This document shows positions 1-64,000 of a DNA stretch of 64,000 nucleotides, piece by piece; the stretch's first letter is position 1; each line of letters begins with the position of its first letter. A program made the translations under genes and the position numbers. A model generated the notes under the pieces. It was not told the origin of the DNA. It did no database searches and was given only the letters and a program-made list of their open reading frames with translations. The stretch is from a virus (taxonomy: Duplodnaviria > Caudoviricetes): the IMG/VR virus record IMGVR_UViG_3300027566_000003. One strand, 5' to 3'.

Positions 1-200
1 TACACATATAAACACTAATCATTTTCCACAAGACTTTTACTATCAATTCTATCATTATAGAAATTAACGATAGCATACGGCTCGTTTCTAAACCGTTATT
101 TAATTGTTAGATTACATTTCTTAATGCTTTACTTAAATCCAAACTTCTTAATCTTTCAACCTCAATATCGTGTAATATTCTAAAGTCATTGAACTTCTCA
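1..200 (-). ncRNA. Probable omegaRNA scaffold overlapping and following the tnpB 3' end
   Basis: Expected position for the family; hairpin ACGGTTT-AGAAAC-GAGCCGT (- strand, about 77-96); 3' end not defined. Confidence 0.4.
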
Positions 201-1558
201 AAACATAAATCTCTATTAATTGTTTCTAAATCATTATTTACATTCATAATCAAAAAACTAGAATACAAATCTCTTTGTATTTTAAACTCTCCAAAGTCGT
301 TCCATCTTTCATCAAGTTCTTTTTTATTGTGCTCATCACTAGTATGATTATATTGACTAGCTTTAACTTTCCAAGTGTCAATCTTCTTTAAATTCTTATC
401 AATCCATTTAAGTTTATTATCCAGTATTGTCAACAACATTGAAGGAGCTTTGTTCGCTAAACTCTTACCGAATCTCTTTTTCTTATTAAACTTACCTGTC
501 TTTTTGTTGATAGTAGTATTTTTAGCCCTAGATTGTAATCCTTTATAACTCATAGTCTCAACCTTTATGTCATTACCTAATGTTAATATATAGTTAGCAA
601 GTTGATTGTGAGATTGCTTTCTGATTTCTCTTTGTTTTCTTTGAATTTCTTTTAACTCCATTTGAATCTTGATGTAATGTTTTGATTTAATCCATTTAGT
701 TTTATTTTTAGTATTAATCGTGCCATTTTCATTGTATTTGTTAGGGTTATTTACTCTTCTAGAACGATCCATTTTACGTTGCAATATTCGTTTTTTATCT
801 TTAATATTCTGAATATCTGGAGCAAGTTCTAATAGTTTAACATCATTCTTAGAACATATTGCTAAACTCTGAGTTCCAATATCCAGTCCAACTACACCTT
901 CGTTGGTATAGTGTTTAATCTCTCCAGTGTTCATGTCTATCTTCTGTGGAGGAATTCCATCTAAAATCAATTGAACATAGTAATGGTATTTACCTTTAAT
1001 AATTTCGCGTTTAATTCTGCAATATTTGACTTTATTTTGTAATGCCATATGAGCATAGATATCATTTTTATCAATAATCACAGATAATTTCAACCCTGAA
1101 AATAATACAGTATCATCTCTAAATCTAATTCCTTGTTTATTAGTTTTTCCTTCAATGGAGTTTAATTCGCCATATGCTTTATATTTAATCTTATTTGCCT
1201 TATGGAATATTAATTCTTGAAAAGCATCAAATGCTCTAGTAGCAATCTTTTGAACTGTCATAGCGTCTATGCCAAAATATTTACTCATTGGTTTAACAAA
1301 ATCATGTAATGAATACTCTGTCAAATTATATTTCTTATTCAATCCATTAAATATTTTATTTCTATCTTTCCCTTTGTATTTGCAATTTGCTTGATATGCT
1401 TTAGATTCTCTCATGTGATTATATCTCTTATGTAATTCAGAAATACAAGAGTTGTAAATCTTTCTGCATTTTTCAAAATTTTTATCTAAGATATCCTCTT
1501 GAAATTTTTCAGTTTTTAACGGCAAAGTTAAAACAAAATTAGACATAGTATTCACCAC
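107..1558 (-). CDS. tnpB: TnpB RNA-guided endonuclease
   Basis: RuvC-I GLDIG, RuvC-II IKVET and RuvC-III QRDLYS motifs; adjacent to tnpA; own sigA-like promoter (TTGTAA-17-TATAAT, about 1571-1599). Confidence 0.9.
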   Translation of the reverse strand: MVNTMSNFVLTLPLKTEKFQEDILDKNFEKCRKIYNSCISELHKRYNHMRESKAYQANCKYKGKDRNKIFNGLNKKYNLTEYSLHDFVKPMSKYFGIDAMTVQKIATRAFDAFQELIFHKANKIKYKAYGELNSIEGKTNKQGIRFRDDTVLFSGLKLSVIIDKNDIYAHMALQNKVKYCRIKREIIKGKYHYYVQLILDGIPPQKIDMNTGEIKHYTNEGVVGLDIGTQSLAICSKNDVKLLELAPDIQNIKDKKRILQRKMDRSRRVNNPNKYNENGTINTKNKTKWIKSKHYIKIQMELKEIQRKQREIRKQSHNQLANYILTLGNDIKVETMSYKGLQSRAKNTTINKKTGKFNKKKRFGKSLANKAPSMLLTILDNKLKWIDKNLKKIDTWKVKASQYNHTSDEHNKKELDERWNDFGEFKIQRDLYSSFLIMNVNNDLETINRDLCFEKFNDFRILHDIEVERLRSLDLSKALRNVI

Positions 1559-1602
1559 CTTTCTTTATTAATTATATCATGTTTATATAATAATTACAAG
1601 AA

Positions 1603-2022
1603 TTATTTGCCTTGATTCTCAATATATTGTTTAACTACTTCTAATGAAACACTTCCAACCGTAGATACAAAACTACTTCTACTCCAGAACTTCCCACCCC
1701 ATAATTTATTTTTTCTTATGTGTGGGAATTCTTCAAATAATCTATAAGCAGTTACTTGTTTTAATACTTGAATGCATTTTGTAACACCGTATCTAGGATT
1801 ACAATTAATAATCATATGTACATGATCTTTATCAGTTTCAATATCAGTAATTTCAAAATCATGAGCTGTTGCTACTTCCAAACATATTTCTTTCAATCTA
1901 TCAGAAACTTTACCAGTTAATATTTTATGTCTGTACTTGGGACAAAATATCACATGGTAATTGCATTTAAATACCAAATGTTCAGAAACATGATAAGATT
2001 TATTTTTACGATATGTTTTAAT
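1603..2022 (-). CDS. tnpA: IS200/IS605 transposase TnpA (Y1 HUH)
   Basis: YHVIFCPKYR, HVH (HUH) and YIENQ motifs. The frame is open upstream of the TTG at 1977 to an ATT at 2022, which has an AAAGGA SD 10 nt upstream. Confidence 0.9.
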   Translation of the reverse strand: MKTYRKNKSYHVSEHLVFKCNYHVIFCPKYRHKILTGKVSDRLKEICLEVATAHDFEITDIETDKDHVHMIINCNPRYGVTKCIQVLKQVTAYRLFEEFPHIRKNKLWGGKFWSRSSFVSTVGSVSLEVVKQYIENQGK

Positions 2023-2233
2023 TAATTATCATTCCTTTTCTCCGCACACGCTTTAGCGTGGCGGCTATGTCCCGCATTGTATACATGTTTAGATATTCAG
2101 ACATACCACTAGCTTGATCATAATTTTCATATCTAGTAGCATCCCTTATGTCTTTATACCACCATTCTTCTTCTTGATTATAATAGTTATTCTCTTTATT
2201 AATAATAACATAATAACTATCATTTATTTTCAT
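2018..2233 (-). CDS. Phage hypothetical protein, probably interrupted by the IS (C-terminus encoded by the IS left end)
   Basis: ORF with SD; the last ~20 codons cover the IS hairpin. Confidence 0.55.
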   Translation of the reverse strand: MKINDSYYVIINKENNYYNQEEEWWYKDIRDATRYENYDQASGMSEYLNMYTMRDIAATLKRVRRKGMIIN

Positions 2234-2263
2234 TATGTTTTATTCCTCCCATCAAAACTAATT

Positions 2264-2734
2264 TTAATCTATTGCGTCAAATCTCCAAAAACCATTATTA
2301 ATCTGCCACAATGGAAATAAAGATTGTTCATTTTTCTCATTTTCAAAAATAATATCTTCGTCTCCGTCCCAACTAATATATTTCCATTTACCTCTATAAA
2401 TTTGTTCCTTTTCATTAAAAATATCTCTCTGATAAAGATTAAATACTTCTCCTGAATTAAAATTAATACTCTTTTTTGGAATAACTTCTTTTCTTAATTC
2501 TTCCCACCATTCCTCTCCTTGATATGGGTAGACTCTCTCTTCTCCTGCCATACTTTTATTAAAAACATCTATTCCGTCAGTAAAATCATAATCAATTTCA
2601 GTTTCTCTTCCGTCATTTAGAGGCCAGTTGCAATTCTTATCTAATTTATTATCATTAAATTCTACCATAAAAACATTCATTGCGTTCCGAATATCCTGCA
2701 TTGATTTTCCTACAATTGTTAGGTTTAATTTCAT
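2264..2734 (-). CDS. hypothetical phage protein
   Basis: ORF with SD in a co-oriented cluster. Confidence 0.7.
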   Translation of the reverse strand: MKLNLTIVGKSMQDIRNAMNVFMVEFNDNKLDKNCNWPLNDGRETEIDYDFTDGIDVFNKSMAGEERVYPYQGEEWWEELRKEVIPKKSINFNSGEVFNLYQRDIFNEKEQIYRGKWKYISWDGDEDIIFENEKNEQSLFPLWQINNGFWRFDAID

Positions 2735-2773
2735 ATTATTCTTTCCTTTCTTTAACTAAATCAAAAAATAATT

Positions 2774-2998
2774 TTAACATCCTGTATAATCAGAATATCC
2801 TTCTTCTTTTTGAAGTCTATAAAATTCATTAATATCTATTTCATCTAGATTAGGCCAACAGCCACTACTGTAAGGAAAACACTGACTACAATATAACCAC
2901 TCAAACAAAACATATTTGTCTTTATGATTTGCAAAATATTTATATACTTCACCCTCTCCATGACATAATTTACATTTTGGGTTAGCGTCATCTTGCAT
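2774..2998 (-). CDS. small Zn-binding protein (CxxCxGxG plus CxxC)
   Basis: CKLCHGEG and CSQC motifs. Confidence 0.65.
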   Translation of the reverse strand: MQDDANPKCKLCHGEGEVYKYFANHKDKYVLFEWLYCSQCFPYSSGCWPNLDEIDINEFYRLQKEEGYSDYTGC

Positions 2999-3357
2999 TT
3001 AGTTTACTTCCTTTCTTTTCAAACACCACTGAGGACTTGTTTTCATGTCTCTACCATAAATTTTCTTCCATTCCATAATCCAATCCTTATCAGTCGCTTC
3101 ATAAGTGGTACACGATGATTCATTCAATCACCCGCTTTAGTTTAGATTTAATATATTATTCAACAAATTGGATAGAAATACCTTTATTAATCTCCACTAT
3201 CATCCCAGTGTCCATTATTCCAATCTTTTGCTATTGGATCTTCTTTATAATAATGATAATTATTGTTTAAAATATCACATAATTTGCCATCTCTGTAACA
3301 GTAATTATATTTAATACAAGAAATACAAGTGTTTGACATCATCATAATAATTCCTCC

Positions 3358-3546
3358 TTAAATGCACTGTAACAGCTCATAAACCAATTTGTTAGTCATT
3401 GTTAAGGTATCACTAATTTGAGCCTTACAATGGCATTCTGGACTGTCTGAGAGTGTTTTGTTAAGATATTCAACATAGACTTTTAAAGCATCAGAGATTA
3501 TATCCATTTCTTGTTTTGAAACTTCTAATGTCGTTGTGATTTTCAT
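3358..3546 (-). CDS. hypothetical phage protein
   Basis: ORF with SD. Confidence 0.6.
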   Translation of the reverse strand: MKITTTLEVSKQEMDIISDALKVYVEYLNKTLSDSPECHCKAQISDTLTMTNKLVYELLQCI

Positions 3547-3722
3547 TTGATTGATTCTCCTTCAATTTTATTTCGATTATCTCTTAACCATTCTTCAAAT
3601 GCAAGAGAATATTTTCCATTGATATTTATTGGTTTATTATTCGGTTCAATTTCTAACTCTTCGGCTCTTTCCTTAAATGATTTAATTGTCATATAAATAG
3701 CTCCTCCCTTAAAACTGACTTT

Positions 3723-3971
3723 TTATTTGACTACCCATATTTTCTGTTCAAGCAAGTCTTCTGGTGAAAGAGAATTATTCAATTCGGTAAAATCTTTTCC
3801 ATTAAATACTGACATATCAAATAAGTCATATTTAAACCCATCTTCTATTCCTATCTCATTTTCATCTATGCCCACCACACCAATTACAACAAAAACTTTT
3901 TTACCTGTTTTGCTTTTTTGACCTGTTGCTCTAAATAAAACTTGACCTTGCATTAAATTTCCTCCTTTCAA
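3723..3971 (-). CDS. hypothetical phage protein (true start probably MQGQ, downstream of a GGAGG SD)
   Basis: ORF; SD lies inside the annotated N-terminus. Confidence 0.6.
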   Translation of the reverse strand: MKGGNLMQGQVLFRATGQKSKTGKKVFVVIGVVGIDENEIGIEDGFKYDLFDMSVFNGKDFTELNNSLSPEDLLEQKIWVVK

Positions 3972-3980
3972 TTTGCTGAT

Positions 3981-4328
3981 TCATCGTATTAAAAATTTAG
4001 AAATATTAAAATATCTTGAGCAATCTACACAATCAATTTCGCAAGTTAAGACATTACGTTTTATATCAATATCATCAATGCTTAATAATTTTATATTGTT
4101 ACTATTTAATCCATCCAATTGCAAACAAGCATATACCCAATCTACCTGTATGTCCTGTGTACTGCGCAATGGAGAATCGAAACAAACATGAATATTATCT
4201 CCTTTACTTTGAGATAGCAATAATAAATTTATTTTATCTATGTTTATCATTTCTCTTACTGGTTCTGGATAATTTAAGTACTCATTATAATCAATTAAAA
4301 CACCTATATTTTTATATCTTTTTAACAT
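3981..4328 (-). CDS. hypothetical protein resembling a fragment of a tyrosine-recombinase-fold protein
   Basis: LQLDGLNSNNIKLLSIDDID resembles integrase box I but lacks the catalytic Arg. Confidence 0.45.
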   Translation of the reverse strand: MLKRYKNIGVLIDYNEYLNYPEPVREMINIDKINLLLLSQSKGDNIHVCFDSPLRSTQDIQVDWVYACLQLDGLNSNNIKLLSIDDIDIKRNVLTCEIDCVDCSRYFNISKFLIR

Positions 4329-4385
4329 TTTTAATCAGGTCCTTTCTTCTTCTCAAATAAAATGAAATCGCAGGTTTAAATGCTC

Positions 4386-4610
4386 CTATTTTTTTAATTG
4401 CTTATTTGCCAATTCAGGCAAAACATATTTTACACATATTTGATAAGGAATTTTTCCTCCAATAAGATTAATCAACAACGCTTGCAATTCATGCCCTTTG
4501 AGATTCAAAACAATATCTGAATCTTTACTTTCGCAATCATTATATTCTTTAATAAGTTTAGAAATAAGTTTATCTTCAGAGAAATCAAATTCAAATTTAG
4601 TATTCAGCAT
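4386..4610 (-). CDS. hypothetical phage protein
   Basis: ORF with SD. Confidence 0.6.
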   Translation of the reverse strand: MLNTKFEFDFSEDKLISKLIKEYNDCESKDSDIVLNLKGHELQALLINLIGGKIPYQICVKYVLPELANKQLKK

Positions 4611-4773
4611 CTATTTCCAACTCCTTTAAACTAATATGTGTGTTTCACATGTTGCCATTAAGATAGATTCTATTTTTTCATAAGTTAACTTTAATTCTTT
4701 ATTTTATCTTTTCTTTCTTGGTAAGTTAAATATATGTCACTATTAATCTCATTTATTAGATTTACAAGTTCCT

Positions 4774-5346
4774 CTACTTTACGCATAAAACACTCTCCTT
4801 AAACTTCCTATTCAATTCATTAACCTTATCAGAAACCTTGTTAATATCTTTTGTTTCTTTGATTCCTCCATCTACCATTTGAGCATTACAACATCTAGTC
4901 CAATAGCGGTCAGTATTAAGATATTTACTTAGTATGTATTTACTATTCTTTTCAATCACTTCTTTCCCACACTTCTTACATTTACCAATATAAGATGTTC
5001 CGACATGATAAGCTGTACCAGTAGAACTTGCTCCTATTTTATATAATTCCGTTTCAAAATCTCTGCTATTATCTCTGCTCTCTTTACCTGAAACAGAACA
5101 ATACCAATGACAAAGTTCATGGAGTAGTGTATCGTCAAGAGTTAGTTCATTGTGTTTACCATCGAATAAAAATTCTGCCAATACTAGTTTTTCAGGGATT
5201 TTACCCTCTCTATCTTTATAATGTACACTTCCCATTACACTTTTATATCTTCCATTTAAAACTATAGGAAGGTCAAAATCTAAATCCCATAATTCTTTTG
5301 CGTAGAATTGAGCTTTTTGGACTACAACATTAAGACTAATTGACAT
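4774..5346 (-). CDS. SprT-like zinc metalloprotease
   Basis: HELCH (HExxH), downstream F..E motif, C-terminal CKKC...CC zinc ribbon. Confidence 0.8.
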   Translation of the reverse strand: MSISLNVVVQKAQFYAKELWDLDFDLPIVLNGRYKSVMGSVHYKDREGKIPEKLVLAEFLFDGKHNELTLDDTLLHELCHWYCSVSGKESRDNSRDFETELYKIGASSTGTAYHVGTSYIGKCKKCGKEVIEKNSKYILSKYLNTDRYWTRCCNAQMVDGGIKETKDINKVSDKVNELNRKFKESVLCVK

Positions 5347-5367
5347 TTAAGATTACTCCCTTCCTCT

Positions 5368-5613
5368 TTAATAAAACTTTGCGCCATTTAAATCTCTTTC
5401 TAAAGATATCTCTTCTTCACATAGACAATTATGACATCTTAAATAAATTGGTTGATTATCATAAACTCTAATTACTCTTGGTTTTCTTAATACTCCACAT
5501 TCTAATTCAAAAAATGTTTTGGTATTTGTTACAATAACTACTTCATGTAATTTGTTTTGTACTTCACAATTGTTACAATAAAGATAATCATCTTCGAGAG
5601 TAAAATAATTCAT
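5368..5613 (-). CDS. small zinc-finger protein
   Basis: CNNC and CHNC pairs. Confidence 0.65.
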   Translation of the reverse strand: MNYFTLEDDYLYCNNCEVQNKLHEVVIVTNTKTFFELECGVLRKPRVIRVYDNQPIYLRCHNCLCEEEISLERDLNGAKFY

Positions 5614-5812
5614 GTTTTTACATCTCCATCCAACGAAATTCTCATTTTGTTTTATTTAATTTATTCTTCCAATCTCTATAATAACATCTCTCGCAAACAT
5701 ACACTTCTTCGCCAGAATCAAGAATTATATGCCATTTAGACCACTCACCACATTTGCATCTGACTAGGTATCCTATGCTTTTGTAGTTTGTTTTCAATTG
5801 ATTTTCTCCTCC

Positions 5813-6496
5813 TTACAGATTTAATTCAAGATACACATCATCTAGTTCATCTTGGGTGATTCCGATATACCGTAAACTTTCCTTTGGTGAAGAGTGATTA
5901 AGCAAAGCTTGAATACGTGTAATATCTACCCCTGCATCATACAGAGCAAATGCAAAACTTTTTCGTAGGGAATGAGTAGAAATAGATTCTTTTATGCCTA
6001 CAGACTTTGCTGCTTTGCTTAGAATAACATGCGCTTGTTGTCTCGTGATAGCTTCATTTCCTTTTCTAGAGGCAAATAGGTATATTTGATCGGGTTGAAT
6101 AGTAGCAAGATATTCTGATAAAGCATTTTTTACGTTTGTATTGAATGGGAAGTTTTTTGCTTTACTGGTCTTTTGTTCATGCAATCTAATTCTATCACGT
6201 ATTTTACCTTTTTCATCCATTACATCTAAAACTTTCAAATCCAACAAATCACTAATTCTTAAAGCAGAATTGATTCCAAGTGTAAACAATGCCCAATCTC
6301 TTAACGATTTTGATTTTAGATATACTTTCATTTCTTCAATCTTAACCTTATCTTTAATTGGTTGAACCTCTTGCATACCACGACTAGTTTTCAATTTTGC
6401 TCCGCAAGAAGTGCATTTTGTAGAATTTTTTAGTGCCGGACTACCACATTCTTTACATGTTTTTGTGAATTCATTTTTCTTTGTCACCACAATCAC
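5813..6496 (-). CDS. Tyrosine recombinase with N-terminal zinc ribbon
   Basis: Complete R (ALRIS)-K-HxxR (HSLRK)-H (LNHSS)-Y (LRYIG) set; CKEC...CTSC at the N-terminus. Confidence 0.92.
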   Translation of the reverse strand: MIVVTKKNEFTKTCKECGSPALKNSTKCTSCGAKLKTSRGMQEVQPIKDKVKIEEMKVYLKSKSLRDWALFTLGINSALRISDLLDLKVLDVMDEKGKIRDRIRLHEQKTSKAKNFPFNTNVKNALSEYLATIQPDQIYLFASRKGNEAITRQQAHVILSKAAKSVGIKESISTHSLRKSFAFALYDAGVDITRIQALLNHSSPKESLRYIGITQDELDDVYLELNL

Positions 6497-6500
6497 TTCC

Positions 6501-6620
6501 TTAAATCTTCGCTGTGTGACCTGTATTTACCTTGTAAGTGTTTGTATCAACAGGTTTGATGTTGATGTACATAACCACTGATAAAACGATTAGAGCAAGG
6601 ATTATGAGTTTCTTATTCAT
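6501..6620 (-). CDS. 39-aa signal-peptide-like small protein MNKKLIILALIVLSVVMYINIKPVDTNTYKVNTGHTAKI
   Basis: Hand-translated (below the ORF-track cutoff); AAGGAG SD; basic N-terminus followed by a hydrophobic core. Confidence 0.65.
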   Translation of the reverse strand: MNKKLIILALIVLSVVMYINIKPVDTNTYKVNTGHTAKI

Positions 6621-6633
6621 GATTGATCACTCC

Positions 6634-6732
6634 TTATATTTTATTATTTTCATTCTTATGCGCTCCATAATTAAATAGCAATATTGATGCAAGTGCTAGT
6701 AGATAGATTGCTGTGTACATTATGTATTTCAT
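6634..6732 (-). CDS. 32-aa single-TM peptide MKYIMYTAIYLLALASILLFNYGAHKNENNKI
   Basis: Hand-translated; GAGGAGG SD. Confidence 0.65.
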   Translation of the reverse strand: MKYIMYTAIYLLALASILLFNYGAHKNENNKI

Positions 6733-6922
6733 TATTGAATTCCTCCTCTTTCCATTGTTGAAGGATTTTTAGAATACGGATTGCCTTTTCTTTGTTGATT
6801 TTGTTAGTCATTTCAAAAAATCTCCTTTCGAGTAAAATATGTATTCTTCCATCTTTGTTCGTAAGTCAATGGTCTACTGAAGTATTTTTTGATAGCATAA
6901 ATCCACAGTTTCTTAGGAATTA

Positions 6923-7465
6923 TTAAGCACATTTACATTCAACTCCTTCAATTTTCTTAATTAAATAAAATCCTACAAATGTTGTATAATCTCCTCGATT
7001 GCAAGTTTCTGGATTATGTATTATTTTTCTGCTATTGTCTCGATTGGTTATTTCATATGCTCCTCTTTTGTGAGACCATGTACCATCATCATTTTGTCTG
7101 TACCAGTGGTAATCATCATCTGCCAAACACAATGCTACTTTCCAACAATTTTCTTCTTCAATATATTTTTTATAAGTTGTTTTAAGAAGTTTATAACCTA
7201 ATCTTTTTAAATCTCTTCTTGCAGAATTAATTATTTCTTTACTCGTTTCTTTTGGATCATGATAATCCCTAAAGCAATCTCTGCCTCTTCCACCTAAAAA
7301 TCCTGGCTGACAATAATCATAATTTTCATAATGTCTTCCGGTGTATGGGTTTAAAGGTTGATTAATTGCATAAGTATAACAATTATTTGCTTTTCTTTTA
7401 TATTTCCTTTTAGCAGAATCATTAAAGGTTAAGCCATTATATTTAGACATAACTCCTTCTCTCAA
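6923..7465 (-). CDS. putative papain-like Cys/His hydrolase
   Basis: NCYTYA...DYHWYRQ...WSHKRG motif pattern. Confidence 0.55.
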   Translation of the reverse strand: MREGVMSKYNGLTFNDSAKRKYKRKANNCYTYAINQPLNPYTGRHYENYDYCQPGFLGGRGRDCFRDYHDPKETSKEIINSARRDLKRLGYKLLKTTYKKYIEEENCWKVALCLADDDYHWYRQNDDGTWSHKRGAYEITNRDNSRKIIHNPETCNRGDYTTFVGFYLIKKIEGVECKCA

Positions 7466-7535
7466 CTCCTTAATATATTTTATTTATACTTTATTATACA
7501 TTAGATTCTTTCTTATTACAATAGTCAATAGTATT

Positions 7536-7829
7536 TTACTCATATCCAAATGCTTCCCATCCATCACTCTGTTTGTCGTCTTGGTTGAAATAAATCCACA
7601 TTAAATACCCTTCTCCATCGACTCCAGAAACTTCAATACCTTCTATATTACTTTCATCTTGATCATATAAATCTGACTCTTCTTCGCTTAATAAATGCAA
7701 GGGCATTGTAGCATTAGTATCTTTTACAATATACCATTCTTTGGTATTCTTATCATCTATGATAAGTATTGGTTTATTAAGATATTTTGTTTGAATATCT
7801 TGTTTAGATAATTTATTTAATTGATTCAT
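7536..7829 (-). CDS. hypothetical phage protein
   Basis: ORF with SD. Confidence 0.65.
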   Translation of the reverse strand: MNQLNKLSKQDIQTKYLNKPILIIDDKNTKEWYIVKDTNATMPLHLLSEEESDLYDQDESNIEGIEVSGVDGEGYLMWIYFNQDDKQSDGWEAFGYE

Positions 7830-7853
7830 TTTAAAATTCCTCCAATAAATTTG

Positions 7854-8126
7854 TTATTTGTTTGGGTTATAACTTTTAAGAAACTCAAATCCAATTTCAG
7901 TTAAAGTATATTCATTTATCCCGAATTGATCTTTAACTAAATCACACTTTCTTAAATTGTCAATCAATGTGTCAAGTTCAGCTTCTTCATCTGTTCTATA
8001 GCAATCTGTAATATAAACTCTATGTTCGTGTTTTACTCTTTTTAATAAATCCATTTCTTTCTCAGTGAATTCTGATTCAATGGTTTTAATTATCTTATTT
8101 CCCTCAAATTTGTAATTAATTTTCAT
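7854..8126 (-). CDS. hypothetical protein, possible winged-helix C-terminus
   Basis: L...DLV...YTLTEIG pattern. Confidence 0.55.
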   Translation of the reverse strand: MKINYKFEGNKIIKTIESEFTEKEMDLLKRVKHEHRVYITDCYRTDEEAELDTLIDNLRKCDLVKDQFGINEYTLTEIGFEFLKSYNPNK

Positions 8127-8179
8127 TTAAAATTCCATCCTTTCTTATCCAAGCAAATAAGTCTTTCAAAGATTTTAAT

Positions 8180-8467
8180 TTATTTTTCACCGTTATAAAT
8201 TTTAATTGCCAATTCTCCAATTTGATCATTTTTCCATCTTGTAGCTACGCAAACCAACATAAAATCTGGTCTATGACAAATACCACGATCAGGACATTCT
8301 TCTCTATAAGAACTTGTTAAATATCCATCACTATCCATTATACAGAACCAATCAGGATCATCATATGCTTCTTTCGCCAGACGCTTTATTCCTTCATTGG
8401 GATAAATTAAAGTTTTTGCTTCTTGTATAATTTCAATTGCACTTTTCATTAAATATCCTCCTTTCAA
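8180..8467 (-). CDS. hypothetical phage protein
   Basis: ORF; internal SD suggests the start is MKSA. Confidence 0.6.
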   Translation of the reverse strand: MKGGYLMKSAIEIIQEAKTLIYPNEGIKRLAKEAYDDPDWFCIMDSDGYLTSSYREECPDRGICHRPDFMLVCVATRWKNDQIGELAIKIYNGEK

Positions 8468-8481
8468 ATCCCTGTTTCGTG

Positions 8482-8694
8482 CTATTCTATTTTCCCATTA
8501 AGAAACGGAATACCACTCTTAATCAATTCAATTAATTCAAGAGCTTCCGACTCATAATTTATAACTAATTGCTCTGCTATATTTGGATCAATTTTACCTG
8601 AAGTTCTTTGAATAATTAGTGAACCTGCAACACCATCTTCAACATTTAACCTCATAAAGTTTTCTTCGATTTTTACACTTTTAACTTTAAACAT
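8482..8694 (-). CDS. hypothetical phage protein
   Basis: ORF with SD. Confidence 0.6.
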   Translation of the reverse strand: MFKVKSVKIEENFMRLNVEDGVAGSLIIQRTSGKIDPNIAEQLVINYESEALELIELIKSGIPFLNGKIE

Positions 8695-8801
8695 ATTTAT
8701 TCTCCTCTCATAGCATGAAATTCACGTTTTATCTTACTTCAACTCCTAAATCTTTTTTCTTCCATAATATTTTCTCCTCCTTTAATTTAATAATATATCA
8801 T

Positions 8802-9011
8802 TTACATTATTCTTTTAAATTCAGTATACATTTCGCTACATAGTGATACAGGATCTCTAGAGGTAGTATCACTCATAAGAGTATGATAAACTAAACTTCC
8901 ATTGTCAAACTCAATTATTATGTCAATTGGTATATTTATACCTTTCCATTTAAAGCCTTGACATGCCATTTTATCTTCAGATACTAATTTGACAATTTCC
9001 CATAATCTCAT
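8802..9011 (-). CDS. hypothetical phage protein
   Basis: ORF in cluster. Confidence 0.6.
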   Translation of the reverse strand: MRLWEIVKLVSEDKMACQGFKWKGINIPIDIIIEFDNGSLVYHTLMSDTTSRDPVSLCSEMYTEFKRIM

Positions 9012-9233
9012 TTAACCCACCTCGCTTTCATCTGCTGCCCATTTTAATCCTCTAATTTCACCTTCAATTATAGATATCCTTATTTCTTTTCCCGCAATCG
9101 CATCACAATCTTTATTAGGTCTTACACCTTGACTTCGTTGGTATTCTAAAACATCAATAATTTCTGATTGTAGTTTAGTAATTTCTTTGTTGAGTGTTTG
9201 GATTCTTTGACCAATATCATATAGATGTTTCAT
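9012..9233 (-). CDS. hypothetical coiled-coil protein
   Basis: ORF with SD. Confidence 0.6.
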   Translation of the reverse strand: MKHLYDIGQRIQTLNKEITKLQSEIIDVLEYQRSQGVRPNKDCDAIAGKEIRISIIEGEIRGLKWAADESEVG

Positions 9234-9445
9234 TTGTTTTGCTCCTTTCTTTCAAACAGATCTAAAACTTTCTCTAATGCGTATACTTTACCATCCCTGA
9301 ATGAATATGTTAAATCTTTTAAATATGGTTCCTTTGCAGACTCCTCTGCTTCTTTTAGGCATTTCTTCAATTTTTTCTTTTAATTCATTAATATCCATAA
9401 AAAAATCACTCCTTTAATTAAATATTTGAAACTGATTTAAATTAA

Positions 9446-9736
9446 TTAAAACTTCGGTTCATATTTAACTGCTTTTTGTTCATAGGTATATTCAATTTTA
9501 CCACATTTTTTACAAGTCCTACTCCATCTTTGTTTCAAAGCATCTCTAAATGAAGTTTTAGGCCACATATGAACTCCTTGTGTCTCATATTCTCCCGTTG
9601 AATATTCTTCCCTATATTTTTCAGGATCATATTTTACTTCATTCCATTGATGATTACAATTTCTTTCTAAATTTTCTTGATTTACTTTTGCTTCACGCAA
9701 TTGCTGTTCTAATCTTTTAATATCTTCATAACTCAT
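9446..9736 (-). CDS. hypothetical phage protein (C-x-H ... CKKC)
   Basis: ORF with SD. Confidence 0.7.
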   Translation of the reverse strand: MSYEDIKRLEQQLREAKVNQENLERNCNHQWNEVKYDPEKYREEYSTGEYETQGVHMWPKTSFRDALKQRWSRTCKKCGKIEYTYEQKAVKYEPKF

Positions 9737-9786
9737 TACATCTTCCTTCTTTCATTCTTAATTTTAAACACCATTAAATCTATCAT

Positions 9787-10077
9787 TTAAAGTACAAAAT
9801 CTAAATCTTTATAGATTAATTTCCTAATATAATCAAAATCATTAATGCCTTTTAACAATAATCTTTTACATCTTTCCAAAATTTCTAAATAATTAATAAA
9901 GTCATAATAATTATGTGTTGATTTAAATTCATTTTGTATTTTGTTCATTAGTTCTTCGTCGGAAATAGTTTTAATTTCAGTTAATAATTGTTCTTCTTGC
10001 ATCATTAGTTTAACTCTGCTTTTACCTTCTCCAGACATTGTAGTATAAAAATACGGAAGATATTTTAAGTTTATCAT
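9787..10077 (-). CDS. hypothetical phage protein
   Basis: ORF with SD. Confidence 0.6.
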   Translation of the reverse strand: MINLKYLPYFYTTMSGEGKSRVKLMMQEEQLLTEIKTISDEELMNKIQNEFKSTHNYYDFINYLEILERCKRLLLKGINDFDYIRKLIYKDLDFVL

Positions 10078-10341
10078 GTAGCACCTCTCATTTATCTGTG
10101 TTATTGTTTATCATAAATTATTAAACAACTTGTTTTAATTGTTTGTGGCACACCTACTGTAATATATTTAATATCAATTAAATCTTCCCTACTTATTTTA
10201 TTCTCTGTTAAAAAATCGTTAATTTTTTTATCTATAGATTGCCCATCACTTCTAATTTCTTTAACTTTTAACATTTGAATTTCTCCTCTTAACTGCTCAC
10301 CCTTTTGTTGAGTCAGTTTACAACAACATCAAATCAGGCAT

Positions 10342-10803
10342 TTATGCCAATTGAATAACTTCTATAGTAATTCTGATTTTGTTACCTTTTAAATCTTCTA
10401 TCATTTCTCCTAGTGAGCAAATGGGTTTATCGTAAGTTAAACAACCATCTAGATATTTTGTAAAATCTTTATCAAGATAAAGAGATACTTCTCCATCGTG
10501 ATTAACATCAGGGAATCCTTCAAAAGTTCTTCTGTATACTTTATCTAAGTCTTTAATAAAAGAATTAAACAATTCGGATTCTGTTCTCTTTGTAAATTCT
10601 TCAAGCCACTCATTCCAATATTGTTCTTCTGAGATTTCTTTGATATCTATTTCAATATCTTGGTTATAATCTAATATTCCTTTCCATCTTTTTGATTTTC
10701 TAACTAACTCAACAATCTCTTTTGCACGTTCTTGTGTCCGGCAATACATATTTCCAAAACCTTCTCTTGTGTCTTTGTTGCACATTCCGATTTTTTTAAT
10801 CAT
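10342..10803 (-). CDS. hypothetical phage protein
   Basis: ORF with SD. Confidence 0.7.
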   Translation of the reverse strand: MIKKIGMCNKDTREGFGNMYCRTQERAKEIVELVRKSKRWKGILDYNQDIEIDIKEISEEQYWNEWLEEFTKRTESELFNSFIKDLDKVYRRTFEGFPDVNHDGEVSLYLDKDFTKYLDGCLTYDKPICSLGEMIEDLKGNKIRITIEVIQLA

Positions 10804-10835
10804 AATATAATCACTCTCTTTCTTCTTAATTAATT

Positions 10836-11030
10836 TTAAATCTCTTTTGCAGTTTTAATTGCAAGTTCAATACTTCTATATCCTTCGAATACATTAAAAA
10901 ATTCTACTTTGTTTTCAGTGTGATCATATTTCTCAACTATAAAGAAACCGTCACTATCTAAATAAATTTGATTCTTACCAATTTTCACTGACTCGCCATT
11001 TAAAAGTTTTACTAAGTCTTCTTTACGCAT
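10836..11030 (-). CDS. hypothetical phage protein
   Basis: ORF with SD. Confidence 0.6.
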   Translation of the reverse strand: MRKEDLVKLLNGESVKIGKNQIYLDSDGFFIVEKYDHTENKVEFFNVFEGYRSIELAIKTAKEI

Positions 11031-11072
11031 ATCGCCAACTCCTTCTGTCCTGTAAATTTAGGTTTAATCTAG

Positions 11073-11462
11073 TTATTTGAAATTATACATTGGTAATAAT
11101 TTTTGACCGCAATATTTACATTGTTGTGTATTACTGGCTGTGCCTGTAAAACAAATTGGACAGTAAAATCCTCTTGCATATTCATTCCACTGTATTTTAA
11201 TAGGTTTATCTTTATTAGTCAAAAAGTTCACTCCTTTCAATTCTTTAAATAATTCCACAATGTCCGCTATTGTATGCAAGACAACTTCTTCATCTACTCT
11301 GAAACCCTCTTCGCCTAAATCTTTCCCAATACAAGCACCAATATATCCTTCCTTATTTTCTATAAAATGCTCAACATCATTAATATTGTGAACACACCCA
11401 TCGCCATGAGAAATGTAATAAAACCTGTCATTTTTACCCATCTTAATCATCCTTTCACTCAC
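11073..11462 (-). CDS. hypothetical protein with C-terminal double zinc ribbon
   Basis: CPIC...CKYCGQ. Confidence 0.7.
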   Translation of the reverse strand: MSERMIKMGKNDRFYYISHGDGCVHNINDVEHFIENKEGYIGACIGKDLGEEGFRVDEEVVLHTIADIVELFKELKGVNFLTNKDKPIKIQWNEYARGFYCPICFTGTASNTQQCKYCGQKLLPMYNFK

Positions 11463-11725
11463 TCCATTAAATCTTCAATCTTAACCCCTAATGCATTAAC
11501 TAACCTTAAAGCATTTTCAAAACTAATATTGGTCTTCTTACTAACTTTTCGATATTGATAAATTGTTTCAATACTCAATCCGGTTTTATCTGCTAAACCC
11601 TGACCATTCCTATGATATTCTGAATTGTCAATAATTCTTACTAGATTGCTTTTTATGACAGTAGAATCAGTTGCATTGTATTTTTCTATAAGTGATTCTA
11701 AATCCTTCTGCTGAATGTGATTCAT
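11459..11725 (-). CDS. XRE/Cro-CI-family HTH regulator
   Basis: LADKTGLSIETIYQY...ISFENALRLVNALGVKIEDL. Confidence 0.85.
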   Translation of the reverse strand: MNHIQQKDLESLIEKYNATDSTVIKSNLVRIIDNSEYHRNGQGLADKTGLSIETIYQYRKVSKKTNISFENALRLVNALGVKIEDLME

Positions 11726-11777
11726 TTTTCTATGTATTCACCTGCTTTCTAGTTGATTTGTTTTCTCTCTTGAGTAT

Positions 11778-11814
11778 AGTATATATCTTGGTAATTGGTA
11801 TGTCAACACCAATT
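11778..11814 (-). promoter_or_regulatory. sigA promoter with overlapping palindromic operator
   Basis: TTGACA-17-TATACT on the - strand; inverted repeat AATTGGT-N8-ACCAATT (11793-11814) straddles the -35. Confidence 0.75.
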
Positions 11815-11890
11815 TAGGATAAATAAAAAATATTATTTTACGTTTTATATATTCCAAGCAAATTGCGTTTTTATAGGTACAAATAAATAG

Positions 11891-11918
11891 AAAGCAGGAG
11901 GTTTATGTCCTGCTTTTT
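11891..11918. terminator. intrinsic terminator
   Basis: AAAGCAGGA-N8-TCCTGCTTT downstream of the BRO gene. Confidence 0.75.
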
Positions 11919-11931
11919 ATGTATTATGTAA

Positions 11932-12897
11932 TTATTTTGATGTACTTGTGGCATATTCCTCAGTTTCGATTGTTTTATATGCTTCGGAACACAACTGCCA
12001 TTTATCATTTTTATCTATGATATCTAAATAATTAACTTTACCTTTAAGCGTACTCAGTTTATATGGATCTTTGCCTTCAACCACCCTATCCTCATTAATT
12101 TTATCCCATTCATTTTTACGTCTTGCATAAACATCAAAACTACCTAACGTCTTCATTTTACTAAATAGAGCATTATATGCTTTTGATTTATCTCTTCCAA
12201 AATATTTATTAGCAAGAATCACCATCTTTTCAGAGAAATTGGTACGATCACAGATAAATACTTGTTGACCTTTAATTAGTTCTGTATCGGCTTTTATATC
12301 GTCAACTTGACTTTGCATTAATGCTAACATTTTTGACTGTTTATATGCTGTTAAGTCAGTCACCTTAGAATTATAAGCAAATTGCATAAGCATATCATTA
12401 GGATTATTGGTTAATGTTTGTTTGAGATTGTATATTGTAAGTGTGATATTTCTTTCTGTTTCATCTTCGATAAGCATTATATTATTTTCTGTTGAATCGA
12501 ATCTACCTGTTCTTTGAATTTGAGAAATTATTGATTTTACTTTTTTCTTGAATTGTTTAGCTTGAGGAAGTAGTGAATTATAAATCAGATCAAATGCACC
12601 ATCTTCATTTATAAATATTTCTCCTCTAGTTCCTATAGTATAATTTTCGTAACCTCCCAAGTTACGAAAACTTTCTTTCGTAACAAGAAACCTACTTTCT
12701 TCATCTACATTATTTGTAATGGCTTTAGATAAATTAACTCTCTCACTTTCTTTAGTAGTACAATTAACAGCATAACCTAAAATATTGGAAACTTGTTTAC
12801 CATTAAATAATACAGTACCTTCAAACTCAAAATTTACATCATCTTTTGTTAGGATTTCTAATTCTTGTCCTTCAAAAATTGTTAATTCATTACTCAT
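11932..12897 (-). CDS. BRO-N-domain antirepressor
   Basis: FEGQEL...VLFNGKQVSNILGY...INEDGAFDLIYNS.LPQAKQF...IQRTG. Confidence 0.85.
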   Translation of the reverse strand: MSNELTIFEGQELEILTKDDVNFEFEGTVLFNGKQVSNILGYAVNCTTKESERVNLSKAITNNVDEESRFLVTKESFRNLGGYENYTIGTRGEIFINEDGAFDLIYNSLLPQAKQFKKKVKSIISQIQRTGRFDSTENNIMLIEDETERNITLTIYNLKQTLTNNPNDMLMQFAYNSKVTDLTAYKQSKMLALMQSQVDDIKADTELIKGQQVFICDRTNFSEKMVILANKYFGRDKSKAYNALFSKMKTLGSFDVYARRKNEWDKINEDRVVEGKDPYKLSTLKGKVNYLDIIDKNDKWQLCSEAYKTIETEEYATSTSK

Positions 12898-13014
12898 ATT
12901 AATATATTACCATCCTTCTTTTTATTTATTTTATTATCATTGTAATATGTATTTTAAACTTTTAATTCAGTACAATCATATGTATCATCACATCCTTAAC
13001 TTATTAACCCTATG

Positions 13015-13842
13015 CTATTTAATAACATTTAATGGAGGATAATATTTTTCTAATATCTGATTCCCTTCATCATCTGTTTTAAACTTCATAGCTCCTTTTG
13101 CCATACCCATTGTATGCATTACATAATCATCTACTTTATCTTTCAATTCTTTATTACGTTCCATCATTATCATAAAATTTTGAGTTGTTAAATGAAAGAT
13201 CGGCATACCATTTCTATTATATTTCCAACCCGTATCTTCCCTAGAATCCTCAATACCATTAAAAAGATAATTCCAGTGCTTATAATCTTCTGTATCGTCA
13301 GTCTCATCTTTTATATTTAATTTAGCACTGACATAATTAATGCCGCACAAAGAAGCAAATTCTTCTAGTGATAAATTAATCTTATCATAATAATCACAAA
13401 TATACTCAAGTTTGCCATTTAAGTCAACAATACTATCTTTAGTTGTTTCTAGATTTTGTTCTTCTAAGGATATAAGTTCTAGTAATAGTCGATATTTTGT
13501 ATATTGTTCTGGCGTAAAATCGTTTGTGTTTTTGATTTTATTTTCTTTAATAAATTTAGAATATTCGTTCTTTAAATCTGTTAACTTATTAGAACATTCT
13601 CTTTTATATCTTATTGCATAATCACAATGTCTTTTAATCCAGATAAATTGACTATTATGTTGGTTTAATGTTCGGGGCAACGGAAGCATTTGAATATGTA
13701 ATAATATTGTGTCCTCAAAAGATGCATTTTTGAGTTCTTTTATTATTTCTTTGTCTTTAATTTTGTGAGTAAAGATAATTTTCCTCATCAGTTTTTGTTT
13801 ATATTCTTGTCTTGTCATCAGTATTTCTCCTTTATTTTTCAA
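13015..13842 (-). CDS. hypothetical protein
   Basis: 275-aa ORF; internal SD suggests the start is MTRQ. Confidence 0.7.
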   Translation of the reverse strand: MKNKGEILMTRQEYKQKLMRKIIFTHKIKDKEIIKELKNASFEDTILLHIQMLPLPRTLNQHNSQFIWIKRHCDYAIRYKRECSNKLTDLKNEYSKFIKENKIKNTNDFTPEQYTKYRLLLELISLEEQNLETTKDSIVDLNGKLEYICDYYDKINLSLEEFASLCGINYVSAKLNIKDETDDTEDYKHWNYLFNGIEDSREDTGWKYNRNGMPIFHLTTQNFMIMMERNKELKDKVDDYVMHTMGMAKGAMKFKTDDEGNQILEKYYPPLNVIK

Positions 13843-14070
13843 TTAAAAGTATTATTTGATTTGTTCAAACATATTTTCTAAACTATGTCTTGCAATTGTA
13901 TAAGGACATTTATTACAATCAGTATTCTTACTTTGCATTTCACCAAATGCACATCCGCTTTTGACAAACGTTATAACCATAATCTATCATTGCTATTAAT
14001 GCTCTATATTCGTTTTCAGTTAGTTTTAGATTTATTTCTTTTAGTTTGCTCATTGTAAATCTCCTTGAAT

Positions 14071-14310
14071 TTATTCATCTTCTTCCCAAACTTTAATAAA
14101 TCTTAATGCATCATTAAAACCTTGAATATAATCTTTACTAATATTAGTTTGATTTTTACTAAGATTTCTAATAACTTCTGCTAACGTAGGTTTAATTTCT
14201 CCTTTAAATTCTACGTAACCGCAATTACTATATCCAGAACATCTGTCAATAAATCTATTATGTTTATCCCTATCTGCATGTTCGCAAGTAAAACAATCAT
14301 TATAATTCAT
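14071..14310 (-). CDS. hypothetical Cys-rich protein
   Basis: ORF with SD. Confidence 0.6.
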   Translation of the reverse strand: MNYNDCFTCEHADRDKHNRFIDRCSGYSNCGYVEFKGEIKPTLAEVIRNLSKNQTNISKDYIQGFNDALRFIKVWEEDE

Positions 14311-14359
14311 AATTACTTTCCTCCAATTTATTTAGAATAAATTCGTAATTTTCTGAGAA

Positions 14360-14587
14360 TTAATCTTCCCATCCAAACAATCCAAAATCATTACACATAT
14401 TGAAATTATCATAAATATATTCTTGCGCTTGATCTTCTGTATCAAATTTTTTATTTAGTATAGTGTAAAACCCTCCGATAGTAAGACCTATATTATATTT
14501 ATTAAATACATTACAGTAATATATTTCTGCTGAAACATTTCGTTTACCTAAATAAATATCTTTTCTCATCTTAGATTCTCCTTTCAA
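14360..14587 (-). CDS. hypothetical phage protein
   Basis: ORF. Confidence 0.6.
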   Translation of the reverse strand: MKGESKMRKDIYLGKRNVSAEIYYCNVFNKYNIGLTIGGFYTILNKKFDTEDQAQEYIYDNFNMCNDFGLFGWED

Positions 14588-14588
14588 A

Positions 14589-14804
14589 TTAAACTTGTTT
14601 ACACTGATATTCCCAGAATCCCCACTGATCTAAATGCCCGAAACCTCTAGTTAAACAATCAGAAATATCCGTTGAATATTTAATTCTTATATTTTTGTCT
14701 TTTATGTATTGCTCTTGCTGCTCTATGGTCAATAAGTTCCATTGATTAATTGTAATATTATAATTTTTAGGTATATCATCAAAATCTAACTCATAAATAT
14801 CCAT
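14589..14804 (-). CDS. hypothetical phage protein
   Basis: ORF with SD. Confidence 0.6.
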   Translation of the reverse strand: MDIYELDFDDIPKNYNITINQWNLLTIEQQEQYIKDKNIRIKYSTDISDCLTRGFGHLDQWGFWEYQCKQV

Positions 14805-14816
14805 CTTAAATCCCCT

Positions 14817-15176
14817 TTACACCCAAATAATTTTTATTTCATGTGCCATTCTCTCTTTAAACTCCTGGTCAACAGTCTCTAAAGAATTAATATATTGTAT
14901 TACCCATTCTTTACTTTTTTCTCTCTTTTGTTTGCGTTCAATGTATTCTTGATTATTGGAACATACATAAAATTCACTTATTTCAACATCATTAAAATTA
15001 GGTATCCAAGAAAGACGTTGACCGCAAGCAAAAGTTCTATGTTCCCATTGTTGCCCATTACAATGCAACCTAACTTTTAGTTTATCAGAAAACTTATCAA
15101 GTTCAACACGCTCATTTTCTATAATATTACATCCACAAATGGGGCAACTAGTTTCTTTGATATGTCTTAATTCCAT
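14817..15176 (-). CDS. hypothetical Zn-binding phage protein
   Basis: CPICG, C...CG motifs. Confidence 0.7.
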   Translation of the reverse strand: MELRHIKETSCPICGCNIIENERVELDKFSDKLKVRLHCNGQQWEHRTFACGQRLSWIPNFNDVEISEFYVCSNNQEYIERKQKREKSKEWVIQYINSLETVDQEFKERMAHEIKIIWV

Positions 15177-15224
15177 TATCTAATCCCTCTTTCTTTTTCG
15201 GCTTAAAATGCATGTTTGATAGTG

Positions 15225-15800
15225 CTATAGTTTCCTTAAATAATTATTTAACAAGTACATAAAAGTAAATAACCTATTCCTGTCTCCAATCTCGATAGTA
15301 AAACGTTTCTTGTTATCTTTGAAACATTCAAAAACTTGATCCTCTTTAAATCCCTCGCAATATATAGAATTAATTATTTCAGTCTCATCAAACAAACTCA
15401 TAAAGTCTGCATTAATTTCCTTCTCAGATATAACTGATACTTTCCAATTATGAAAATTATTTCTGATTATCATGGATAAATTATATTTTTTCAAATTGAT
15501 TTTATAGACAGGTAGCTTGATTGATTTAGATGTATGAGTGTTGATTACTAAAACTGGATTAGCTTTAAGTTCCTCGTAATTGTCATAGAACAAGTAGTTG
15601 ATGGTATCTCGCACAAAACACACTTGATCTGAGAATCCTTGCTTATAAATCATATTATCGCTAGGACTGTTTACTCTTATCCAAGTGGTTGCATCAATAG
15701 GGAGTCTTTTAGAATAGAATTCTCTAAATTCCTCAACTATTTCTTCAACGGTTTTATTTTCATATTTACTTCTGTCAAAATCCAAGTTATATCGGTTCAA
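15225..15800 (-). CDS. hypothetical phage protein
   Basis: 191-aa ORF with TTG start and no clear SD; in frame with the upstream ORF. Confidence 0.65.
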   Translation of the reverse strand: MNRYNLDFDRSKYENKTVEEIVEEFREFYSKRLPIDATTWIRVNSPSDNMIYKQGFSDQVCFVRDTINYLFYDNYEELKANPVLVINTHTSKSIKLPVYKINLKKYNLSMIIRNNFHNWKVSVISEKEINADFMSLFDETEIINSIYCEGFKEDQVFECFKDNKKRFTIEIGDRNRLFTFMYLLNNYLRKL

Positions 15801-16013
15801 TTATAGATATTTCATAGCGATGTTGTTAGCATGACAATAAAAGACCTTAGAAATATCTTCCTCGATAATTGATACAAATTCATATCCTCTTGCTAGGTTG
15901 ATAGCTTCAGCTTGAGCTAATATAATTGCTTGTTCTTGATTCGTTGCAGAGATCTTATATTGATGTTCTACTGTTCCATTTGTTAGGGTTACAATATATT
16001 TACGTGGTATCAT
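15801..16013 (-). CDS. hypothetical phage protein (start MIPRK)
   Basis: ATG overlaps the upstream stop (TAATG). Confidence 0.6.
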   Translation of the reverse strand: MIPRKYIVTLTNGTVEHQYKISATNQEQAIILAQAEAINLARGYEFVSIIEEDISKVFYCHANNIAMKYL

Positions 16014-16210
16014 TATTGTTCCTCCTCTACTATCAATCTCTGTCCTTTGCCTTCTCCTAACCCAATACCATATTTTTGATAGTGTTCTTCGCACAAATAA
16101 GCCCATTGACCTATTAAATTTGTCTTAGCATCATAATTAGCTTTAGTAAATTTGTCATCTATTTTACAGATATCGCAATAAGGTAATGATGAGACAATTG
16201 CTTCTTTCAT
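16013..16210 (-). CDS. small Zn-binding phage protein
   Basis: CDIC...YDAKT..GQWAYLCEEH. Confidence 0.7.
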   Translation of the reverse strand: MKEAIVSSLPYCDICKIDDKFTKANYDAKTNLIGQWAYLCEEHYQKYGIGLGEGKGQRLIVEEEQ

Positions 16211-16237
16211 TTGTTATATCTCCTTTTGATTATATCA

Positions 16238-16390
16238 TTAAATAACTTTTTTATAATATTCTGTATGACACAAAATTTCCTTATCTCCTACTTGTAATAT
16301 AAAATTTGTACTACTAAGAATCTTTTTTATTTTCCCTGAAATTCTATTGCAGACTATACTTTCTACGTAATCTCCTGGTTTAAAATCCAT
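16238..16390 (-). CDS. 50-aa SH3/KOW-like small protein
   Basis: Hand-translated MDFKPGDYVES...; GGAGG SD. Confidence 0.55.
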   Translation of the reverse strand: MDFKPGDYVESIVCNRISGKIKKILSSTNFILQVGDKEILCHTEYYKKVI

Positions 16391-16428
16391 TTACTTTTAC
16401 CTCCTATAATAGTCATAAAAGAGCGATT

Positions 16429-16683
16429 TTAAGCTGTTTGTTCTAATTCATTAATAACTTTAAAATCCTCTCCGTCTGCCCATCCTAATGTCCATCCTGC
16501 ATCTAATATATAAGAATATTTAATTTTTCCTGTACTCAACATAATCTCTATTCTAATATCTTTAACTTTTAGTCTTTTCCCTTTTACAAAATGAATACCA
16601 ATATTATAATTATATGAAGTTTGGATATTGCAAGTCATTTCAACTGTATCTCCAATATTAACCTTTGGTTTTAATTCAAACAT
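16429..16683 (-). CDS. hypothetical SH3-like protein
   Basis: NIGDTV motif. Confidence 0.6.
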   Translation of the reverse strand: MFELKPKVNIGDTVEMTCNIQTSYNYNIGIHFVKGKRLKVKDIRIEIMLSTGKIKYSYILDAGWTLGWADGEDFKVINELEQTA

Positions 16684-16701
16684 TTTAAATATTCCCCTTT
16701 C

Positions 16702-16947
16702 TTAAATACAATCAATGTTATATTTTATCTTACATTCCACTTCATCTGTATACATGCAATCATACTCTTCAGCTAAGTCTCCAGCATAAAAATGTGCTGA
16801 CAAATGAGGATCATGATTTTCAGTTGCCTCTTTCTTGATAAATGACTTTTGTATTTTATCATCTAAATATACATTATAAAGTCCGTTCTCTTCTCTAACG
16901 AATACTCTAGTTGGTAATGCAAATCTCATTTTAATCCATCCTCTCAA
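16702..16947 (-). CDS. hypothetical phage protein
   Basis: ORF. Confidence 0.6.
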   Translation of the reverse strand: MRGWIKMRFALPTRVFVREENGLYNVYLDDKIQKSFIKKEATENHDPHLSAHFYAGDLAEEYDCMYTDEVECKIKYNIDCI

Positions 16948-17150
16948 ATTTTAATTTACTTAATATCTTTACACCAGTTACAATCTAGTAAACTAATCGT
17001 GTTATGACTTAAACAATATTTACCTTGTTTGGTATCGTTTTTCTTTACACAATATCCCCTATGATAACAATCTTCACAAGACTTGTCTTTTTCTTCCCAC
17101 ATCCAATTCATTTTTAAAACTCCTTTCATATTTAGAATAAAATCTGCCTT

Positions 17151-17684
17151 TTAAACTACATTATCAGAATCAATTATTTCTTCAACCTTATGTTTATATG
17201 TGTATTTGAAAGATTCTGACACATTAACATTAATCCTTTTCCCATTCTTTAATTTAAACACAGTCTTTTCAATTGCACAAGATCCACCACATTTGTTGTA
17301 TTGACTTTCATATCCGTATGATTTTATCTCTTGTATATTTGTATCTGGTAACTGAGAAATTGCCTCTAAACGCCTAAACGCCCTACTAAAATAAACTGGA
17401 AAGCACAATACATTTGCTTTGAACCCTGCCCAACTCCCATCATCGTCGTTTTCTGCCCATCTTTCAATATTGGCAATAATATTACGATTGCCTTTTAATA
17501 TTTCTTTAAATCTGAACAAAGGATTTTTGATTTTTGAAAGATATGTATAGGCATTAAATTGGTCTTCATCCCATGTCCCGAAGTCTACTTTTTGAACTGG
17601 ACTTCTAAAGAATAATCCTTTTTCAATACCCTCTTCAACTTTGATGACAAAGTTTTTATAGTTTTTAACAATAGTTTCAAACAT
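17151..17684 (-). CDS. hypothetical phage protein
   Basis: ORF with SD. Confidence 0.7.
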   Translation of the reverse strand: MFETIVKNYKNFVIKVEEGIEKGLFFRSPVQKVDFGTWDEDQFNAYTYLSKIKNPLFRFKEILKGNRNIIANIERWAENDDDGSWAGFKANVLCFPVYFSRAFRRLEAISQLPDTNIQEIKSYGYESQYNKCGGSCAIEKTVFKLKNGKRINVNVSESFKYTYKHKVEEIIDSDNVV

Positions 17685-18265
17685 TTAAACACACTCTCCT
17701 CTTTTATTTTTATTTTTATAATAAAAATAAAAATATACTCTTTTAAGAATTAAACCTTAGAAACAAAATCTCCATTCTCATCATAAATATTGATAAAACT
17801 ATAACCAGTTCCTTTAGGATCATAACAAGCAACATAAGTCCAATCTGGATCATTTATTTTCATCACGTTAACAAAAGTTTCTGCTTCAATAGGATTAAAT
17901 AGTTTTTCGTTTGTGTCTAGAGTAACAATTATGTATCACTCCTTAAATATTTATTTCTTGATTACATTATATTACACTTTTAAATAAATTACAATACCTT
18001 CCACGCAATAAATATGGTTTGCTTTTCGTACTTTTAAAGTCTCTGTTTGCGCCTTTGAATTCACAGTCTATCACTTGAAAAATAAACTATACAATAACGT
18101 ACAGTTAGTTTGTGGCAAGGTTTTCACCAGATATAGGAACATTGTTCTTGCTTCACATAATTGTGAAAATTCTCTAACGTCCGTTATTCGGATGTTTGAA
18201 AATCCATGCAATAAATATTAGTTGCTGTTATTGACATCCTACCAAAATAGCATTTTAGTGGATAA

Positions 18266-18529
18266 TCAACAACCAAAAGAAGAATATATTTGATCCTCAA
18301 TATTTAATATGTCTGTTCTACTGAATTCTTTTAAAGTATTGCAAATTGAATCAGCTATATAGAAATTATTATTTTTTCTAATATTTTGCACTTGTGTTCC
18401 ATATCTTAATTGAAGAATTTTTAAAGCTCTCTTTAAAGTTAATTTTTTAGTTCTTTTAATTTCCATCTTAATACACTCCTCATAATTATTTACTAACCCA
18501 TGTTCCCCATATAAACCCACCAACGCCAT
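18266..18529 (-). CDS. hypothetical phage protein
   Basis: ORF. Confidence 0.55.
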   Translation of the reverse strand: MALVGLYGEHGLVNNYEECIKMEIKRTKKLTLKRALKILQLRYGTQVQNIRKNNNFYIADSICNTLKEFSRTDILNIEDQIYSSFGC

Positions 18530-18788
18530 AACCCATGCTGTTATATAGTCTGCTGTTATAGCGAATATGGGTTTAAATCGTTAGCACTGATTATCTTCCG
18601 AATCCTTTTGGTTGATTAGTAAGAACATAGCATTCAGACATTTTAATTTTACTAGCATCATATCCTACTGCCTCACATGCTTCTTTTAAACTATCACCCT
18701 TTAAGGTCTCAATTTTACCTTCTTTAATCCAGTGTAGTTCATAGTTATACATTCTTAAAACTCCTTTCTAATACGATAAATTTTACTT

Positions 18789-19148
18789 TTATCGACTTCC
18801 TATAAATGATAATATCGCTTTACTATTCCTTTTTTCTGCTCTTTCATATCCTGAGCAAGTTATATTTCTTGTTGTTGCTTCTCCATAACCGTTGACAAAC
18901 GTTTTATTATCTTCCGTTTTATTATTTTCGTTTGTTCTATTCGTATCTTTTACCATTCTTTCTAATTCTAATAACTCCTTAATCATACCCTTTAGTTTTT
19001 TACTTCCTTCCCTCCACTCTGCTAAAATTGGATCAGCTTTTTTGTTTAATGGATCTTCATGTGTTGGCATCCAAGAAATTGAATTGTATAGTGCTATATT
19101 TTTATTTCTCTGTTCTTCTATTTTCTTTTTTAATTCTTTTATTCTCAT
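18789..19148 (-). CDS. hypothetical phage protein
   Basis: ORF coupled to the upstream gene. Confidence 0.7.
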   Translation of the reverse strand: MRIKELKKKIEEQRNKNIALYNSISWMPTHEDPLNKKADPILAEWREGSKKLKGMIKELLELERMVKDTNRTNENNKTEDNKTFVNGYGEATTRNITCSGYERAEKRNSKAILSFIGSR

Positions 19149-19369
19149 TATACTAACTCCTTTTCTGTTATAACTTCATTTTTATTAATACAAACAATAT
19201 CATTTTGAAATCCAATTAAACTAGGATGAAATTGTAATTTATCCTTACAATTAGGACAGTTTTTTGTATATTTACATTCTTCAATCGTTCCTTCTGTACC
19301 TGCCCACACCCAAATACCTCCTGCATAATTTGAACGCTTATTAACTAATAATTTTGACATTAAAATCAT
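19148..19369 (-). CDS. hypothetical protein (CPNC)
   Basis: ORF with SD. Confidence 0.6.
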   Translation of the reverse strand: MILMSKLLVNKRSNYAGGIWVWAGTEGTIEECKYTKNCPNCKDKLQFHPSLIGFQNDIVCINKNEVITEKELV

Positions 19370-19436
19370 TCCTTTCTTAAATACAATAAATTTTACTTTT
19401 CATTTGGTAATTTCTTAATCAATCTTACTTGATTAA

Positions 19437-19667
19437 CTATAAAGAAAGGAAACCTAAACATTCGTCTTTACCAATTAAAGTCATTTTAACTAACCATTTT
19501 TCACTAGCGTAAATTTCTGGTTCCGTAGTTGTATCCCATGAATATTCGTTACCATCTTGATCCCTAAAGGTATAATTCCATGCCTTTCCTGGGAATCTAT
19601 CACTTGCCATATGGTCATACCAAACTATTACAGGTAATTCAATCCTTTTCTTTTCTACTAGTTTCAT
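19437..19667 (-). CDS. hypothetical phage protein
   Basis: ORF with GGAGG SD. Confidence 0.6.
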   Translation of the reverse strand: MKLVEKKRIELPVIVWYDHMASDRFPGKAWNYTFRDQDGNEYSWDTTTEPEIYASEKWLVKMTLIGKDECLGFLSL

Positions 19668-20209
19668 AATCTTACACCTCCTTGTTATTTTGATACCACC
19701 TAGCAGGATTGTTATAAACCCTGCTAACGCTCTGAGCTTAAGGCGTATTATACCGACTCAGACCAGTGTTAATGTTTTACATCAAATATTTCTTTCCATT
19801 CTTCATTTTCACAAACATATTCTTCGCTTTTAAGATTAACAGAGTGAAAATTATAATCTTTATCAAAATGTCCATAATACATTTCACCCTCGATAAAACC
19901 ATGAACTGACTTTTTACATATTAACTTAATCATTTTTTAAAACTCCTTTCTATTCCTAGCAAACTTGCTATTGATTGGGTTAAAATTATCTAAACATTCT
20001 TTTTTCTAATAAAATATTATGCTCATCATTAAAAGCATCTGATATTGCTTTTCTTACATATTCGCTATCCATTGCTTTCTTAAATACCTTATCAAAGTCT
20101 TTTTCTGACATTCCCCTGTCAATATATTCATCGAATAATCCCTGTTTAACATCCTTTAAACTCATTTTTAATCATCCTTTCACCCAATGAATTAATAGAT
20201 TTATTGGTA

Positions 20210-20641
20210 TCAAATAACCCTCTCTAATTCCTCTTCCCAATATCCATTACTAGTATTTTCAGTAATTTGAACTACAAATATCTTTCTACCTTTCATAGAT
20301 TTTTGAATTTCGACAATTTCTCCTTTAAGCATACTTTTTCTAATTTTAACTTTATCCCCAATTTTGAAATATTCTATAGTCTCAAAATCCTTCCCAAATA
20401 ATATTTTACATTCCTCATATGAAAAAGGTTCCTCAATAAAAATATCACTATTGTCAATAGTAACGCAATATTCTACATCATCCAATGGAAGAACACATTC
20501 TGATTTATTCTCGATAACTGCAATATCTCCTACCACAATATCTTGGAATATATCAATTGATGAATCATGATTGCTCCAATTAATATCTTTAACATTTACA
20601 ATAGGTAATTTAATTGACATAATAATAATTCCTTCTTTCAC
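20210..20641 (-). CDS. hypothetical protein with C-terminal SH3/KOW-like domain
   Basis: FKIGDKVK...GEIVEI. Confidence 0.65.
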   Translation of the reverse strand: MKEGIIIMSIKLPIVNVKDINWSNHDSSIDIFQDIVVGDIAVIENKSECVLPLDDVEYCVTIDNSDIFIEEPFSYEECKILFGKDFETIEYFKIGDKVKIRKSMLKGEIVEIQKSMKGRKIFVVQITENTSNGYWEEELERVI

Positions 20642-20700
20642 TTAATTTAATCGCTGAACCATATAACCTCGGCTGTTATAAAAAATTTGACATATACAAA

Positions 20701-20967
20701 TTATACCACAATCAACTCATCATGCCTAACTAATTCCACCTGCTTATCTGTAAACAAATATTCAAGAATTTTCCTCCTATTCTTTCCGTAAGTAAACAAA
20801 TGAGTTTTAATAAAAGCTTTCTGGCCTCTCCTGACTACATAGCCCTTTGATCTCCAACCTTCAAATGTATCAAGGTTATTTCCGTCATAATTAAATCCTT
20901 TCATAAATGCTTCTTGGGAAATAATCTCTTGATTTGCTTTTTGAATATTGATGCTAGTAATTGACAT
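20701..20967 (-). CDS. ArdC-N-like ssDNA-binding protein (short)
   Basis: TFEGWRSKGYVVRRGQKA motif. Confidence 0.65.
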   Translation of the reverse strand: MSITSINIQKANQEIISQEAFMKGFNYDGNNLDTFEGWRSKGYVVRRGQKAFIKTHLFTYGKNRRKILEYLFTDKQVELVRHDELIVV

Positions 20968-21088
20968 ATGTATTCCTCCTTTATTTTATACTCAGTTAAC
21001 TTATATACCTTATTACCTACACGCTAATAATAGTATTATATATTATTTTCATATTTATTACTAGCGTGTATCTGGTAAGATATATAAA

Positions 21089-21361
21089 TTATGCTGCAAT
21101 GGATTTCTTAGAAGAAGCGATTAGAACAACCTCAGACAGTGGAAGAATTTTAGTCACAGTTCTGTTATTCCAGACTTTTAGCCGTACTTCAGCATAGGGA
21201 ACAGGTTCAAGTCCTCCAAGATAAGCAATATGGATTATATAGCCTCGGTATGGTCTGAGTGTTCCATGTTCACCGGAATAAATCATTTGTTTGCCCAAAT
21301 AGAGTTCATTTAAATGTGATACAGATATTTTGAGTAATTTCTTTTCACTTTTCATTCTCAT
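21089..21361 (-). CDS. hypothetical phage protein
   Basis: ORF. Confidence 0.55.
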   Translation of the reverse strand: MRMKSEKKLLKISVSHLNELYLGKQMIYSGEHGTLRPYRGYIIHIAYLGGLEPVPYAEVRLKVWNNRTVTKILPLSEVVLIASSKKSIAA

Positions 21362-21595
21362 TAGTGTAACCTTCTTTCATAATTTTATTTTCTACTTTTT
21401 GAAGATGGCATTGAAAGCAATAAGACCATTGAAATTAGCCGGAACATTTTGACGTTGGCAAATGGATATGTATTGATTAAGGATGAAATATGACATAGTG
21501 TAATCCTCCTTTTTTATTTTTGGATGTATTAAGTTTACATCCTTTACTCAAATTCTATCAACTGTTATTGAGATTTGTGTTATACAGAATTTGAA

Positions 21596-21615
21596 TAAAG
21601 AGCATAAGCTCTTTA
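21596..21615. terminator. hairpin or terminator
   Basis: TAAAGAGC-ATAA-GCTCTTTA at the gene end. Confidence 0.55.
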
Positions 21616-21951
21616 ATGGTCAATACTTTCATAACTTAAATCTTTGTCTTTGATAAATAATATTACCCTGTCAACTAAGTCTTCAAGTTCCTGCCCATCA
21701 TAATCCTTATAGGAATTAAAGTTAATTTGTTCCGCGAAGGGTTCAATATACTTTGTAACTCTTTCTTCAAATTCAAAAATGGAATCACCATCATTATATT
21801 TGCGGTAATAGATTTTAGAGATTGTTATAAACAAATTCATATATTTGTTAGTGGTGTAACCATAGTCAGGCATTAACTCATTTAATTTGTTCACATCTTC
21901 TTGATATTTACCATTCTTTCCCCAATATGAATTTTTAAAACAAAATTCCAT
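21613..21951 (-). CDS. hypothetical phage protein
   Basis: ORF with SD. Confidence 0.7.
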   Translation of the reverse strand: MEFCFKNSYWGKNGKYQEDVNKLNELMPDYGYTTNKYMNLFITISKIYYRKYNDGDSIFEFEERVTKYIEPFAEQINFNSYKDYDGQELEDLVDRVILFIKDKDLSYESIDH

Positions 21952-22070
21952 TTAATCCAACTCCCTTTAAATTATTTTAGGTATCAATGCCCTCTAAACT
22001 CCCCAAACTCACAAGTCTTGACGTTATGTTGTTATTGCTTGTTTGGAGGTCTTAGAGGGCATTGACTGCC

Positions 22071-22265
22071 CTAACGAGTCATATCAATAATTCTAAAATA
22101 ACTTTTAGCATCTTCCTCAGTATTAGCTTTGATTTTGCCCATTATTTGGTTTTGTTTTGCCCATGCTTCATTGTCTGTTAATTTAATGTTTACATTTCGC
22201 GTTCCCATGTGTACTACTTCAGCCACAACAAAGAAAGTTTTTGAACCGTTACCGATTTTAAACAT
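22071..22265 (-). CDS. hypothetical phage protein
   Basis: ORF with GGAGG SD. Confidence 0.6.
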   Translation of the reverse strand: MFKIGNGSKTFFVVAEVVHMGTRNVNIKLTDNEAWAKQNQIMGKIKANTEEDAKSYFRIIDMTR

Positions 22266-22319
22266 TGTTATTCCTCCTTATTTATAATCATTTAAAATTC
22301 GTGATTGGTGGGTAATTTT

Positions 22320-22526
22320 TTAAATAAGTCTGGCTGCCTTTGCTTTTCTAAATAGGTTGAAACAATGTTGACAAGACTTAATATTTTTTTGACCTATTTT
22401 TTCACATTTTTTACATTCCGATAAACTAATACATGTTCGGAAACCTTCGGGAATTATTAATTCTTCAGATGTGTTGCTTTCCGACTCGCTTATTCGTTTA
22501 TCCTTAAATTCATATATATTTCCCAT
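22320..22526 (-). CDS. hypothetical Cys-rich protein
   Basis: ORF with SD. Confidence 0.6.
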   Translation of the reverse strand: MGNIYEFKDKRISESESNTSEELIIPEGFRTCISLSECKKCEKIGQKNIKSCQHCFNLFRKAKAARLI

Positions 22527-22529
22527 TTA

Positions 22530-22745
22530 CTATACCCCTTTCCCAATTCTTTTAACATTATATGCTAAATCCTCTAAAATATTTTGGAAATCTCCTCTAG
22601 TCATTTTGTCTTTTTTCTCCTCAATAATGTCTAGGTATCGTTCGATAATATTTGTTTCAATTCCCTTTGCCATTTTGCTTTTTGCAATCTCTAGTTTTTG
22701 AATTTCAGAATTAAATTTGTTAAGTTCATCTAAATCTAGATACAT
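22530..22745 (-). CDS. hypothetical coiled-coil protein
   Basis: ORF with SD. Confidence 0.6.
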   Translation of the reverse strand: MYLDLDELNKFNSEIQKLEIAKSKMAKGIETNIIERYLDIIEEKKDKMTRGDFQNILEDLAYNVKRIGKGV

Positions 22746-22838
22746 TTAATACACTTCCTTTCTTTACTTCGAAATTAAGCAAGTAACATTTGTTATTGTT
22801 ATATGTTACCTGCCCACCATCGACACAAAGAAGGGTTA

Positions 22839-23267
22839 TTAACCGTGTTTTGAACACCATTCACTCTGTGCATGTCTGGCCTTTCTAAAAATAGATGCCA
22901 TTCTTGCATCATTTTCGACTTCATCCTTAGTCATTCCTAGAGCATCTAACGTAGGCTCTATATCCCATGTTATGCAATATTCATGATTACCTAGTTCATA
23001 ATCAAACATATCATAAAGGAATTGATCATCTTTTCTTGCTTGCTTCATTTCTTCTTCATGTCTGTTGATGATTGAATGAAGTTCTTTAACATCAGTTTTC
23101 CTGTAGTAACCACCGCCACCAGTTTTATAAAGCTTATCAGTTTCAGAAGGATTTAACCCTAGTTTGTTCATACCTTCTTCAAATTGAGCATTTGAGAAAG
23201 CAAAGAACATAGGGAAATTATTGATGTCCTCTTGGTGTTGGTCTTTTAATGCCTTGTATAAATTCAT
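22839..23267 (-). CDS. hypothetical protein of Bacillota mobile elements
   Basis: FPMFFAFSNAQFEEGM...YELGNHEY; SD present. Confidence 0.7.
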   Translation of the reverse strand: MNLYKALKDQHQEDINNFPMFFAFSNAQFEEGMNKLGLNPSETDKLYKTGGGGYYRKTDVKELHSIINRHEEEMKQARKDDQFLYDMFDYELGNHEYCITWDIEPTLDALGMTKDEVENDARMASIFRKARHAQSEWCSKHG

Positions 23268-23377
23268 GTTAATACACTCTCCTTTGATTTGTTATAGGCC
23301 AATTGTTATATAATTTCCATAATCAGCCTTTTTCAATCCGTAACCACTATATACATTATAGCATATTTTACGGACTC

Positions 23378-23402
23378 AAAAAGGGAATTATGTCAATTCC
23401 CT
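23378..23402 (-). terminator. dnaN terminator
   Basis: AGGGAATT-N5-AATTCCCT followed by a T-run on the - strand. Confidence 0.7.
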
Positions 23403-23419
23403 AAATTTTATTTTATAAT

Positions 23420-24508
23420 TTATGCTGCCGTATTTAATCTTTTCATGTCTTTTATTCTGACAGGTAAAACAATTGAATTATTAAAACTAATTGGAGAATA
23501 TGCGCCATTGAATTTTATTTCAATCTCTTCCCCTTCTACATTCTTTAGTGCATCAGTCAAAAGCTTATAAGATACTGCCATACATTCTATGAGTTCGCCT
23601 GTTATGTCAGATTCTATATTCAGCGTTACTGCGTTGCCTTCAGCCATTGCATCAAAGTATATAGCATTCTGTTCGACTGCTAAAGTTATGACTCCATTTG
23701 ATTGTTTGGCAAGTTCTTCAATGAATGAAAGTTCGTCAAGTAATTTTTTAACATTTAATTTTACATTCGTTTTGTGGTCTTGAGGAAGAACTTGCTTATA
23801 GTTTAAAAAATCACCTTCAATCAATCGAGTAATAACTAAAGTGTTTTGGAATTCAAGTTTTAAGTATTTGCACTTTTTATCGACTGATACTATAACAGGA
23901 AACCCGCTAACTTTTTTATCAAGTAGAGATCCAATTAACAATTTTGTGGTTTGCAAAGGAATTATAATTTGTTTATCAAGAGTATTAACGATTTGAGCTT
24001 TATACCATGCTAATCTATGTGTATCTGTTGAAAGGAAAGTATTTTGATCGATGCATACTCCATTAAATACTGGTCTATTGTCTTCGATAGCTGAAGCATA
24101 ATTAACCGAAAAAGCTTTGATTAATTCGGGTTGTGAAATTGTAAAGGCTGTGAACGTACATTCGTCGTGTGTTATCGGGAATTCTTCAGGATCGATTGAA
24201 GTGAATTTTAAAGTTTTATTTCCCGCTTGGATAAGGTTTTCACTTATCACAATTTCGTATGTATTTTTTAATTTTGCGATAAGTTTTAATGTCTCATTAC
24301 TTAGTAACATTTCGCCTGATTCCATGATACTACCTGACAGAGTAAAGACAGTTACAACCTCTAAATTATTCGCGGTCACTGTTATTGCTCCAGTAAGCGT
24401 GGAGAACTTGACAGAATGTAATACTGGAAGCTTTGAACCTTTTGCTATAACTTTTTGAGCTTTTTTGATAACTTCTTGAAGTTCGGAAACGTTTAAGGAT
24501 ATTTTCAT
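23420..24508 (-). CDS. dnaN: DNA polymerase III beta sliding clamp (phage copy)
   Basis: 362 aa; ANNLE, EEFP, RPVFNGV, STDTHRLA, RLIEGDFLNYKQVLP and VLPVR motifs. Confidence 0.92.
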   Translation of the reverse strand: MKISLNVSELQEVIKKAQKVIAKGSKLPVLHSVKFSTLTGAITVTANNLEVVTVFTLSGSIMESGEMLLSNETLKLIAKLKNTYEIVISENLIQAGNKTLKFTSIDPEEFPITHDECTFTAFTISQPELIKAFSVNYASAIEDNRPVFNGVCIDQNTFLSTDTHRLAWYKAQIVNTLDKQIIIPLQTTKLLIGSLLDKKVSGFPVIVSVDKKCKYLKLEFQNTLVITRLIEGDFLNYKQVLPQDHKTNVKLNVKKLLDELSFIEELAKQSNGVITLAVEQNAIYFDAMAEGNAVTLNIESDITGELIECMAVSYKLLTDALKNVEGEEIEIKFNGAYSPISFNNSIVLPVRIKDMKRLNTAA

Positions 24509-24813
24509 AAGTTTTAACCTCTTTCGTTTTTTATTTTAGAGTTTATACTCTCCAAGGTATTTCAACTTTTTGTTATTGAAATACCCTAGAGAACATAATC
24601 CAACCAAAACATGATTTGAAGGGATTAAAAGTTTAATATTATGCCAACTGATAATAATTTCTCTCTTCTCATTTTAATGTATTTTCTAATTGATTCGCTA
24701 CATACATTATAGCGATATTTCCAAACTGAATGTGCTATATCGCTTGAAAATCCATCGTAAGATATTGACATATGATTCATTTTTTCAACTCCTTTGAATT
24801 TTTCCGAGTACAC

Positions 24814-24837
24814 AAAGGGACTTTTTAAGCCCCTTTT
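24814..24837. terminator. intrinsic terminator
   Basis: AAAGGG-N11-CCCTTT downstream of the DUF262 gene. Confidence 0.5.
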
Positions 24838-24863
24838 GCATAATAATAAAACTCTTTAGGAGA

Positions 24864-26306
24864 TTAAGCAACATTATTAACAATGTTTAGGATTGCTTTT
24901 GCTTCTTCTTGGAATTTCTGTTCCTGTTCTTGATCATCGGCAGTCTGTTCTTCAGTTTGTTCTTGGTTTTCTTCGCTCAACTCTTCTTGGACTGCTGTTA
25001 TAACAGGTTCGAGGTTTTCAGTTTGTTGAGGTTGTTCCCATGGTTCTTCCTCTTGTTCAATTTCTTTCTCTTCATCCTCCTGGTTGGGAGAATATGAACT
25101 TAGTTTCCCCAATTCCGCATTGATTGCATTCAAGCGCATTTCTACACGTTTTAAATCAATGGCCTTATCTTGTAATCCTTCCTTATACTCCTTAGTTGGA
25201 GCTTGGAAGAAATTATAAGCCCATGCAGAAAACTCTTCAACGTCAACATTATTTTTTACTGCCACATAAGCAGAATATACTAACATAGTTGTACAGGTTT
25301 TATTTAGCCAAGTATAGCGATAAGTCGAATAGTTTTTAACCCTTTTATTCCCTTCTTTCTCGTCGGTTTTCTTTTTGTTGCTAATCCAAATTTCTGTTGC
25401 TTCTGAAAGATAATTGGAAGTATTTATCATATCATCCTCAATTTCTTCGGGTACTCCCAATTCTCTGAAACCATAGATCACCTTGTCAATGTTGTCCTTA
25501 GATAGTTCAATGGCCCCGCCATTATGTATTAGCGTGATGACTTGAGAAAGAATCTCGTCTCCTGCGTTTCCTTTTGCCGATAGTGGGGGTAAAGCGTGTA
25601 AAATCCAATCACTATTTAAAATAAGTCTGAATAATTTACGTGTATTACTCCCCATTGCTGCCTTGCGAATTTCGGCAGGTTTTAACCCTTTGGCTCCTGA
25701 ATTCATTTGCACGAATGCTTTTTCTGCATCTTCTTCAGAACAATTATTCATTGTTGTTATGCGAAGCTGATAACCTTTGATGATGTCCTGCCACAATTCC
25801 GGCAATTGGGAAAATGTTTTTCCGTGAAGCGTTTCCATAGCGTTAAATTGCTCGCCTTCGATTGTAAATTTCGGGAACATGGTTTTTGACATGTCAAGTT
25901 TAAATCCATCATTGATAAAAAGGAAAATGGAGGTTAAACGCTGCTGACCGTCAACAGTTTTGCGGAATTGACTCTTATCATCTGCGCGGTAGACTGTTAC
26001 TTCAGGGACTGGATTTTTGAGAAGCAGAGTTTGAATAAGGTTTGAAGCCCTCCATATTTCCCAAACATAACCACGTTGTGATTCCATGAAATCACGAAGG
26101 GTTTTAAGCTCTTTCCCTTCGCTTTCCTTTTTTGTGACAAGGAAATTTTGGAGATATTTGCCAACAGTGTAGTATTGTTTTTCAATGTGTTCGATAAGAG
26201 TTTTAATGTCGCGTTTTTCAGTGGTAAAAGTGATTTCTTTCTTTTCTTCAGACATTTTATTTTCCTCCTTTTTAATAGACTCAAGCCGAAACATTAATTT
26301 TGTCAT
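24864..26306 (-). CDS. DUF262 (GmrS/ParB-Srx-like) domain protein with acidic tail
   Basis: QRGYVW...LIQTLLLKNPVP...DGQQRLTSI...F..MNSG. Confidence 0.85.
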   Translation of the reverse strand: MTKLMFRLESIKKEENKMSEEKKEITFTTEKRDIKTLIEHIEKQYYTVGKYLQNFLVTKKESEGKELKTLRDFMESQRGYVWEIWRASNLIQTLLLKNPVPEVTVYRADDKSQFRKTVDGQQRLTSIFLFINDGFKLDMSKTMFPKFTIEGEQFNAMETLHGKTFSQLPELWQDIIKGYQLRITTMNNCSEEDAEKAFVQMNSGAKGLKPAEIRKAAMGSNTRKLFRLILNSDWILHALPPLSAKGNAGDEILSQVITLIHNGGAIELSKDNIDKVIYGFRELGVPEEIEDDMINTSNYLSEATEIWISNKKKTDEKEGNKRVKNYSTYRYTWLNKTCTTMLVYSAYVAVKNNVDVEEFSAWAYNFFQAPTKEYKEGLQDKAIDLKRVEMRLNAINAELGKLSSYSPNQEDEEKEIEQEEEPWEQPQQTENLEPVITAVQEELSEENQEQTEEQTADDQEQEQKFQEEAKAILNIVNNVA

Positions 26307-26375
26307 AGAGGATTTTTTAATGTTTCGGGCTTCAACCTATTATTAAGGATTAAGGTAAAATTTATTTGGGTTTGC

Positions 26376-26576
26376 TTATACCTTTTCAACTCTGTTAATT
26401 TTCATATCAAAATCAATTTGTACATTGTCCAAATAACATGCGCATGGATTGTTTTTATCAAGAAGAATTTCATCACATTTTACAGTAATACCATAAAGTT
26501 GAATACCATTGTCAGCCAGTAAATAGATTTTAAATGTTTTCATTATTAAAACCTCCTTCATTTTAAAGAACTTCAT
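26376..26576 (-). CDS. hypothetical protein (start probably MKTFK, downstream of an AGGAGG SD)
   Basis: ORF. Confidence 0.55.
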   Translation of the reverse strand: MKFFKMKEVLIMKTFKIYLLADNGIQLYGITVKCDEILLDKNNPCACYLDNVQIDFDMKINRVEKV

Positions 26577-26630
26577 GTCCTTTCTAGATTATATCATATT
26601 GTGTTATGATATAATCTAGAAAGGACATGA
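26573..26630. repeat. perfect 26-bp inverted repeat with 6-bp spacer
   Basis: TCATGTCCTTTCTAGATTATATCATA-TTGTGT-TATGATATAATCTAGAAAGGACATGA. Confidence 0.95.
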
Positions 26631-26704
26631 TATTTTGCAATAAAATGTCTTTTTGATAGTATCTCTTTTTAGGATATGCTTTTGTTAATACCTGCTTATT
26701 ATTT

Positions 26705-26992
26705 TTAGTAAGGGCTAACATGGAAATGATTTTTAAAGAATGGATCTTTTGCTTTTGGAAAATCAACTATAAAATCATTGACAAATTCGAGCAATTCTTT
26801 TTCCAATTTTTTTGTTTCTTTTGTTAAGTAACAAAAATAAAAATCTTCTAAATCAATAGCTTTCTCAAAAACAGATTGAGTAAAACATCCAGAAAGATTA
26901 TAGTTAGAAAATATTTTGTTTAATACTTGCTTATACCATTGTTTAAGTTCCATTTTGTTCAATCTCCTTTTAGCAGGTACTAACAAAGACAT
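26705..26992 (-). CDS. hypothetical phage protein
   Basis: ORF; internal SD suggests the start is MELK. Confidence 0.55.
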   Translation of the reverse strand: MSLLVPAKRRLNKMELKQWYKQVLNKIFSNYNLSGCFTQSVFEKAIDLEDFYFCYLTKETKKLEKELLEFVNDFIVDFPKAKDPFFKNHFHVSPY

Positions 26993-27799
26993 ATCCTTTG
27001 AAAGAGAGTATTTAATCCTTTCCTTATTACTTCCTTGGCTACCTTAGAGCCAGTATTTCCATATTGTTTAATTGCCATCAGACGCAAGCGAACTTATAGA
27101 CATATAAACAACTTTTGTATAACTTCAGGAAAGGTTTATGTAATTTTCAAAGAGCGAACCTTTTTAAGCATTCCCTGACTAGAGGTGCTTTCCTTCTGGT
27201 AGCCTTGGGCTTCGAAGGACTTATTCTTTGCTAAGAGTCTGATTACCTCCTAATAACTTACTGCTCAGTTTGTGCTTCTTGATACCATTTTAAACTATTT
27301 CTGACTAAATTACTAGTACCTTGGAAAAATTATTTTCCTCTTTATTGTCTTAACCTGCTAACTACTTCCTAACAGGTTTTCGTGTGCGCTCTTTGCTATG
27401 TACCCATTTTAAATCTTTTGCAACAATAAGTCATTTCTCAAATACAATTATTTTAAGCCTTATTAACTCGTTTTAGTGTGTTAGGTACTCTATTATCTAG
27501 GTATTGCTTATTGTAGTTAATTATTTTTAATTTTACTGATTTTATATTTTCTTTTATATATGATCTAATGGATTGATAATAGCACAAAATAGGTCGGAAT
27601 TGATTTAGAGCGACAGAAAGATGGTTTTAAGCTGTTTTATGATTTGTAGAGTGTAATTATGCTAGGTAATGTAATCTAAAGGCAAGAATGGACGTTTTTG
27701 TGGCAGGGAAATTGTTTTGGATTGTTTTGTTTGCGCTGCCTGAGTGCAGAGTATTTTATTTTTTATTTTAAGACAAAGAAAAAAGAACCCTTTCGGATT

Positions 27800-28039
27800 C
27801 TAGTTTAAATATACAAATGTGCTTTTATCCCAGTAAATTTGTTCTCTTACAATATTTATGCATAAATCCCAATTCATACATGGTTTTCTTTTTCTAGGCT
27901 CATAAACTTCAACTAACACTTTTGCAAAATCACTTTTGCCGATAATCTCTTTACTTATTATTTTTATTCTCCAGTCGAGTCCTGCAATTCCTTTTTCTGC
28001 TAAAACATTATGTATATTAGATTCAAATTTGTTAGTCAT
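27800..28039 (-). CDS. hypothetical phage protein
   Basis: ORF followed by a hairpin at 27784-27801. Confidence 0.65.
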   Translation of the reverse strand: MTNKFESNIHNVLAEKGIAGLDWRIKIISKEIIGKSDFAKVLVEVYEPRKRKPCMNWDLCINIVREQIYWDKSTFVYLN

Positions 28040-28263
28040 TGTTAACCAACTCCATTCAGTTTTTACTTATAAGTATTATATTCGCCATTGGGCATTCATA
28101 TTCCTTTATTTTATTTTCTATTTTATTAATAATATTTTATGGATTTTATTATTAGAGTTTTTAATGTAGTGGTAGTGTTTTGATTATAATTGATAATAAT
28201 TTGTGGATGGTTTGTATTTATATAGTAGACATTATAGGTATTATGTGTTTGTGAGGTGAACAT

Positions 28264-28347
28264 TGTGGATAAGTATGTGGATAACTTATAGTATACTGTG
28301 GGTTAGTCGTAATTGGTTGTTGATAAGTATAGGTTGATTGTGGATAA
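28264..28347 (-). promoter_or_regulatory. DnaA-box cluster (candidate origin element)
   Basis: Perfect TTATCCACA on the - strand at 28264-72, 28276-84 and 28339-47; one-mismatch box at 28318-26. Confidence 0.7.
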
Positions 28348-29665
28348 CTTTTATATTATTATCGAATAATGATAATTATTTATCGATAAACGATAATAAT
28401 ATGCTTATAGTGTAAACACAAATACTGCTGGATACTTTAGATAGATTATGGTTATTATGGTTATGTAGTATTTAATACTATATGACATGGTTATCTTTAT
28501 TATGTATTACAGTTATTGATAATATGTAAGTGTTCACTGATTCGCGCCATGTTATAACCTCCGATTTGCACAACGAGTAAAGTTACACATTGTGTAATTA
28601 TAATCATGACCAACCAGGATAACGAGTGCGGCATTCCTGATTCCGGCTCAACTCCCATCAGATATCTCACCGATCTGATATATCCAATTCTCTACCCCAA
28701 ATCAATTCTGCAAGCTCACACGACATATCTATATTAAATTAATCTAATATTATAATAAAGTGTATATTACTCAATCCCATTTTGTAACATTCAGTATAAT
28801 TGCTGTATCCCTTGCAGGAGTAAGGGTTGAGGTTTTCAGTATAATACAATTAGCTGTATTTTGTTGTCGTGTCCGTCAGTCGTGGACAGTTACTATTTAT
28901 ATTCGTTCTTTGTAGTAGTCTGATGCATTACCCGGCACTCTGTATATCGCTTGCAAAAGGTATTACCGGGCGTGGATTACAAATACCAGTAATTTCCATT
29001 CGACAGTATTCGACACAGTACATCTATCCACAGGAAAAATCCAAAAATCGAAACCATATACATTTTAAAATGTCAAGCAAATAATAGAAATATTTTCAAT
29101 CATACTTAAATAAAATTGTCAATACTAAATCAACAACAATTTCAAAAATTATCATCTAATTATCTCTAATTTTTATCGTCTCATCATCGCAAAAATCCTT
29201 ATCTTATCCCACTTTCACACAATATAAATCACTCTAAAATAATCAATAAATCTTAAATAATTTCTAAAAATCCATAAAAACAAATCAAAAATATCTCAAA
29301 ATCACTAATAATATCAAATAAACCAAACATTCCAACAACCTTAAATCCTATACCACAACACTTTTTGATATTAATCAAATATAAATAACCACCTAACACT
29401 CACAATAAATTAATCTCAAAACAACAAATCAAATCTAATTTCACCGATTAAAATATTAGCATTAAATCTAAAATCAATCTCGTCCAAAAGATCATAAATT
29501 ACCAATATCAAATAACCTTTAAACTATTGATATATCAATCATTTCACAATATTTTTTTACCTACTGCCTAGTGATTACAACTCCATTACGAATAATTTTA
29601 TACACATACCCGATATTCAAAAATCCAAATCAAATTTATTTACATAAAACATTATATAAAATATG

Positions 29666-29694
29666 TTGACACACTTCTTGCAATTTGATATACT
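29666..29694 (+). promoter_or_regulatory. sigA promoter with extended -10
   Basis: TTGACA-17-TATACT with upstream TG. Confidence 0.75.
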
Positions 29695-29862
29695 ATAGTC
29701 AGGGTTAAATATCCATAAAACTAAATAAAAGGAGTGTTTACTTTTATGCTAATAAATATTATAGGTTTTACATAAGTAATATATAATTAATAAAGAATGA
29801 TATTCTTTTTAATTTTTCTTTTCTCATAAAAACTAATTAAAAATAGAAAGGATCTGTAAAAA

Positions 29863-30639
29863 TTGGCACATATAAAAATTAATGAATCTGTAAAAATTTC
29901 AGATAGGATCGGACAAATTGGGAAAAATAATTTTGGTAGTAAAATGATTATAACTAAATATAATAATACTGATGATATAAATGTATATTTCCCTAATAGT
30001 AATTATACTGCACATAATAGAGCATATAAAGATTTCTTAGAAGGAAAAATAAAATCATGGTATGATAAAGTAATCTTGGGGGTTGGTTATTTTGGAATAG
30101 GAAAATATAAAAGTTCTATAAATTATAAAGTAACTAATCAATATCGCTGTTGGTACAACATGCTACAAAGATGTTATGATAATAAATTACATAAAACGCA
30201 TCCCACATACATAGGATGTACCGTATGTGATGAATGGCATAACTTTCAGAACTTTGCTCAATGGTATGATCTAAACTTTTATCAAATAATAAATGAAGAA
30301 ATGCATTTAGACAAAGATATTCTAATAAAAGGTAATAAAGTTTATTCTCCTGAAACTTGTGTGTTTGTACCAGTTAGAATTAACGGATTATTTAAAACAA
30401 ATAATGTTAGTAATTTACCATTAGGAATATCTACATATTACAATAAATATCAAGCGTCTTGCTATAATGGTAATTCAACTACAAGATTAGGAATATTTGA
30501 AACTGTAGAAGAAGCGTTTATGGTTTACAAAGATTTTAAAGAAAATCTTATAAAACAAGTCGCCAATAAATACCAAAATAATATTCCTATAAATCTTTAT
30601 GAAGCAATGTATAGATATGAGGTAGAAATTAATGATTAA
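29863..30639 (+). CDS. HNH-type homing endonuclease with AP2-like C-terminus
   Basis: WYNMLQRCY, VCDEWHNFQNF, LDKDIL.KGNKVYSPETCVFVP, LGIF.T.EEAF. Confidence 0.85.
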   Translation: MAHIKINESVKISDRIGQIGKNNFGSKMIITKYNNTDDINVYFPNSNYTAHNRAYKDFLEGKIKSWYDKVILGVGYFGIGKYKSSINYKVTNQYRCWYNMLQRCYDNKLHKTHPTYIGCTVCDEWHNFQNFAQWYDLNFYQIINEEMHLDKDILIKGNKVYSPETCVFVPVRINGLFKTNNVSNLPLGISTYYNKYQASCYNGNSTTRLGIFETVEEAFMVYKDFKENLIKQVANKYQNNIPINLYEAMYRYEVEIND

Positions 30640-30668
30640 CCCAATAAATATAAATAAATATAAAATAT

Positions 30669-30697
30669 TTGACATTAAGTACACAATATTATAAAGT
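30669..30697 (+). promoter_or_regulatory. sigA promoter, copy 1 of TTGACATTAAGTACACA
   Basis: -35 TTGACA, 17 bp, TAAAGT; the 17-mer is identical at 35830. Confidence 0.65.
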
Positions 30698-30883
30698 CAG
30701 GGATACAGGGATAATTCTCTGGGAATACATTTGAAAGGAGGTGAGATAAATAATAAAAATAATACAAGCACAACTAAATATTATTGGGTTTATTTACATA
30801 GCTTATATAAGAATGAAAATAAAATTATTTAAAACAATCAATATCATGACAAATTAAATTCTAATCAAAGGTGGTAAAAACCA

Positions 30884-31087
30884 ATGCAAACAATAAACAC
30901 TAATCCATCTATAGATATTAAATCTCAAAAATTAGCAGGTTATCTTATGATGAGAGGATTTGTACTTAAAGGAATAAAACCAGATACCACCCAGAATACA
31001 AAAAGAAATATATTTCTATTTAACAATACATATGAATTAATTAACGCAATAAATGATTATAAATTAATTAAAAATATTAATAAATAA
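30884..31087 (+). CDS. small DUF5659-like putative DNA-binding protein
   Basis: SQKLAGYLMMRGF...NIFLF pattern (family recalled, not searched). Confidence 0.6.
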   Translation: MQTINTNPSIDIKSQKLAGYLMMRGFVLKGIKPDTTQNTKRNIFLFNNTYELINAINDYKLIKNINK

Positions 31088-31234
31088 TATAATAGAAATA
31101 AAATAGGAGTAAAATAATTATAATAAAATTAAATCATCCGATTTATCGGTGATTTACAATACTTAGTGTACTCTTATTATATTATTATTCTTTTCTTATT
31201 ATTATATTAGTATACTCTTATTACACTTATATGG

Positions 31235-31339
31235 AGTACCAAAATTGGTACTGTAATTCCAAACACACTTGTACTTACTGTACCCAACAGGTACACTAAG
31301 TCACTTTTACACTTCAAGTTACTGTACCTAACGGGAACA
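31235..31339. repeat. three GTACC-N5/6-GGTAC inverted repeats (iteron or operator array)
   Basis: AGTACCAA-AA-TTGGTACT at 31235; TGTACC-N5-GGTACA at 31279; TGTACC-N5-GGAACA at 31323. Confidence 0.7.
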
Positions 31340-31410
31340 GTTGCTAATACACTCCTATCTAATGCGTGTTTCAGGGTTTACCCTTAACAAATGAAAGAGG
31401 TTATTAACAA

Positions 31411-32784
31411 ATGAATGATAATAATTCCAATGATAATTGGATAATGATGCCTAATAACGTAGTTCAAAATATTACAGTTGATAAAATAAATAAAGATAGT
31501 TACATACAATTATTTGGTAAAAGATCAGTAGCATACCTTAAACAGCTATTAGAACTACAAAATCTCAGAGAAGATATTCATTTATCTATAGATATGATTA
31601 TGTGGTTATTAAATGTAGAAAATAATATCAAACGTGAAAGAATATATTTTAAAGATTTTTTATCTGAATTGAGTAAAAATTCATTAATTAGTTTGTATAA
31701 TGAAATTAATATCTTATCCTTAAATTCTAGTGATTTTATCATTATAAAACTAAACATATATGATTATAAAGAAGATAAAGATGGTAACAAATATAAAACA
31801 AATTTCTTTATACTTAAAGATTCTGAATACAATTCAATCATGTCTTATTCAGGAAATTTAGATAAATACAACTTACTTAATCTATTTTGTAATCTTAAAA
31901 GTAGAATGTGGAGAAATGATAATGATGTTTCTCCTGCTGAAAGAGTACCAGAAGTGGCATATCCTTCTTATGATACAATAATGAAAGATATATTTATAGA
32001 ATCTGATAAGACACTTAAACAATACATAGATACATTGGTTGAATTGGATCTTATTAGATATGATTGTGCAGGAGATATGATATTCAATATTAATGGAGCA
32101 CAACCTCTTAGAAGAAAATCTAATTTTACATATGCTTTATTTAAACCACAGTGGGAATTGGAGTTGGAACATGCAATATCTTTATTTAAAAGTAGGAAAA
32201 AAGCTAATGGATGGGAGTTCTTAACTAAAGATAAAGAAATATCTGCAAACGAGAAAAGGTCTGTGACACAAAAAATAAATATGTTAGAGAAATTATCTAT
32301 AGATTCTACATTGACTCAAACACAAAAGAAGGAATTAGCAAAATTAAAAAGACAGCAAGAAAAATGGAAAGTAGAATATGATAACGAAGTAGATATTAGA
32401 AAACTTGAAGAAGATAAATTATTAGCAGATAACCCTAATCAAGAATTATCCGAGATATATACAAATATGGGATGTGAAAGAAAAGCAGATAGGGCATCTG
32501 AAGATGAGGAAAAAAGAATTGAAGAATTAAACAAACCTAAACCCAGAGGACTTCAGAATAAGAATCCTAAACCACTACCCTTACCAGAAATAAGTGATGA
32601 AGATTTAGATATGTTTGATTGTGATTGGAATAATGAAGAAAATGATTATTGGGATATTAATGAACTTACAGATGAAGAACAAAAATCATTACAAGAAATA
32701 GAAGAATTAAATCGGTCACAAATACCTATAGATGTATTACAACAAATTGAGGATGAATTGAATGAAAGAAATGAGGATAAATGA
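31411..32784 (+). CDS. putative replication initiator (winged-helix) with acidic tail
   Basis: YPSYDTIMKDIFIESDKTLKQYIDTLVELDLI wHTH; upstream repeats; neighbours ParB and helicase genes. Confidence 0.55.
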   Translation: MNDNNSNDNWIMMPNNVVQNITVDKINKDSYIQLFGKRSVAYLKQLLELQNLREDIHLSIDMIMWLLNVENNIKRERIYFKDFLSELSKNSLISLYNEINILSLNSSDFIIIKLNIYDYKEDKDGNKYKTNFFILKDSEYNSIMSYSGNLDKYNLLNLFCNLKSRMWRNDNDVSPAERVPEVAYPSYDTIMKDIFIESDKTLKQYIDTLVELDLIRYDCAGDMIFNINGAQPLRRKSNFTYALFKPQWELELEHAISLFKSRKKANGWEFLTKDKEISANEKRSVTQKINMLEKLSIDSTLTQTQKKELAKLKRQQEKWKVEYDNEVDIRKLEEDKLLADNPNQELSEIYTNMGCERKADRASEDEEKRIEELNKPKPRGLQNKNPKPLPLPEISDEDLDMFDCDWNNEENDYWDINELTDEEQKSLQEIEELNRSQIPIDVLQQIEDELNERNEDK

Positions 32785-32795
32785 TAAAATAAATA

Positions 32796-32825
32796 TTGAC
32801 ATATATGTTATAAATGATATATACT
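32796..32825 (+). promoter_or_regulatory. sigA promoter
   Basis: TTGACA-18-TATACT. Confidence 0.6.
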
Positions 32826-32948
32826 ACATATGGAGAAAATTCTTAAGAAAGGTTGGAATAATTTTGAGCGGATTTACATAACTAAACTCATTTTAAAGCC
32901 ACATATAAATATGAAAATAAAATATAATTAAAAGGAGAAGAAAAATAA

Positions 32949-33983
32949 ATGGAACAAATAACAAAACTATCAGTAAATTCTCTAAAGGTTCACCCAAGAA
33001 ATCTAGAATTCTTTGATGATATTGAAGGTGATACATATAAACAATTTAAAAAGTCCATTCAAGAAGATGGTATTATTACCCCTATTGTAGTAGCACCTGA
33101 CATGGTAATAGTATCTGGCAACCAAAGATATAAAGCATGTGTTGACTTAGGTATAGAATTAATTCCTGCAATTATTAGGGAAGAACTTATTAATGAGGAT
33201 TTAAAACTTAGGCAATTAATAGCAGCTAACTTTGGTAGATTAAGTAATGATCCTGCCAAGATGAGGAAAGCTGTTGCTGAGTATGTTGATTTAGTTGGGA
33301 ATAAGAATGGAGGTGATAGAAAATCAGAATATCAAGATGATACTCTGAAAACACATAAAGAAATAGCAAAAGAATTAAATATATCTGTTCGTGATCTACA
33401 AAATATTCTATCGCTTGAACGAAACCTTATTCCAGAACTTAAACAAGCATTAGATAAAGGATTTATATCTAAAACAGCAGCACTAGGTATCTGTTCAAAA
33501 TTAGATCCATCAGAACAACAATCTCTACTCACAGAACTTACTTCTCTTTTAGGAGATAAAGCAAATACCAATCCTCAAAAAGATAAAGTATCAGCAACCA
33601 ACACTGATATTCAAAAACTTACTGAAGAGATAAAACCAATTAAGACAAACAAAAAAGATTATAGAAAATCAATTCCTCAGACTACAATTAAACATTTAAT
33701 AAATAAAACTAATGGAAAATGTGAAATTTGTCATTGGGGAGGAATAGGACTTGAAGGAATATTGATTCCACATCATATACATAAATATGCCGACACAGAA
33801 GATAATTCTATTGAAAATTTAATATTGATTTGTCCTAATTGTCACAATACTATACATACATTAGAAAATTGTAAAGATGAAAGAATGATTGAAATAATTA
33901 TAAGTAATATCGATTTAAAAATTAAAAATGATTTATTATATTATTGTAATATATTAAATAATAAATTAGAAAAAGTAATATAA
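32949..33983 (+). CDS. ParB/Srx-domain protein fused to C-terminal HNH endonuclease
   Basis: LKVHPRN, ITPIVV...GNQRYKA, HTH; CEIC...HHI...NLILICPNCH. Confidence 0.85.
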   Translation: MEQITKLSVNSLKVHPRNLEFFDDIEGDTYKQFKKSIQEDGIITPIVVAPDMVIVSGNQRYKACVDLGIELIPAIIREELINEDLKLRQLIAANFGRLSNDPAKMRKAVAEYVDLVGNKNGGDRKSEYQDDTLKTHKEIAKELNISVRDLQNILSLERNLIPELKQALDKGFISKTAALGICSKLDPSEQQSLLTELTSLLGDKANTNPQKDKVSATNTDIQKLTEEIKPIKTNKKDYRKSIPQTTIKHLINKTNGKCEICHWGGIGLEGILIPHHIHKYADTEDNSIENLILICPNCHNTIHTLENCKDERMIEIIISNIDLKIKNDLLYYCNILNNKLEKVI

Positions 33984-34013
33984 TAACCATAATAATATTA
34001 AGGAGAAAAATAA

Positions 34014-35798
34014 ATGAAAAAAGCATATGATGAAAACCACAAACTTATAGATATTATTGAGTCCCAATCCACATCAACATACACATGCCCTGTCTGTAAA
34101 GAAGTATTAACCCGTAACTTTGGTGCTCAAAGACAATTCTATTCACACCCTCCTAACGTTGACGCAACAAATTGTGAAATAAAAATGAAACTAATAATCA
34201 AAGAAGATAAATCTATCTTCCAACAATCTGATACAGATATTTTATCTACAGAGTTTTATAGTAAACAATTTGATGATGTAGAAGTAGAAATGTCTGATTA
34301 TATGTCAGAAGATGACTATTATTTAACTCAGGAGCAAAAGGATATTATCTTTAGTACAGAGGATAGGGTTAAGGTATCAGCTCTTACAGGGAGTAGTAAA
34401 TCTACGACCCTATATTACTATAGCAAAGAACACCCTTTCAGTAAAATTCTCTACCTAGTATATAACAAATCAATGCAATTAGAAAGTGAAAAAATGTTTA
34501 AATCACAACGACACGTAGAAATACGTACTATACATTCGCTCGGCTATAATTATTCTGGAAAATTCTATAGAGATAAATTGACATTTAATTATGGTGTTGT
34601 AGATATTATTAAAGATTTAAATCTTAATTGGGACAAAGATATGGAACTTGCAGTTAAGATCAACGCAATGATGAAGGAATACTCACTGTCGTCAGCAGAA
34701 ACTTTTAGTGACTTAGAAATATTTAAAGAAGATGATATGAGAGGTAAAATATTAGCATTAAGTGAAAGATTATGGGAACTTAAAAAGAAATATAAGAATT
34801 CTGTCAAAATTAGTCACGATGATTATTTGAAGATGTTTCATTTAAGTCGCACAGATTTATCAAACAAATATGATATTATTATGCTTGATGAATGTCAAGA
34901 TTCTTCTAAAATGATGTTTGATATACTTAAAAACTCTAATGTTAAAGGTCTTGTGACTGTAGGAGATCCTTATCAAAAAATTAATGGATGGAAAAAAGCG
35001 GTAAATATTATGCCAATGTTTGATGCTAAAGAATATAAACTCACAACATCATTTAGAGTATCTAATAATATTGCACATATAGAAAACCTAATCATATCAG
35101 ATTTCATTGGTGACAATATTAAAATGAAAGGATTTAATACCAAGCAAACAATAGTAGATGCTATAGATAAATCAAAACCTTATGCCTGTTTATGTAGAAC
35201 TAATGCTTACATATTTGCAGAAATTGCTGAAGTATTAAGCGAAGATAAAAATAAAAAGCTTTTCTTTGTTGGAGGTTTTTCATCTTATTCATTTGATTCA
35301 CTTAAACAATGCTATTATTTCAGCCAAGGTCATCCTACAAAGAATAAATTATTTGCTAAGTTTGAAGACTACCATACTATGAAAACGTATGCGGAGGAAA
35401 TTGAAGAAATTGAACTTTTATCATTGATTAGAATGGTAGATAAATATGGTTCACGTATTATTGATATTGTAGATGGAATTAAAAATAATACTGTTACAGA
35501 TAAAAATAAAGCTGATATTATATTTTCGACATGTCACAAGGCGAAAGGTCTTACTATAGACACTCCTGTTTATATTAGTAATGATCATCTAGATTTAGAA
35601 GTTACTTATAGAAATAAATATTTTAAAAAAGAAGAGGATTTTAATGATAAAAAGAAGGTTAAAAAAGATATATCAGAGGAAATTTTTATCATATATGTTG
35701 CAATAAGTCGTTGTAAGGGTCAAATAGAACTCAGCGATAGTATTAAACGATATTTACTAATGAGATATAAAGACATGGGACACGAATTACATAATTAA
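34014..35798 (+). CDS. UvrD/Rep (FBH1-like) SF1 helicase with N-terminal Zn finger
   Basis: ALTGSSKST, LDECQD, VGDPYQKI, LTTSFR, TCHKAKG, YVAISR. Confidence 0.85.
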   Translation: MKKAYDENHKLIDIIESQSTSTYTCPVCKEVLTRNFGAQRQFYSHPPNVDATNCEIKMKLIIKEDKSIFQQSDTDILSTEFYSKQFDDVEVEMSDYMSEDDYYLTQEQKDIIFSTEDRVKVSALTGSSKSTTLYYYSKEHPFSKILYLVYNKSMQLESEKMFKSQRHVEIRTIHSLGYNYSGKFYRDKLTFNYGVVDIIKDLNLNWDKDMELAVKINAMMKEYSLSSAETFSDLEIFKEDDMRGKILALSERLWELKKKYKNSVKISHDDYLKMFHLSRTDLSNKYDIIMLDECQDSSKMMFDILKNSNVKGLVTVGDPYQKINGWKKAVNIMPMFDAKEYKLTTSFRVSNNIAHIENLIISDFIGDNIKMKGFNTKQTIVDAIDKSKPYACLCRTNAYIFAEIAEVLSEDKNKKLFFVGGFSSYSFDSLKQCYYFSQGHPTKNKLFAKFEDYHTMKTYAEEIEEIELLSLIRMVDKYGSRIIDIVDGIKNNTVTDKNKADIIFSTCHKAKGLTIDTPVYISNDHLDLEVTYRNKYFKKEEDFNDKKKVKKDISEEIFIIYVAISRCKGQIELSDSIKRYLLMRYKDMGHELHN

Positions 35799-35829
35799 TC
35801 TCCTATAAGTACAAAAATAAAATATTTTC

Positions 35830-35858
35830 TTGACATTAAGTACACAGAATGTTAAATT
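35830..35858 (+). promoter_or_regulatory. sigA promoter, copy 2 of TTGACATTAAGTACACA
   Basis: TTGACA-17-TAAATT with upstream TG. Confidence 0.65.
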
Positions 35859-35995
35859 AGATATATACCAATCCAATCCAAATACCACATCACATACACA
35901 GATAAGGGACGGGGTATGTTTACAATTCATACCCACACAAACAATCATACCTATCCCCTACTCTAAATTTTACATAGAAAAGAGGTGATGAAAAT

Positions 35996-36268
35996 ATGAT
36001 TACTGCCCAAGAAAAAGGATATCAAATTACTTATAATGTTGAAAATGAACAATGGATCTATGTTGACACTAAAGAACCTGTAGAAAATAATCCAAGACCA
36101 TGTAAAAGATGTGGACAATTACCAACTAAAGAAGGTTATGATGCTTGTTTAGGTAAATTACCAGGAGTTAAAAATGCTTGTTGTGGTCACGGGTATGAAG
36201 ATGGATATATAATGTTTGAGGATGGTACTACAATTAGAGGTAATTTTAAAGTTGATAAGAAAAGATAA
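35996..36268 (+). CDS. Cys-rich phage protein
   Basis: RPCKRCG...DACLG.LPGVKNACCGHG. Confidence 0.7.
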   Translation: MITAQEKGYQITYNVENEQWIYVDTKEPVENNPRPCKRCGQLPTKEGYDACLGKLPGVKNACCGHGYEDGYIMFEDGTTIRGNFKVDKKR

Positions 36269-36296
36269 TTAAAATAATAAAAGAGGTGAAAATAAA

Positions 36297-36698
36297 ATTT
36301 ACAAATACATTGGAACTTATTACATAGAACATCAGACCAATTTAGATGGTAAAATATCAAAAAATAAAGATGATAATTACCTTAAATTCAAAAACAATCA
36401 AATATATCGTTATTCTGATTCTATATTAGCAATGTTTCTTCCATCTGGAGCAAGTACAGTAAATAATCTAATGCCAAAATTTGAATCAGCAGGTATAAAA
36501 GTATGGGAATATATTAGTAGCGAAGTTTGTGAAGAAGCGGTTCTTTTGTTTAATGAAGAAAATATACATAATGTACATAAAATCGTTAAAATTCAAACTA
36601 TGGGTAGTAATCAGCAACTTAAAGATTATAAATTAAAATTAAAAGCGGATAAACTAAAAGCAAAACTTAAAGAAGAATTTGATAAAGGTAAAAAATAA
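36297..36698 (+). CDS. hypothetical phage protein (probable ATT start at 36297)
   Basis: Frame open 45 codons upstream of the ATG at 36432; GAGGTG SD 8 nt before the ATT. Confidence 0.6.
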   Translation: MYKYIGTYYIEHQTNLDGKISKNKDDNYLKFKNNQIYRYSDSILAMFLPSGASTVNNLMPKFESAGIKVWEYISSEVCEEAVLLFNEENIHNVHKIVKIQTMGSNQQLKDYKLKLKADKLKAKLKEEFDKGKK

Positions 36699-36986
36699 AT
36701 ATAACTAAAATGTAAGATATATAACAAATCAATAATTATAGACCCTATAATCTTTTGATGTTTTGATTTGACACAATCTTACCATTGACTAATTTAAACT
36801 CAACCTAGACTGAAATATATGCAATGTGTAATAATTCTAAATAACACGTATTCCCACTCTCATAAGGGTTTCAAGGTTTTATTAGAATTATTATAAATAA
36901 TCAATTTTCTTTAACTTAACCCTAATATTTTCTTAGATTTTGTATAAGAATAAAAATAAAATAATAAATAGAAAGAGGTTTTACAA

Positions 36987-37406
36987 ATGCAATCAATTTT
37001 GTTAAAAGGTCAAGTTATTTTAGATGAGAATGATTTATCAAGAATGAATTATCTTATCCACTGTCCTAGTACAAATAAAGAAGTGTCACTTACAGATATA
37101 TTAGATATAATTTACAATTCTAAAAATGCTATTAAGAAATTAGTAAGAATTTGCGGTAAGGTTTGTGTCAATGGGCATTCAATAAGCAGAATTAAAGAAT
37201 TAAATGGGTTTGAAGGTTTATACATAAAAGAGGATAAATATCATACACAATCTTATCATATTGGTAACTTTCCTGTTGAAAATGAGTTGTTTGAGTTAAT
37301 TGGAGAAGAAATTGAATTGATACTGGAAGATTACACAAATTCTATTAGTGAGTTTATTACAGCTTCGGAGGACGTTACAGATGACACAGCAACAAAGACA
37401 GCATAA
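36987..37406 (+). CDS. hypothetical phage protein
   Basis: ORF with SD. Confidence 0.7.
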   Translation: MQSILLKGQVILDENDLSRMNYLIHCPSTNKEVSLTDILDIIYNSKNAIKKLVRICGKVCVNGHSISRIKELNGFEGLYIKEDKYHTQSYHIGNFPVENELFELIGEEIELILEDYTNSISEFITASEDVTDDTATKTA

Positions 37407-37590
37407 TATTTCAGCAGTTTGTGATAATAGTAATAATATAGAATTAGATTATGTAGAAGAGGAATGTTCTTCGTGCTATAAACATATGACAAATATAAAG
37501 TACATATATGTTGATTTAGATTCGGGTAACTATTTATGTAAGTCGTGTTCAAAGGATTATAATAATGTTGTAAAATGTATGGATCTATAG
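37381..37590 (+). CDS. small Zn-finger protein
   Basis: CSSC...CKSC; GGAGG SD before the ATG at 37381. Confidence 0.6.
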   Translation: MTQQQRQHNISAVCDNSNNIELDYVEEECSSCYKHMTNIKYIYVDLDSGNYLCKSCSKDYNNVVKCMDL

Positions 37591-37602
37591 GAGAAAATAA
37601 TA

Positions 37603-37863
37603 ATGAAAAGTAACTGCTTATTAGGAGCAATGAAGCAATATATAAAACACCCATTGAGTACAAAGATACATATGCGTGGTTCATGGTTAGAAGTATTTCA
37701 ATTTAAATGGCCTCATTTTTATTGGTTGGATTTGAGAGATAATAATAATTATTATCATTTTTGTGCTAGGTATTCAGATGAACCATTTGTAAATCAGATT
37801 TGGTTTCAGGGTGAGGTTAAGAGGTTTGGTTGGCATGGTAAGAGTAAAAGAAAGGAGATGTAA
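37603..37863 (+). CDS. hypothetical phage protein
   Basis: ORF with SD. Confidence 0.65.
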   Translation: MKSNCLLGAMKQYIKHPLSTKIHMRGSWLEVFQFKWPHFYWLDLRDNNNYYHFCARYSDEPFVNQIWFQGEVKRFGWHGKSKRKEM

Positions 37864-38085
37864 ACTGTATTATGAATCAAGTTATTATATTAAAGTGGCA
37901 TATTATACCATTAGATAAATGTGATGATGTTAGGATTGGGCAAATGTATTGTATGAAAAATTGCGAGAAAAGTCCAAATTAGAATAATAGTTAAAAGATC
38001 AATTTTATATGGTTATTGGGAGAGTTTTGTACTCTCCTACCCCTGTTTAGTTTAGATAATAATATAATAAGGAGTAATATAATAT

Positions 38086-38526
38086 ATGCTTTTATGTTTA
38101 AATTGCTATAAAGTTTATAACCAAAAGACAATAAAGAATAACATGTGTAAGGTTAAAGATTGCTACGGAGATGTTGTAGAAGTTGATGAATTATTTGTAC
38201 CAATTATTGCAGAGTTGAATAGAAAAGGTTATGAGACTAGATACTGTTGTAGCGGTCATGTTGCTGGAAATGGTGGTTTGCATAGTTATATATACTTTGA
38301 AGATTATACTTCTCTTCCTTGCTTGCCTGAAGGATATAAGCATGATCAAGATATGTATCCTCATATTAAATTCGATGAAGGAAAAGTTTCAATTCTAAGA
38401 TATTTTGATGAAAAATTAAGTCTTATGGAGTTGAGTAAACAACTTTATAAAAACGCAATTGTTGTGTTGGAATGGGTAGAGGGTTTAGAAGAGTATAATA
38501 AGAAAGACGGAGGAATAATTAATTGA
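38086..38526 (+). CDS. hypothetical phage protein (LNxKGYxTxxCCSGH motif)
   Basis: ORF with SD. Confidence 0.7.
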   Translation: MLLCLNCYKVYNQKTIKNNMCKVKDCYGDVVEVDELFVPIIAELNRKGYETRYCCSGHVAGNGGLHSYIYFEDYTSLPCLPEGYKHDQDMYPHIKFDEGKVSILRYFDEKLSLMELSKQLYKNAIVVLEWVEGLEEYNKKDGGIIN

Positions 38527-40814
38527 TTAACAGCGATGTACAATTATTTTGGGCAAATAATGAGAATGGTGATATTGCAATTATATTTGATATGGTAGAA
38601 GAAGATAGGAATAAGAAATACACATGTCCAGTTTGCGGATCAGATGTCAAACCTGTTGCTTTAGAAGGAAAAACAAAAGATGGTAAGGTAGCGCAAGTAT
38701 CTGCTCATTTCTCTCATTATGATGCTAGTAAATGTAGTAACGAGTCAGCGATCCACTACTGGTTCAAGAATAAAATATTACTCAATGGAGATAGTTTTAT
38801 TATTAAGACAGATGTTGAGAATAAATATAAATGTAAAGAAGTGTTGATTGAACAATTTTATAGAACTGAGTTTGGTATTTATAGACCTGATATTACCATC
38901 ATTACTGAGTGTGGTAAAAGTATTTACTTTGAAATGAATTATACTAACAAGAAGAAAGTAGAAGACTATATGGATAAGTGGTTAGAACTAGGCAATCCAG
39001 TGGTAGAAGTTGATATTAAGATGCTCATGGATGCAAGTTTTAACAAAAACACATACGAATTTAGAGCATTGTTTTATGAAGGTAAGTGTTTTAATACTAA
39101 GAAGAATGATTTGTATTATGATACTGTTGGACAATTTAAAGAAAGAATATGTAAAAACAATATTATTGACAATGAAATAAGGGAAAGAATTAAAAAACTT
39201 GATTGGTTTTGGTTGGAAACAATAAATTATAAAAGAGGAGAAACCAATATTGAGCAGTTGGTCGATTATATTGATTATGCTGAACATGATGAAAAGGATC
39301 TAATTTTCATGATATTATCTAAAAAGAGATGTGTCCCGATATATGAAGATTATATTAATTATAAGGTTGATTTGTTTGAGAAGTTAGCAATTGATTATTA
39401 TGGTAATTTTCAAAATGGTGTTTATGAGGAATATTTTATAATTGAAAAAATAAAAGAGGGGAAAAAGTATAAAAATATAAAATATAATACTATACAAATT
39501 AAAAACACATATTCTCCAGAATTAATTTTGATTTTTAATTTAATTAAATACACCAAAGAAGAATACTTAATTAAAATATATGATAATATTAATGTTATTA
39601 TTAAATTAATTCCACATTATGATAGATTTGATGAAATTTTATCTATACTGAAGGTGAAATATAATAGTGTGCCAAATTCAAAAGACCTAAAATTTTTTGC
39701 TTCGAAGAATGGAAGTTCATGTGAAATATCTTTGTATGCTAAGTCTAATTGGTATTATGACTATTATGATACTAAATATGCTTCAATTTATATTAATAAA
39801 AATAGTGTCAAGTATGAATATACAATTCATATCAATAAAGATAATAAGAAATATTTTGACAAAATAATTGATATGGATATATTAGATAAAAATAATGAAG
39901 TCAAAATGATTAAATTTATATCTGAAACTATTGATAAGGGGTTAGTGAGATATAATCAATATTTAATTAAAAAAGAAAATATAGAGAAGGAAAAACAATT
40001 TGAATTACTAAAAAAAGAAGAGCGAGAAAAAGAGGAGCAAGAGAAAATATTATTAGAAATTAAACAAGAAAAAATTACATTCAATAATATTTTGCTTAAA
40101 ATTATTCAAATATTTGAAGATAATAAAGATATTATTGTCGAATATAAATATAATTATTTTGTTGATAAACTTTTTGATAATTTATTATATTTTAAGGATC
40201 GTAATAATAAAGAATTTATTATTTACAGTGATTATTACTTACATAAAATTAACTGTGATAAGAGATCATATTATAGTCCTTATTTCAAACAGTGTCTTTA
40301 TAATAGTAAATGTGGAATCATTCAAATTAGTAGTAAAATTGATATAAGTGATGAAATTTATATAATGAATTTAATGAATTCCTATAAAATATCAAATAAA
40401 ATAGATATGCTGAATTATAAATTCCCAATTTATTTCAAGAACCCTAAAATTAATCTATCATTTAGAGATATGGGGTATAGTACAAAGAACTTGCCAAGAT
40501 ATAATTTTTTAAATGCAACACAGCAAATAAATAATATTCTTAAAGAAATATCATATATTAAATTCAAATTTTTAAACGACAAAAAAGATAGTAATATATA
40601 TTACTTGGAAACCACAGATGAAAATATTAATAATAAAATATACAAAGCACTTTATCCAATGATTTATTTGGCAGAGAAAAATCAAAATGATGTATTGAAT
40701 ATTAAACTCAATATAGATTTTACTTATGACGTAATAAAACAACCTTGGTTAATTAAAGAATTTATAGAAGCTCTAGAAAAACTAGGTATACATAACGTAC
40801 ATAACATAATTTAA
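38523..40814 (+). CDS. CoiA-like PD-(D/E)xK nuclease with N-terminal Zn finger
   Basis: YTCPVCG...HFSH...ESAIH..FK...E...RPDI...FEMNYT. Confidence 0.7.
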   Translation: MINSDVQLFWANNENGDIAIIFDMVEEDRNKKYTCPVCGSDVKPVALEGKTKDGKVAQVSAHFSHYDASKCSNESAIHYWFKNKILLNGDSFIIKTDVENKYKCKEVLIEQFYRTEFGIYRPDITIITECGKSIYFEMNYTNKKKVEDYMDKWLELGNPVVEVDIKMLMDASFNKNTYEFRALFYEGKCFNTKKNDLYYDTVGQFKERICKNNIIDNEIRERIKKLDWFWLETINYKRGETNIEQLVDYIDYAEHDEKDLIFMILSKKRCVPIYEDYINYKVDLFEKLAIDYYGNFQNGVYEEYFIIEKIKEGKKYKNIKYNTIQIKNTYSPELILIFNLIKYTKEEYLIKIYDNINVIIKLIPHYDRFDEILSILKVKYNSVPNSKDLKFFASKNGSSCEISLYAKSNWYYDYYDTKYASIYINKNSVKYEYTIHINKDNKKYFDKIIDMDILDKNNEVKMIKFISETIDKGLVRYNQYLIKKENIEKEKQFELLKKEEREKEEQEKILLEIKQEKITFNNILLKIIQIFEDNKDIIVEYKYNYFVDKLFDNLLYFKDRNNKEFIIYSDYYLHKINCDKRSYYSPYFKQCLYNSKCGIIQISSKIDISDEIYIMNLMNSYKISNKIDMLNYKFPIYFKNPKINLSFRDMGYSTKNLPRYNFLNATQQINNILKEISYIKFKFLNDKKDSNIYYLETTDENINNKIYKALYPMIYLAEKNQNDVLNIKLNIDFTYDVIKQPWLIKEFIEALEKLGIHNVHNII

Positions 40815-40825
40815 GGAGGAGTAAC

Positions 40826-43624
40826 TTGATTAAGCAACAACAATTCTATGTTTTTCGTATTAAATCTTCTAGATTAAAAGAGTATAAGTATAATATAACA
40901 CTAACTCCAGATCAAGCAAGGAAAAACAAAGAACTAATATCTATTGGAGATAGTGAATTAATTAGACAAATCAGGAATCACATAGGGGTTGATACTGAAA
41001 AACTTCAAGAGTTAAATAAAATTAAGAAAATAATTAAATTTCAAAAATCATCAGACGCAAACATCAAAGCATTGGAAAATATTCAAAAACAAATTGATGA
41101 TATATTATTTGTTCCAGAAGTAATTGTAACAAATATAAATTCAAATAGTCAATATAAGAACATGTTTGCTGATAGTATAACTGTAAATAATAAGACTTTT
41201 AGACGTTTCATGTGTGGTAGTGGACATTCTCGTAACAGTAAAGTTATTTTTGTAGAAGAAGAAACTATTAATAGAATTAAATCAAAATTGGAAAATGGAT
41301 ATGATAATGAAAAAAACTTCAGTGCGAATAAGTTTAATGCTTATTTCGCACTCTACAGTAGTAGTACATATAAAGTAAGAAATTTAAAGTTCTGTGTTGT
41401 AAAAGACTTAGAGGTAAATATTAAAAGAAAAGTAGATTTTGTATTTCAGGATGAAGAAAAAACTTGGGTGGAAGAATTAGATAATCATTCAATAGACTTA
41501 AAACCTCATGATGGCGAAGGTATTTTAACAATACGTGGTGCAAAACTTTGGGCAGAGGATTTAGAAATTAATGATTATATTCCAGGATTTTTCGGAATCA
41601 GAAATTCGTTTATTAAAGGGATGCTAATTTCCTACCCAGTGGATGAGTACACTAATGAAATTTCTGGAACATGCAAATTTATTGATGCATGGGGTGCTGA
41701 AAGAGATTCTAGGGAATACGATATATTCCTGACCACTAGCCAACTAAAACTATGGAAGAATTATAAGTCACTTGAGGAATTTACTAAAAATTGCGAGGAT
41801 AATAATTTGTCTTGGGGAGTATGTCATGTAGCTCCCCAACGCAACAATAATTATTGCTTGACAAATTATCAGTATTTACAGACCTTAGATATGGAAGATA
41901 ATGATATTGAAGAACTTTGCAAATTTAATGTAGATTGGTTTAAAGATATTTTAGGTGCAGATGCTATTAAAACTTCTTTATATTTATTAGGCAAAGGTGT
42001 AGAAAAAATAGAAAACATAAATGACATTCATAATCCTATTGTAAAAGCAATCTTACTAAATAATACTCTAGCAAAAGACACATATATACAAACTAAAATA
42101 ATGAATAGTATAAGAAAAAAGATTCAACACTCTTATGCAGGAAAAGTTCTTATTCAAGGAAATTACCAAACTATGTTAGCAGACCCGTTTAGTTTATGCC
42201 AAAATATATTTGGTGAAAAACCGGAAGATTGTACAGGATTGCTTAATGAAGGAGAACATTATTCAGCATATTGGAATAATAAGAATGTTACAAGTGTTGA
42301 TGCGTGTAGAAGCCCTCTTACTCATTACTCAGAGCATAATATACTAAAACTTCAAAATCATAATGTGGTTAATCATTGGTATAGATATCAAACAACTGGT
42401 ATAATCTATCCAACACTAGGATTAGACACAATTCGTCATGCAGATTCAGATTTCGACCTAGATTTGGTATTTACTTCCAGTAATCCAGTATTCTTAAGAT
42501 GTTCTCACAAAGATACATTACCTATTACATACGAAAAGAAAACTGCTCCCATAGATAAACTTACAGAAGAAGCAATGTTTCAAGCCGATTTATTAAGTTT
42601 TAGTAATGATATAGGAACTATTACTAATTATTCTACAGATATGTATACTATGTTGGAACAATTTCATAAAGGAGGTAAATCACATAATACCATATTAGAG
42701 AGATTGAAAATAACTCGTATGCTCCAAGGGAATGCAATAGATAAATCAAAAGGTGTTCAGGTACAAGATTTCCCTAAAGATTGGATTACTTATCAAACAA
42801 TTAGATACAAGGATGAATGTGATGAAGATGGGAAAGTAATTAAAGGTAAAGAAAAGGATACACCAGAATCAATTAAAGAGAAAAAATTTCTAAATAAATT
42901 AGTTATTCATAGAAAACCATATTTTCAGGGATGGATATACCCTAAATATAGAAAGAAGTATTTAGAATATATAGAAAAAGCTAATTTATATTGTAAAGTA
43001 ATTTTTAAAATGTCTTTAGAACAACTTAAAGAAAAAAGAAGAAAAACACCAGAAGAAAATGATTATATGAGATTTCATTATCACAACCTACCACTTAGTA
43101 TATCTCCAAGTGTAATGAACAAATTGTGTTGGCATATGGAATATGCTTGTAAGGATATAAAAACAGAAGTAAGTATAGATAATAATGCTGATATTGTTGA
43201 AATATTAAAAGATAAAGATATAGAAAAAAATGATGTTACATTTTCAAAAGTTCTGAAGTTGTATAAAGATTTTTGTGGAAAGAAAAGAATTCATGAGAAA
43301 ACAAAGCAAAGATCATATACGAAAGATAAATATGATGAAGAATCATATGATGATTTACAATTATTTTATAAGCAAATACGCATTGAGGCATATAAAATAT
43401 GTTCAAACACCTCAGAATTAATAAATTATGCTACAGAAATAACTTATGAATTGCATCCAAAAGATAAGAAAGATTTCTTATGGGATGTATTTGGAAAAGA
43501 TGTTTTAGTAAATATAGAAAAAAATAAACAAGATAAAGTTTTTATTCCTATTTTAGATAACAATGGTACAATCGAATATTTAGGAGATAAATTCAAATTA
43601 CAGGAGGTTATATATGATATTTAA
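40826..43624 (+). CDS. YonO-like single-subunit DNA-dependent RNA polymerase
   Basis: 932 aa; KGML, CRSPLTH and DFDLD metal-binding motif; SPbeta-like synteny ahead of HU, YonK-like and terminase genes. Confidence 0.85.
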   Translation: MIKQQQFYVFRIKSSRLKEYKYNITLTPDQARKNKELISIGDSELIRQIRNHIGVDTEKLQELNKIKKIIKFQKSSDANIKALENIQKQIDDILFVPEVIVTNINSNSQYKNMFADSITVNNKTFRRFMCGSGHSRNSKVIFVEEETINRIKSKLENGYDNEKNFSANKFNAYFALYSSSTYKVRNLKFCVVKDLEVNIKRKVDFVFQDEEKTWVEELDNHSIDLKPHDGEGILTIRGAKLWAEDLEINDYIPGFFGIRNSFIKGMLISYPVDEYTNEISGTCKFIDAWGAERDSREYDIFLTTSQLKLWKNYKSLEEFTKNCEDNNLSWGVCHVAPQRNNNYCLTNYQYLQTLDMEDNDIEELCKFNVDWFKDILGADAIKTSLYLLGKGVEKIENINDIHNPIVKAILLNNTLAKDTYIQTKIMNSIRKKIQHSYAGKVLIQGNYQTMLADPFSLCQNIFGEKPEDCTGLLNEGEHYSAYWNNKNVTSVDACRSPLTHYSEHNILKLQNHNVVNHWYRYQTTGIIYPTLGLDTIRHADSDFDLDLVFTSSNPVFLRCSHKDTLPITYEKKTAPIDKLTEEAMFQADLLSFSNDIGTITNYSTDMYTMLEQFHKGGKSHNTILERLKITRMLQGNAIDKSKGVQVQDFPKDWITYQTIRYKDECDEDGKVIKGKEKDTPESIKEKKFLNKLVIHRKPYFQGWIYPKYRKKYLEYIEKANLYCKVIFKMSLEQLKEKRRKTPEENDYMRFHYHNLPLSISPSVMNKLCWHMEYACKDIKTEVSIDNNADIVEILKDKDIEKNDVTFSKVLKLYKDFCGKKRIHEKTKQRSYTKDKYDEESYDDLQLFYKQIRIEAYKICSNTSELINYATEITYELHPKDKKDFLWDVFGKDVLVNIEKNKQDKVFIPILDNNGTIEYLGDKFKLQEVIYDI

Positions 43625-44426
43625 TGAATTAGAATATACTAAAAAAATGCTGATAAAAGGTTTTATCGGAGATAGATATACAATGGAGTTAAAAATATTA
43701 GCAAAGTATTATAATAAGATAAATGGATTAAAGACGGATGCAATCAAAGAAAAACTCAAGGAATTTTGTAAAAAGTTTTTACCAAAATATAATGAAGTAT
43801 TGCATTTAGAAATGATAATTAAAGCATCAAGGTATGGTGTTCAAAAGAAAAATACTTTAGTAGATATACCACCGATACCTATAACTAAGAGTGAGCTTGA
43901 TAAAATAGAATCTCTAAACGACACGAAATTAGAAACGATTGCATTTGTTGCCTTAGTATTAAGCAAGATGGATAAATATAGATTGAAAAAGAAAAGTAAG
44001 AAAGATGAATATTATTGTAATAATTTAAAAGAAATGTTTATAAATTCAAAGGTTAGAAGTGACAAAGAACAGAGAGAAGATTATATAGGAAAATTAAAAG
44101 AAACAGATTTGTTTGATTTGACTGTATTTGTAACATTAAAAGTTAATTTTGTTGATGAAACAAAAGAGCCTGAATTTACAATCGAAAAATATGAAAACTT
44201 TGTTTTAGAGTATTTGAGTTATAAAGGTGAAAATGTAGATTATTGTGTAAAATGTTGTTCTCCATTTCTGCCTACAAATGTTACTCATAAATACTGCCAA
44301 GAATGTGCAAAGGAAATTAGAAAAGAAAAAGTTCGTATAAATGTGCACAATTTCAGAGAAAAATCAAAATGTAATCATTCTGAAAACACCTGTAACACTG
44401 CTGTAACAATAGTTACAAGCACTTAA
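43614..44426 (+). CDS. conserved RNAP-adjacent protein with C-terminal Zn ribbon
   Basis: Overlaps the RNAP stop; CVKC...CQEC. Confidence 0.7.
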   Translation: MIFNELEYTKKMLIKGFIGDRYTMELKILAKYYNKINGLKTDAIKEKLKEFCKKFLPKYNEVLHLEMIIKASRYGVQKKNTLVDIPPIPITKSELDKIESLNDTKLETIAFVALVLSKMDKYRLKKKSKKDEYYCNNLKEMFINSKVRSDKEQREDYIGKLKETDLFDLTVFVTLKVNFVDETKEPEFTIEKYENFVLEYLSYKGENVDYCVKCCSPFLPTNVTHKYCQECAKEIRKEKVRINVHNFREKSKCNHSENTCNTAVTIVTST

Positions 44427-44587
44427 TGTAAATCCGTATATATGAATATAATAGAAATACAATTATAACAATGGTTTCAACCAATATTTAATTTATTATA
44501 TTCATAATTTGTAAGGTGTGGTCGATCACTTTGTAAATTTATAATAAAACAAAATAATAAACTCCAAAGGAGCATCAATATAACAAT

Positions 44588-44839
44588 TTGGAAAGAATCA
44601 CAAAAGAAGACATGTCATATTTAATACAAAAACAAGTTCTTAGACAGTCAAAAGGTAACTACGGAGACAATCTAGTGGTTACAGGTAAGTTTAGTAGTAA
44701 ACGTGGTAAACAGAGATTTGTAACAGATCCTTTATACAATTATCTTTCAAGATTAAAACAAGAAGAGATATTTGATTTAGATAAGATTAAGGATAATCAA
44801 AGGTATCTTTTTAGTGATAGTAGTGTAAATATCTCATGA
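44588..44839 (+). CDS. hypothetical phage protein
   Basis: TTG start with AAAGGAG SD. Confidence 0.6.
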   Translation: MERITKEDMSYLIQKQVLRQSKGNYGDNLVVTGKFSSKRGKQRFVTDPLYNYLSRLKQEEIFDLDKIKDNQRYLFSDSSVNIS

Positions 44840-44881
44840 ATAATAGTAATAATAAAATAAATTGCAGAGGAATGGTTTATA

Positions 44882-46132
44882 TTGCCCGATGAACCATACA
44901 CAATCAATCAACAATATATAGATTCGTGTGTATTAATGGATCACCCAAAAGAAGTTTTTGAAGAGTTTGATCATATCTTCCTTAGTGGTTATGTTGCAGG
45001 AGAGATGGACAATTTAAGGAAGAATGGAAAAACAGAAGAAACAAAATTTCAGGCCAGAAGAGCGTGTAGATATATAGATGCTAATGAGGACAAGATTACA
45101 TATCTTATTAGTGAGACTGATTACGATCTTCCAGAAAACTTTGATAAAGATAATATGGATAATAAAATAATCTCTATTTTATATAAAATGTGGAAAAATG
45201 ATAATAAATTTATTGCTTATAGTAATGACATATTGTTTAGGCAAAAATGTAAGGATTTAGGTATTCCTTATAGTAAATTTGAACCTACGGAATCTAATGG
45301 TGAAAAATACACAGGATATAAGACCATCCAAATGACAGAAAATGAACTTGCTAATTGGTATCAATCAGAAGCAAAATCAAATCTTTGGAATATGAATATC
45401 AATGAGTATTTATTAGTTCAGGTTAATAATGAAATAGTTGATAAATATCGTTGGACATCAAATGGGTTTAAAAGTATTGTAAAAAAAGATTTTAAAAGTA
45501 TGATGTTTGGAAATTTAAAACCAAAAGATATATACCAAGAGTTATGTATTGATAGTTTACATAATAATCAATTTACTGCTATTACAGGTAAACCAGGAAG
45601 TGGTAAATCACTTAGTAGTCTTATGTATATTATGTGGGCATTACAAAACCAAAAATATGATTCCTGCGTAATAATGTATAATCCCACAAAAGTTCGTGGT
45701 GCAGTTGATATGGGTTATTACAGTGGCAACTCCATAGAAAAGGGAATGCAACAGTTTATCGGCAATATGCTTATTACTAAATTTGGTGATAAAAGTATTG
45801 TGAATAATTTAATTACACAAGACAAGATTAGGTTGATTCCTATGGCAGATAGTAGAGGTATGGAGATAACTGATAATCAAATTCTTTATATAACTGAAGC
45901 TCAAAATACTACGCCTGATTTAATGAAACTTGCATTATCAAGATGTAGTAAAGATGCGAAAATCATTATAGAAGGTGATCCATATCAACAGGTAGATAAA
46001 ATAGATTATGTTGGAAGGAATAATGGTCTTCTACGAGCTATTGAAGTTTTCAAAAATGAAGATATGTTCGGATGTGTACATTTACCTAATATTTGGAGAA
46101 GTAGAATGGCAGATATATCTGATAAGATGTAA
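44882..46132 (+). CDS. phoH: PIN-PhoH fusion ATPase
   Basis: PIN IDSCVLM...DNKII...NDILFR; Walker A GKPGSGKS; EAQN, LSRC, GDPYQQVD. Confidence 0.88.
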   Translation: MPDEPYTINQQYIDSCVLMDHPKEVFEEFDHIFLSGYVAGEMDNLRKNGKTEETKFQARRACRYIDANEDKITYLISETDYDLPENFDKDNMDNKIISILYKMWKNDNKFIAYSNDILFRQKCKDLGIPYSKFEPTESNGEKYTGYKTIQMTENELANWYQSEAKSNLWNMNINEYLLVQVNNEIVDKYRWTSNGFKSIVKKDFKSMMFGNLKPKDIYQELCIDSLHNNQFTAITGKPGSGKSLSSLMYIMWALQNQKYDSCVIMYNPTKVRGAVDMGYYSGNSIEKGMQQFIGNMLITKFGDKSIVNNLITQDKIRLIPMADSRGMEITDNQILYITEAQNTTPDLMKLALSRCSKDAKIIIEGDPYQQVDKIDYVGRNNGLLRAIEVFKNEDMFGCVHLPNIWRSRMADISDKM

Positions 46133-46384
46133 GGATTATTAATTTTTGCTCCCTCAGTCTGTTTCACTGTACGGAGTAAGGGGACAGACTGTTCATCTGT
46201 CGCCTCTTTAATTAACTTTAAGGAGGGTAGTAACAATCGAATCACTGAAGAGAGGTCTTTATGCTTAATAAAAAAGTATAATGCACCATGATTAAAAACA
46301 CATAGTCTGATACTCACAAGGTATACAGACTAAAATAACAAAAACAACAAAAACAAATTAAAATAAAAGGGGATAAAAATAAAC

Positions 46385-46663
46385 ATGAATAAAGAACAAC
46401 TCGTAGCGGTAGTAGCCCAAAAAATTAATACAACGAAAAAAGCATCTGACGAAGCAGTAACGGCAGTATTACAAGCAATTGAAGAAGCACTTGTAAATAA
46501 AGAAAAGGTATCTCTAACTGGATTCGGAACATTTTCTGTAAAAGATCGCGCAGAACGCAATGGTCGGAATCCGGCTACAAAAGAACCTATGGTAATTCCT
46601 GCAACTGTTGCTCCGCACTGGAAGGCTGGTAAAGTCCTTAGTGATAAGGTTAAAGGGAAATAA
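46385..46663 (+). CDS. hup: HU histone-like DNA-binding protein (YonN-like)
   Basis: MNKEQLV...GFGTFSVKDRAERNGRNPAT. Confidence 0.95.
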   Translation: MNKEQLVAVVAQKINTTKKASDEAVTAVLQAIEEALVNKEKVSLTGFGTFSVKDRAERNGRNPATKEPMVIPATVAPHWKAGKVLSDKVKGK

Positions 46664-46676
46664 AGTAATTTACAGT

Positions 46677-46751
46677 GCTGGATTAGCTCAGTGGTAGAGC
46701 AGTTGCCTTGTAAGCATCATGTCATCCGTTCAAATAGGATATCCAGCTCCA
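46677..46751 (+). tRNA. tRNA-Thr(UGU) with encoded CCA
   Basis: GCTGGAT/ATCCAGC acceptor stem, GCTC/GAGC D stem, CTTGTAA anticodon loop, TTCAAAT T loop. Confidence 0.85.
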
Positions 46752-46815
46752 TATAAATTAGCATAAGGCAAACTAATAATAAAAAATTAAAAATAAAAGG
46801 TGGAATAAATAAACA

Positions 46816-47031
46816 ATGGCAAAATCAAAACTTACAGAAACTAAGAAAATTACTCATAAACTAGCAACTGAAGGTGAATTAACTATTGAAAATAATATAG
46901 CAGTAATTAACATTCCCGACGAAGGTGTTAAAAATCTAATTGAGTTACTGAAAAATTTCTCAGGGAAATATGTTAAATTTTCTTTTACAGAAGAAGAAAT
47001 TGAAGATGTAGTTGGTGAGGATAATGGATAA
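46816..47031 (+). CDS. YonK-like protein
   Basis: Size, L..FSGKYVKFSF.EE pattern and position after HU. Confidence 0.6.
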   Translation: MAKSKLTETKKITHKLATEGELTIENNIAVINIPDEGVKNLIELLKNFSGKYVKFSFTEEEIEDVVGEDNG

Positions 47032-47058
47032 GAAAAATCTGAATAATTAATCATACCT

Positions 47059-47257
47059 AACCACAATAAGGTTTGGAACAGGCATCCAACGCTCCAACAT
47101 ATGTTTTATATGAAGGATTAGAGATGTAGGAACTATATCAATAAGGATATAGAGTTTATAAAATAAACTGAGCGTCGCCCTACTATTGTGGTTTGATTCG
47201 TTTTTAGAGAGTTAGGATAAAGTTATCATAGTTAGTAATTATTCTCCTAACTCTCTA
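47059..47257 (+). ncRNA. candidate structured RNA upstream of the coiled-coil gene
   Basis: 10-bp closing helix 47059-68/47184-93, nested ACGCTC/GAGCGT, three hairpins, then a 13-bp hairpin at 47205-57. Confidence 0.45.
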
Positions 47258-47306
47258 ACCTACTAATAATTTATCAAAATTTAAAATTAAAGGGGACAAA
47301 CAAAAC

Positions 47307-47948
47307 ATGACAACTGAAACAATGACAATCCATAAAGCATTATCTGAACTCAAAGTAATTGGTGCTAAAATTGATAAAACTATTTCCCAAGGAGTATATT
47401 GTAAAGCAAATAAACATTCCAACGACAAAATCAATGGTGTATCAGTAGAAGAATTCAAGACGCAAATTCAAGCTAGTTGGAACAAAGCCAATGACTTAAT
47501 CAGTCGCAGGAATGCCATTAAAAGAGCAACTGTTTTATCTAATGCTACTACAAAAGTAAAAATTGGCGATAATGAAATGACGGTAGCAGAAGCAATTGAG
47601 ATGAAAAATAGTGGAATGGCATATAAGAAAACTTTAATGAACACAATGAACCAACATTATGTACATTCTATTCAAATTATAGATAAAGAAAATGGAGAAA
47701 CATTAAATCAAAAAGCTGAAAATTATGTAATTGGATTATTTGGTTCAAAAGAAGGTAAGACAAATACTGATGAACTTGAAAAAGTTAGGAAAGAATTTAT
47801 TCTTAATAATTCATTTGAATTTGTAGATCCAATTAAAGTTAAGGAAAAAATTGATGAATTAGAGAAAGAAATTTCTGATTTTGAATCTGAGATCGATTCC
47901 ACGCTGAGCACATCAAATGCTCTGACTGTAATAGAAATTGAATATTAA
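47307..47948 (+). CDS. coiled-coil protein, DIP1984-like from recall
   Basis: MTIHKALSELK...SNATTKVKIG..EMTVAEAIE...IDSTLSTSNA. Confidence 0.7.
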   Translation: MTTETMTIHKALSELKVIGAKIDKTISQGVYCKANKHSNDKINGVSVEEFKTQIQASWNKANDLISRRNAIKRATVLSNATTKVKIGDNEMTVAEAIEMKNSGMAYKKTLMNTMNQHYVHSIQIIDKENGETLNQKAENYVIGLFGSKEGKTNTDELEKVRKEFILNNSFEFVDPIKVKEKIDELEKEISDFESEIDSTLSTSNALTVIEIEY

Positions 47949-47971
47949 TCCATAATCCTTAAGAAATAACT

Positions 47972-48320
47972 ACTTACTGTTTTCCGAAAACTTTAAACCA
48001 TAATTGACAAGTCTTTTATGTACTTAGACTGGTTTAATAAATATAAAGAAAGTACATATTATTTACATCTTTAACAGGATGTTTACTTTGAAAATTATAT
48101 GATTTAATTAAAATCAAATGATACAAAAGCAAAACAACAAAAATTCTGTAAAGATTAAAGTTTAAATCTAAACGCTTAAAGTTAAAAATTCAAAGTTTAT
48201 TATAAGTGTAAAGTTTAAGGTTTAAATAGTAAATAATAAAGATTGATTAAATCCCTGATAAAACGGTTTGGGATGATTATGCTTGCCCAAAAGTATCCGC
48301 AGGGCTGGAAAGCAGTAAGT
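47972..48320 (+). ncRNA. candidate ~350-nt structured RNA with heptamer-repeat segment
   Basis: 14-bp terminal helix, 8-bp stem plus 9-bp pseudoknot, 12 heptads, nested 14-bp GC-rich 3' hairpin. Confidence 0.75.
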
Positions 48321-48724
48321 TATTATATAAATTTTGATTTATTAAAAGGAATTACGCCGACTGAATTAATTAAGACTTAATAAGATGTTTGTGAATACAC
48401 ATCTTACACATGAGAATAAAAGTTGTGTTTGACTACGGTTAAAAATACAATCTCTCATGGATACATACTTGGGGTTTAATCAAGAGACTCTATCTCATAT
48501 TTCGCCTTTATGGTGGTTATAAAAGTCGTTTGTGCTTTAGGCACGTTATATGGAGGCGTATGTCTCCCATCTAATATGGAAGGAGTTTCATAAACTGCCT
48601 TCAATAACAGAGTATGGAGTGTAAAGAAATTGTGTGACACAGTTAACTTTTCATTCTGTACTCTTATTTAATTTATTATACCCTCTCCCCTATTCTCTTA
48701 TAAGGAGATGAAATATAATAAAAG

Positions 48725-48907
48725 ATGAAGACAAATAAAATAGTAGAACAGCCTATTGAAAATAAATTAAACAAATACAATAATTATGATATTGAAAATG
48801 CTGATACTAAATGTCCGGTGTGTGGTAAATTACGTTTCTGGCTTAAATTTTATTGTAACGAAACAATTCTAAGATGTGAAGATTGTGGACATTTTGAGAA
48901 AATTTAA
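48725..48907 (+). CDS. small Zn-ribbon protein
   Basis: CPVCG...CEDCG. Confidence 0.6.
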   Translation: MKTNKIVEQPIENKLNKYNNYDIENADTKCPVCGKLRFWLKFYCNETILRCEDCGHFEKI

Positions 48908-48974
48908 TCCCCTATTGGTCGATTAGGGGATATTTTAATTTTGAAAATAAAATAACTTCTTTAGGAGAATTTAT

Positions 48975-50297
48975 TTGGAATATATACGAAAAGAAAATGA
49001 GTCATTTTTACAATTTGCTGATAGACTATTATCCAATAGAAAAGAATATGATTTAGACAAAGTTGAAGTTTATGAAATATTATACGGAGAACAAGTATCA
49101 GCAGATCATGCAAGAAAATGTCTAACTAGTTTAGAAAAAACAATTGAACAAGATAAAGTATGCAAAGTTGATATGCAATCTGATGAAAAATGTCTAGAAG
49201 ATAATTTGACTAAAAAATATAAATCAACCACAGAAATTAATAAAGATGGAACATATTCTAGTGATAAATTATTAGTTATGTCTGAAGAAGAATCTAAAAA
49301 TGTTAATTATCTTTTAAAATCTCATGGTTTTGACAACTTATCATGGGAATTAGTATCAGCAAGAAACAATATTTGGAATGTTTATAGTAAACAAGATGGT
49401 GTTAAAACACTTTATTCAAGCAAAATAGTAACTAAACCTAAAGTAAATCAATTTAATATTAATTGGATTAAACAGGCATTAGAAGATTTAGACCTAGAAA
49501 GTCCAGTAGTAGATCAAAAGCCTTATCATGTTAAAGGAAAAACTTTAGAAATTAATTTGGCAGATGTTCATATTGATAAACTTTGCTGTATTGATGAAAC
49601 AAGAAATAGTTATTCTACAGAAATTGGTATACAAAGATTATGGAATGTAATTAATGATATTATTGAAAAAGTAAATTTTTATAATATCAAGAAAATAATA
49701 TTTCCATTTGGTCAAGATGTGGCGAATATTGATAATATTTTCAATTCCACAACAAAAAATACGCCACAAGACACAGACGTAAAATATGATGTAATGTATA
49801 AATTGTTACTCAAAAATATAATTCAAATTATACATAAGCTTACTGATATTGCTCCAGTTCATGTAATATATGTCGGAGGAAATCATGATAAAGTAACATC
49901 GTTTACAATGACTGAAGCAATGTATTGGCATTTTTTGAATAATGATAATGTAGAAGTTGATTCTGTATTTAATAATCGCAAATACATAATGATTGGGAAA
50001 AACCTTCTGGGATTAGCACACGGGGCAGATGAACGCAAAAACATAGTTTATTGTATGCAAAATGATGTTCCTGAATTATGGGGGAAAGCGAAATATAGAG
50101 AATTTCATTTATCTCATTTCCATAAAGAAAAAATGACAGATGAACAAAATGGCATTGTTTTTAGATGGATAAGTGCAATTTGTGGCAATGACGCTTGGAC
50201 TTATAATAGTGGATATGTTGGTGCTCAAAAGAAAGCTCAATCTTTTATTTGGGATGACGATAAGGGTTTAGAAATGATTATTAATAGTTATGTTTAA
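48975..50297 (+). CDS. calcineurin-like metallophosphoesterase (YonJ-like)
   Basis: LADVH, GQD, GNHD, AHG, HFH motifs. Confidence 0.85.
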   Translation: MEYIRKENESFLQFADRLLSNRKEYDLDKVEVYEILYGEQVSADHARKCLTSLEKTIEQDKVCKVDMQSDEKCLEDNLTKKYKSTTEINKDGTYSSDKLLVMSEEESKNVNYLLKSHGFDNLSWELVSARNNIWNVYSKQDGVKTLYSSKIVTKPKVNQFNINWIKQALEDLDLESPVVDQKPYHVKGKTLEINLADVHIDKLCCIDETRNSYSTEIGIQRLWNVINDIIEKVNFYNIKKIIFPFGQDVANIDNIFNSTTKNTPQDTDVKYDVMYKLLLKNIIQIIHKLTDIAPVHVIYVGGNHDKVTSFTMTEAMYWHFLNNDNVEVDSVFNNRKYIMIGKNLLGLAHGADERKNIVYCMQNDVPELWGKAKYREFHLSHFHKEKMTDEQNGIVFRWISAICGNDAWTYNSGYVGAQKKAQSFIWDDDKGLEMIINSYV

Positions 50298-50326
50298 AAT
50301 AATTGAAAGACAAATGAGGTATTATT

Positions 50327-50965
50327 ATGGCATTTAAAAATTTTGATATTGACGACCTTTATGATAGTGAAGAAGTTAAAGAATTAGCAAAAGTTGTATT
50401 ACCAGATCCTAGTTTATTAGATTTTTATAATCGATTGTCAAAACGAGAAATTTGGATTAATGATTTTATAGATGATACATGTGTTGATCACGCAAAGCAA
50501 ATTATAGATTGGAATTTTCAGGATAGAAATATTTCTCTTGATGAAAGAGTAAAAATTAAAATATTCCTTCATACAGATGGTGGAGATACGACTGCTATGA
50601 ATGCCCTAATAGATTCCATTACCCTTTCTAAAACACCTTGTATGACTATTGCGATGGGTAAAATTTTTAGTGCAGGTGCTATGATTTTTCTTGCGGCAAA
50701 AGAAAGATTGCTATTTCCTACATCTAGAGTAATGATTCATAAGGGGTCGAGTGGTATTATTTCTGATGTAAATAAAATTATTGACTACTCTAAGTTTCTT
50801 GAAAAAGACAATGAAGTAACTAAAGAATTTATTCTTAAAAATACAAAAATTACCCCTAAGAAATATAAAGAAGTAGAAGATAAAGATTTATATTTATTTC
50901 CGAATGAATGTATTGAAATGGGAATTGCCACTGGAATAGTAGGGGATATCGAAGAATTGTTTTAG
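50327..50965 (+). CDS. ClpP-like protease
   Basis: IKIFLHTDGG, FSAG (Ser), MIHK (His), DLYL..NE (Asp). Confidence 0.85.
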   Translation: MAFKNFDIDDLYDSEEVKELAKVVLPDPSLLDFYNRLSKREIWINDFIDDTCVDHAKQIIDWNFQDRNISLDERVKIKIFLHTDGGDTTAMNALIDSITLSKTPCMTIAMGKIFSAGAMIFLAAKERLLFPTSRVMIHKGSSGIISDVNKIIDYSKFLEKDNEVTKEFILKNTKITPKKYKEVEDKDLYLFPNECIEMGIATGIVGDIEELF

Positions 50966-50996
50966 GTTTTAGTTTTAATTAACAAATAATAATTGA

Positions 50997-51386
50997 TTGG
51001 AGAATTATAATATGCGTGTATTTAATGCAGAATCTGTTTGGGACAAAGAAGAACGTCAGTTGATTCAAATTCTAACTATCGATGGTCAGGAAGTTGATTT
51101 AGAAACATATGCTTCTGAATTGGATAATGAAACTAATGAAAATGGAATAGTAGAAGAAGTACAAGAGGGTATTAATCATGGTGATGATTGTACATGCGAA
51201 GACTGTATTGAAAATAGGAAGAATATTTATTTAGCTGAAGCTGTAAAATATATGTTTGAAAATGAACTTTGTCCTAAACATGTATTCGAAATGCTTGGAG
51301 ATGTCTATGATAGAGCAAATTACGAAGGATATGAAGAGGGTTATGATGATGCCAAAGAAGATATGAAAGAGTGGTTGGAGGATTAG
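50997..51386 (+). CDS. acidic hypothetical protein
   Basis: ORF. Confidence 0.65.
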   Translation: MENYNMRVFNAESVWDKEERQLIQILTIDGQEVDLETYASELDNETNENGIVEEVQEGINHGDDCTCEDCIENRKNIYLAEAVKYMFENELCPKHVFEMLGDVYDRANYEGYEEGYDDAKEDMKEWLED

Positions 51387-51572
51387 ACAATATAATATAT
51401 TATTATAAATTCTAAGATTTAAAAGATGGATATAATTTAATATTTTTACAGTAGATAAGGCACATCATTAATTTGGTGTGTCTGGATGTATTGTAAAAAT
51501 ACAATACAAAATAAAATTAACTGACTTTAATATTTAGAGTTTAGTCAGTACTCTAGAAAGGATGATTAAAAA

Positions 51573-52427
51573 ATGTATCAAGAAAAAATGGTGGTCTGTC
51601 TCAAGAACAATGGTAAGATTCTCAGAGAAAAAGAGGGAGCAATTCAAATTCCATTTGGTTCGGAGTATTCTATTTATATCAAAAATCTTGAAAGCAGAAA
51701 AACAAAAGTCAAAATATCTATTGATGGAACGGATGTACTTAATGGTCAATCATTATTAATTAATCCAAATGATACAACTGAATTAGAAGGATTTTTAAGT
51801 GATTGTGTTGCAAAAAATAAGTTCAAGTTTATTCCTAAGACAAAAGAAATTTCAGAATTTCGTGGAGATAAGATTGATGATAGTTTATTAAGAGTAGAAT
51901 TTTGGTATGAACGATTGAAACCAATTACACAGCAAATTAATCAAGTATATAATCCTTGGAATCCTTGGATTACGTATAAACAACCAACTTATGATTATAA
52001 TCCTACTTGGATAACTAATTTAAATTGTAATGTTAGCACTAATATAGTTAATAAGTCAATACAAATGGATTGTTTAAGATCATTTGATAATAATATTTGT
52101 CAAACAGGTTCCACATTAAATAGTTGTGCTTCAGATATTACTGTTAATAATTTCTCTTCGTTAAATAATTCTGTAAGTGTTAAAAGTCTTGAAGATGGTA
52201 TTACTGTGAAAGGAACTCCCATTGAACAACAATTTAAATATGGTGATATTGGTGAATTAGAAGATCAATCCCATGTCATTATTTTGCGTTTACAAGGTTA
52301 TAATGATGTTGGTGAAACGGTTGAGAAAGTTATTGGGACTAAAGATAAGTTACAATGTAAAACTTGTGGAAAAATTAGTGGGTCTGGTAGTAAATTTTGT
52401 GATAGATGTGGTAGTTATTTAGAGTAG
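51573..52427 (+). CDS. hypothetical protein with C-terminal double Zn ribbon
   Basis: IPFGSEYSIYIKN...; CKTCG...CDRCG. Confidence 0.75.
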   Translation: MYQEKMVVCLKNNGKILREKEGAIQIPFGSEYSIYIKNLESRKTKVKISIDGTDVLNGQSLLINPNDTTELEGFLSDCVAKNKFKFIPKTKEISEFRGDKIDDSLLRVEFWYERLKPITQQINQVYNPWNPWITYKQPTYDYNPTWITNLNCNVSTNIVNKSIQMDCLRSFDNNICQTGSTLNSCASDITVNNFSSLNNSVSVKSLEDGITVKGTPIEQQFKYGDIGELEDQSHVIILRLQGYNDVGETVEKVIGTKDKLQCKTCGKISGSGSKFCDRCGSYLE

Positions 52428-52594
52428 GTTAAAATTTAATATTTTGCTATAGATAATATCTCTAACTATTAAATTATAGTTAGAGATATTTTTGTGTAAC
52501 AAAATAAGTTGCACTAGGATAGGTTGCTTTAAATTAAAGCACTGATAAGTATTACCCATACTTCCACTATAAAAATGGGTAAAGGAGGTTTGCA

Positions 52595-53368
52595 ATGTCA
52601 AATCAATTAGTAAAATTTAAGGAACTGGAATTAATGGAAGTGGATTTTAATAGCAATCTAATCATAGTCGTAAAAATGAAAGACACTGGTAAAAGTTATG
52701 TGGGCGTAAATTGGATTTGTAATGGGATAGGGTTATCAGAAGGACAATTAAAAAATGAGCGTAAGAAAATTCAAGAAGATATTGTCCTTTCTAAAGGGGG
52801 ACGTAATTTAATCCTCCCTACAAAAGGTGGTAATCAGCAGTCTTTATGTCTTGAGTTAGATTTTTTACCTTTATGGTTAGCGAAAATATCTATTACTAAA
52901 GATATGCAACAAAATAAACCTGAAGTTATGGATAAACTTATTGATTATCAATTAAATGCGAAAGATGTATTATCTAAAGCATTTTTTGGAAAACAAGAAA
53001 AATGGGATTTGCAAAGAGAAGTTGGTAAAGTTGATAGAAAAAGAATGACTTCTAGTATCCAAACTTACATACCTAGTGCTAAACCTTTTACTTATGCTTC
53101 TTATACAGACATGACCTATAAAATTTTGTTTAATATGACAGCAAAACAAATAAGAGAAAGTAGAAATATAAATAAAAAAGGTGATCTTACAAGAGATTAT
53201 TTAACAGAAGCAGAATTAAAATTAGTTGATGAAGCAGAAACAATAGTTACTGCTTTGACGGCATTAGGATTTAAGCAAGATTATATAAAGCATCAGTTAG
53301 AAGTTAAGTATGGAAATAAAATGTTAGATGGTAATAAATTTTGTAAATTAGATAATAAAATAAAATAA
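52595..53368 (+). CDS. antirepressor, P22 Ant N-terminal-like
   Basis: YVGVNWICNGIGL...LPTKGGNQQSLCL.LDFLPLWLAKI. Confidence 0.8.
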   Translation: MSNQLVKFKELELMEVDFNSNLIIVVKMKDTGKSYVGVNWICNGIGLSEGQLKNERKKIQEDIVLSKGGRNLILPTKGGNQQSLCLELDFLPLWLAKISITKDMQQNKPEVMDKLIDYQLNAKDVLSKAFFGKQEKWDLQREVGKVDRKRMTSSIQTYIPSAKPFTYASYTDMTYKILFNMTAKQIRESRNINKKGDLTRDYLTEAELKLVDEAETIVTALTALGFKQDYIKHQLEVKYGNKMLDGNKFCKLDNKIK

Positions 53369-53638
53369 AATAAAATAACATCCCTAAATAACAAGACGCT
53401 TGAGTAATCAGGCGTTTTGTGTGCGTATGGAATGGTTGTTTTTGTTTGGATGTTTTGTGGATAAGTCGATATCTCAAGCAAAATGTTTGAGATATTTGTT
53501 ATTCACTGAAATATGTGGATCAAAGTTGAGAGGTAATTTGGGTTAGCTACCCATCTCTGTACGCCTCTCTTCTTTATATTTTTTTTATTTGGAAATTAGT
53601 ACAGAGAAAATAAAAGTACAGAAAGAAGGAATTTAGAG

Positions 53639-55426
53639 ATGTTGGTTAGCGAAGAAGTAGAAGTTACACTTCATCCATCAAATGTTAAACATTATGAAGA
53701 TTTAGGTTATGAAATACCAAGAGAAAAAAATTAAAAAGAAACTTGTGATTCGTAAGGGTACAAAAATAAAGGTAAAAATAGAAGATCTTTTACCTGGAAC
53801 TAATGTAAAGATTATGTATAGATGTGATTATTGTGGAAAAGAAAAGTCAGTATTATATTGTGATTATACAAGGAGATCTTCAAAAAAAGACTGTTGTATT
53901 GATTGTTTACCTTTATATAATTCTGAAATAAATAAATTAAAATGGGAAGAAAAATTTAAATCTGAAACGAAAACATGTAGTAAATGTAAAAGAGAATTTC
54001 CTAAAACGACTGAATATTTCTTTCGAAGCATAGATAGACCAGACAGTTTATCTTGTCAATGTAAAGAATGTGCTTGTGGAAAAGAAATATTCGGAATAGA
54101 AAAAGAAATTATCCCAGAGGGATTTAAAAAATGTTTAGATTGTAAAGAAGTTTTTGAAATAAATGAAACTAATTTTAATACTTATGTTAAATCTTCTGAC
54201 GGTTTTTATAATATTTGTATTAAATGTCAAATTAATAGAAGACATAAGGATTCTATAGATGGATATAAGAAGTGTAAAATTTGTAACAGAGAACTTGCTA
54301 TCAATAGAGATTTTTATGACGTAGATGATAGATGTTTAGATGGATATAGGGGTATTTGTCGTGAATGCAACGGCGAAGACTTTTATCCAGAATTTAAAGC
54401 AGATCCTTGGAGTCAAGAAGATATTGATATTATAATTGAAAATTATGAACATAAAACAATTAAAGATATATTACCTTTACTTACTTCCATAAGAACTGAA
54501 AAATCAGTAATGCACTTAGCACAAAATTAGATTTAAGAAAAATAGATAATCATATAAAATACTATAAGCAAATTCAGTATAAAATTATTGATAATAAATT
54601 ACATAAATTATGTAAGTGTTGTGAGGAATACTTACCAGTAGATAGAGCATATTTTCCTGATGACCAAAAATGTACAGATAATTTAAGAAATGTATGCCGA
54701 GTTTGTAAAGGAGAGGAATATTTATTTGATTCAAATATTCATATTTGGACACAAGAAGAAACTACTATATTAATAAATAATTATTCTAGTATGACAAACA
54801 ATGAAATAAGAAATAAATACTTTCCGTTTCTAATAAATAGGCAAATAATGTGCAAAGGAAATAATTTAAATCTTTATAAAGCACAAGAAACGTTAGGTAG
54901 AATGTTTATTGAATTAGGTAAAATTACGTCAGATAGATTATTATCTTTAGATAAATGGAAAGGCGAAGATAATCCTCAATATGATAGTCAAAGATTTGGC
55001 AATCTAAATCCTAATTATAAAAATGGAATTAGTGCTTTGTCACAAGAATTAAGAAGAAATATAAAACAGTGGAAATTTGATAGTATGGATAATGCTAATT
55101 ATAAATGTTTTATTTCAGGAAAGAATTTTGATGATATTCATCACTTATATAGTTTTGGAAGTATAGTTCAAGATACTTTAAATGAAACTGGAATACCATT
55201 ATATGAGAATATCTCTTCATATACACAAGAAGAATTACAACAATTAATTGATAAATGTTTGGAGATACATAATCGTTACCCGTTAGGGATATGCATGCAG
55301 AAAAAATATCATATCCAATTTCATGTTGAGTTTAGGTATGGAAACAATACTCCTGAACAATTTTATCAATTCCTTGAAAATTATTATGATGGAAAATATA
55401 AATATTTGGAAGAAGTAACTCAATAG
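53639..55426 (+). pseudogene. multi-Zn-finger HNH endonuclease interrupted by two compensating frameshifts
   Basis: ATG at 53639; shifts at A7 (53724-30) and A4 (54523-26); C-terminal CFISG..HHL...H..FH..GNNT.EQF. Confidence 0.75.
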
Positions 55427-55520
55427 TTCTGTTGACTATAAATGTATTATCTTTTTTTAGATAGTACATTTTTGTGTGACCAGAAATAAACAATTTAAGA
55501 ATAAAAGGAAGTGAAACTTA

Positions 55521-56693
55521 GTGGCAAGACAAAAATCTGTGGCAACAAATTCGATTGTGCCACAAGTTAAAATTGAAAATAACACAATCACATGCCCTAT
55601 GTGTGGAGAACCAAAATCTTCTATTAAAAGTGCTTTAAACTTTTATAAAAGTTTATCACCTTTGTATACAGGTATAAATCTAGAACGTGTTGACCAACCA
55701 ATGATGGTATTTTGTAAAGAATGTGTATGGAATACTTATGATACATATTTCAATATTTTAAAAGATATTAAGAAATCAGTTCTTATTACTTGTATGAAGT
55801 TTGATATACCATTCAATGAAGGTGACTTTGATGGAGCAATGAAACAGTACGTAAATAAACCATCTGCTCATCCGTTTAAAATATATATGACAAAATTAAA
55901 TTCATTGGGAAATTTCAACAACGCTTTAACTGGTTTTGATCCAAAGTTCTTATTTGATAAAGAAACTGGAAAAGACCTTATTACTAATGCATTGGAACTT
56001 GAAGTAAAGGATTTAGATTATAATGTTCAATTAAATGAACAGGATTTACAAGTTAAAGAAGATGTAATTAGACTTATAGGATATGATCCATTTGCTGGAT
56101 ATTCAAATTTTGACCAAAAGTTTTTATTTAATGAACTAATCACTTATCTTGACGAAGATACATTGGATGATGCTTTTAAATTAAGTCAGGTTTTACAATT
56201 AGTTAATAATAATAATCAGATACGAAAAATAGATTTAGTAATTTCTACTCTTAGTAATGATGCTAAGACTTTAATTTCGAACCAAGGAGAAATAAAATCT
56301 TTATCTGCTACTAAAAGTCAAATAGTAGGTAGTACAGATAAGATTGCAAAAGAGAATTCTATTTCTGTAAAAAATCGTGGAGATAAATCAGCAGGAAAAT
56401 CTACTCTCTCTAGTCTTATGAAACAATATAGAGAACTTAATTTTGAAGATGCTGAACAAGATTATTATGATCAAAATAAAGCATATGGCATGAAAATGAC
56501 AGCAGATATTTCAAATAAAAGTTTACTTGAACAATTACAGTTGGATGAAAATGATTATACTGATATGTTAAATACTCAAAGAGGATTGATCCAAGAGTAT
56601 CAGTCTAGAATTGAAGATTTAGAAGAGGAAAATAGACAATTAAATGTATTGTTAGATAAAAATGAATCACCTTCTATTTTGGAAGGTGATTAA
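55521..56693 (+). CDS. terminase small subunit-like protein (YonG-like)
   Basis: CPMCG...CKEC; directly upstream of terL. Confidence 0.55.
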   Translation: MARQKSVATNSIVPQVKIENNTITCPMCGEPKSSIKSALNFYKSLSPLYTGINLERVDQPMMVFCKECVWNTYDTYFNILKDIKKSVLITCMKFDIPFNEGDFDGAMKQYVNKPSAHPFKIYMTKLNSLGNFNNALTGFDPKFLFDKETGKDLITNALELEVKDLDYNVQLNEQDLQVKEDVIRLIGYDPFAGYSNFDQKFLFNELITYLDEDTLDDAFKLSQVLQLVNNNNQIRKIDLVISTLSNDAKTLISNQGEIKSLSATKSQIVGSTDKIAKENSISVKNRGDKSAGKSTLSSLMKQYRELNFEDAEQDYYDQNKAYGMKMTADISNKSLLEQLQLDENDYTDMLNTQRGLIQEYQSRIEDLEEENRQLNVLLDKNESPSILEGD

Positions 56694-56695
56694 TT

Positions 56696-58549
56696 TTGGC
56701 TAAAAAATCAAAAGATATTTTAAGCACAAGAAAAATAGAGTTATATCTTCAAAATGCAAAAATAATAAAATACCTTAGACGTAATCCAGTAATTGCTTGC
56801 GAAATATTATTGGGAATTAAACTCATGGATAGCCAAAAATATATTTTAGAACAGTCATGGAATACCCCTCATATAGTTTGGTGTTGTTCTCGAAACTTTG
56901 GAAAATCATTTTTAGGAGCAATATTAATAATATTAAAAGCAATTTTATATGAGAATCAAGCGATTTATATAATCTCATCTGTTGGTAGTCAAGCACAAGA
57001 AACTTTCACTAAAATTGAAGAAATATGTTTAAGAATAGGGAAAACTTCAAATTCAATAGCTTCGCTTAAAGATATTGCTATGAACGAGACTGTTAAATCA
57101 CCTGCTTGTAAAACTGGATTTAGTCATTCACAAACAGGATTTCATGTTGAGTTTTATAATGGTAGCGAAATATTTACATTAAATGGAAATCCAGATAATA
57201 ACAGAAGTAAACGCGCAACGATGGTGTTTTTTGACGAGGCAGGGTTCTCATCTGATGAATTAATTGCAGTATCAGAAGCATTTGCCACACAGGATTTAAA
57301 CTTTATTACATCTATTGATGAAGATTTTAATTTAAAAACATTAAGAAAAAAATGTCCAACTCAATTAGTTTATGCTTCTTCAGCAAGTGACGTTGATACT
57401 ATATTTTATAGAAAGTATAAAGATTTTGCAAAAAAAATGTTTCTTGGAGATAAGAGATATTTTTGTTGTGATATTCCATGTGAAATACCTTTACATCCTT
57501 TAATGGATGGAAAAGAATATCCTCCTCTTTTACAACAATCTAAAGTTGATAATGCAATGTCTGCGAATCGCGAAAAAGCATTACGTGAATATTTCAACAA
57601 GTTTAGTACAGACGGAGGAGAAAATCAAATTGTTAAATGGGGACAAATCAGGCGTAATGAAACATTTATATTGCCAGAACTCCATTTTGTTGATGGTGGA
57701 AAATACGCTATTGCTTTTGACCCTGCAAGATCGGGGGATAATTCAATTATTACAGTTATGAAAATAATTGAAGATAAAAACATAGGTTATTATGGAGAAA
57801 TTGTTAATTGTACTAATTTAGTAGACTTAGCTAGTAAAAAAGGGATAAAAATGGCTTCGCCAGACCAAATTAAAGCATTAAAAGATTATATATTAGCATA
57901 TAATAGTAATTATCCTGATTATGAAAATATAGAAGTTCTTCAAATTGATGCCGGAGCTGGTGGTGGAGGAATAAGTGCATACTCAGATAATTTGTTGGAA
58001 GATTGGATAGATCAAAAAGGTATTAAGCATAAAGGATTTTTAGATAAAAAGTATGAGTTATATGAAGGATATGAAAATAAATATCCTAATGCAAGTAATA
58101 AATTAAATCTATTATCACCTAATAAATATAGGACACAAATGTGCGATGAATTTATTGAGCTAATGCAATTGGATTTAATAAAGTTTCCAAAAGAATATGA
58201 TGGAAAAGGATATGTTACTTTACAGAAACAAGTTGGCGAAGAAATAAAATTACAAACTAAATCACTAACAACAGAAGAAGAAATAGCTTTGTTAAATATG
58301 GATGTTTTAAAAAGTGAAATAACCTCGATATATAAATTTGAAAATCCAGAAAAAACAAGTAAATCATATAGAATGTCAAAAGAAAAAGAAGGAAAAGTAC
58401 ATGATGATAGATTTTATACAATTATCATGTTGTCTCATTATTTATATGATTTAAGAAGGAAGAATGTCACTAATAAAATAGATGACACCAATCTAGATGA
58501 TCATTTTGTTCCCCCATCATCTACTCCTTGGAATGATTTCAATAATTAA
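56696..58549 (+). CDS. terL: terminase large subunit
   Basis: SRNFGKS Walker A, FFDEAG Walker B, AFDPAR and HDDR nuclease motifs. Confidence 0.92.
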   Translation: MAKKSKDILSTRKIELYLQNAKIIKYLRRNPVIACEILLGIKLMDSQKYILEQSWNTPHIVWCCSRNFGKSFLGAILIILKAILYENQAIYIISSVGSQAQETFTKIEEICLRIGKTSNSIASLKDIAMNETVKSPACKTGFSHSQTGFHVEFYNGSEIFTLNGNPDNNRSKRATMVFFDEAGFSSDELIAVSEAFATQDLNFITSIDEDFNLKTLRKKCPTQLVYASSASDVDTIFYRKYKDFAKKMFLGDKRYFCCDIPCEIPLHPLMDGKEYPPLLQQSKVDNAMSANREKALREYFNKFSTDGGENQIVKWGQIRRNETFILPELHFVDGGKYAIAFDPARSGDNSIITVMKIIEDKNIGYYGEIVNCTNLVDLASKKGIKMASPDQIKALKDYILAYNSNYPDYENIEVLQIDAGAGGGGISAYSDNLLEDWIDQKGIKHKGFLDKKYELYEGYENKYPNASNKLNLLSPNKYRTQMCDEFIELMQLDLIKFPKEYDGKGYVTLQKQVGEEIKLQTKSLTTEEEIALLNMDVLKSEITSIYKFENPEKTSKSYRMSKEKEGKVHDDRFYTIIMLSHYLYDLRRKNVTNKIDDTNLDDHFVPPSSTPWNDFNN

Positions 58550-58606
58550 AAAAACAAATAAAAATTACAAATACATAAATAATATTCACAGAAATGAGGT
58601 GAAATT

Positions 58607-60202
58607 TTGGCACGAAGAAAAAAACAACATCAATCAATACCAATTCAAAAAACAATAATTAATACTCCTTCCTCCTTACCTTCTTCTATAAACACAGAAA
58701 CATCACCAGAACAATTTATGCGTAATTATGCTAATACTCTTTTTTCTACATTACAACAAATTAGAGAAAATCCATATTATATACCAATGTATGCGAATAG
58801 TTTAATGAAAGATATAAATATTGCTCCTTATAAACCTTCATCATCAGATATTGAAAATTGGTTAATATACCCTCAACAATTTGAACAACAACTAAGTAGT
58901 TTATCACAATATCTTGAAGGGGTAGTGATGCAATATGAAAGAACGATTTATCATTTTGCAACATTATTAACGTTTAATTATTATATATATCCAGTAACTT
59001 CTATTCCAACAGATAAAAAAGATTTATCTTCTTTTAAAAAATCATATAGTAAGGCATTGACTTGGTTAAGAAAATTTAGAGTGAAAGAACAACTTCAAAA
59101 TGTAATGTTAGGTATTATTAGAGAAGGTGGAAAGTATTATTATGTTAGAGAATCTTCCGATTTTATAGATTTACAGGAAATGCCACCTCAATGGTCTGTG
59201 ATAGATGGTAAAACTAGTTTAGGATATACATTTTCTTTTAATATGACTTTTTTTCTAAGAACACCTCAAGCTTTAGCAGATTATGCTCCAGAATTTGTAG
59301 AATGGTTTGATGATTTTTATGTAGATTATCAGACAAACAAAGGAATTCAATATTATAAACAAATGCCACCTGAAAAAAGTGTGGTATTTTTATTTGATGA
59401 TACAAAAGCAGCAAGATTAAACCCTTTAAGGTCATTATTTAAAGATGCTTTGGATGTTCAAGAATATAAGAAATTATTAAAAACAAAAACATTACTTGAC
59501 ACATGGAAATTGATATATATGAAATCTCCTTTAGATAAAGATGGTAAACCATCAATTGATTCTAAATTAATTGCAAATTGGGTTGCAACAGCTCAAGCAT
59601 CTCTCCCTTATGGTGCGGTAGCATTTGGAAGTCCATTAGACGCACAAGAATTAAGAGTTTCAGATAATCAATTTATTAATATTCTTGGTTCTCAAACTAA
59701 CGCAAAATTTTGGGAAAATGCTGGAGTAAATGCCAATATAATGGGGAATAGCGATGCAAAAAGTGCGTCAGCTATAAAAGCAAGTTTAGAAACAGATGTT
59801 AATTTTGTTTCCCATCTTTATCCGATTTTTGAAAGGTTTATAAATGCACAGTTAGCTCAAAAAACAGGAAAACATAAATTTGCTATAAAACTTTTTGGGG
59901 ATAAATTTAGTATTAAGGACACTCAAAAAGAATTAAAAGAAGCGATTCAATATGATGATAGTAACTATATTAAATGGATGGCATCTATGGATTATCAACC
60001 TTTTGAATTAGATGGTATGAATGGTATGATGGATGTTCTTGGTTTGAGAAAAAACATTAAACCACTTATGAGTAGTCATACTTTAAGTAGTAAAGATAAT
60101 AAAGGAGGAAAACCAACTGCGGAAGAATCGGGAGTAAATTTAGGAGATGCTGGAGAGATAACTTTAGATGCTGGTTCGAATGAAAATAAAATTACAGATT
60201 AA
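58607..60202 (+). CDS. portal protein (YonE-like)
   Basis: 531 aa, directly after terL. Confidence 0.75.
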   Translation: MARRKKQHQSIPIQKTIINTPSSLPSSINTETSPEQFMRNYANTLFSTLQQIRENPYYIPMYANSLMKDINIAPYKPSSSDIENWLIYPQQFEQQLSSLSQYLEGVVMQYERTIYHFATLLTFNYYIYPVTSIPTDKKDLSSFKKSYSKALTWLRKFRVKEQLQNVMLGIIREGGKYYYVRESSDFIDLQEMPPQWSVIDGKTSLGYTFSFNMTFFLRTPQALADYAPEFVEWFDDFYVDYQTNKGIQYYKQMPPEKSVVFLFDDTKAARLNPLRSLFKDALDVQEYKKLLKTKTLLDTWKLIYMKSPLDKDGKPSIDSKLIANWVATAQASLPYGAVAFGSPLDAQELRVSDNQFINILGSQTNAKFWENAGVNANIMGNSDAKSASAIKASLETDVNFVSHLYPIFERFINAQLAQKTGKHKFAIKLFGDKFSIKDTQKELKEAIQYDDSNYIKWMASMDYQPFELDGMNGMMDVLGLRKNIKPLMSSHTLSSKDNKGGKPTAEESGVNLGDAGEITLDAGSNENKITD

Positions 60203-60219
60203 AGGAAGGTGAATATTAT

Positions 60220-60765
60220 ATGTCAAAAAGTTTGTTGAGTCAAGGATTAATGGAAAATTTGAGATTAATTGTAAAATTTCTATTTGATGGAAATCGTATA
60301 CTCGATAGAATTATGGATAATCTAGCTGTTCCATTAGTTATGACAAAAACAGAAAAAATATTACATGTACCTTTGGATCATCAATATCCTCTTTTAGCAG
60401 ATGAAGTTGTCGACTATATGCACAGTAGAAATCAGATGAGTGGATATTTAGCAACAATTGAAGATATGACAGAGTATAATTCTCCATTAGAAGCTTTTAA
60501 AAGGTATTTAGATTATCAATTAAAATTGGAAGAATTAATAAAAGATACTATAGAAATGGCATCAGATGAAGAAGATAAGATGACTAAGAAATTTTTAAAT
60601 AATTTTTTATTTAAAATAGGTATTTACACAAACCAAGCTCTTTTATTAGTTGATAAAGCAGAAATGTATGGCGATGATAAATTTTCTTGGATGATGATGG
60701 ATAATAATGCAGATAATCTTTTGATTCCTGATTTAATTTTAATTTCTGATAAAGAAGATGATTAA
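60220..60765 (+). CDS. ferritin-like four-helix-bundle protein
   Basis: YNSPLEAF...Q..LEE.I...IEMA..EED..T..FL pattern. Confidence 0.6.
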   Translation: MSKSLLSQGLMENLRLIVKFLFDGNRILDRIMDNLAVPLVMTKTEKILHVPLDHQYPLLADEVVDYMHSRNQMSGYLATIEDMTEYNSPLEAFKRYLDYQLKLEELIKDTIEMASDEEDKMTKKFLNNFLFKIGIYTNQALLLVDKAEMYGDDKFSWMMMDNNADNLLIPDLILISDKEDD

Positions 60766-60767
60766 CT

Positions 60768-60965
60768 ATGTTTGTAAAAAATATAGAAGAAACTTTTGAT
60801 GAAAATGAAATATTTTATTGTGATAATTATAAGTTAAAAGACCTTTTAATAAAAAAAGGAATTTATTCTATTAATAACGGTTATAAAAAAAATAAACCAT
60901 ATTGGATTTTTATAAAAAGTAATGATTTATTAATGTGGATTAAAGAATTTAATTTTTGTAATTAA
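60768..60965 (+). CDS. small DUF5659-like protein
   Basis: FYC.N.KL..LL.K.G...YWIF.KS..L. Confidence 0.5.
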   Translation: MFVKNIEETFDENEIFYCDNYKLKDLLIKKGIYSINNGYKKNKPYWIFIKSNDLLMWIKEFNFCN

Positions 60966-60998
60966 TTCTTTAAAAATATAAAAAAAGGAGGAATAATA

Positions 60999-61442
60999 AT
61001 GAGTTCAAATTATTACAACGGTGATAGTGTAACAGAATTAAAAATTGATAGTTTAAAATTAGCAGATGGTGTTGCAATTACCGCGACTGGTGCTGAATTA
61101 AATATCCTCGATGGAGTGACAAAAACAGCAGCACAAATTAATTTATTAACTACAGGTGTGGCAGCAGGATATAAGATTGCATATGGCACAGCAACTATAG
61201 ATGCCGCTAGCAAAGATATTGCTACTGGACTAACTACTGTTGCAGGTGTTGTTGTATCTTTAGTTGGTGACCCAAGTTTAACACATATGTATTCAACTGC
61301 TACTGTAGGTAATCAAACGAATGCACCAATAGCTGGTAGCATTAGAATTAAGTCTTGGAAACCGACTGCAGCAAATGATGCTACTCCTATAGCAGCGACT
61401 TCAACATTTGCTTCAGTTTCCTGGGTTGCGATTGGGACTTAA
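60999..61442 (+). CDS. virion head fibre or decoration protein
   Basis: ITATGAELNILDGV repeat motif; Ala/Thr/Gly-rich. Confidence 0.6.
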   Translation: MSSNYYNGDSVTELKIDSLKLADGVAITATGAELNILDGVTKTAAQINLLTTGVAAGYKIAYGTATIDAASKDIATGLTTVAGVVVSLVGDPSLTHMYSTATVGNQTNAPIAGSIRIKSWKPTAANDATPIAATSTFASVSWVAIGT

Positions 61443-61488
61443 ATTTATTAAGTTTAATTAAATTCATGAATAGAGAGGTGGTGAATAT

Positions 61489-63321
61489 GTGAATGAAATT
61501 GTAAAATTTAATTGTGATAGGTTTACTATTATAGAAGATGATCCAAGATTTATAACTTGTAAATTTTATTTTGGTTTAATCGGAGAAAACGCTAATGGTT
61601 CAGTTCTTTTAAAGGAAGACTATGAAAACAATAAAGACACAATAGGATATACTCCTATTTGTGGGTATTTTAAAGGAAAAGATTTTGGAGAACATGACCC
61701 TAAAGAATATCCCATGGGTGGATTATTAAGTTTTGCTGATTGTGAATATTCTTATGAAGAATATGAAAATAAAATATATGCTGTTGCAAAAGGTATTATC
61801 CAAAAGGAATACTTAAACAAGGAAGCAGAAAACGTTCTGAAAAGCGAAACAAAAAAAATCAGCATAGAAATTGAAGTTTTAGAAAAAGAAAAACTTTCTA
61901 ATGGTAAATTTAGATTTAAAAAATGGATATATCAGTGTATTACTATTTTAGGTGATAAATATACCCAAGGAATGGGACTTGCTCATCTTGAAGTTTTAAA
62001 CAAACCAAGAGAAAAGTATGCAATTTTTGTTAGTAAAACAATTGAAAGTTTTTCGGAAAAAGAAAATAACAATATTTATAGATTAAAAATAAACTTAACT
62101 AAAGAATCTACTGATTTTGATACATCTTGGTCAGAAGTTGATAAAATTTCTTTAAGAGATAAGATTATGGGAGCAAGCAATTATAAAATATTAGTCAAAA
62201 AATGCTATTTAATGGTATTACCAGGATACGAAGATGCCCCTAGTGAAAAACTTAAATATCCAATATGTATGATAAAAGATAATACGTTAATTTTATCAGT
62301 TAAAGGATGTGAATCGGCATTATCTTATCTTGAGAAAAATACAGATGATCCTAATTATCAATCTGCAAAAAATAAATTGAGCAAATATTATAAGATTTTG
62401 GGATTATCAACAGAAAATTTTATAGAAAGTGAGGGTACAGATGTGGGATTTAATAAAACAGAATTCGCGCTATTAAATGGTATGACATCTAATCAAATTG
62501 AAGGTATTTTTGAAGATCAATGCAAAAGTGCCGGATTAGATTGTTGGATATCCGATTGGTCTGATAAATATGTTTTTATCTATGATTATAAGTCAAGTAT
62601 GCATAAAGCTATTCCTTATACTATGGAGGAAAATACATTTAAGCTTGATTTTGCAAATTACAAAAAGGCAATTTCTACTCAAGTATGGTTGGTTGACGGA
62701 GATGATGAGGGAGAAATTCCTGAAACAGATATGATTCAACAAATGGTTGCTTCTATCATGGATAAAATGGCATCCGAAAAATCTACAATGGAAGAAACTA
62801 TGACATGTGACAAGGCAAAGATGGAAGAACAATATACCTTAAAAGTAAATGAGTTAACCGAAGCAAATGAAAAGTTTGCTATTGAGAAAAATGAATTTTC
62901 AGAAAAAATATCTCAAAAGGATGAATCTATTCTTAAAATTGGTCAAGAATTGGATGAACTTAAAGAGAAATATTCATTAAAAGAAACAGAAGTAGAAGCT
63001 TTAAAATCTGATATTACTAAGTTTGCAAAAGACAAAAAAGAGTCTGAGGCAGAAACTATTCTTGCAAAATATTCTAAGAAGATAAGCGAGGAAGAAAGAA
63101 CAGAACTATTTTCTAAATTAGAAAAATTTTCCTCTGTGGAAGATTTTGAAAAAGAAGTTAAAGCTTTTGTATGTGATAAATATGAATCAGAAATTAAAGG
63201 GAAAGATATTTCTACATATTCACGTTTAGGATTGCCACCTGTAACAAATGAAGAAGTAAAGACCAATAATGAACATTGGACTTCTTATATATCTGAGTAT
63301 GTTCCTCAAGTACAAAAATAA
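61489..63321 (+). CDS. head maturation/scaffold protein (YonD-like)
   Basis: SIEIE, CITILG N-terminal domain and C-terminal coiled coil. Confidence 0.7.
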   Translation: MNEIVKFNCDRFTIIEDDPRFITCKFYFGLIGENANGSVLLKEDYENNKDTIGYTPICGYFKGKDFGEHDPKEYPMGGLLSFADCEYSYEEYENKIYAVAKGIIQKEYLNKEAENVLKSETKKISIEIEVLEKEKLSNGKFRFKKWIYQCITILGDKYTQGMGLAHLEVLNKPREKYAIFVSKTIESFSEKENNNIYRLKINLTKESTDFDTSWSEVDKISLRDKIMGASNYKILVKKCYLMVLPGYEDAPSEKLKYPICMIKDNTLILSVKGCESALSYLEKNTDDPNYQSAKNKLSKYYKILGLSTENFIESEGTDVGFNKTEFALLNGMTSNQIEGIFEDQCKSAGLDCWISDWSDKYVFIYDYKSSMHKAIPYTMEENTFKLDFANYKKAISTQVWLVDGDDEGEIPETDMIQQMVASIMDKMASEKSTMEETMTCDKAKMEEQYTLKVNELTEANEKFAIEKNEFSEKISQKDESILKIGQELDELKEKYSLKETEVEALKSDITKFAKDKKESEAETILAKYSKKISEEERTELFSKLEKFSSVEDFEKEVKAFVCDKYESEIKGKDISTYSRLGLPPVTNEEVKTNNEHWTSYISEYVPQVQK

Positions 63322-63349
63322 TTTTTAAAAAAGAAAGGATTGATTAATA

Positions 63350-63874
63350 ATGGCTTATAATATTGTTGAATTCATGAATGAGGCATCTTTTGATGCAGAC
63401 GTTTTAAGTGTACAAAACGCAACTCTTCCGCTTGATGATGGTTATCTTGGAAAATTAACAGGTTTGGTAAGTGGAGAGAGAGATTTATATCTTATTGCTG
63501 TACCTGCTGCCGTAACAACTGAAGAGGTAGTAATGGTTGTTGGAGCAGAGGTTTATGTTGATGCTAATGGAATGAGGGTTCCCTTGCACAACAAAGCAAG
63601 TTTTACTTATCCTGCCACCAGACCTGTTAGGGCATATCGCCTACGCGCTGGTATGAGATTTAAGGTTAATACTGCTGGAATTGATGGATCTCCTGTTGTT
63701 GGACAATATGTAATTCCAGTCAATGGAACATTCCAATATGCAGCCGCAGCAGATTTAACTGGTAATACAAGAGTTGCTTTTATTGTTGAAGAAACTGGAA
63801 CTGCAACTTGTAATATTTTTACTGGTAAGACTATGGTAGACGCAACAATTATTCGTGTAGTTAAAGGCGTATAA
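63350..63874 (+). CDS. capsid decoration protein (YonC-like)
   Basis: Position between the scaffold and capsid genes. Confidence 0.6.
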   Translation: MAYNIVEFMNEASFDADVLSVQNATLPLDDGYLGKLTGLVSGERDLYLIAVPAAVTTEEVVMVVGAEVYVDANGMRVPLHNKASFTYPATRPVRAYRLRAGMRFKVNTAGIDGSPVVGQYVIPVNGTFQYAAAADLTGNTRVAFIVEETGTATCNIFTGKTMVDATIIRVVKGV

Positions 63875-63913
63875 AAATATTAAATAAAATAATGAAAGGA
63901 ATGATAAATAATT

Positions 63914-64000
63914 ATGAATAGAATTGCTAGATTTTCTAAGAAACAAGTAGCCGCAGTAGAATTGGGTGTGGAATTATATAAGCATCATCTTTATGAGAAA
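63914..64000 (+). CDS. probable major capsid protein, N-terminus (truncated by window)
   Basis: MNRIARFSKKQVAAVELGVELYKHHLYEK; called from synteny only. Confidence 0.45.
   Translation, partial: MNRIARFSKKQVAAVELGVELYKHHLYEK

What the first reader, a model, noticed from the sequence alone, without database searches (positions are those of the whole stretch)
47307..48324. Coiled-coil protein followed by a ~350-nt pseudoknotted RNA carrying 12 in-phase heptamer repeats
Seen in the sequence: 24 nt after the stop codon, ACTTACTGTTTTCC (47972-85) pairs with GGAAAGCAGTAAGT (48307-20), 14 bp with one G-U. Inside are TTAAACCA/TGGTTTAA (47993-48000/48030-37), whose loop TATGTACTT (48017-25) pairs with AAGTACATA (48050-58) as an H-type pseudoknot; an ACATC/GATGT hairpin; and a nested 3' hairpin CCCTG-CGG-TTTGGG/CCCAAA-CCG-CAGGG (48253-48304). 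The A-rich middle has a strict 7-nt period: TGTAAAG ATTAAAG TTTAAAT CTAAACG CTTAAAG TTAAAAA TTCAAAG (48147-95), an 11-nt break, then TGTAAAG TTTAAGG TTTAAAT AGTAAAT AATAAAG (48207-41). Inference: a ribonucleoprotein in which an oligomer or filament of the 213-aa protein binds one heptad per subunit, or in which the repeats act as a template or ruler. The protein resembles DIP1984-like coiled-coil proteins from recall (unverified). I cannot assign the RNA to a known family.
Basis: partly seen in the sequence, partly recalled or inferred. Interest (0 to 1): 0.9.

Follow-up and report, generated by a model that had tools for sequence, protein, structure and literature searches.

The report
Phage heptad-repeat RNA with partner protein
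Directly after a small helical protein gene this phage encodes a 349-base, doubly knotted RNA carrying about a dozen 7-base repeats; the gene-plus-RNA pair is conserved from gut phages to phage T5, its first 86 bases are already catalogued as the function-unknown RAGATH-27 motif, and what it does is untested.

Summary
At 47972-48320 (+) there is a closed 349-nt RNA: a 15-bp closing stem, an H-type pseudoknot, a nested 3' hairpin and 12 in-phase heptads (consensus NUUAAAG). Three corrections apply. The TTAAACCA/TGGTTTAA helix is lineage-specific and is replaced in the consensus by an extension of the hairpin. The ACATC/GATGT hairpin lies in a hypervariable insert. A second, strongly covarying pseudoknot joins 47999-48005 to the 3' hairpin loop at 48275-48281.

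The RNA is not uncatalogued. Positions 47973-48058 match Rfam RAGATH-27 (59 bits, below the gathering score of 76.1, E 1e-7). Above-threshold RAGATH-27 copies follow a 56%-identical homolog of the same gene and carry the same array, 3' hairpin and closing strand. The Rfam model therefore covers only the 5' domain.

The gene-RNA pair recurs in all 74 IMG/VR loci, phage T5 (T5.085), six other reference phages, Dulem virus 39 and most bacterial MAG loci, usually inside tRNA clusters. In some relatives a tRNA gene sits inside the variable loop.

The protein is a helical bundle with no sequence family. Its best structural match is PDB 3KDQ, and a symmetric homo-oligomer is predicted. The function is unknown. 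I favour a dedicated ribonucleoprotein, with the T4 gene 32 operator as the closest analogue.

This scan has met the same family before, in T5-like phages.

The parts
47307..47948 (+). 213-aa partner gene (phrog_1491, homolog of T5.085)
   Evidence: ORF. PHROG hit E 1.5e-54; its 'tail fiber' label is untested. 738 phage records hold homologs. AF2 model pLDDT 86, helical bundle plus a small sheet.
47972..47986 (+). P1 closing stem, 5' strand
   Evidence: Pairs with 48306-48320. Cognate versus non-cognate helix score across 18 lineages is 13.1 versus 5.1.
47973..48058 (+). 5' domain, matching Rfam RAGATH-27 (RF03100)
   Evidence: 59 bits, E 1.3e-7, model positions 1-86 of 86, below the gathering score of 76.1.
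47999..48005 (+). PK2, 5' strand (CATAATT)
   Evidence: Pairs with 48275-48281. The pairing covaries in every lineage inspected. Cognate 6.9 versus non-cognate 4.5.
48006..48034 (+). P2 hairpin (48006-48014 with 48026-48034)
   Evidence: RNAalifold consensus of 9 relatives; 3 pairs show compensatory changes.
48017..48025 (+). PK1, 5' strand (in the P2 loop)
   Evidence: Pairs with 48050-48058. This is the Rfam SS_cons helix. It covaries with Dulem virus 39, T5 and L079.
48050..48058 (+). PK1, 3' strand
48059..48146 (+). Variable insert, including the ACATC/GATGT hairpin (48065-48082)
   Evidence: Most of it (roughly 48083-48140) is replaced in relatives whose protein is 96% identical; the hairpin at its 5' edge persists in those close relatives and is lost in L034. 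The same loop holds a tRNA gene in L039, L040, L045, L070 and L085.
48147..48195 (+). Heptads 1-7
48196..48206 (+). 11-nt break (starts with the conserved AAAG-UUUAU landmark)
48207..48241 (+). Heptads 8-12
48253..48304 (+). P3 nested 3' hairpin (48253-57/48300-04, 48264-66/48297-99, 48267-72/48286-91)
48275..48281 (+). PK2, 3' strand (GATTATG, in the P3 loop)
48306..48320 (+). P1 closing stem, 3' strand
46677..46751 (+). tRNA-Thr(UGU), the conserved upstream neighbour (context)

Best explanation
Shown: 47972-48320 is the window's copy of a widespread phage RNA family. Its 5' domain is catalogued as RAGATH-27. The RNA folds into a compact core of five helices: P1 (closing stem), P2 with PK1, and P3 with PK2. 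P1 and PK2 both tie the 5' domain to the 3' domain. A hypervariable insert and an array of roughly 100 nt, made of 12-13 heptads, loop out of this core.

Inferred: the RNA is co-transcribed with the 213-aa gene and, as in tRNA operons, trimmed by host tRNA-processing enzymes. It then serves as the dedicated partner of that protein. The structured core would act as a specific nucleation site. Copies of the self-associating helical protein would then load cooperatively along the UAAAG lattice, giving a ribonucleoprotein of defined size that acts early in infection.

The cellular target of that particle is unknown.
For: Linkage:
- The gene and RNA are adjacent, on the same strand and in the same order in all 74 IMG/VR loci. 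In L037 two small ORFs lie between them.
- The same holds in Dulem virus 39, T5, phiCD211, Jenst, PVP-SE1, Achelous, phiPsa381 and D-1873.
- It also holds in at least 8 of 11 bacterial MAG loci.
- Protein identity across these loci falls to about 30%.

RNA level and strand:
- P1 contains 2-6 G-U pairs per lineage. These would be A-C mismatches on the other strand.
- Covariation supports P1 and PK2, P3 and P2.
- No terminator lies between the gene and the RNA.

Array:
- Period 7 is the best or second-best lag in 17 of 20 lineages, z up to 6.
- The array changes little between close relatives, whereas the neighbouring insert is replaced.

Processing:
- tRNA genes lie inside the variable loop in several relatives.
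- A tRNA starts 3-9 nt after P1 in L039, PVP-SE1 and Dulem virus 39.

Protein:
- It has invariant paired SNAxT motifs next to its small sheet.
- Self-association prediction: score 0.55, best of 3 controls 0.11. That mark was reached by 20 of 30 proteins solved as pairs of one chain and by 1 of 23 solved as single chains. The runs agree in at least 86% of contacts and the partner's pLDDT is at least 82. My own alignment and four copies were used, unlike the calibration.

Precedent: T4 gp32 nucleates on a pseudoknot and spreads cooperatively over UUAAA/UAAA repeats (PMC535899).
Against: - No experiment or computation here shows protein-RNA contact.
- The predicted protein interface is symmetric, so it suggests a dimer rather than a filament.
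- The invariant protein motifs do not change in Achelous, whose heptads read UUUAAGU. They may therefore contact the invariant core junctions (CGAAA, AAAUCC, GGCUG) rather than the heptads.
- Thermodynamic folding does not predict the array to be clearly unpaired: mean pairing probability 0.56 against 0.62 for the rest. UUUAAA is self-complementary.
- Adjacency alone could equally reflect cis regulation.
Confidence: 0.45

Rival explanations
1. Decoy or sponge. The RNA acts mainly on a host or phage factor other than the neighbouring protein. Its A-rich repeat lattice would titrate a single-strand-binding protein, Hfq or S1, or an endoribonuclease or toxin that cuts A-rich sites. The neighbouring protein would be a helper, or unrelated in function.
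For: - 12-13 near-identical A-rich units are displayed from a stable core. 10 of the 12 window units contain UAAA, the element that gp32 recognises (PMC535899).
- The location in early and tRNA regions of lytic phages fits host take-over or counter-defence.
- From general knowledge, repeat-RNA sponges and RNA antitoxins exist (CsrB for CsrA, ToxI for ToxN).
Against: It does not explain why one particular protein gene is kept immediately upstream down to about 30% protein identity. No candidate target was identified here.
Confidence: 0.2
2. Cis element. The structure is a 3' UTR or operon element that stabilises, processes or autoregulates the upstream mRNA and the surrounding tRNA transcript, rather than a free-standing RNA.
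For: - It starts 23 nt after the stop codon, with no terminator or enriched promoter in between.
- tRNAs are embedded in it or abut it.
- Autoregulation through a pseudoknot plus UUAAA repeats is known for T4 gene 32.
Against: - A double-pseudoknot core of more than 290 nt with a fixed architecture is far more elaborate than known stabilisers.
- In L037 about 0.9 kb and two ORFs separate the gene and the RNA, yet the RNA is intact.
- The gp32 operator overlaps the ribosome-binding site, whereas this RNA lies behind the gene.
Confidence: 0.15
3. Catalytic or ligand-binding RNA. The compact core is a ribozyme or a sensor, for example one that processes itself. The protein would be a cofactor.
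For: - The core has two pseudoknots and invariant unpaired nucleotides at its junctions.
- From memory, the RAGATH series was collected near ribozyme-associated genes.
- The same window carries a pistol ribozyme.
Against: No similarity to any ribozyme or riboswitch model in Rfam. This reading leaves the repeat array unexplained.
Confidence: 0.07
4. DNA-level element. The heptads would be protein-binding iterons of an origin or a centromere. From memory, heptad arrays are bound by the omega protein of plasmid pSM19035.
For: Tandem heptads lie in an ORF-free stretch. Related Clostridium phages are plasmid-like prophages.
Against: - The flanking helices use many G-U pairs and covary as RNA on one strand.
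- The purine bias of the array is strand-specific and is kept across hosts.
- The element sits in tRNA clusters of strictly lytic phages such as T5.
Confidence: 0.03
5. Programmable guide of the VIPR type. The two variable bases of each heptad would together spell a target.
For: VIPR shows that phage repeat RNAs with a fixed core plus NN, capped by a pseudoknotted tail, can guide a protein filament (bioRxiv 10.64898/2026.04.26.720920).
Against: - The array changes only at scattered points among relatives with 93-96% protein identity, while the adjacent insert is swapped.
- Several units are conserved between distant phages.
- There is one RNA per genome.
- The protein model is helical, not an RRM/RAMP fold.
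Confidence: 0.03

Closest known systems
RAGATH-27 RNA motif (Rfam RF03100). Origin from memory: the Breaker-lab comparative-genomics surveys. The NAR 2017 main text, PMC5737381, does not mention it, and its supplement was not readable here.
   Same: The first 86 nt align to the whole model, with its conserved CGAAAACUUUAAAC block and its single annotated helix. Above-threshold members have the same upstream gene and the same downstream array, hairpin and closing strand.
   Different: The window copy scores 59 bits, below the gathering score of 76.1. The Rfam model covers about a quarter of the RNA. It annotates what is really the pseudoknot helix as a plain hairpin, and it misses divergent lineages: T5 gave no hit at the gathering threshold, and L040-type loci none at E 0.01. 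No function is known.
Translational operator of T4 gene 32 mRNA with gp32 (PMC535899)
   Same: An RNA pseudoknot lies next to a tract of repeated UUAAA/UAAA elements. The protein nucleates on the knot and spreads cooperatively. From memory, the gp32 site size is about 7 nt.
   Different: That operator is about 70 nt, lies in the 5' leader and overlaps the ribosome-binding site. Its protein is an OB-fold SSB. Here the RNA lies behind the gene, is closed by a long-range stem and a second pseudoknot, and the protein is a helical bundle.
VIPR systems (Vipr protein plus vrRNA; bioRxiv 10.64898/2026.04.26.720920 and 10.64898/2026.04.26.720927)
   Same: Phage-encoded. A tandem short-period repeat RNA is followed by a conserved pseudoknotted tail. 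Protomers oligomerise along the repeats.
   Different: VIPR has a period of 5 (YNNGG) rather than 7. Its protein is a RAMP/RRM. Its RNAs are about 100 nt and come several per locus. Its NN positions are hypervariable, which is not seen here.
TRAP with the trp leader, HutP with the hut leader, and CsrA with CsrB/RsmZ (from general knowledge)
   Same: A defined number of short repeats at regular spacing is bound by an oligomeric protein, or by many copies of one protein.
   Different: The motifs, spacing and protein folds differ. Those RNAs are leaders or sponges without a closed double-pseudoknot core.
GOLLD and ROOL large RNAs, tmRNA-SmpB, and Ro60-Y RNA
   Same: These are large structured RNAs of phages or prophages that often lie next to tRNA genes (PMC5737381). 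In tmRNA and Y RNA the 5' and 3' ends are paired.
   Different: No Rfam or ARAGORN match. There is no tRNA-like end, no open reading frame (stops in all frames) and no Ro60 or SmpB gene.

Membership tests
RAGATH-27 (RF03100) | Covariance-model score at or above the curated gathering score (76.1 bits) | tested here: not met
   59.0 bits, E 1.3e-7, full model 1-86.
RAGATH-27 (RF03100) | Conserved 5' sequence block and the 7-bp helix of the model's consensus structure | tested here: met
   The block aligns almost without change. The helix forms as UAUGUAC/GUACAUA, with all seven pairs kept through changed bases.
RAGATH-27 (RF03100) | Same genomic setting and flanks as members above threshold | tested here: met
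   17 loci at 93-97 bits. The nine checked follow a 56%-identical homolog of the gene. In the three whose downstream sequence was displayed (L003, L008, L023), an insert, a heptad array, a 3' hairpin and a closing strand follow.
VIPR (Vipr plus vrRNA) | RAMP/RRM-fold protein with a G-loop and thumb | tested here: not met
   The AF2 model (pLDDT 86) has six helices and a small four-stranded sheet, with no beta-alpha-beta-beta-alpha-beta unit.
VIPR (Vipr plus vrRNA) | 9-16 YNNGG repeats (period 5) with hypervariable NN | tested here: not met
   The period is 7 and the core is UAAAG. The array is nearly constant among close relatives.
tmRNA | tRNA-like end and a tag reading frame | tested here: not met
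   ARAGORN and Rfam find none. UAA occurs in all three frames of the array.
DIP1984/septicolysin-like proteins | Sequence-profile match | tested here: inconclusive
   No Pfam, NCBIfam or PDB sequence hit.
DIP1984/septicolysin-like proteins | Shared fold | tested here: inconclusive
   PDB 3KDQ ranks first in both searches: Foldseek E 9.7e-3, TM 0.56 by target; VIA-align Z 10.9, rmsd 8.7, 151 of 152 residues aligned, next hit Z 7.1. An AFDB entry named 'Septicolysin' has E 9.1e-3. For helical bundles a Z below about 13 may reflect only a common arrangement. That 3KDQ is DIP1984 rests on my memory.
T4 gene 32-type operator (works-like comparison) | Pseudoknot followed by UUAAA/UAAA repeats | tested here: met
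   PK1 and PK2 are present, and 10 of the 12 window heptads contain UAAA.
T4 gene 32-type operator (works-like comparison) | Lies in the 5' leader over the ribosome-binding site of the gene for the binding protein, an OB-fold SSB | tested here: not met
   The RNA lies 3' of the gene, and the protein model is helical.

The most novel reading that the evidence does not exclude
The module is an undescribed class of phage ribonucleoprotein. A double-pseudoknot core would nucleate cooperative loading of a helical dimeric protein onto a fixed-length lattice of 12-13 UAAAG heptads. The resulting particle would be matured by tRNA-processing enzymes and could even work as two RNA pieces held together by P1 and PK2 when a tRNA is cut out of its loop. 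It would be used in early infection for host take-over or counter-defence.
Probability: 0.25. Interest if true: 0.8.

Novelty: new member of a known kind. Interest (0 to 1): 0.58.

Why it matters
The RNA occurs in hundreds of sequenced phages, including the model phage T5 (NC_005859.1, complement 43140-43496, after T5.085). It is not annotated there and has no known function.

Linking it to RAGATH-27 joins two separate pieces of knowledge. One is an 86-nt catalogued motif of unknown role. The other is a 290-475-nt, two-pseudoknot RNA with a repeat lattice and a constant protein partner.

This turns an orphan motif into an experiment that any T5 laboratory can run. If the particle exists, it would be a further example, beside the gp32 operator, TRAP and VIPR, of proteins reading short-period RNA repeats. 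It might also explain why large phages keep this cassette inside their tRNA clusters.

Tried and rejected
- RNA-seq evidence: no RNA holder was listed for the window stretch or for the above-threshold RAGATH-27 locus L003. I did not lay reads, because only contigs of uncertain type were offered.
- Literature searches for RAGATH-27, T5.085, DIP1984, and T5 with noncoding RNA, pseudoknot and ribonucleoprotein gave nothing on this RNA or protein. The supplement of PMC5737381 is not held.
- Protein family searches were blank or sub-threshold: Pfam, NCBIfam, PADLOC, PDB by sequence, and the protein atlas.
- Reverse transcriptase as a user of a template: none in the 122 kb held. The record is only 66% complete.
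- An automated search for P2/PK1 in every lineage gave mixed calls outside the AT-rich, T5 and L079 groups. I therefore claim PK1 only for those groups.
- A crude count of units per array was too noisy to support a fixed number across the family.
- Co-variation between the protein motifs and the heptad consensus: none seen.
- Thermodynamic folding did not show the array to be single-stranded.
- By eye, the heptads matched neither the complements of the tRNA anticodon loops I recalled nor the Shine-Dalgarno core. I dropped both ideas.
Full report
**Observation.**
- The 213-aa ORF ends at 47948.
- 47972-47985 pairs with 48307-48320: 14 bp with one G-U, or 15 bp with a further G-U at 47986/48306.
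- The loop 48017-48025 pairs with 48050-48058.
- The nested hairpin 48253-48304 is present.
- The heptads run 48147-48195 and 48207-48241, with an 11-nt break between them.
- This is more than chance. Tandem Repeats Finder reports period 7 with 11.6 copies.
- Lag-7 autocorrelation is 0.57, z = 4.4 against dinucleotide shuffles, and lag 7 is the best lag.
- The + strand folds with z = -6.9, against -3.9 for the - strand.

**It belongs to a catalogued family.**
- A permissive Rfam scan matches 47973-48058 to RAGATH-27 (RF03100) over the whole 86-position model. The score is 59 bits, E about 1e-7, below the curated 76.1 bits.
- A pattern scan of IMG/VR with the conserved 5' block found 25 loci. 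Of the 17 scanned with Rfam, all score 93-97 bits, that is, they are members above threshold.
- The nine I checked lie directly behind a 56%-identical homolog of the 213-aa gene. In the three whose downstream sequence I displayed (L003, L008, L023), an insert, a heptad array, a 3' hairpin and a strand pairing back to the start of the motif follow.
- The Rfam model is therefore the 5' quarter of a much longer RNA. The one helix it annotates is the pseudoknot helix.

**Distribution.**
- tblastn finds the protein in 738 phage records. These include Salmonella, Escherichia, Pseudomonas, Vibrio, Klebsiella, Bacillus, Erwinia and Lactococcus phages.
- In all 74 IMG/VR loci found with the protein, the RNA follows. 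In L037 it lies about 0.9 kb away behind two inserted ORFs. In L097 it follows a truncated gene.
- The same architecture follows the homolog in Dulem virus 39, T5 (T5.085), phiCD211, Jenst, PVP-SE1, Achelous, phiPsa381 and D-1873.
- It also follows the homolog in at least 8 of 11 loci from bacterial MAGs, including Blautia and Lachnoclostridium.
- An unbiased search for the best long-range helix in each flank returns, lineage after lineage, a 5' strand ending in CG before GAAA and a 3' strand starting after GGCUG.
- Element length ranges from 291 to 474 nt.

**Anatomy and covariation.**
- P1 (closing stem): the cognate 5' and 3' strands give a mean helix score of 13.1, against 5.1 for non-cognate combinations across 18 lineages. 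There are 2-6 G-U pairs per lineage, which fixes the RNA strand.
- P3 (3' hairpin): 11 pairs, 89.3% of cells paired against 70.1% in shuffles (0/500). The covariation score is 0.535 against 0.168 (0/500), and slid controls give 39-49%. All 23 sequences pair at every position of the outer 5-bp helix.
- P2: the consensus of nine relatives pairs 48006-48014 with 48026-48034, with compensatory changes.
- PK1: the pairing changes from UAUGUAC/GUACAUA here to GCAGAU/AUCUGC in Dulem virus 39 and CAGCGGU/ACCGCUG in T5.
- PK2 (new here): the linker 47999-48005 pairs with the P3 loop at 48275-48281. The partner sequences differ in almost every lineage yet stay complementary: CATAATT/GATTATG here, TGTAATC/GATTACA in L040, CATAGCC/GGCTATG in L074, ATCTTAC/GTAAGAT in T5, TATAAGTT/AACTTATA in phiCD211. 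Cognate score 6.9 against non-cognate 4.5.
- P1 and PK2 both clamp the 5' domain to the 3' domain. The insert and the array loop out.

**The insert and the array.**
- Among relatives with 93-96% protein identity, most of the insert (roughly 48083-48140) is replaced outright. The ACATC/GATGT hairpin at its 5' edge persists in those close relatives and is lost in L034. The array differs only by scattered point changes.
- In more distant relatives the insert holds a complete tRNA gene: Ile in L039, Gly in L040 and L045, Phe in L070, Leu in L085.
- Period 7 is the best or second-best lag in 17 of 20 lineages. This holds even where the unit reads UUUAAGU (Achelous) or is C-rich (L079).
- In the lineages where a first unit (CUGUAAAG or CGGAAAG) is recognisable, the distance to the AAAUCC junction is roughly 100-107 nt. 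My unit counter was too crude to claim a constant number.
- Folding energies do not show the array to be unpaired, so 'displayed single strand' remains an inference.

**Context.**
- The cassette sits in phage tRNA clusters. tRNA-Thr(UGU) lies upstream here and in six relatives.
- A tRNA begins 3-9 nt after P1 in L039, PVP-SE1 and Dulem virus 39.
- No terminator separates the gene and the RNA.
- The order PhoH, tRNA, gene, RNA, exonuclease is shared with Clostridium phages D-1873 and phiCD211.
- The genome holds one copy of the RNA. No reverse transcriptase was found in the 122 kb available.

**The protein.**
- It has no Pfam, NCBIfam or PADLOC family and no sequence match in the PDB. The PHROG label 'tail fiber' is an untested annotation.
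- The AF2 model (pLDDT 86) is a six-helix bundle. A small sheet is formed by the N-terminal strand, a hairpin and the C-terminal strand.
- Two invariant SNAxT motifs sit at the entrances to that sheet.
- Both structure aligners rank PDB 3KDQ, an uncharacterised C. diphtheriae protein, first. An AFDB 'Septicolysin' entry also appears.
- Four copies are predicted to associate through a symmetric interface: score 0.55, best of 3 controls 0.11. That mark was reached by 20 of 30 proteins solved as pairs of one chain and by 1 of 23 solved as single chains. The runs agree in at least 86% of contacts and the partner's pLDDT is at least 82. My own alignment and four copies were used, unlike the calibration.

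**Mechanism.**
- I favour a dedicated ribonucleoprotein (confidence 0.45). The evidence is the unbroken linkage, the self-associating protein, and the pseudoknot-plus-UAAA-repeat layout. That layout in T4 gene 32 mRNA nucleates and then spreads gp32 (PMC535899).
- Shown: the RNA, its fold, its conservation and its linkage.
- Inferred: binding, stoichiometry, processing and role.
- Rivals: a sponge for another factor (0.20), a cis element (0.15), a catalytic or sensing RNA (0.07), a DNA-level repeat (0.03) and a VIPR-like guide (0.03).
- VIPR is a good conceptual parallel. Membership fails on protein fold, period, copy number and NN variability.

**Earlier scan notes.** The same family was reported before from T5-like phages and one other phage, as 'matching no catalogued RNA family'. 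My result agrees on structure and linkage but corrects that point. T5 itself gives no Rfam hit at the gathering threshold, which explains the earlier blanks.

**Verdict.** This is a real, well-supported structured RNA with a constant partner gene. It is a sub-threshold member of a catalogued but only partly described family, and its function is unknown.

Noticed in passing
window 19694-19767 (-): Pistol self-cleaving ribozyme (RF02679), 47.1 bits, above the gathering score of 34.5.
   Followed up: no
window 46677-46751 (+): tRNA-Thr(UGU). The same tRNA lies upstream of the partner gene in L028, L040, L045, L070, L085 and L097.
   Followed up: partly
window 47205-47257 (+): A perfect 13-bp inverted repeat (47205-47217 with 47245-47257) with a 27-nt loop lies just upstream of the gene's ribosome-binding site. 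No T-run follows, so it is not a typical terminator.
   Followed up: no
window 48321-48974: About 650 nt more before the exonuclease gene, containing only a 60-aa ORF (48725-48907). No significant Rfam match.
   Followed up: no
window 44882-46132 and 48975-50297: A PIN-PhoH fusion lies upstream and an SbcD/Mre11-like exonuclease (phrog_704) downstream. The same order around the cassette is seen in Clostridium phages D-1873 and phiCD211.
   Followed up: partly
L039:3273-3346, L040:3320-3392, L045:3316-3390, L070:3326-3400, L085:3302-3374: Complete tRNA genes (Ile, Gly, Gly, Phe, Leu) lie inside the RNA's variable loop. After tRNA excision the RNA would be in two pieces held together by P1 and PK2.
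   Followed up: partly
L037:3140-4050: Two small ORFs are inserted between the partner gene and the RNA. This is the only locus where the two are not adjacent.
   Followed up: partly
L102:3654-4010 (NC_005859.1 complement 43140-43496): The T5 copy of the RNA (357 nt) lies in an unannotated gap between T5.085 and the promoter of T5.084. T5 has a separate annotated 'RNAX' stable RNA of unknown function at 40848-41566.
   Followed up: partly
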